DNA of 63,916 nucleotides, filler included, from Collodictyon triciliatum (taxonomy: Eukaryota): the NCBI GenBank assembly GCA_043381765.1. It is 3 parts of 3 records of this genome, joined end to end, with 100 filler letters (N's around TTAATTAATTAA, not from the genome) between each part and the next. Parts side by side here need not be neighbours in the genome. Positions count along the whole stretch, not along the records: positions 1 to 28,420 come from JBHJMP010000977.1; 2 more parts are not named here. One strand, given 5' to 3'. The notes beneath the pieces are model-generated. The model worked only from the letters and a program-made list of their open reading frames with translations, was not told where the DNA came from and did no database searches. Shown here piece by piece: positions 1 through 63,916 of the stretch. The position numbers were made by a program, and so were the translations under genes. How positions within the stretch are numbered: position 1 is the first letter of the stretch; each line of letters begins with the position of its first letter.

Positions 1-1291
1 ACATCTCGTACCAGGACTCTGTCAACCACTCGGTGCTGATCCACCACACCTCCGTCTTCCGCCACGCCTCCACCGGCCGCTCCCGCCGCGTCTCCCAGAC
101 CATCCTCCTGGCCGTCGAGCCCGAAGCCGCAAACTACGACCACTACTTCGTCCTCAACGACATCATCGTCCTCTTCCCGCTCGAGACCGCCGCCCCGGCC
201 GAGCCCCAGCCCGCCGCCGACTCCGAGCCCAAGGGACACGCCGCTGCCGCCCAACCCGAGCCAAATGTGGAACCGGAGCCTGCACCCGAGGTCGAGGTTG
301 AAGCCCAGCCCGAGCCTCAAGTCGAAGCGGAACCCGAGCCTGTCCCTGTACCCGAGCCAGTCTCCGAACCCGAGCCCGAGCCTGAGCCTGAATCTGCTGT
401 GGTCGCCGAAACTCCGGCTCCTGTCATCCCCGAAACCCCGGCTGTTGTGGTCGAGACTCCGGCTGCGATTGAGCCCCAGACTCCNNNNNNNNNNNNNNNN
501 NNNNNNNNNNNNNNNNNNNNNNNNNNNNNNNNNNNNNNNNNNNNNNNNNNNNNNNNNNNNNNNNNNNNNNNNNNNNNNNNNNNNNNNNNNNNNNNNNNNN
601 NNNNNNNNNNNNNNNNNNNNNNNNNNNNNNNNNNNNNNNNNNNNNNNNNNNNNNNNNNNNNNNNNNNNNNNNNNNNNNNNNNNNNNNNNNNNNNNNNNNN
701 NNNNNNNNNNNNNNNNNNNNNNNNNNNNNNNNNNNNNNNNNNNNNNNNNNNNNNNNNNNNNNNNNNNNNNNNNNNNNNNNNNNNNNNNNNNNNNNNNNNN
801 NNNNNNNNNNNNNNNNNNNNNNNNNNNNNNNNNNNNNNNNNNNNNNNNNNNNNNNNNNNNNNNNNNNNNNNNNNNNNNNNNNNNNNNCTTATTCCTGCTC
901 ACTCACTTCTCACATATGGCGACCAGATGACTACTCTGTCCACATCCCCCAAATCCCTGATGCTGCTACAAGGGATGACATCCGCAAACTTATCCAGCCC
1001 AACACCTATGGAAAGATTGAAGTCCGAAAGGGTGATGTATGTGCCTCATCCTTTACATTTTGCGATCTGCCTCTTCTCAAGACTAATCATCGCACCAATA
1101 TCTAGTCCACTGCCTACGCCAACATCTTTGTGTCCACTGAGAAGCTCATGAAGTCGGTGGCTGAGGCTGTGCAAGCCAACAAAGGCTACTTCCAAGATTT
1201 GGAACTTAAGGCCATCGAGCGCAGGCCCCGATCTGCCCAAAGCAGTGGAAACGGAGAGGCTCGACCAAAGACCCGCAAACCTCAAAACTAG
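1..1291 (+). CDS. G3BP/Bre5-like protein (NTF2 domain C-terminal half, acidic/Pro-rich linker, RRM-like C-terminus); 5'-truncated, with an internal N gap
   Basis: Frame reads ...[31 protein letters not shown], the NTF2 end motif Q.F.LA...YFVLNDI, followed by an E/P/V/A-rich linker. After the gap: [30 protein letters not shown], intron GTATGT..TAG, then [14 protein letters not shown] with TAG at 1289-1291. Confidence 0.72.
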
Positions 1292-2830
1292 ACATCGAAT
1301 TTGTAAGACCATCATATTTTCGTTATATGTTTCCCCTTGAAATTGACATCTACCGTGTTAATGCTGTTAGACTTCTATCAATTCATTCGTTTCTTTCGAA
1401 ATATTCCTGGTGATGCTCATCCCACAATCACCATTAGAGCTCCCGCTATGTTCCGAAGTCCACAACGCGATTCTTGCTCATTCAGTGCACTGAAGCAGAA
1501 TTTTTTTTTCTACCACCGCTTCAATCACTCAGTCCAGGGCTACATCCTATCTTTTCATTCCCTTTCTCTTGCTTTTTTTTTAGCCCAATCAATCAACACC
1601 CGACTAACGGAAGCACAGTCTCTTACATCCTCTTTATTGTCCCTCCGCTCATTTTGCCTCCCAATTCTGCATCATCCCTACCTCACCCCCTTTTTTTTTT
1701 TATGCCCACCTCTCCTCCACCTCTTTATGTTTCTCAGCCCCAATATGTGCGCGTCTTGTGCTGCGCGCTCTGTGACCAACTAGGCTGACATTTTTGATGT
1801 CGAGTTGTCAATACAAAACAATTCCCCACGGAATTCATTCCAAGTAACCTCTGTGCTGGCACACTCCCCTCGCGTGGGGCTCACCTGACCAATCCCATCG
1901 AGGCTCATCCTTTTTGCCTGCGTGGTTCTCTCCTGCCTTCTTCTGACTTTCGCGTATAACTTGCAGCAAAAGCAGGATACCTTGACCCACCACCACGCCT
2001 CCTCCATTAAACTTTATATTCCGCTCGTATTGCGTTATCATTTGTATATGTTTCTTTTCTTTATCGCTTAGTCCTGTGTCGAAAATACGACGCAAAAAAA
2101 AAATTCAATACTGTTACACTAATTGTGGAAAATATACAAATTATCACAAAACTTTAATTATACCACTTAATTTCTTATTTTTATAAATATATGTCGTGGT
2201 TATCAAATATATATAATTATATGGGATTGTTCTATTATGCACTCTCCGCATACGTCATCCGGCAACTTTTCCGTAGCGCCCATGACGCAAGCAAACTTGT
2301 CCAATCTAGATTCAATTGATCGGCTCCTGCCACCAAACTGAATCAACGCCGCGCATCCTCAACGCCTTTTGCGGGGTGAAGCGTGTCGCAGACGCTGTGT
2401 GGCTGTTGCTTTGCGAAGCTGTGGAGAAAAGGGACTCCAATGGCCGTGTTTTTATCGTTCTCTTTAATAAACCATATTTTTCTCTCTCTATAACCCTGTC
2501 GAAAGTTTGATGAACGCTTAACCCCTTTCTTTCACCCTCTTCTTTTGTATAAGAGTAGTTTAGTGCTTACATACGCGGTTGGAGCTGAGGTGATGCCCTC
2601 TTAGTTACTTTTCCAATACCTTTTTTTATATTTATTTTCGTTTCCTTTCGCTTATCATTCAATTCTCTCTATTTCTTTCCTTTTAGCTTGCTTATTCGTA
2701 GTTATAGCTTGGATGTCCATAAGTATTTGTTATTATTACACAAGTGGATGCCACATAAACCAATTTTTTTTTTTATACTTACTCCCCTTTTCATTCCCGT
2801 GGGTCTCAGATTCAGGTACTTTTTTTTGGG

Positions 2831-4356
2831 ATGGATCAAGCTGCAGTTTGGAGAGAGTTCTTTATCGCAGCCGACGGAGAGCCAAAGGTGGATGTAATCG
2901 TGTCGACATGCATTGTTTTCTTTATGGTTTTGAATGGCATTGTCCACCTGATTATGCCTTTCATATGGAAGGGTTACTCTTCCTTGGAAACTAAAGACAA
3001 GGTTTGACCATTGCCGTACACATATCCATATTTCTTCGATTTCTCTTTCACTCGCTGTAAGACATCAAAACCAACATTTTACTTATATTTGCATGAATCA
3101 AGCTTATACATATAATTGCTTCAGATTGATTGGTGCAACCGGACGGTCTCTGCCTTGAATTCCATGTATGTGTCTCCAATGACACTTGTGGTCCTAATGA
3201 ATGATAAGGTCTTTCATAATTGAAACCTCAGTCGAGACATATGGCCACGATTCATGATGATTTTTGTCTTATCGGATATACTTATAAATCTTAGGATGCT
3301 TATTTATTCACAATAGAATATAATGAATACATAATCACATTATGCTGAATTCCAATATTCTCTACCACCAAACCGATTAATGTCGCTGTTTAACAAATCA
3401 AGTAACCGAAATACACATTAGACAATGCAAGATGACCCCATGGATGGACGCAGCACAGATGTAACTTTTTTCTTGTCAATTTTTCACGTATAATATATAT
3501 GTATATATAATCACCTATAATAAGTTATAATTAGTGTATAAGTGAGATACACATGAACTATTTTTTGAAGTTAAGGTCTTATGTTAAAGTCATAATACAG
3601 ATGGGAAACATTGGAAAGTATCAATCATTCAAATATTATTTCTCATGTATCTTTCCGTGACACACTCTAGGTGATATTTTACGGATCGATAGTTGGAGCC
3701 TATTTTCTGTATGACACCCTTTGGATGATAATTTTCTATAAGTACATCTTCCAGAAAGACGCTCTGGTGCATCACATTCTCGGCATTGCCTGCATGTTTA
3801 TTGGCCTTGTCCTCCAAAGAATGCACATGTTTGGTGCTACGCTGATTGTATTCCTTGAAATCACTAATCCACCTCTTCACTTTGGCTGGATGATAAAAGT
3901 ACGAAGAATCGAAACCCTTTTGCTCCTATCGCTCTTCTCCATCACATGAGCGACATGCATTCAAGCCATTTATTATTCCCTTACATTCGATTCAAAGATC
4001 TAGCCATGTGCCTTTCAATTAATTGACTCCATTATTTACTATTTCTCATATATCTATAGCAAATGAAGCAAGAGCAACACATCGCCAATTTAATCAACGG
4101 TGTCGTTTTTGTCTGTTCTTTCTTCGTCTTCCGCGTCGTTATGTGTTCCTATTACCTCTATCGCCTTGTTTTGATTGCTATCGACTGGAACAAACCCTCC
4201 GACCATCTTGTTTACTACGGAACCGTGATTTATTCTGGGTTTTGTCTACTGAATATGCTCTGGTTTTCCAAAGTTTGGAGGATGTTTTTGAGGAAACTCA
4301 ATCACTACGCCTCTCATAAGACAAAAACAGCCAGCAAAGAAGAAAAGAACGATTAA
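2831..4356 (+). CDS. TLC (TRAM/LAG1/CLN8) domain membrane protein, TMEM56/TLCD4-like; 5 coding exons
   Basis: Spliced product MDQAAVW..KGYSSLETKDK|IDWCNRTVSALNS..|..|..GAYFLYD..LVHHILG..FLEITNPPLH..|..NGVVFVCSFFVFRV..LNMLWFSKV..TAA. The W.NR.VS, YFLYD, HH, E.TNP, F..FR and LN..WF motifs are typical of TLC domains. Confidence 0.88.
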
Positions 4357-5058
4357 CCCGGACTATCCCCCCTTCTTTTTCTTTCTCTCTTTTTCATCTT
4401 CTTTTGCCTCATCCGAAATTATGTTTTTTCGAAAAATAAAACACAAAAAAGTCATGAACAAGTATTATCAGGGATATATCGCAAGAGCTATGAAACGAGA
4501 TATTNNNNNNNNNNNNNNNNNNNNNNNNNNNNNNNNNNNNNNNNNNNNNNNNNNNNNNNNNNNNNNNNNNNNNNNNNNNNNNNNNNNNNNNNNNNNNNNN
4601 NNNNNNNNNNNNNNNNNNNNNNNNNNNNNNNNNNNNNNNNNNNNNNNNNNNNNNNNNNNNNNNNNNNNNNNNNNNNNNNNNNNNNNNNNNNNNNNNNNNN
4701 NNNNNNNNNNNNNNNNNNNNNNNNNNNNNNNNNNNNNNNNNNNNNNNNNNNNNNNNNNNNNNNNNNNNNNNNNNNNNNNNNNNNNNNNNNNNNNNNNNNN
4801 NNNNNNNNNNNNNNNNNNNNNNNNNNNNNNNNNNNNNNNNNNNNNNNNNNNNNNNNNNNNNNNNNNNNNNNNNNNNNNNNNNNNNNNNNNNNNNNNNNNN
4901 NNNNNNNNNNNNNNNNNNNNNNNNNNNNNNNNNNNNNNNNNNNNNNNNNNNNNNNNNNNNNNNNNNNNNNNNNNNNNNNNNNNNNNNNNNNNNNNNNNNG
5001 CTAGCTAGTCCTGAAAAACTTAGAACCTTTCTCTTGTCCTCTTCGGATGCTTTTCAGA

Positions 5059-7644
5059 TCGAGAAGCCATCGTCATCTGCCTCGTCCAGAGTCCTGGAAG
5101 ACGACCGATCATCACGGACACCAACTCCAGGAATCCCCGAAGGTGTAGCCCCGAATGCCTTGCTTATCAGCGACTTTCCTAAGTACTTACGCGAGTTGCG
5201 TTGGAGCCCGTCTCTTCGATCTCATGCTTACGTCATGTTCAGCGCACCAGTAAGCAGGCCATCACCATACATTCTCTTACATGATGCTTCGTCTCTTTGT
5301 TCGATTGTTAGCGATATATCTACTGTTCATATCCCGTAGTATTGGGGATTGAGATAGGTTTTCCGAAAGCTACACCTACTTTAATCATGCTTTCGTCATT
5401 TCCCCCTTTTATTCAATCGCGTTTTCATCATAAACTCGGTGCGTTGTAAAAAGTGTGTGTATTTTTTTTAACCTGGTTGTCGTAGGGGTGTCGATATGAC
5501 GACATCGGCGTCTTAAAGGAACTGAAACATCTTCAAGAAATCGACCTTTCAGAAAATAACTTTGGTGAATTCTCTGCCCTGAACGGACTGTCTGACTTAC
5601 TGAAATTAAATGTCCGCGGTTCGTGAATCAAATCACTCCATATGTAAAATTTCTCCCACCAACGCATTTCTTAAGAAAGAAGAAATGCCCCCCAACTATA
5701 CAGAACATCGCGAAAAAACTATACATTTTTGTACCATTCATATGTAAGGAGGTATTGGACTTTACATACTTCTATTGCGCAAGAATGCAATACTTTGAAG
5801 TGGATGATTCATTTTCACTGTTTAAATTACCTCTAGCGAATAGAATCTCAAAGTTCAATGTCCCAAGCAGCCCAATTATTCAGGTAAAATTGTTCATGTA
5901 GACAAACAGTTATTTGAGTGCAATTTATTTGGGAGAACTATAGGCAAGCGAGACCTGTATTCTCTTTCAGTGTGCTGTTTAATAATCCGTTAATTATCCC
6001 CCAGGAATTGAACATTTCAAAAAATTACATAAAAAGCTTCCCCGCCTCGTGGAACGATTCCCTTGGCTCTAGCCTCGAAACGCTCGATATTTCAGGTTGG
6101 ATGCACTATGTTTAGTGCATCGATAATGATGGCGATGACGATGAATTGGTGATGATTGCAGGTTGAACAAAACGGGTCAACTCATGTTGTTTGCAACTAC
6201 TAGGAAATTTTCTGGTGTCACTCAATGGAATTCCCAAGTTCAATAGCCTGGAGATATTGTGCCTCCGCAAAAACAACTTAACCAGCATACAAGGAGCCTC
6301 ACATCTCGGGAAACTAAAAACACTCTTTGCGGTTTCTTTTCTTCGCATTCTATTTTTTTTGTCTTATGTTTTATTTATTCCACCAAAAGTCGAAATTAAG
6401 AAGGAATACAAACACCTTTAATACTTACACCATGAAAAATAGTATAAAATAGAACATAAACGCACAGTACTTTAATGATGATAGCTTTCGTCTTACAGAA
6501 ATAATTCTGATCCCTTTAATGTACTTTTATTCTGTTACACAAAAAGGCTGAAAATAAGCTTCGTGACGTTGCGGGAATCGCAGGATTCAAGGGCCTCACT
6601 TTTCTTCACGTTCGAGGTAATTAATACCAATTTATCAGGCATCAATTTGAGCATAGTAGAGAAATCTAGCAACTGACACTATTGCATACTTATTCATGTT
6701 GAAGCCAACATGATCAGCAGTCTGGAAGGTTTTTCGGATGGATTGCCTGAGCTAACAAAATTAAACCTCAGGTGACAGATAATGCCTCGCTGCATTCATA
6801 TTTCTCTCTAAATACTATTGATAATAAAATAATACTAATAATAATAAGTCCTGAAATAGTAAAGTGGAAAAAAGGAAGCAAATGGGCAAAAGCTGCTCAA
6901 ATTCTTCGCGTTCATTTACAATCCCCTTTGTCGGTTGACATTTTAATATACAGAAAGAACGAGATTTCGTCCTTCAGTGAAATCCGGAGATTGCAATCCC
7001 TTCCGAAGTTGTCTGAATTGAACATCCTAGGTGATAATACAAATATTAAGAAAGGAAATGTAGAGTATAGTATTATGTTATTGGGTTTAACATCGTCAAC
7101 ACACAGAAAACCCTATCACTGCAAATCCAACCTATCGTTTGGATGTGATTCTACTTCTCCCAGGTTGATCTCCAGTCCCAGATTTACAAATATTAGTACC
7201 AAGCAATATTTATTTGCCTCACTTAAATTTGACATATCAAAATTCAGGCCTTAAACGTCTCGATAAAGTCGATGTTACAAACAAAGAAAGAAAGCAGGTA
7301 CAATATTCCTCCGCATCGCTTGCTTTTGCGCCATTGGTTTGATAGCATAACGCATTCCTCTATATTTTAACACAATTATCGATGTAGTCCAAAGACTTGT
7401 TTCTGGAAAGGGAGCTGGAGCAAAAAATTCTCACTGAGGCAGAAAAGTTTGGAGAGAAAAAGGAGGAAGAATGGATTCAGATACGAGACGCACAAGAAAA
7501 AAGGGTACGAGACCAATCGTATATCCGTTCCACCATCTCGAGTATCCAACAAATTAAAAGTAACATAACGGGCATTTAAGATATATGATTTTCAATCCAC
7601 AGGAGACCGAGGCCACGCCAGAGGCTGACGAAGAGGAGGAATAG
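5059..7644 (+). CDS. LRRC23: Leucine-rich repeat protein, LRRC23-like (axonemal radial spoke); start probably in gap 4505-4999
   Basis: HAYV motif followed by multiple LxxLxLxxN repeats (LQEIDLSENN, LEILCLRKNNL, LTKLNLRKNEI), an LRR cap ENPITANPTYRLDVILLLPGLKRLDK, and an acidic tail ending in TAG at 7642-7644. Confidence 0.75.
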
Positions 7645-7729
7645 AGGACGATAAATTAATGCGAATAAAATGGCAAATGACCGAAAAATGTTATTATTAT
7701 AAAGGTTTTGTTCCTTCACCGACAAGAAA

Positions 7730-7802
7730 GCCCGTCTAGCTCAGTCGGTAGAGCGTGAGGCTCTTAACCTCACGGTCGTGGGTTCGAGCCCCACGGTGGG
7801 CG
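7730..7802 (+). tRNA. tRNA-Lys (anticodon CTT)
   Basis: 73-nt cloverleaf: acceptor GCCCGTC/GGTGGGC, D arm GCTC/GAGC, anticodon arm TGAGG-CTCTTAA-CCTCA, T arm GTGGG-TTCGAGC-CCCAC, with T-runs downstream (Pol III terminator). Confidence 0.97.
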
Positions 7803-8691
7803 ACTCTGTTTTTGCTTCCACTATTTTTTTCCCATCCAGCCACGCCCGGATTCCTTTTCTCCTGTGCAGCGAGGAGGTTGCGTTCTGTCTTTTAATAGTG
7901 TCAGAAGCCATCCTCGAAGAAGGAAAACCTTGAGATACCATGGCACAAGCCGCCCGAGTAAAATTCCAGCCTCGAACATCACGGCATTTCACACAACACC
8001 GAGCAAATCTCTCACCCAGAGATGCCCCAGGCAACCAGGAAGCCTTCCATGCCGCCAGAGTATTCTTTCGGACGAGTGGCCCTTCAAGCAGCCGCCATGT
8101 GGATAATCGTTCTTTAATCGAGGATGCGCCTCTTGTCAGGCATTTGGGTAGAGCTTGAGAGGGAGAAGGAAAAAAAAATGGACTGGACAACGAGCAAAAT
8201 CACTGTTTCTGCACAAAAACAGCCCCTCCGCAACAAATGTCAACCAACACCCATTTCATGTCCACCACACCCACATTGCGACGCATGACTTTATGCGCAT
8301 ACCATTGGGAAAACCCCAAAATGGCGCAAGAAACGAGCGCGGCGCTACCTGGCTACGGGCACGCTATGACCCATAGCGCTGCATGCGCACGGATGAACCC
8401 GTTTCTGGAAGTAATTTGGGCGCTATTTTATCCATTCGCATTGAGACCGCACCAAACCACGCCCTCATATTCTTGGCATTGGGCTGTCAACTGAAGAGCG
8501 CAGGCACAAAACAAACACAATGAGGGTCGCGTCTATGCGCCCAGCTTGCGGGTCGCGCCCTTGGGGTGGTATTCAGTATATACTGATATTGATATTAATA
8601 TATGTTCAATATCATGAAGCGGGCAAGCGAGACCAAAGGCAGGCGAGTGCAAATACTCATGGGCTGTCGATGCTGTAGGGACTGCGGACTG

Positions 8692-9161
8692 ATGAAGGCA
8701 ACGTGGGGCGCTTGTCTCTGGCTGCTGCTTGGCGTGGTCTGCGGGGCCGTGGCTTCTGCCGAGCAGGGCCATGCGACTCTGCTTGACCGCTCTGCCAGCC
8801 TTTTCCACAACAGGGGTTTGGTTCGGGCCTCGCCGCCGGTCTCGGAGGAAGATTTACCGTACAATGTGGTGACGTGTCCGGGAACCACCGATTCGGCCTG
8901 CAGGTGTGTGATTCGGCGAGAGATCGACAATCCGCAGGTGGAGACGTGCCCGGCCGGCTCCTACTGTCTTGCGCAGGAGCAGCGCTGCACTTTGGGTGTG
9001 TTTTCCCTGCTTGTGGCTGCGCACGCAGGACGCCGGGGCTGCCGTCTCATGGCAAAAGAGCGTGTCCAGCCTCCAACTCCTGCGAGCGACGCCAAAGAAT
9101 ATTTGTTTTTTCTTTATTAAATACTGTGAATAATAACAATAACAACAACAATAACAATAAC

Positions 9162-9255
<94 letters not shown>

Positions 9256-12200
9256 TTGATGATGATGAAAATGATAATAATGAAAATGATACCAACAAAA
9301 ATCACAACACTTAATGAAAATAATACCAACAAAAATCACAACACTTAAAGTAAATAAATGCACACGACGACCACAACAAGAACGTTAAATTGATGGGAAA
9401 GGAGCTGTTGATAGATTTGTGTTTGTTTAGCACGATGTGAAATCTAGGGCTTATATATGTTATTACTGTTTTTTCAATATATGAAACGAACTTGTGGCAA
9501 TATATATCCTCACGCACACGTGAATTTCTTTTTCAAAAATGATAATGCTGATGCATCGCCACTTGACAATAAGGTGTAAGGATTTACAACCTTACACAAG
9601 CCGACTTACCCGCGAATGTTTCTGTTTTATAGGATTCTATTGCCCAACAAACAGCACGCAACCTGTTCATTGTTGCCAGGGATACTACTGCCCTGATCCA
9701 GCCACGATAAAGATATGTCCCAAAGGCCACTTTTGTCGCACTGGTCAAATCGAGCCTACAAGTATGCATCTTCGCCAAGGAAGCCACACAGCTCTCTCTC
9801 TTTTTTAAATAATATATATATATACACAATCCTTGCATTTTATTCTGTTTGTATACTTCTTTTTCTACCTACAGTCTACCCTTATCTCTACCCTCTGGGT
9901 ACATCTGATAAACTTTTTTTTTTGGATTATACACTCCAACTCTTTGTTCCTATAAGGGAGGTTAGAAAAATTGGGTGAAAATCTCTAAACTTGTCTATAT
10001 GTCATGATTTTTTTTGTGGATGTAAACTGTAGAATGCGCTCCGATGTCTGACTGCCCTGAAGGGACAAAAGAGCAAAAGAAAGTCGGTTCCTTGGCTCTG
10101 TTCATCGCACTTGCTGCGTTAATAGCCATTGGGTACTCAGTGGCAGAGTACAGCGTCAGTCGGCACAGACAGACGAAGATATCAAAGCGTGAAGCGTAAT
10201 ACCCACCTCAGAAACATTTCTCTGCCCAAACCTCAAACCAATATTTCTTTCTGTAAAGAATCAAGCGTAATATCAGTCAATCAACTCTATTCATGCCTAG
10301 ATGTTTTCAAAGTCATGTCATTTCCGTCGTATGCTCTCGATAGTACCAATGTATATATGTTCTTAACCCGCACTTTCTTTTGTAGGAAAAGGAAAGATCA
10401 TATTGAGCTCAAAGCATCTCTCCAAATTAACCTTGCGCAGAAGACAGAGACATACACAATCCAATTCAATGAACTTGGTCTTACTTTACCTGGAGGTCGT
10501 GTAATTATGGATGGTGTCAATGGCGAGCTACAACCCGGAAAAGTCACTGCTGTGATGGGTTAGTAACATTCACTCTTCATTTTGTTGGACACACGCGTTG
10601 ACTTACCATAACAATTCAAAAAAAACTTTTTTTTTATGTTTTGACTCAACATTATTTATATTATATTCAGGGCCTAGTGGAGCTGGAAAAACCACCTTTC
10701 TCTCTCTTATATCTGGAAAAGCCAAGAAAACAAAAGGTACCATCCGAATCAACGGGGTTGAAGAACCTTTAGGTCTTTCAAAGTTTAAAAAGCTGGTTGG
10801 CTTTGTCCCCCAAGAGGATGTGATGTTAAGAACTATGACTGTGAAAGTGAGTGGTTCTTTCTTTCCTTAGTCATTATCATATTATGGTTGACAGCATACA
10901 TTTTTTTAAATTTCTTTCAAACATGTCAATTGAACTACTAGGAAAACCTTGTTTTCAGTGCCCGATACCGGCTACCTGGTAGTATGACCGACAGCGAGAA
11001 AATAAATCGAGTAAATGAGGTATGGTAATTGAGTAAATTATATTCAATATTTGTCTCATCCGATCTAAGCATTCCTTAAGACCATTATAAAACGATTAGT
11101 CTCATCTCATTATTCTTTTGCATCCCCAAGGTGATGGATGTCCTTGGGTTATCAGAGATTGTATACTCTGTAATTGGAGACGAAAGGCAGCGGGGAATCA
11201 GTGGAGGTCAGCGAAAGAGAGTTAACATTGGTATGGAACTAGTTGCAGACCCTTCAATTCTTTTCTTGGATGAACCGACATCAGGTTTGTGATGACCCAT
11301 CGTATGCTCTACTAAGGGATGGCTATTCTCGTTCCTATTCTTTGGGTTTCTATCGTCCGTCTAAACCATTGTCATGGATTTCCATTAATATATTTTCTTG
11401 TTTAACCATCATGTCATTACCATTTAATAAAATTAATACTAAATAATTGTCCTACACCCACAAAATCTGATTGCAAACGATAATAGGATTGGACAGCACA
11501 TCTTCCGACGAAGTTTGCAACTGCCTACGAAAGATTTCAGGACTAGGAATTACCATCGCTACTGTTATTCACCAGCCTAGATATGAAATTTTGCAAAGAA
11601 TTGATAATCTTCTGCTACTGGGTAAAGGAGGAAGAACCGTGTATATCGGCCCAACCAAAGACGCGTTGGCTTATTTTACAGACATGGGATTTGTTTTACC
11701 TCCCCACGGAAATCCAGCGGACTTGTATGTTTTTATATATATAAAAAAAATCTTGGATATATATTAGAAACCACATATAGCCCCTCCTCTTATTACCTCT
11801 TTCCATTTTCTTGATTGCAAAGACATTTTTGTGTTTGACTCTCTAATCATTCGTTTAGGTTCTTTTCATATTTTACTTTCAAATTTTCGCATGCTTTTTT
11901 CTTTTAACTTATTCTTAAATTTTTCTCTGCCATCTAGTTACATGGATGTTGTATCTGGGAAATCATATCAATATGCGCCTAACCAACTAACTAAGCAGGG
12001 TGGATATTACTTATCCAACTTTCAATATAATTTTAAACACCTAGTGATATCACCTAGCATAAATCTATATTTTTCTGCCGTCAATTCACATAAACTGCTT
12101 AAAAAGATCTTTTCGTTTTTTTTTTCTCTTTGGTATAGTGTTGCAAGGATTCACCGATCGTGATCTGCTGCACTTTGTACAGTATCAAGGCTTACCGGAT

Positions 12201-14616
12201 GCCGTAGGTGATGTTATATCCTCCCGCAAGATTAACGGAAATCGCATTTTCCAAATGTCTGAGGAAGAGCTAAAATCTGAATTTGGAGAAGATGGCGGCA
12301 GGCTGTTGGATGTCGCTCGCAATCCCACAAAATGTAAGTATATTGGCAGACTAATGATTTGGCCTTCTTGCATACCATAGAGAGGAAACTGTTTATGGTT
12401 CATTTTACAATCATATAATCCCCCTACTGAGCCTGCGGTGGAAAAAAAATCCTAACAATATCACCATACAGATGAATATTTGAAGCCAAACCTCGAGTTT
12501 ACCCGAGAAAAGCTTTTTGAAGCATGGGACAGCAAAGCTGGAACTTCTACCTCTGAGACAACTTACACGAAGGAAGAGGATGGCTTTGAGTTGCCTTTTG
12601 TTACCCAGCTAATATCGGACGTGAAGACATGGTATTATGAGCTAAGAGAGGCCGTTTTTGGATCTTTTTTCACTGACCCTTTCCGTCAAACGCCTGGATT
12701 TGGTTGGCAATTCTTGTTTTGCCTTTGGAGAGCCTTTGTTCAAACATACCGCGACAGGAGCAAGATGATTGTTGATTCTGTATTACATCTATTCGCTGGG
12801 CTTTTCCTTGGTGTTGCCTCAAATGGTTTAGAATACATAGGTCCTATTCCTGCTGAGCTTGCTCCTGCCTGTCCATATGAACTACTTTCTCAGGATGAAT
12901 GCACACTCCCAATCAGTGACAACTTTGCTCAGTCAGGAAGTATGAAGGAATTAAACAATACATTTTGTGAAAATTATAAGAATTTTCCTCTTTTCATTAT
13001 AAAAGATTTCATCGTAAGGTCCTTTCTACTACTCGCTGGCTTCCTCTTTCTCTTTTTACTACTCGATTGTCATTAACTGAATCCATCTCATCGAATAATG
13101 TTATTGATTGCATATGTTCTCCACTCTTCCCACTTCTTTCATCCGAATCCTGTTCTCTGCGTTAAGATCTCATTTGCTGGGCCATTGGTAAGAATTATAT
13201 CTGGTTATTATCTATCTTATTTTCGAATTTCTTTTAATTTACGCCGATAAAAAATGACTTGGGTTGAGGCTTGCGCCCCTTTTCCCTGTACTTTAAACTA
13301 TCTTGTTGGTAAAAACAAATATATTAGGCTTCGCTGGGATAGCAGTTGGTTCAGGAACTTTTGGAAACGAAAAGGTTGTCTACTGGCGAGAGGCGTCTGC
13401 AGGACTCAACCCATTCAGTTACTTCTTTGCTAAAGTAATAGCTGATATTCCTCGTACGGTAAGTCCTCTCCCTATATACCCATCGCCGGATGCTTCACAG
13501 GTTATACCAACTGCTCACCAGGGTGTTTCGTTAATTTGGATGTCCATCTGAACAGATTCTCTCTGGCACGCTCTTTTACCTGGCATATGTGTTTGTGTTT
13601 TCACCAGTTGGCCGACTAGACCATTTGTACATGCTGATTTTAATTCTGTACTGGGCTGGTTTCAGTAGTGGGTATGTGTTTCTTCTGCACCCATTTTTTT
13701 CTACTTCAATCAATTCACATGTCTTCGATGTACGCTCGAGTTTCAAAATACTTGAGCTCCATCTCATTCGAGCGGGTGTGATGGTGTATTGCCAGGAATC
13801 GTTTGTTTTAATAGCCTTCATATCTAGATATTTCATCTCTCAGCTCGTCCACGTCGAAGCTGCGCCTTTGGTCGGTATTGCTTTTGCCTTGGTCTGGTCT
13901 GTCGTTTTTTCTGGAGTTAACCCGAGGTTGCCCGAGGTGTCAGAAACGTATGGACCTGCATCACAGTCATTGTGGAACATTTCTTATGCCAGGTACTTTT
14001 CTACTCCTTTCATGCACTTTAAGACATTATAACTATGACTATTAACTATGACTCTGATTATGACTTTGATTATGACTTTGATTATGACTTTCATTGGACT
14101 ATGAATATTATTAAAAAATATTATGATGATTGGATACATGTCCCCACGGAGTTTCTCCTCCATTCTTTCATTTTATCATGTCTGTCCACCATTTGAAGAA
14201 GACAATACCTAAATATGGCTTTATCTGTACAACTTGCCTCTCCTTCGTTTGAAATCATTTTTAGGTGGGGGATTGAGGCATTCTACATTATCAACGTTAC
14301 TCCCTTTGAGCACGAATCTGTCGACCCTGGATTGGATTACTGGTTTTTGCCCAATATTTATCACAACATTTTGTCATATAGTAATTACCTATCGAATTTT
14401 TGTTTACTACAGCAAATATGATGCCTGGCCTTAGATTTTACCCCAATTATTTTTATGTGTAAAACATATCTCAAGTGCAACGTTTCCTCTCTTTATAGGG
14501 GATATGACCTGAATAACTTCTGGGACTGCATAGGCCGAATCTTTGGAATATGCCTCATGTGGCAATTCCTGGCGTTAGTGGTGATGCTCGTCAAAGATCG
14601 CGACAAAAAGAAGTAA
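8692..14616 (+). CDS. ABCG half-transporter with signal peptide, Cys-rich ectodomain, TM helix, NBD, SAM-like insert and TMD (ABCG24/28-like architecture)
   Basis: Hydrophobic signal peptide [18 protein letters not shown]; CPxGxYC repeats; Walker [11 protein letters not shown]-loop GFVPQED; signature [10 protein letters not shown]; Walker [13 protein letters not shown]-loop VIHQP; TMD motif [12 protein letters not shown]; stop TAA at 14614-14616. Confidence 0.93.
9129..9252. repeat. (AAC/AAT)n microsatellite in ABCG intron 1, followed by a 34-bp tandem duplication (~9280-9347)
   Basis: Direct reading. Confidence 0.95.
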
Positions 14617-15389
14617 AAAAAAAAAAAAAGAAACTTCGGCAGGCCACCTATTTCTTTCTGGGTGTTATCAGACGAACGCCATGTTCATATGCTGACATCT
14701 TTTACCATTTTCACATTCGTCATTCTCTCCCCACTCACAATAGCACAATGTGCTTCTTTTATTCTATAAGTTTCAAGTCACCAGCAAAACAAAAAAAGGA
14801 CTGGGCATATTGGAATAAAATTTTGGTGGGATTTTGTGGAAGGAAATAAATGTAGGAGAAGCGAGAGGTAGAGAGGGAGGAGGATGGAGAAGGAACGGAA
14901 TGGTTTACTCAGGAAAGTGGAAAACGCATTCGTGTGACACCGTCCACTTGTTTAATATCAGACGCCTATTATTCCACACGACTCTGTTAACCTCGGGCAA
15001 CTAGCAAGGAAGCCTCACAATCGATGCGTAACGAGATTCTTGGCCCCAAAGACACAGGTGGTTCTAGGAGAAAGCGATTACCGCTTCATGTATCCATGGG
15101 GATTTCTGTATCACACAGCGAAGGAAAACGTGTGTATATGAGGCTGGAAGCTACGCAAGGGATTTGCACGCCAGTTTGTTACGGCTAGCTCTTGTTGACT
15201 CGGGCTGCTCTGTCTTACATAATCCTTACTATTTTTCTTTTCGTAGGGGTGTCTTTATTCTCTCTATCTCTGTTTTTTTATACATATATATTTTTATCAC
15301 TGCCTACACATACACCGCATTTTATTGTCTCATGGGATAAACCAACACCAACATAATGATAAAAAGAAGGAACAAAGGCGAGCCTTCAA

Positions 15390-18300
15390 TTGTTACCTGG
15401 AAAAGAGCTTATAATTAAAAATAAGCCATGTTAAAGTATTGTTAAACCCCAGTTTTTTTTTTTATTGGACAGAAATAATAATAATAATAATAAAAAAAAA
15501 AAGGAAGTCAGACGGAGGCAAATCTCCCTTGGCCAGTTTGGCAGACGAAGGTTGCCTACACCAATCTTTGTGAGAAGCGATACTCATTTCAAAATAAAAT
15601 ACTATTGTATGTATCATAAAATCAGCTGAAGATTACAAAATCATGGGGTATTTCTTCATAAATTCCCTGTGGGAGAGCCCAGTCAGTGTGAAAGTAAAGA
15701 AGCTCAATTCTAGGCACCTCGGAGGTGCGACCCTTTTGAATCCTCTCCACCAAATGATACAAGGATGGAGTCAATCTCTTTACCCTAGAGTCCTAAATTT
15801 CAATTCAATTATATAAAGAGTATCGATCCGGTGGCCGTAGTAAGGAACAGAAAGAAGAAAACCAAATGTGGGGAAATGAAAAAAAAAACCTCTAAGTGGA
15901 GTCCAATCATATCTAGGATTATTTTAATATATGTTGGAACTATATACAAATTTGACATGAAATCGTCTTCTTCAGTTGAATAATCGATTTGAATAGAACT
16001 CCAAGGTATGTTTTTGACAAGAATACGCCTTCCATGGTCACAAACATAGAAATCTGAATTTTTAAAGGAATACTGTTTTGAATATATGAGAAAAATCTTA
16101 TTGAAAAGGGCATGCATTTTATTTCTTCATCATCATGCAGTTATTTTGTTTCTGATTACTTTCCAGGGTCAGTTCTGAGGCCAAACTGTGTGTGGTCATT
16201 CGACGCAAATCCTTTTTTTTTTTTTTTAATATATTAATAAATAAATTAAATTGAATAGATTCAAGTGATGGCTTCGTTATTTAGATATTTTTTTTTTTAT
16301 CGTTGGATACTTCAACTTCAAGTCAAATATTCAAACGCACAATAATAGCATCAAGAATTTGCTGCTTCCAATATATGAAAAGGGCAGATTCACATGAAAG
16401 TTCTGTGACAGCACGACGGCATAGGTCTCTTATTGAATAGCACTATGAAAATTATCATGTTTACGATTCCAGGAGAAGAAAAGATGCAACATCTCAGGAC
16501 AGTATATATTGATGGATGATTCACAAACATTTTCTATTTCTTCGTATATATACACTTTGGAGTTGCCTGAAGAGAGTGTCATCATATTAATGAAACTAAT
16601 CAGGACATTGTCGAATATTTAACAAAAAGCACATACAAGGCAGTTTGATAGATTATACCTTCTATATGCACGGGAGGAGAATCACTAAACGACAAGAACT
16701 TGACAAAATGGTTGGACAAAACTATCAAAGTTAAAATAATAATAAGTGATAGTCCGGTAAAATTACTCACACGCCACAATATTACATAAATGTCGTCAGT
16801 GCATGTACTAAAACAATAGCAACAAAGGATGGCAACCTAATTGCTTGAGGCAAATCATTTCAAGATCGATAGCAGAAATGACATCGAATGGAACTCCGCT
16901 CTTCGGGACAACAACTGCACGAACTGGGCGGTCTATGTTAGACGGATCAAATGGAGATGAGTATAGGGGTTGTATTATTCATTTTTTTTCTTACTACTTC
17001 TTTATTTTTTGAGAGTATAGCTTTCAAAGAGTGGCTCAGATATCCGTTCATGTAGTCTACATTGCTCAATAAAAAAAACACCAGTGACCGTATAAACTCA
17101 AACATTTAAAGCTGGAGCAATAAATGTTTCCGGTATGATTTATATAGAGAAAATAGAGACATTATTGAATCCCTTATTCTCTTGCTACAGAATTCCAATC
17201 TTTCCTCATCGCCGGCAATAGACATTTGAATTAAAAAAATATTTTTGTGCACCATTCCGCTTTGTCAAGAGCCTCAATGAAAAGATGCCGTGACCTAACC
17301 GCTCTGTCTTTTGGGGCAGTTCAGGATTCGGGACATAAACTTGTCCAATCTACAAATTGACAGAAATAAATATTTTCTCTAGTGCAAGGAGCTAACCAAT
17401 TCCATATTATGATTTAATTATTCTATATTAATATCAATTCTTGGCACAGTATTACCATTTTTTTGTTCTTTTCATTTAACTCTTGGATTATAAACTTGAA
17501 CCTATCCTGAAATTGTTTCGGAGTGAAGTGGTGTCTCTTTGTTTTTGTAATTCTGGACTTGATGGCATCGATATTTCTAGTTCGAACATCTGGATCTGTG
17601 AATGCTTCCGGAGATATACCTTGCTCTATGAAAAATCTAGCACTACATATCTATGTTCAGTATATTTACAGTCTTTCACAGTTGACAGAAACAAAAAAGG
17701 AAAGTAAAAAAATGTCATATGGAGTTATCTTACGCTTCTTGTCGGTCACCCAAAACAAATTCGTTTTCGATACGCTCGGATGTCGTTGTTATGGAAGAGA
17801 GATTATTTTGCAAATCAGATAAAGAGTTAAAAAGATGCAGTTTGTGGAGTTCAGGTTGTTTTTCTATTTTGATCGCTAGAATCTGTTCCTTCATTCTATG
17901 TAGCTACATTTCCATATTAAAAGGAAAAAGAAAAATCAGAAAATTGATATGCTCTCAAAAAGTTTGCTGAATCTTCATGAGATTAATATAAACACTACTA
18001 CCAATCCTACTAATAGTACTGCTAATAATCGTAATAATGTTACATACCAAATCTTTAGCCTCAGATATAGAGCTAAATATTGGTACGAGTTCATCTCTAG
18101 GATTCCTTTTAAAAAGAACATCAAGGAGCTCCTGGAAACTTGCACCAGATATTGCATTTGTAGAGGAGTTCTCTGACTACGCATTTTATTATTAGGTAAT
18201 AGTAGCGCACATAGCGTTGGAGAGTAGGCTGGAATGTAATGTATATTCTTACCCTCCTCTCCCTATTCACCCCAACGAGGTTCAATCTTGCCTCTAATAT

Positions 18301-18743
18301 AATCTTTCTTTCATTTTCAAGGATGAGGCCGGACTGCTCCAATAACTCAACAAAATTGGCCCTGTTTAGAGCACGGTTCTTAGTTACTCGTATACATAAA
18401 CAAATATACAGTATAATTGTAAAATCGTTTCTGAGTTGATCGAACAATGACGTCGATAAAGGCTTTCTATGGGAAGAAACAACCAAAAAGATTGTAAAGT
18501 AGCAACTAGGAGGAAGAAAAAAAGGATATGTATTACACAAAAAAAAAAAGTTTAAAGAAAAAACAACCAGCCGCGCCAAACTCACCACTGTTCGTCCGTC
18601 TTTAGTCTAGGAATGTATCCCTCGAAAGTGGAAAACTCATGGGCATATTTTGAGTCTTCCAAACCGGCAGCAAGCAAGAAGCAGGCGTGGAACAAGTTGT
18701 TTGTATTTGTAGAGTCCAACCGATCAAAGAGGCCAACCTCCAT
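15390..18743 (-). CDS. Hypothetical multi-exon protein; 5' exons 18743-17300 reasonably supported, 3' extent uncertain
   Basis: ATG at 18743 (MEVGLFDRLDST..), then phase-compatible GT-AG exons (..ANFVELLEQSGLILENERKIILEARL.., SENSSTNAISGASFQELLDVLF.., LHRMKEQILAIKIEKQ..). Further small exon-like segments occur down to about 15390. No family recognised. Confidence 0.55.
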
Positions 18744-18775
18744 AGCGACAAACTAACCTGTCCTATTCACAGAGG

Positions 18776-18873
<98 letters not shown>

Positions 18874-19000
18874 GAAGATGCCATACAAAAAAAGTGATAA
18901 GAACAAGAGAACGAGAAAGAGAGAAAGGGAGAAAGAGAGAAAGAGAGAAAGAGAGAAAGAGAGAAAGAGAGAAAGAGAGAAAGAGAGAGAGAGAAAGAGT
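18776..19000. repeat. (AAT)n and (GAGAGAAA)n microsatellites upstream of the orphan gene
   Basis: Direct reading. Confidence 0.93.
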
Positions 19001-19597
19001 AGATAACAAAAGAGAGAAAAAAAGAGAAAAAAGAGAAAGAAGACTTCTTGTTCAATAATCGCGCACGATCGCCCAAAAGGAGTGATTTAAAAGTGGTGTG
19101 ATGCTTCAAAGATCGTTGGCACAGTACAAGTTGTCAGGAATACAACAGCAGCATTCTTTCCTGGCAGCTATGATCAGTCCATTGAGGCAAAAAGGCAGAA
19201 TATAAAAGAAAAAGAAATGAGCACTTGATTATTGCCTGCTGAGCGCTTCGGCCATCCTTTGCGAGGGGGAAATCGTGTGATGATGAGAAAGCAGCCACAC
19301 AAGGAAGCAACAGAATAACGTAAATGCGCCAGATTTAAAATCCTCACTGCACCCTTATATTATCCAGATATGGATAAATCCTTATGCGCAAGTTCTCGGA
19401 AGACAGTTTGCCAAGGGGAATGCTTCGTGGCACTTGTTTCGTCTCTGGTTGTGAGTCCCACAAAAGCAGACAAACACAAAAACATATAAACACAAACACC
19501 AATCCTAGACGGACTCTCAGGAAAAGCAGAAGGGTAACTCTGTCTTCTTTGGTGGCTGTTGTGCCGACTTCTTAGATATTACCATTTTGTCCAGTTT

Positions 19598-19691
19598 TTT
19601 TCTTTTCTTTTCTTTTCTTTTCTTTTCTTTTCTTTTCTTTTCTTTTCTTTTCTTTTCTTTTCTTTTCTTTTCTTTTCTTTTCTTTTCTTTC
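19598..19691. repeat. (TTTTC)n microsatellite just upstream of the E2 start codon
   Basis: Direct reading. Confidence 0.95.
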
Positions 19692-19773
19692 TGTTATTTC
19701 GGATCAGCCTTCTTTCTTCGGTTTTCTCTCAGCCGCCATACAATCTTACCACATACTCATATCGTCTCAGATC

Positions 19774-22700
19774 ATGAGTTCAAGTTACCTTCTGCGCCTG
19801 ACCAAAGAGGTCAAAGACCTCCAAAAGGCTCCACTCGAGGGAATGTAAAAAGAAAACAACTTAGTGCTTAACAATCCACTTTTTTTCGAACTTTTACTCG
19901 CTGAGTCTACAAAATAAAATATGGGCATTATGACCGCAACTTCAACTAATTTACTTTCAACTTTTTCATCTTTTCATATCATTTTCTTATTTTGTTCTCG
20001 TAATCTTTCTAGTTTTGTTGCGCCTGACGAGAACGATATCAGTCAAGTCCACGCTTTGATTTTTGGACCCTCTGGAACACCATACGAAGACGGATTCTTT
20101 TTCCTGCACCTCTCTTTTCCTCCGCAATATCCCCACAAACCCCCGCATGCCAAATTGTAAGCAACATCCTGCCTACCTTATGTTTTTTATTCCACACCAC
20201 GCTAAATCACGATTATTACCTTTGGCTCCTATGGATGTAGTCTGACAACTGATGGTGACCGAGTAAGATTCAACCCAAATCTGTACGCAAACGGCAAAGT
20301 CTGCCTATCGATTCTTGGCACTTGGTCAGGTATAGCAGAACTTGACTTTGCAACTTTTTTTTTTTTTTTTTGTTAAATCACATCATGCATCATTGATAAT
20401 TTGTCTGCATCCCAGACTTATCTAAAATATATTATATTTATATTACAAAGGACCTGAATGGCATTCTAGCTTGGGACTTGGCACAGTTCTCTTGTCCATT
20501 CAGTCTCTGATGAGCAATGAACCTTTCAGAAATGAGGTAGTTTTCTATATGATGCATTCATTTCTTGGGTGCTAGAAATCATATTTAATATTGCTTACTG
20601 GCAATGATTTGACTAATGTCGTACAATCTTATTGGTATAGCCTGGTCACGAAAACGTGAGTATTATGAAATAAAGATGCATTAAGATAAATTCATGAATG
20701 TTAATCGAAGCTACTTTACCATGTCATAGTTGTGTTTTTCCCCTTCCATTTACTTATAGACATGATTTGTAATTTTAGGCAAGAGTCGATCAAGTAGAGG
20801 CATACAATAAAGTGATTAGGCATGAAACACTTCGAGTGGCAGTCGTTGGCTCCATGTCAAATCCTATTTATCCTGGTAATCGCCCTTGCTTTAGATTTTA
20901 TCAATTTTATGCGTTATTTAATCTAGCCAAAGATCTAATGATCATCACACAGAATTCAAGCCTATCTTAGAGCAGTATTTCTTGCTCAATTACAGGTGCT
21001 GTCTTCATTCGATCTTACATTAATGCTTTTATCAACATTTGAAGTTTTATCACTAGAAAAATTATCATCGATACTCTATGTATATGCCACCGTGACCATG
21101 GATTAAAATAAAATTTCCCCCCACAAATTACATACCTTCATACTATATCATCTAGAAAGAATATGTCGAGAGCTCTGAAGCTTTCATCAGAATTTGATGG
21201 CCAAACATTTGAGGTTGACTACATTTTATATCCATTTCCCCCATACCATCTACCAATTTTATGCATATCATTTGTTACATTTAATTTTACTATTATCCAA
21301 ATTAATGTTCCAAATGAAGAAAATGCAAAGTTTAATCACTGAACTTATAGGACCCTCATCGCTCCAACCGAGGAATCTACAATTACAAAGTAATTTTAAC
21401 TCCTGCAAAGGGACTGATATATGTACAATCACACGAGTTTTTACTTTTTATATTTTTATTTGCTCTTATCATTATATTTTCTTCCATTTTGATGTATGGT
21501 GTACATTTTATAGGCCATCGTCAAAAATCTGGAAGAGATAAAGGAAATCATTGAAAAAGGATACGAATCGAAGGGCACTGCTGCTTCTAGTGAGAACCTA
21601 TTGACATATTCAAGAAGAAAACTCCTTATTGAAGCTGATTATTTTTACTTGTTTTAACAGAACCTGGATATATGTATACCCAAGCAGAAATGACGCTCAA
21701 GGACCAATTCGATGATCTGTCTTCCAAGCCCCTCTGGGTTTTCATAAAATCAGATATTTAATCATACTAAGATATCAATCAAACGCTGAAGCATCAAAAC
21801 CGATGTACATAAAAATTATAATAATACCATTTTTATAGGGAGTGTCGTTAGGGATGATAGATTCTGATATTAACCATTGGTCAGTATCCGTCGTAGGGGC
21901 CGACGAAACCATCCTTGAAGGTTTTTTTTTATATTCATCATACTATTAACAATTAGAGTAAGATGTAAGCCATCAATGATATTGAGGAGCAACTAAATGA
22001 CGTTGTGAAAAAAAAATTACCTGTTTATTTATTCTTCCTTTCGAATAGCCAATAATTCATCTCGGTGATTATTCAATCGATATTAGGCTGTGTGATTTTC
22101 TTCAATATCAAATTCAACAAAAATTTTCCTGACGTGCCTCCCAAAGTCTACTTTCCCAACCCTGTCTTCCATCCGAATAGTCGGTTTTAGAATCATTTAT
22201 TAACTCAATCAACAATTTTGCATCTTAAAGGAACATCGCGTTCCTATTCACGTGTTGAATGTTAAAGTCTGTTCGATTTCTATTGCGAAATTGGGATACC
22301 ATTTTATTATTCTCGATTTATTGAAATCTTAATCAACCCCTTTGAATATAGTAAGTGAGGATGGTATACCTTGTCTAACTGAACTTCAAGAATGGAGACC
22401 AGAGTACTCTATTGGATGCCTAATTGTCTCTATTCAAGTGAGTGAAATAGGGAGCCGAATGACATATTTAACTTTGGCTTTGTGTCGAGATTCCCTGTGA
22501 AATAAGTTTTCCTCAATCGGTGGGCTTGACCACATAATCATAATAGGTACCTATCCCAGTTATACTTTTCTCTCCTGTTAACATTATCAAAAAATGAACT
22601 AGGCTCTTCTCACGAACCCAAACATCAGCAACTTTGTGAATGTAGAGGCTGCAGAACTGTTCAAGACGAATCCAACCCGATACAGGCAAGTTTGTCTCGA

Positions 22701-22784
22701 TGGCCACCACGATGCATACTCATTCTACTTATCGCCATCGCTATTAACAGGTCTCGTCTCCGCCGCAGTCTGGAAGACAGCTAA
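19774..22784 (+). CDS. Tandem two-domain E2 ubiquitin-conjugating enzyme (UBE2Z-like N-domain plus UBE2U-like C-domain)
   Basis: Domain 1: [48 protein letters not shown] (Cys codon 20302-20304). Domain 2: [40 protein letters not shown] (Cys codon 22372-22374). The two are joined in frame by intron 21590-21660. Confidence 0.8.
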
Positions 22785-23387
22785 GTTCGCATTTCGCACC
22801 AAGTAGCCTAGTCCGACCCGAACTTTCCAGACTTTGGCGATTCGGCATGATAAAATAAAGTGATAAAAGAAAAAAAAATATAAATAGATTAAAAACGCAA
22901 ATATATAATTTCCACACATAGTAATCCAAAACACAACCTTGTGAATAGGCAATAATGGCTAAAATTTTGTCAACCTCAGCCCCAAAGCGGCAGAGAGGTC
23001 TTCAATTTATCCTAATATGGAAAATAATTTATTGGGAAACATCTTTTGGTTGCAAAGGCCGCGATTATTGGCGCACTGGGTTGCGGAAAAACCACGATGA
23101 ATGGGAAACAAGGAGGCGCGTTGACAGACAACCGGGTTGCTCTGCGGGCTTTTGCCTTATGACTGCAACACGAATCTTTCTGCCAGGAATCATCTTCGGA
23201 GAAGGCTTGAGTTCTTATGGGCCTAAACGCGGGTAATCAAGCAAGCAACCTGACCTGCCCTGATTGAAAAGCGGTGATGAAAAGTATGGGATGGGCAGCC
23301 CAGGCGAAACTTAGCGACCCCCTTTAAAAAAAAAAAAAACGCTCGAGAGAACTACTTCTGTCTGAATCTGATAAAAAAAAAAAAAAA

Positions 23388-23516
23388 GGAGTGAATACTA
23401 TCAGCTATTTGCAAAGCCATCAAAGTCTCATTCTGAAGTACCTACACAAACTCTCTTGCCTCACTGTCCAAAATAAAGTTTTCCAAAAAGAAACAATAAA
23501 TCAAAAAAAAAAAAAC
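23388..23516 (+). repeat. ~130-bp poly(A)-bounded dispersed repeat, copy 1
   Basis: GGAGTGAATACTATCAGCTATTTGCAAAGCC...AATAAATC(A)n is nearly identical to 28267-28400. Confidence 0.92.
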
Positions 23517-23628
23517 GCTTTTAAACGTACACGAGTCTGCTTCCCCTTAATTTTTTCTTTTACCCTCCTTTTCGATCTTCCCTTCTGATCAAACAATTAA
23601 CGAAACAAATAGAAGAAAGCAAGATCAA

Positions 23629-26600
23629 ATGCAACGCGGCCGCAGCCCTGATGATTCTGCCGGAGACGGCGCACTCCCATCGGGTGTCCATCACGTTGTG
23701 ATTCCTCCGCGACCACCACGCAAGACTTTAACCGTGCAAACTCCTTCTTCGGCCTCGTCTGTCCCCGCCAGTCTCTCGTCTGCTCAAACACCATTACAAA
23801 CGCAAATGCAATCACAATCACAATCACAATCACAATCACAATCACAATCACAATCACAATCACAATCACAATCACAATCACAATCACACATGCAAAGTCC
23901 GGCTCTTTACCTCGTCCCAACATCTGGCACGCCTCCGATCCGTCTGCCTTATCAACCGCAGCTGCAATCAACGCTCAACCATGCCAAACCTGGGCATCCT
24001 TCCCAATCGACTGCACCCAATACGCAAGGGACCTCTTCAATGCCCAGCCAGGCAACGGCATCGAGCGCAAATGCTTATCCTCAGATGCATGCAACTATGA
24101 ATAATATACCTGTGTCGATGCCCATGTCTGTGCCTATGCAAATGCCCATAAATATGAATATGCCAATGCCGGTGCAGATGCCAATGCAAGTGCCAATGTC
24201 TATGCCCATGGGAGTTCCTATGAATATGAACATGCCCATGCAGATGCCGATCAATATGGCGGTAAATATGCCCATGCAAAGCCACATGTATGCAAACCAG
24301 ATTCCTGTTTCTTATGCGTATTCACCTCAGTCGTATACCTACTCGCCACAAAATGCAGCCCATCCCCAAGCTTGGCAGCCATCTCAGTACTCTCCATGTG
24401 ATCAATCATCTCCTGTATTTGCAAATCAAGTAACCAGCACCGCTTCTCAAAATGTGCAAGGTCAATCACATCCGCAGCAGAGCCCTCAACAACCACAAGT
24501 GCAAGGACATTCCCCCCAATCTATGCATCAGCACATTCAAATGCACCATCCTCAACAAATGCCGTATCACACGCACTCATTCATGAACCCGATGCACGTA
24601 CAACAATTACAGCAAATGCAGCAAATGCAACAATTACAACAGATGCAACAGATGCAACAGCATATGCACCCAAATCCTGACCCTACAAAGAGGCCCCCAA
24701 ATCAATCTGCTATGCCCAATCATCCAGGTCAGCTACAATCTCAACTTCAACCAAATCCACAATCCACATCTGTCTCCCCTAGTAGCGGTGCAAATGCAAG
24801 CAAAAAACCGCGTATGTTGAATCATGCCACTGAGAATGTTGTATCAGACAACATCCAAATACAGACACCTTCTTCGTCACAAACCCCATCCGTCTCTCAC
24901 ACAAACTCTCAGTGCCTGTCACAATCAACCCAAATCCCCTTGCAAGGCCTTACAAACAGCACAAGTGCGAGTATTCCGACTGCCCCAAACACTCCAACTC
25001 CCGGCAGGAAAAGAATCGCTAGCTCATTAGATAAGCAGCCTCACAACATCCTTAAAAATGCAAAGAAAGTACAGCTGCGAGAAATGTTCTATAAGACTCT
25101 GTCTGCAAAGAGAGGTGCACAAAGGAGCTCAGGAGACCCCGGCCAGTCCCCAAGTCCTGAAAATAAGCCTATTTTCAAGGAAAAACACATTAATGAGCCA
25201 GACGATGGAGAAGCTGCAGTGGAAAATAGAGACGAAGGAGGCCAAGGCCACGATTCCCGAAAGGACGCGCACTCGCCTGGATTGAATTCTTCAGTTTATA
25301 GACCTTCACCTTTTTCTGACACCCATGGACAACAATCTTTTGCCATTAGGGAGACCAAAGCTCCGTCACAATCACCAGGTATTTATAAGATTACAAATGA
25401 AAGAAATTCATTTTCTTACACAACTTTCCTTTCAAAAAAATTATGGCATCTCTTTTTGCATCAGGAAAACAAGAACCGGCTCAAGTTACGAGAGATCTTA
25501 CAAGGAAGACTGTTGAGAGTCCTCGAGATGCAACAGCAAAGTCTGCAAGGAAAGAACACCGTGACCAAATGGATAGAAGCCTCGAAAGTATTTTGAGGTG
25601 CTCAGCCGATGTAGACCTGGAATCAAATGACACCATTTCGACAGGTGGGCACATGAATTGGCGAGCTCGCGAATGGAAGCAGAACGAAATGGATAAGTTG
25701 ATTGAATGCGTCAAGATGCATGGTGAAACAGACCAGTGGGACGCCGTAGCTGAAGATTTAGGGTTGGGTCGTTCGCCTCTGGAATGTAAAAAATACTGGA
25801 CAAGCGTCGTCTATCCAAACTACAAAAACAGGTTTTGCTTTATTCTTATTTATCATCTTTATTTTGGCATTTCTGTGCTTTTTTATTTTGTATATTATTT
25901 TTAGAAAAAAATATGTAATCAACATGAACAACAAGATGGCCCCACACATTCATAAAAAATATTTTGAGGGGGAAAAATTCTTTATTTTATTTTTTAGAAA
26001 ATGGACTTTTGAAGAAGACAAGATATTGCTAAAAGGATTTCGGATGCATGGAGAGTCATGGGATATCATCTCAACTATGCTTCTGGCTCGATCTGAGCGA
26101 TTGGTATGCTCTAATAGCATTATTTTTATTTTTTTTTACTCAAAAATATCAATCAGTCTCTTTCACTCTTTTTTTTTGTTGAAACATTTTTCTTTCAAAA
26201 AAAAACATCAATTATATATAATTTCTTCCTGCACCCACCACTATTTTATTCGCTGAATTTTTTCTTTTGATTCAATAGTGCTGCGAAAGATGGAAGCACT
26301 GGAAAGAACTGGCATCCAATCTCGTGGAGATGGGGATTGAGCATATTGAATCTGTAGCGCCATATCAAAGTATGATTCTAGGGTGGAAAGAAGAGAAACT
26401 TTGGACCCTGCTGCCCATAGCACACGCATTGCCCTGTGTATTGTTCACAAAGTCCAACCAAAGGCTAGCTAGTGGTGGGAAAAGTGGAGTTCAGCTCTTT
26501 ACTGAGCTCTTGGAGAGCAGAGAAGCTCTTGAGAAATACATTCGAGCTTTCGTGGCAAATACATCAGTCAGCTCCAATACATACTCAACAAGCTCTGTCG

Positions 26601-27712
26601 CCAGTCCTCTCTCTCAAATTCAATCAGCGACAAACTCTAACGCCTCACATCCTCTACCTTCTTGCACGGGCAATATAGGAAATAGCAATGTTCTTACGTC
26701 CAAAGCCGGGAATGAAAAGGAATCATTTATCATATCCATGGTGTCCAGATGGGCTCGAATGTATCTTGAGCACACCGCAAGCAAGCATTTGTCCAACTCT
26801 CAATCTGGGAGCCGCACAGGGTCTCCAATGACTCGTGCTCATTCCCGTACGAACTCCCTCACAGCATCGCGCCCAAACTCAAAGACAAACTCGCAAAGCA
26901 ACTCCCAACAAAACTACCAACCGCAATCACCATCGCCCAAACTAGTTGTCGATAAGTCCTCTCCATCCCAACCAAAAACCTCTGAGTTTGTTTGTCAGGT
27001 GTCCCACGAACAATCTACAGGACTCAATAGGGAGACCAATCAGCAGAACCAGCCCTGCAAAACTACAAACTCGGCTCTTTCTCACTCTCCAATTCAACAA
27101 GGTGGGTATGCACAAAGTAACCTATCACTCCAGTTTTTGCCAACGACATCTTCTACTCTTGTAACACCGTGGAAATCTGCTGCAACGGCCACTGTTATCG
27201 AAGGCTCTCGCTACACAACCCATCAACACATGGCATATTCAGGTTATTCTTCTACTAGCCACCTTCCTGATGGACATGATTTTACATCTGATGTCGAGCA
27301 AATGGCTGCCAGGCGATTAGCCTCTATGTCAAGTATAAAAAACTTGTACAGTTCTGGTATCCAAATGTCGAATACGAATGGCTTTGGTTTCAACAGGACT
27401 GAAGAAACCAGATACACTCTCCAAGACAGGCATCCACCAGGAGACAATAAGGATTCTCCTTCAGCTTCGGACTCTGGGACTCAAACGCTTTCCCAATCGT
27501 CGGCTATTGCGCTGCAAAAGGAATTAGTCACCGGCACGGAGTGGGTTCATTCCAACGCCCTGCCAATACCCCCTTTGATGGGTTATAACATTATGCTTCA
27601 CAACACACATCACGGTTCGACGAAACACAATGAAGGACAATCTGCAAACGGAGACATAGTATTTGTAAATCCTCCTACCACCCAGAATCCTCCCAAACGA
27701 GGTGATGAGTGA
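23629..27712 (+). CDS. Myb/SANT two-repeat transcription factor with long Q/S/M/P-rich disordered N-terminus; 4 exons
   Basis: Intron 25379-25464 links exon 1 to repeat 1 (WKQNEMDKLIECVKMHG..WDAVAEDLGLGRSPLECKKYW). Repeat 2 is KWTFEEDKILLKGFRMHGESWDIISTMLLARSERL|CCERW. The long last exon ends in TGA at 27712. Confidence 0.88.
23809..23886 (+). repeat. Coding (CAATCA)n hexamer repeat encoding (QS)n
   Basis: Perfect CAATCA array in Myb exon 1. Confidence 0.95.
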
Positions 27713-28266
27713 TGAATGACATATGAAAAAAAAAAAATAACTGCAGCATGACACTTCTTTGATATTGGAAGAAAATGGTCTCCGTGGAGCTTTAGAGGGA
27801 ATGGGANNNNNNNNNNNNNNNNNNNNNNNNNNNNNNNNNNNNNNNNNNNNNNNNNNNNNNNNNNNNNNNNNNNNNNNNNNNNNNNNNNNNNNNNNNNNNN
27901 NNNNNNNNNNNNNNNNNNNNNNNNNNNNNNNNNNNNNNNNNNNNNNNNNNNNNNNNNNNNNNNNNNNNNNNNNNNNNNNNNNNNNNNNNNNNNNNNNNNN
28001 NNNNNNNNNNNNNNNNNNNNNNNNNNNNNNNNNNNNNNNNNNNNNNNNNNNNAAAAAAAGAAAAAGAAAAAAAGAAAAAGAAAAAAAGAAAAAGAAAAAG
28101 AAAAAGAAAAAAGAAAACAAAAAAAGAAAAGAAAACGAAAAAGTCAGTGGGAACACGACAACTGTTTGAAGAACTCGCAAGGAAATGATCTAAAGATCGA
28201 GCTTTTCTGTCATGCCGAGCAAAAAAGAAGAAAAAGAAAAAGAGAGAAAAAAAAAAAAAAAAAAAA

Positions 28267-28400
28267 GGAGTGAGTGAATACTATCAGCTATTTGCAAAGC
28301 CATCAAAGTCTCATTCTGAAGTCTACACAAACTCTCTTGCCTCACTGTCCAAAATAAAGTTTTCCTAAAAGAAACAAAAAATCAAAAAAAAAAAAAAAAA
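28267..28400 (+). repeat. ~130-bp poly(A)-bounded dispersed repeat, copy 2
   Basis: Matches 23388-23516 with a few small indels and substitutions; ends next to the assembly spacer. Confidence 0.9.
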
Positions 28401-28420
28401 CATTTAAAACAAAAAAAAAA

Positions 28421-28520
28421 NNNNNNNNNNNNNNNNNNNNNNNNNNNNNNNNNNNNNNNNNNNNTTAATTAATTAANNNNNNNNNNNNNNNNNNNNNNNN
28501 NNNNNNNNNNNNNNNNNNNN
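28421..28520. other. Artificial scaffold spacer N44-TTAATTAATTAA-N44
   Basis: Exactly 100 nt with a six-frame stop cassette at 28465-28476. Confidence 0.97.
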
Positions 28521-29402
28521 ATAAAAAAAAAAAAAAAAAAACCCAAAAAAAAAAAAAGAAGGTAGGAAAAAAAAAAAAAAAAGGAACGAAGAGAGAAAGA
28601 AATGTTTTGCGATATTATTTGAAAAAAATTGAATAAAATACTATTTAAAACAATTAATCAATAATAATACATTCACAGTCCTTGAAATGCATTGATTTTT
28701 ATTTTATTTTTTTGCACTTTTTAGGTTATTTTATACAATGCATATTTTTTTTTATGTTGCCTGTTGCCTGTTGCCTGTTTCTTCCGATTGGCTTCTTTAT
28801 GAAAAGCTGAAGGCACCCTTCTTTTCTTTTCTTTTGGAAGTGTATCATACACGCACACACCCAAAGAACAAGAAAACCAAACGGCTGGAATTGATTGTCA
28901 GATTGAAAAAGCACATACTATATCAGGAAAGCTGTCCCGCCTGACTCATTCCTCGAGTTGCGGGACTTTTGCGTGAGGCGGGTATATATTGGAATTTCAA
29001 TCACTTTCGGGACTGGTTCAGTGTGTCGCTTGAAGATCAACGCACCTTCATTCAGGACCCTTCCCTCACCCATTCAAGCTTCTAAACGTTTTTGCACCCG
29101 ACACTCAAGCGAAAACGCCCGATTATTGCAGCAGAGACACGCCCCTCTCTCGGCTGTTCGAAAGAGATGCATTTCTCCCCACGCAAGTTTACCGACTCCA
29201 GGCGCAACGTTGAGTATTCCAAGATAATAACCATCCTGTTCAGTGGTGCCTTGAATAGACATTATCAGGATTGTATGTATTTGTAAGGAATTGTTCCCAA
29301 TCCATTCATTTGTGCTCCACTCGACAAAATACAGACATCAATATATTCCGTTTGATTTGTGATTTATTGACAGAGCGAGACTTTCGAAGATTGCCATATG
29401 AA

Positions 29403-40236
<10,834 letters not shown>

Positions 40237-41093
40237 TTCTCTGTTGGACAGGGAGTGTGTTTGGAAAGGATGGGCAGAAAGTGGAGGAATGTGAGTGCAG
40301 TAGGCCAGGGGAGGAAAGGATCTTCAAGAAATGCTTGTCTGCTAATTCATGTCCCTTTTTGTTANNNNNNNNNNNNNNNNNNNNNNNNNNNNNNNNNNNN
40401 NNNNNNNNNNNNNNNNNNNNNNNNNNNNNNNNNNNNNNNNNNNNNNNNNNNNNNNNNNNNNNNNNNNNNNNNNNNNNNNNNNNNNNNNNNNNNNNNNNNN
40501 NNNNNNNNNNNNNNNNNNNNNNNNNNNNNNNNNNNNNNNNNNNNNNNNNNNNNNNNNNNNNNNNNNNNNNNNNNNNNNNNNNNNNNNNNNNNNNNNNNNN
40601 NNNNNNNNNNNNNNNNNNNNNNNNNNNNNNNNNNNNNNNNNNNNNNNNNNNNNNNNNNNNNNNNNNNNNNNNNNNNNNNNNNNNNNNNNNNNNNNNNNNN
40701 NNNNNNNNNNNNNNNNNNNNNNNNNNNNNNNNNNNNNNNNNNNNNNNNNNNNNNNNNNNNNNNNNNNNNNNNNNNNNNNNNNNNNNNNNNNNNNNNNNNN
40801 NNNNNNNNNNNNNNNNNNNNNNNNNNNNNNNNNNNNNNNNNNNNNNNNNNNNNNNNNNNNNNNNNNNNNNNNNNNNNNNNNNNNNNNNNNNNNNNNNNNN
40901 NNNNNNNNNNNNNNNNNNNNNNNNNNNNNNNNNNNNNNNNNNNNNNNNNNNNNNATAAACTCCATAATAAGATTCAATCTAGATCATCTTAATAAGACAT
41001 GAACAACCAAAATCCAAACGACAAATAAAAAGGAAGAAAAAAAAGCAATAATAATAATAATAAAAAAAACACGTTATATGTAGCAGCGACAGA

Positions 41094-45020
<3,927 letters not shown>

Positions 45021-45671
45021 CCATGCGGATTGTAAAGACGCGATATAGTTCAGACGAAAAGTTCAACTCCGTAATGCCTGCAGATTGCCGATTTTCATGC
45101 ATGGTCAGATGAACGAAAAACAACCAAAAGATAATTGTACCCTCTTTTTTTTTTCAGGGGATTACCAATATGTCCTGGTATACCCACACCCCACCTTTCC
45201 TGGTTTTATTTCATAATTTTTCTCTCTTCCGCTCTCGTGTAATTAATTTTTTTTTATAAGTGTCATAAATAAATCTCAAAATAGACGATGTTCCACACCT
45301 ACACTGACAAGATAAATTAGGTGATAAGACATAATTCGAGGGGGTTATAGTGAGGCTAAAGACTTGCAGCGTGTATGCTTTCATCCTTTTTTATTGGGCT
45401 ATGAGATGACAGATACAATCTATGGACAATTAGGGAGAGCATGCATACTGCCAATGCGAGTGCTTAGGTGACGACATGTATGCATTTTTGACATGAAGAA
45501 AAATCAGCGCGATTGTAAAAAAGATATTTGGTGATGCGTGGCCACATCAACAAGGCGAGACCAAGTTCCAACAGAAAAAACAACAACCATTACAGCATAG
45601 CCGGACTTGAATGATAGCACATGACAAATAATTATAATGTAACTGATTGCAACTTCCTCTTCAGAGAGAAT

Positions 45672-48322
<2,651 letters not shown>

Positions 48323-48876
48323 CTTATAAAGTAGATAAATATATGTATATAAATAATTAAATAAAGAAGTCCAAGATTTTTCAAGTCCGAGGCTATTCAN
48401 NNNNNNNNNNNNNNNNNNNNNNNNNNNNNNNNNNNNNNNNNNNNNNNNNNNNNNNNNNNNNNNNNNNNNNNNNNNNNNNNNNNNNNNNNNNNNNNNNNNN
48501 NNNNNNNNNNNNNNNNNNNNNNNNNNNNNNNNNNNNNNNNNNNNNNNNNNNNNNNNNNNNNNNNNNNNNNNNNNNNNNNNNNNNNNNNNNNNNNNNNNNN
48601 NNNNNNNNNNNNNNNNNNNNNNNNNNNNNNNNNNNNNNNNNNNNNNNNNNNNNNNNNNNNNNNNNNNNNNNNNNNNNNNNNNNNNNNNNNNNNNNNNNNN
48701 NNNNNNNNNNNNNNNNNNNNNNNNNNNNNNNNNNNNNNNNNNNNNNNNNNNNNNNNNNNNNNNNNNNNNNNNNNNNNNNNNNNNNNNNNNNNATGATAAC
48801 AAAGGTGTTCCAAAATAAATCGTCGAGGGGAGATGAGTGAATCAATTTCGTGATGGACCCATCAAGGTGTAAATAC

Positions 48877-50099
48877 CTGTTCTGTTTTGCTCTTTTGACG
48901 TGTTTTTTCTGCATCATAGGCCACCCGAATACTATCGTAATTATCCTTTTTGGATGCCTTCGATGTATAAATGATAAACACATGGAATGTGATACAATAT
49001 CAAAAAAGTATGAAAAATAATTAAAAAGGATTTGTACAATAGCATTCTTGATGTCGGTCTTGACAAATGTTTCCATGGGATTCGTGAATCCGCTCTCCAG
49101 GGATGCCATCTGTGATTTGTCAACAAAGCCCATGATTTAGCACATCATGTATTTAAGGATATGTCGCTTCAATCACTTTCAGTATTTTCATATATCTTGT
49201 CGCAAACATGCAAAAAAAAAAAAAAAAAGCCCCCACCAGATCTTCCTTCGCTGTTTCAATCATGTGAAGATAGCTTCCGATTCGTTTCATGGAGTCTCCT
49301 GCAATCAAAAGTCATATACAGGCTAACATTCAACATTGGACGATTATAAAATATAGGAAACAAGATAAAAATGACCAGTACCGTAGGCTTGGCTGTCAGC
49401 TTCAAATTTTTCGCCCATTTCAATAAGTGCATTGGCAAATTGACGACTGCATTGTATGTTTGCTAGAAGATGTGATAGTAGCATTTGACGGCGATTCTTG
49501 AGTTAGATTTCTGATGTTGTCGCGCAAGGAAAACTGTGATTTCACATGACTGACCTCGCCCTGTGTTCACAACGTCCTTCATCAGCTTATACAGGTTCCG
49601 CACTTGGTCTCTGGTCAACTCTACTTTCTGCACCCGGTAGTGACACATGATTCTCCAAAATCAAAGAAAGCAGAAGTATATTTACGACTTCAAAAAAAAA
49701 AAAAAAGAAGATTGGCAACCTCAAAGTTTTCGGATATGACTGGGTTCTCAGATATGTCCTCAACTTGCCCGGTTCCTTCTTTCATCATCTGCTTTGCCAA
49801 GCTGATCTTCTTAGCCGCCTGTTGACCTGAGTAGTGCGAGATATGCCGTTATCATAATCACTTTGGAGCGGCGATTGGAGAATATTTTTTCATCCAATTA
49901 AAAACAATAGAAAGACATAATATAGAAATGTCTTAAGGTTTCCGTTTTTTTTTTTTTAAGACTTTAAGGCAGGTGCTGTGATTAAGTTTTTCTTTTTGGG
50001 GGAGATGTGAAACATTTAATGAGAAATAATACTTTTTTCCATGGCAATTTCCTTGGCAGAGCCGATCAGCTGCTTATACTTTGAAGCGATGGAACTCAT
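48877..50099 (-). CDS. N-BAR (endophilin/Gvp36-like) domain protein; 3' end lost in gap
   Basis: Spliced MSSIASKYKQLIG..KKISLAKQMMKEGTGQVED..FE|KVELTRDQVRNLYK..|..FANALIEMGEKF..YG|DSMKRIG..|..FTNPMETFVKTDIKNAI|ASKKDNYDSIRVAYDAEK. The F..P...F...DIK and R..YDA.K motifs are characteristic of endophilin-type BAR domains. Confidence 0.75.
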
Positions 50100-50816
50100 T
50101 CTTTGTGGCAAGGTGGGAGACTGAATGAAGAGGGAATTTTGTTGAGTGATTGCAGTGGTCTTTAACTAAGAGAAAAAGAAATCAAGTGATTAAGAGAAGA
50201 AATGGAAAAAGAAAAAGGGGGAAACAGATTGCTCCGATCAAACTTCAAACTTCAAACAGCAGGCGAGAATCTATCACGAGTATCAAGCGGAGGAGTATTA
50301 GACATCACCAGCCAACACGGTCACTTCGTAAACTGCTACACTATATGTTCTGTTACTTAAATATATTATATGCACCCCTATAATATCAATATTAAATGAA
50401 TGACAAATCATAAAATTTTGATTCCACATTTATATACAAAGGGCAAATATTCGGCCTCGGATATTAGCCTGATGTTGCCCAAATGCAGGTGGAAGGCTTC
50501 CAGTTTAGTCTCAAATACCGTTGAACTCTTTTCTGGAAACGCGAAGCGCACCGATGATGTCTGCAACGCTGCCGATCAAAACAACCGCACAAATCAGAAG
50601 CAAAAGGAAGACTCTAGCGATCAAAGAACACGGCGTCGACTCGACCAGAATCTGAGATCATTCCACGGACTCATTCGACTGTTCTCCGCTCATGAAAATC
50701 CCACACAACCAGGGGAGAAATCGTCTCTGACTTCACGCATCACCAGAAAGGACTCTGCATACCCCATATATTCGACATACCTGTAGAATCCCCCAGAAGA
50801 AAAGAGGCATACTGCA

Positions 50817-56688
<5,872 letters not shown>

Positions 56689-56871
56689 GTACGATATATT
56701 TGCGCATATGAATTCACCTTACCTATGCATTTTAGGCAAAATGCGCGTCTACCTCATATATCGCATGGATATTTTTATTTTATTTTGTTTTGTTTTGTTT
56801 TGTTTTGTTTTGTTTTGTTTTGTTTTGTTTTGTTTTGTTTTGTTTTGTTTTGTTTTGTTTTGTTTTGTTTT

Positions 56872-56971
56872 NNNNNNNNNNNNNNNNNNNNNNNNNNNNN
56901 NNNNNNNNNNNNNNNTTAATTAATTAANNNNNNNNNNNNNNNNNNNNNNNNNNNNNNNNNNNNNNNNNNNN
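56872..56971. other. Artificial scaffold spacer N44-TTAATTAATTAA-N44
   Basis: Same 100-nt cassette, with TTAATTAATTAA at 56916-56927. Confidence 0.97.
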
Positions 56972-57159
56972 TTTTTGTTTTTTGTTTTTTGTTTTTTGTT
57001 TTTTGTTTTTTGTTTTTTGTTTTTTGTTTTTTGTTTTTTGTTTTTTGTTTTTTGTTTTTTGTTTTTTTGACGCTCTCATCAGCTATTAAGTATTGTGAAG
57101 GGCGATATCCCATATCCATTCATCATAAAATATGTATGCTGTACATTCCCTAATTCAAT

Positions 57160-59518
57160 TCAGTCGCTATCATAAAAATAACAAACAAGGTGTCCTCCGT
57201 ATTCCTTTGGTAAGTTGGTCAACCCAATGTCACGAGCGAGAGTATCATGAAAGTTGTACCCAAGGATTTGAACCTTATTGACATAGTATATATTATACGT
57301 TAACTCGTAGTCTCTGACAAACTGTGAAAAGCTAAAGCTGTACCACGGAAGCGGGTATGAAAACACACTCAATAGTTTTACTCGTGCCTTGTGTGCATAT
57401 AAACGGGTTTATTGAGTACCTTCGAAAGGGTGATTTCATCTAACCAGGGTTTCACGATGGCCCAAATCATGTTGAAGACCTTAGGTAGAAAATGCATTTA
57501 GATGAGCAGATAGTGCAGATAAATATCGCAATCACGCCATCCTGCTTTCACTTTGCTCGATGACGAATTCCATAGATATAATACAAACCTTTGGTGTGCG
57601 AATCACGTACAATTTTTTCATAGTCTCAGGGTAGTTTTGTTCATCGAGTTGAATAAACTCTTGCAAAACAGATAGCCCGGGCTACAAAAAAAAAAGTAAA
57701 TATGCATAATTACACAAAGCTGCCACCCAAGCCTTTGTTAGATTAGAATTTATGTAATCATATTCTTGATATGTATATATATATATATCGATTCTTTTGG
57801 GAAAATAAGAGAAAGGAAGGTGGCTGAAAAAGTCGACCGTGCATACCTTGTAAAAGTGCTGCCATCCGAGACCATCCACATCAGAGATAAAAAGGCTGGT
57901 TTCGATGGTCTTTCCAAGTCGCTGAGATGCCTCACGGCGCCTTGATGAACACATACATTCGGAAAATCATAAGTCCCAGGAAAGTCGGTTGACAATGAGA
58001 AAAGCCCGTGTCTTTGTGTACCACCACAAACTGACAAAAATAAATAAAACAATTCTTAATATATCATGGTATATGTCTTACAGCTGTCGCCCTTTTTCAT
58101 GCAAATAGATATGGTATTGAACTAATTGTTCGCGAGTGAATCTCTTCAGTAAGCCTAGTGACAGTTGCAAACCATAAGTTCTTTCGCCTATGCAAGAATA
58201 TGTATGTATGGTTCTGCGGATTACCTTTGGGGTCGAGTCGCCCGAGGCATTCTACATAAACTGGCGAACCCTCCAAGTCAGTTGTCACATACCCTGCTGG
58301 GAAAACTTGGCGAATAATATCAAAGTCGCGATTTCCTTCGACACGTTGAATGATAGCGCCCACTTGATTCTTTTCATACCAGTTCTATAGTCCAAATAAT
58401 CCAAGTTATTCATCACTTCCGAAACTCCAAAGTGACCATTACATCTGCTTTGTCTATTTTCAGTATCGAGTCCTATCATGATGTTTGCATGTTGGTGCTT
58501 ACCAGGTGGTTCAAAAGCATGTCACCGCTCTTTTGCGCATCGAACTTGCTAAATCCCAAAAAAAAAAAAAGGTAAGCTTTCAACTGTGATATTCTATGTT
58601 GAACACTGTTTTTTATTTTTCTTTTGCATCATGGTTTATTTATAGCAGCGACAGTGTAATATTATTTATTTTTTCAATTTGTACAATATGAGAGGCTTTG
58701 TCCTTGCTTCAATACCCATCATGGAATAATGGCTAGCGAATAAAGGACAAAACCTCCACCATCGTGCCCAAGCTGAAAGGAAGATATAAATATCACCCAT
58801 CATACAATAATCATAAGTCGTGCTACACAAAAATAAAACATATACCGGGCTCGGCAAAAGCGGAGAATGTAAGCATCATCGATGTCTGGTCGGCGTGGGA
58901 GATGATGCACGAGGTATTGCTTCACAAAGTCTAGAACCTATTTTTTTCATGAAACTCAGCATACCCCGATTTATGGGTTTATGGCGACTCATCCAACACA
59001 AGAAAAAAAAAAGCAAAGCCTATATATGCAAGGATGCGGTTTTTTTGACTGTGAGGGTATGTTCCGTCCCCATTTATTGAATTAGAGGGGTGCTACCCTG
59101 ACTTGAAAAGAAAGAAAAGAGGCCAAAGTAGTGATGAAGACGAAAGGAAACAAAAAATAAAAATAACCATATTAATAAAGTGAAAATGAAAGTAAAAGTA
59201 AAAGTAAAGGGCACAAACTAAAAGTAAAGGTAAAAGTAAAGGTAAAAGTAAAGGTAAAGGTAAAGGTAAAGGTAAAGGTAAAGGTAAAGGTAAAGGTAAA
59301 GGTAAAGGTAAAGGTAAAGGTAAAGGTAAAGGTAAAGGTAAAGGTAAAAGTAAAGGTAAAAGTAAAGGTAAAAGTAAAGGTAAAAGTAAAGGTAAAAGTA
59401 AAGGTAAAAGTAAAGGTAAAAGTAAAGGTAAAAGTAAAGGTAAAAGTAAAAGTAAAAGTAAAGGGCACAAACTAACCTGAGCCTGAGCAGGAGAAAGATT
59501 TCCTACGTATCCAGACAT
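57160..59518 (-). CDS. SEC14/CRAL-TRIO lipid-binding protein, SEC14L2-like N-terminus
   Basis: MSGYVGNLSPAQAQ, DDAYILRFCRARKFD, DLEGSPVYVECLGRLDPK, EQNYPETMKKLYVIRTP, WAIVKPWLDE and LPKEYGG. Confidence 0.93.
59189..59475. repeat. (RGTAAA)n array in SEC14 intron 1, bounded by a 33-bp direct repeat
   Basis: Direct reading. Confidence 0.93.
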
Positions 59519-60408
59519 CTGCCTTTCTTATGGTGCTACATAGTCATTGTTTGGTGGTGTGAATAAAACAAGACGGCGTTCGTGTGACGGTGCTCGGTCG
59601 TGCTTTCGGGACGCCGCAAGTCACGCAACACAGCAAAAGGTTGATTCGGAAGCAGAGATTTCCGAGGGTGTGAGTGAAAGAGACTGAGTGGACAAGCGGA
59701 TTAGAAAAGAGGCAGTCACTTCTGCTTTGGTATTTGCGAAGTTTGCTTTGATTGTTGAGACGGGTTGAACTGTTAAGATTTTTAGATCAAAAAAGAAATT
59801 GCGTAACTAGCTGAGGACGTCAGAGAAGGTTCGACTATAACGACCGCGATCCGTCGATCAGGAAGCTTCGAAGTGATTCATCGATCATTCTTTCTTCTCT
59901 TCGGTGACACTGTTTGGAGACAAAAGTATTCATGAGAATAGTGACATTCCGACTATTCGACATCTTCAAAAAAAATAACCAATAACAGTATTTTTCTATG
60001 AATTTTTTTATTTAAGAATATGTCTGTTCGAAAGATTCATTACCATTGTCATGATGGAGCAGGTTTTATCAGTGCGTGAATATTAAATTTTTATAGAATT
60101 ATCATGAATATTATTAATTGACCTCCACTTCGACCATTATTACATCAATGTGCATCTAGAAATACATATAACCTATTATATATAATTTCCAGTAATGTAC
60201 CATGTGGTCTTTCTATCGCACAACCGATTATTGCGAACAACATCCTCCATCGCTGCCAAGAGGCTTTGTGCTGCGCCAGAAACAACTAACCAGAAAGTTG
60301 AAAGGTTTGCGTGTAGAGTGTGTTTTTCTGTATTGAACTCTTTCAGAACTACTAAAGCAAGGGCGCAATGGAACTGCCGCTTCATTGTCTCTCTGTCTCT
60401 CTTAGGCG

Positions 60409-63689
<3,281 letters not shown>

Positions 63690-63916
63690 GTTTGCATGCC
63701 TCACTTTGATTTCTCGGCGCCATATTCCTTTATACTCTTTATATAGTATTTGAGTTAGTTGACTTAAATCTAATAAATGTTTGTTCTGTCAATAATAATA
63801 ATAAATAAGAATCATCTGAATTCATAAAAAAAAAAAAAAAAAAAATCAATACAAAAAAAAAGAGCGTAGCCTTAAATACAATAATATTTTTATTTTAATA
63901 TTTTTTTTTTATTTTT

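Follow-up and report, generated by a model that had tools for sequence, protein, structure and literature searches.

E2s are treated as single-domain carriers, and helper UBC folds (UEVs) are known as separate subunits. In Ubc13-Mms2/Uev1, an active E2 works together with a Cys-less UBC fold by which ubiquitin is positioned. Chains with two or more UBC-type folds include BRE/BABAM2 and the double-RWD protein FANCL, where all of these folds are dead. We know of no relay from one E2 to another in cis. In UBE2Z, the LB loop is given as WTGP (PMC13065764). An N-terminal extension of about 100 residues is needed for the UBA6 selectivity of UBE2Z, and the backside of the UBE2Z core is covered by the enzyme's own extension (PMC4705383). 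UBA6 itself is reported from vertebrates and sea urchins only, according to one review (PMC6539292).

We describe here a gene of Collodictyon triciliatum found in a window of 63,916 nucleotides, filler included, this being the whole stretch of DNA analysed. The gene occupies positions 19774-22784 of the + strand and consists of 16 exons, whose in-frame join, modelled from the window coordinates, gives 1173 nt and a protein of 390 aa. It starts with the ATG at 19774 and stops with the TAA at 22782-22784. Fourteen of the 15 introns are GT-AG, the final one being GC-AG. The protein comprises, in this order, a UBE2Z-type E2 domain (Cys93), a C-terminal extension and a complete second UBC domain (HPN, Cys331). 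Residues 83-93 correspond to [15 protein letters not shown], with the codon of Cys93 at 20302-20304, and residues 321-331 to HPNISEDGIPC, which is divided between exons 13 and 14 (Cys331 codon, 22372-22374). When ten exon pieces were scanned with Pfam, UQ_con matches were colinear in both halves of the protein, with exons 3, 4 and 15 covering profile positions 70-92, 90-111 and 106-135, respectively; the five pieces that gave no UQ_con match are all short or outside the core. The features of the gene are listed in Table 1.

Table 1. Features of the two-domain E2 gene, in positions of the window
Feature	Position	Strand	Evidence
5' UTR	19769..19773	+	AG acceptor 19767-68 before it; loose contig ends in X2, X5 before 19769
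Exon 1, ATG and helix 1 of domain 1	19774..19844	+	model; joint 19844/20013 in X2, X5
Exon 2, domain 1 UBC core	20013..20156	+	Pfam UQ_con E 2.9e-12, profile 22-64; RNA joints
Exon 3, NPN motif and catalytic Cys93	20241..20329	+	model, Pfam UQ_con; joints in X1, X2
Exon 4, rest of LB-type loop after WSG (PEW...) and helix 2	20451..20536	+	model, Pfam, joints
Exon 5, 15-nt microexon (PGHEN)	20641..20655	+	letters between 20536 and 20779 in X1 and X2 contigs
Exon 6, UBE2Z-type C-terminal extension begins	20779..20875	+	model; joints in X1, X2, X3
Exon 7, C-terminal extension	20953..20995	+	model and RNA contigs
Exon 8, C-terminal extension	21156..21213	+	model and RNA contigs
Exon 9, C-terminal extension	21351..21389	+	model and RNA contigs
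Exon 10, final extension helix and first half of linker	21514..21589	+	model and RNA contigs
Linker intron, 71 nt, GT-AG, phase 1	21590..21660	+	spliced in X1 (side 74), X2 (side 21)
Exon 11, linker and domain 2 helix 1	21661..21737	+	model and RNA contigs
Exon 12, domain 2 beta strands	21839..21920	+	model; joints in X1, X2, X3
Exon 13, domain 2 as far as HPN	22087..22179	+	Pfam UQ_con E 1.5e-4, profile 48-74; joints
Exon 14, domain 2 active-site loop and Cys331	22352..22437	+	model, PDB search, joints
Exon 15, domain 2 helices 3-4	22603..22685	+	model, Pfam, PDB search, joints
Last intron, GC-AG, 65 nt	22686..22750	+	RNA joint in X1, X2, X3 (two studies)
Exon 16, coding part and TAA	22751..22784	+	model, RNA contigs, Diphylleia alignment
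3' UTR	22785..22903	+	X1 contig end 22878 with 11 extra A; X2 contig to 22903

The RNA evidence consists of contigs assembled from four runs (X1, X2, X3 and X5). Such contigs are not single molecules and are uninformative on absence, level, strand and ends; rare forms drop out of them, and the linker lies outside those of X3 and X5. One loose end in X2 matches what we take to be the SMART template-switch oligo, and X2 is therefore cDNA. All 15 introns are present as joints in these contigs. A single X1 contig of 1375 nt spans 19846..22878 (exons 2-16), contains every joint of this interval and carries 11 additional A at its end. As a genomic A run sits just before 22878, the poly(A) site is placed only approximately. 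The joint of the last intron was reported as 22681/22747, where five letters fit both sides, so that 22685/22751 is equally good, and the C-terminus obtained with this GC-AG intron agrees with that of the Diphylleia rotans ortholog. The joint at the linker was reported as 21587 to 21661 with two intervening letters; this amounts to 21589/21661 with one synonymous change, T>C at 21588. The linker intron (GTGAGA...AACAG), joined in both X1 and X2, is thus exactly the one that the first-pass annotation had proposed.

The closest relative is a Diphylleia rotans protein, P0153 (EukProt EP00002_P027792), which is known from a transcriptome ORF alone. It is likewise 390 aa long and aligns with the window protein from end to end (205/390 identical residues, 52.6%), with the same order of parts, both Cys, a similar C-terminus and the same domain 2 active-site loop ([11 protein letters not shown]). 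The domain 1 cores share 66% of their residues, the extensions 32% and the second domains 52%, whereas the linkers are unrelated in sequence (17%). Pfam finds two UQ_con stretches in P0153 (210.8 bits) and NCBIfam finds no match in it. AF2 models of two family members have pTM values of 0.85 and 0.87, which hint, only indirectly, at a fixed arrangement of the domains; in the Diphylleia model, linker residues 237-245 have a pLDDT under 50. A complex prediction between residues 1-236 and 246-390 of P0153, run without alignments or controls, scored 0.00 and carries no weight either way.

Domain 1 had been assigned from the DNA to the UBE2Z/BIRC6 class, with its C-terminal extension, and this assignment is borne out. 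Residues 3-230 of the Diphylleia ortholog match human UBE2Z with an E-value of 7.5e-51, BIRC6 coming next, and the AF2 model of the ortholog superposes on the UBE2Z structure 5a4p with a TM score of 0.91 over 226 columns. Cys93 sits in the stretch G-K-V-C-L-S-I-L-G, and the same column is Cys in all 26 fused proteins described below. An LB-type loop, W-S-G-P, comes right after C-L-S-I-L-G-T. Domain 1 also aligns over about 160-230 residues with 15 UBE2Z-like metagenome genes, and databases name its relatives UBE2Z (KEGG K10585, that is UBE2Z, class IV E2). A long N-terminal extension is absent: the window protein begins at helix 1 of the UBC core, and a start close to it is seen in the majority of the 22 sequences aligned with P0153.

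The second domain has a UBC fold, exons 13 and 15 matching UQ_con, and its H-P-N and Cys331 align with the H-P-N and Cys of a RAD6-like protein, so that the earlier claim of a Cys at the catalytic position of both domains stands. Its description as UBE2U-like fared less evenly. Used as a query against the PDB, the domain 2 family profile gave its best matches with RAD6/UBE2A-B proteins (animal and plant UBE2A/B-type, 146-152 bits; yeast RAD6/Ubc2, 127-131; UBE2D, 113), and human UBE2U was not among the best 60 PDB rows. Searches of the PDB with single domain 2 exons gave weak generic E2 matches only (E 0.0016 to 2), with no subfamily signal. In favour of the UBE2U label, domain 2 of the window and Diphylleia proteins joins, on long branches, two mollusc proteins named E2 U-like by NCBI (P0177 and P0175) with a support of 93/87, which is not starred, and shares the G-x-P-C motif with them. 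This grouping may be false, owing to the long branches. With blastp, domain 2 of the window scores slightly higher against the mollusc U-like proteins (99.8 bits) than against the RAD6-like protein (92.4), but for Diphylleia and every other domain 2 the better score is the one against RAD6-like proteins. An Atlas UBE2U cluster score of 0.87 is a lead only, the other Atlas clusters for domain 2 being generic E2.

Every domain 2 falls into one clade with the RAD6-like and the mollusc E2 U-like proteins, at a support of 97/93*. Within this clade, domain 2 branches as the sister group of the RAD6-like rows and not from among them, and it lacks their basic helix 1. Compared with the RAD6-like protein, domain 2 of the window has 34.7% identity and the same loop lengths. 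The fold match to UBE2A has a TM score of 0.90 (rmsd 1.2). Domain 2 is derived from the RAD6/UBE2A-B family without being a member of it. Membership in the UEVs was ruled out, as the window protein has Cys331; the Pfam UEV matches, obtained with P0153, are weak and lie on domain 1.

A claim of novelty for the two-domain architecture is not borne out: at least 25 other database proteins fuse a UBE2Z-type domain to a second UBC domain, most of them without the second Cys. They come from euglenids, diplonemids, a prokinetoplastid, zoopagomycete fungi and unnamed protists. We defined such fusions as a UBE2Z-type domain with its extension followed by a domain 2-type UBC with H-P-N-[IV]-[ST]-x-x-G-x-P. 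The window protein has this arrangement, and the domain 2 HMM scores 198 bits at its residues 247-390, a partly circular figure as the window is in the seed; members outside the seed score 87-190 bits. Counting the window, the family has 26 members, a small sample with some near-duplicates. One protein search, restricted to longer proteins and to the 7999 candidates sharing most words, gave 37 matches, but P0026 and P0044, already recognised as members, were not among them, so that the count of 26 is a minimum. Two narrower searches added no member: exon 2, queried against longer proteins, brought up one candidate and no scored match, and of 98 candidates for residues 240-390 of P0153 none passed. 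Domain 1 and domain 2 subtrees show the same groupings, and an AU test does not reject a monophyletic domain 2 (p 0.476). A metagenome scan yielded 15 loci, all of them single-domain UBE2Z-like genes with 38-48% identity. A second UBC further along was found in none of the 15, to which we attach little weight since several have short flanks; queried with domain 2, 12 of these loci returned the same UBC as with domain 1 and three returned nothing. Among the matches listed in full-text literature searches, which in one case were 25 of 133 and all off-topic, no paper dealt with natural tandem-UBC or E2-UEV fusion proteins. The fusion family is old, widely scattered and apparently unstudied.

The catalytic position of domain 2 varies within this family. 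It is Cys in seven of the 26 proteins (the window, Diphylleia and five diplonemids), Trp in eight, Tyr in seven, Ala in two, Leu in one and a gap in one. Since the codons for Cys, Trp and Tyr differ by a single base, this residue pattern cannot separate retention of the Cys from reversal. HPN is found in domain 2 of 18 of the 26 members. The Pro before the Cys position is kept in most members, whether or not the Cys is present, and the loop therefore seems to be conserved for another reason. The active-site loop of the window and Diphylleia proteins is the most RAD6-like of the family, with no indels relative to RAD6 except for one residue; at least Diplonema japonicum shares a loop deletion, though the five diplonemids keep HPN and Cys.

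The locus is one gene producing one mRNA and one 390-aa protein. It combines a UBE2Z-type (class IV) E2 bearing Cys93 and, across a short linker, a second UBC domain of RAD6/UBE2A-B descent (HPN, Cys331). We consider it most probable (roughly 0.6) that domain 1 does the work of an E2 and that domain 2 serves in cis as an accessory UBC fold. The functional steps are all ones that we infer: domain 1, the conserved head, would be charged by the general ubiquitin E1 and would pass ubiquitin on, and domain 2 would most likely behave like a UEV partner, holding ubiquitin, an E3 or a substrate beside domain 1, or tuning domain 1. The family maintains the domain 2 fold and the His of HPN, yet tolerates replacement at the Cys position. 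The accessory reading may be wrong for the lineage of the window, as domain 2 of the window and Diphylleia proteins keeps HPN, the Cys and the RAD6 loop lengths. Some catalytic use of domain 2 in this lineage, where the Cys and a RAD6-like loop are kept, is therefore possible, without being our default reading.

The strongest alternative is that the protein is a double-headed E2, in which Cys93 and Cys331 would both form ubiquitin thioesters, either independently or with transfer from Cys93 to Cys331 within the protein. We regard this as possible but doubtful, and are equally tentative about its corollary that the two heads could prime and extend chains or hold two ubiquitins. The presence of HPN and Cys together in domain 2 of the seven proteins named above speaks for it, as do the RAD6-like loop of the window and Diphylleia proteins and the conservation of domain 2 between two species whose linkers have diverged almost entirely. 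However, 19 of the 26 members lack the Cys, so that whatever function keeps the family together does not depend on it, and the Pro before it is kept in most members regardless. Moreover, helix 1 of domain 2 is acidic, with one basic residue against five in the RAD6-like protein. In view of the contacts between the E1 UFD and E2s, this argues against direct charging of domain 2 by an E1. The first-pass suggestion that two different E1s might charge the protein stays speculative; UBA6 is reported from vertebrates and sea urchins only (PMC6539292). A broader version, to which we give rather less credence, would have two-headed E2s as ancient and spread across several supergroups, with both heads catalytic in the window lineage, Diphylleia and diplonemids, and the Cys-less relatives as later degenerations. 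In this scheme, which has the same low likelihood, the UBE2Z-type Cys would take up ubiquitin and hand it on in cis to the RAD6/UBE2U-type Cys, or else each of the two residues would be charged. If true, this would be an E2-to-E2 relay inside one polypeptide, undescribed for any E2.

A further alternative, which we consider improbable, is that the locus gives two products. Domain 2 could be made alone, from the ATG at 21672 or after addition of a leader at the 21660 acceptor, or regulated retention of the linker intron could yield a single-domain E2. Translation of the window confirms the predicted effect of read-through: the protein would end in ...DYFYLF at a TAA (21655-21657), giving a product of 261 aa. 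This stop and the ATG at 21672 are 15 nt apart. In Diphylleia, the Trinity gene of the 390-aa form has another isoform of 240 aa; the two diverge after residue 238, and the shorter one ends two codons further on. An unspliced Trinity isoform can, however, be pre-mRNA. Upstream of 19769, the mRNA carries a leader of 20-21 nt that is not encoded in the window (X2 and X5 contigs, two studies). It has no match within the window at up to three mismatches, and an exact-string search of the full-text literature for its sequence returned none. Since this leader seems to be added at an AG acceptor, trans-splicing may occur in C. triciliatum. Neither a loose end nor a leader-joined form at 21661 is listed in the RNA contigs, and no retained-linker contig is found among those of the four runs, two of which (X3, X5) do not cover the linker; this counts weakly, as contigs drop rare forms. 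Against two products, furthermore, Diphylleia P0153 lacks a Met at the position from which domain 2 could be translated as an ORF of its own, and the 25 other proteins are fused.

A single spliced ORF, rather than two adjacent genes, had been proposed on the first pass, and it is upheld by the linker joint in two runs, the contig over both domains and the colinear Diphylleia protein. That two neighbouring genes were fused by a chimera in the RNA assembly, or through an intron that happens to be in frame, is highly improbable: the evidence does come from assembled contigs, and a contig over two genes does not prove one transcript, but the joint of exons 10 and 11 lies in frame at a canonical GT-AG in two runs, the same colinear protein is found in Diphylleia, and the architecture recurs in 24 further proteins of other lineages.

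The locus thus presents a UBE2Z-type E2 permanently fused to a second UBC domain, an arrangement that recurs in its Diphylleia relative, in Euglenozoa and in zoopagomycete fungi. The second domains of the family, some with and some without the Cys, form a natural series that makes two questions directly testable. One is the role of a second UBC fold for an E2 whose backside is covered by its own extension, the other is thioester transfer between two E2 active sites in one chain. As regards the former, given that the extension of UBE2Z covers its own backside, an added ubiquitin-binding fold would make sense. UBE2Z-type E2s also appear as old and widespread beyond the narrow range reported for UBA6, and the 'UBA6-specific' role of UBE2Z in vertebrates is therefore likely to be a late specialisation.

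Human UBE2Z/USE1 (5a4p, 9ylb) resembles the window protein in its NPN in place of HPN, in the W-x-G-P loop that follows the Cys and in a two-helix C-terminal extension. In contrast, the window protein lacks the N-terminal extension of about 100 residues and carries a whole extra UBC domain. RAD6, UBE2A and UBE2B are like domain 2 in loop lengths, fold and tree clade, whereas their helix 1 is basic; domain 2 further differs from them by the Pro directly before the Cys, by never being free-standing here and by the loss of the Cys in most of the family. The mollusc E2 U-like proteins share with domain 2 the G-x-P-C motif, P-x-W-G after helix 1 and a V-S-x-Q-A-L-L-x-N-P-N stretch, but are free-standing E2s with a long C-terminal tail. 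In BRE/BABAM2 and FANCL every UBC-type fold is dead, whereas domain 1 of the window protein is a complete E2. Ubc13-Mms2/Uev1 offers an analogy of working principle only, as it is formed by two separate polypeptides of other E2 subfamilies, whereas domain 2 of the window protein is part of the same chain and keeps its Cys.

The plus-strand region has the character of an intron-rich eukaryotic gene. A 16-exon model, assembled from window coordinates by using reading frames and splice signals, spans 19774–22784, with a CDS of 1173 nt that encodes 390 aa and introns of 65–172 nt, of which 14 are GT-AG and the last one (22686–22750) GC-AG. The start ATG, the stop, both motif positions, the 71-nt phase-1 intron and the read-through TAA proposed in the first-pass annotation are all borne out by this model. 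Pfam UQ_con matches are colinear on exons from both halves of the gene, with five of the ten scanned exon pieces giving no match. The neighbours are ordinary nuclear genes; in the window, gaps number 11 and amount to 3214 N, and microsatellites are numerous.

Features of the two-UBC gene and its neighbours in the window
Feature	Position	Strand	Basis
Start ATG	19774	+	gene model
Stop	22782-84	+	gene model
Domain-1 motif [11 protein letters not shown]	residues 83-93	+	translated model
Domain-2 motif HPNISEDGIPC	residues 321-331	+	translated model
Linker intron, 71 nt, phase 1	21590-21660	+	gene model
Microexon, 15 nt, five codons, inside UBE2Z-type domain	20641-20655	+	contigs of runs X1 and X2
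tRNA-Lys(CTT)	7730-7802
ABC-2 type transporter	10126-14032
Two-Myb-repeat protein, just downstream	25401-26253
Nop14-like gene	63305-63706

Six RNA runs were listed, three of them holding part of the gene stretch, and X1, X2, X3 and X5 were placed on the window. X1 and X2 each contain 0.21 of the sampled words, about the expectation for a fully spliced mRNA; since the data are assembled contigs, they show presence and joints, not levels or ends. All 15 introns were recovered as joints, and the microexon accounts for the 15 letters that separate 20536 from 20779 in the contigs. Both X1 (side 74) and X2 (side 21) carry the predicted linker splice; the joint, given as 21587 to 21661 with two letters between, equals 21589/21661 with a synonymous T>C at 21588. 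One 1375-nt X1 contig runs from 19846, inside intron 1, via every later joint to 22878, ending in 11 extra A; its length is accounted for by exons 2–16, the piece of intron 1 that it keeps and a single inserted base. A second study contributes X3, a metatranscriptome, which confirms intron 6, introns 11–14 (the four GT-AG joints of domain 2) and GC-AG intron 15, the latter being confirmed by contigs from three runs and two studies and by the ortholog C-terminus. This is one gene with one spliced mRNA.

Intron 1 (19845–20012) is removed in X2 and X5 contigs; the X1 contig that keeps it differs there from the window by four base changes and one inserted base. X2 and X5 contigs, from two studies, open with an identical 20–21 nt joined at 19769; an AG stands immediately before the joint, together with an extended run of pyrimidines in which a (TTCTT)n repeat occurs (window 19596–19773). 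This 20-mer is absent from the 63.9-kb window at up to three mismatches, and the 14.7 kb upstream of the junction are free of N gaps, with other genes in between. It is a probable spliced leader. Its sequence was not found in the literature by exact-string search, and among the matches listed, literature naming Diphylleia, Collodictyon or CRuMs does not mention a spliced leader. One X2 loose end corresponds to the SMART template-switch oligo, which marks X2 as cDNA.

By cluster look-up, the best domain-1 match is a Diphylleia rotans protein whose cluster includes a 390-aa isoform, P0153. It aligns end to end with the window protein, with 205 of 390 residues identical (domain-1 core 66%, extension 32%, linker 17%, domain 2 52%), and carries both Cys; its similar C-terminus confirms the GC-AG intron. 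P0153 residues 3–230 match human UBE2Z (E 7.5e-51), the BIRC6 UBC coming next, and residues 300–388 match UBE2A/B and RAD6. Its AF2 model (23 sequences, pLDDT 85.5, pTM 0.85) compares with UBE2Z (5a4p) at TM 0.91 over 226 columns and with UBE2A at TM 0.90 over 143 columns.

Domain 2 had been called UBE2U-like. In the domain-2 profile search, RAD6/UBE2A-B chains score 127–152 bits (UBE2A/B-type 146–152) versus 113 for UBE2D, and human UBE2U is absent among the best 60 rows. In the careful tree, one clade (support 97/93, starred) unites the RAD6-like proteins with every domain 2 sequence and with a pair of mollusc proteins annotated as 'E2 U-like' (P0177 and P0175); inside this clade, window and Diphylleia domain 2 pair with the mollusc proteins (93/87, unstarred); these four share G-x-P-C and further motifs. 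By blastp, window domain 2 gives 99.8 bits against a Littorina protein and 92.4 against a RAD6-like protein, whereas every other domain 2 scores higher against RAD6-like. With this grouping and these motifs but mixed blastp scores, a UBE2U affinity would be a fair lead rather than a settled assignment.

Exon 2 searched against 1.84 billion representative proteins gave 1944 matches at E≤0.001, with proteins matched in at least two stretches crowding the top of the list. At least two UQ_con stretches were found by Pfam in 37 of the 44 multi-stretch matches scanned, in many architectures (192–1098 aa), so multi-UBC proteins are no rarity in predicted proteomes; merging of gene models may account for some of them, such as a tick protein (P0001) with two UBE2Z-like repeats. 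Comparison with the spliced window domains revealed the same order, a UBE2Z-like domain with its extension and then a second UBC, in several matches. Profile A1, built from seven second domains, brought in euglenids, diplonemids, the prokinetoplastid Papus and the fungi Syncephalis and Thamnocephalis, along with unnamed proteins from transcriptomes or metagenomes. In the resulting fused set (26 proteins including the window's, near-duplicates among them), the domain-1 Cys is present in 26/26, while the domain-2 catalytic position holds C (7), W (8), Y (7), A (2), L (1) or a gap (1). HPN is retained in 18 of the 26 second domains, and the Pro preceding the catalytic position in most. The subtree of domain 1 and that of domain 2 agree in their groupings, and a single domain-2 clade is compatible with the AU test (p 0.476). 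The fusion is conserved, its first Cys invariant and its second replaceable.

In P0084 (Namystynia karyoxenos, a diplonemid, 1031 aa), a UBE2Z-type domain is followed by a RING-variant domain and, close to the C-terminal third, by a UBC-like stretch that is weak and degenerate; the protein is a possible E2-E3 fusion on the same N-terminal module. Three ENA proteins (P0170-P0172, 311–476 aa) belong to the diplonemid domain-2 clade; in an HMM scan none of them showed a first UBC domain, and each is probably an incomplete gene model of this two-UBC fusion.

Full-text literature searches for natural tandem-UBC or E2-UEV fusion proteins brought up no paper on them, and relatives are named in databases only 'UBE2Z' or 'ubiquitin-conjugating enzyme/RWD-like protein'. 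The two-UBC fusion is real, conserved and testable; with 26 fused proteins, it is less singular than first claimed.

We favour, at a probability of about 0.6, a working E2 in domain 1 with an accessory second UBC fold. True double-headed catalysis in the window's lineage is possible but less likely. The domain-2 Cys holders are the window, Diphylleia and five diplonemids, the C/non-C state changes at least twice on the tree, and with C, W and Y codons one base apart, retention and reversal of this Cys are indistinguishable. It is unlikely that separate or switched products play an additional role, which would be compatible with either reading. Translation through a retained linker intron reaches TAA at 21655-57, for a 261-aa product ending DYFYLF. 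A 240-aa Diphylleia isoform of the same Trinity gene diverges from the 390-aa form after residue 238, with a stop two codons on; in the alignment, some four residues separate this point of divergence from the linker intron of the window. The isoform looks like retention of an equivalent intron, and may simply be pre-mRNA. P0153, aligned to the window protein, has no Met at the position needed for a separate domain-2 ORF. An artefact is highly improbable for a gene whose linker joint stands in contigs of two runs.

As a working E2, domain 1 would presumably be charged by a general E1, since UBA6 is reported only from vertebrates and sea urchins (PMC6539292). AF2 models hint at a fixed arrangement of the two domains, the linker of the Euglena gracilis fusion being predicted as one confident helix (pTM 0.87; Diphylleia 0.85). 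The UBE2Z extension packs against the backside of its own core (PMC4705383). With that backside covered, a fused second UBC fold could offer a surface to ubiquitin, an E3 or a substrate, in a UEV-like manner. A UEV gives Ubc13 such a surface. Compared with RAD6, window domain 2 has loops of equal length; its helix 1 is acidic, whereas that of RAD6-like proteins is basic.
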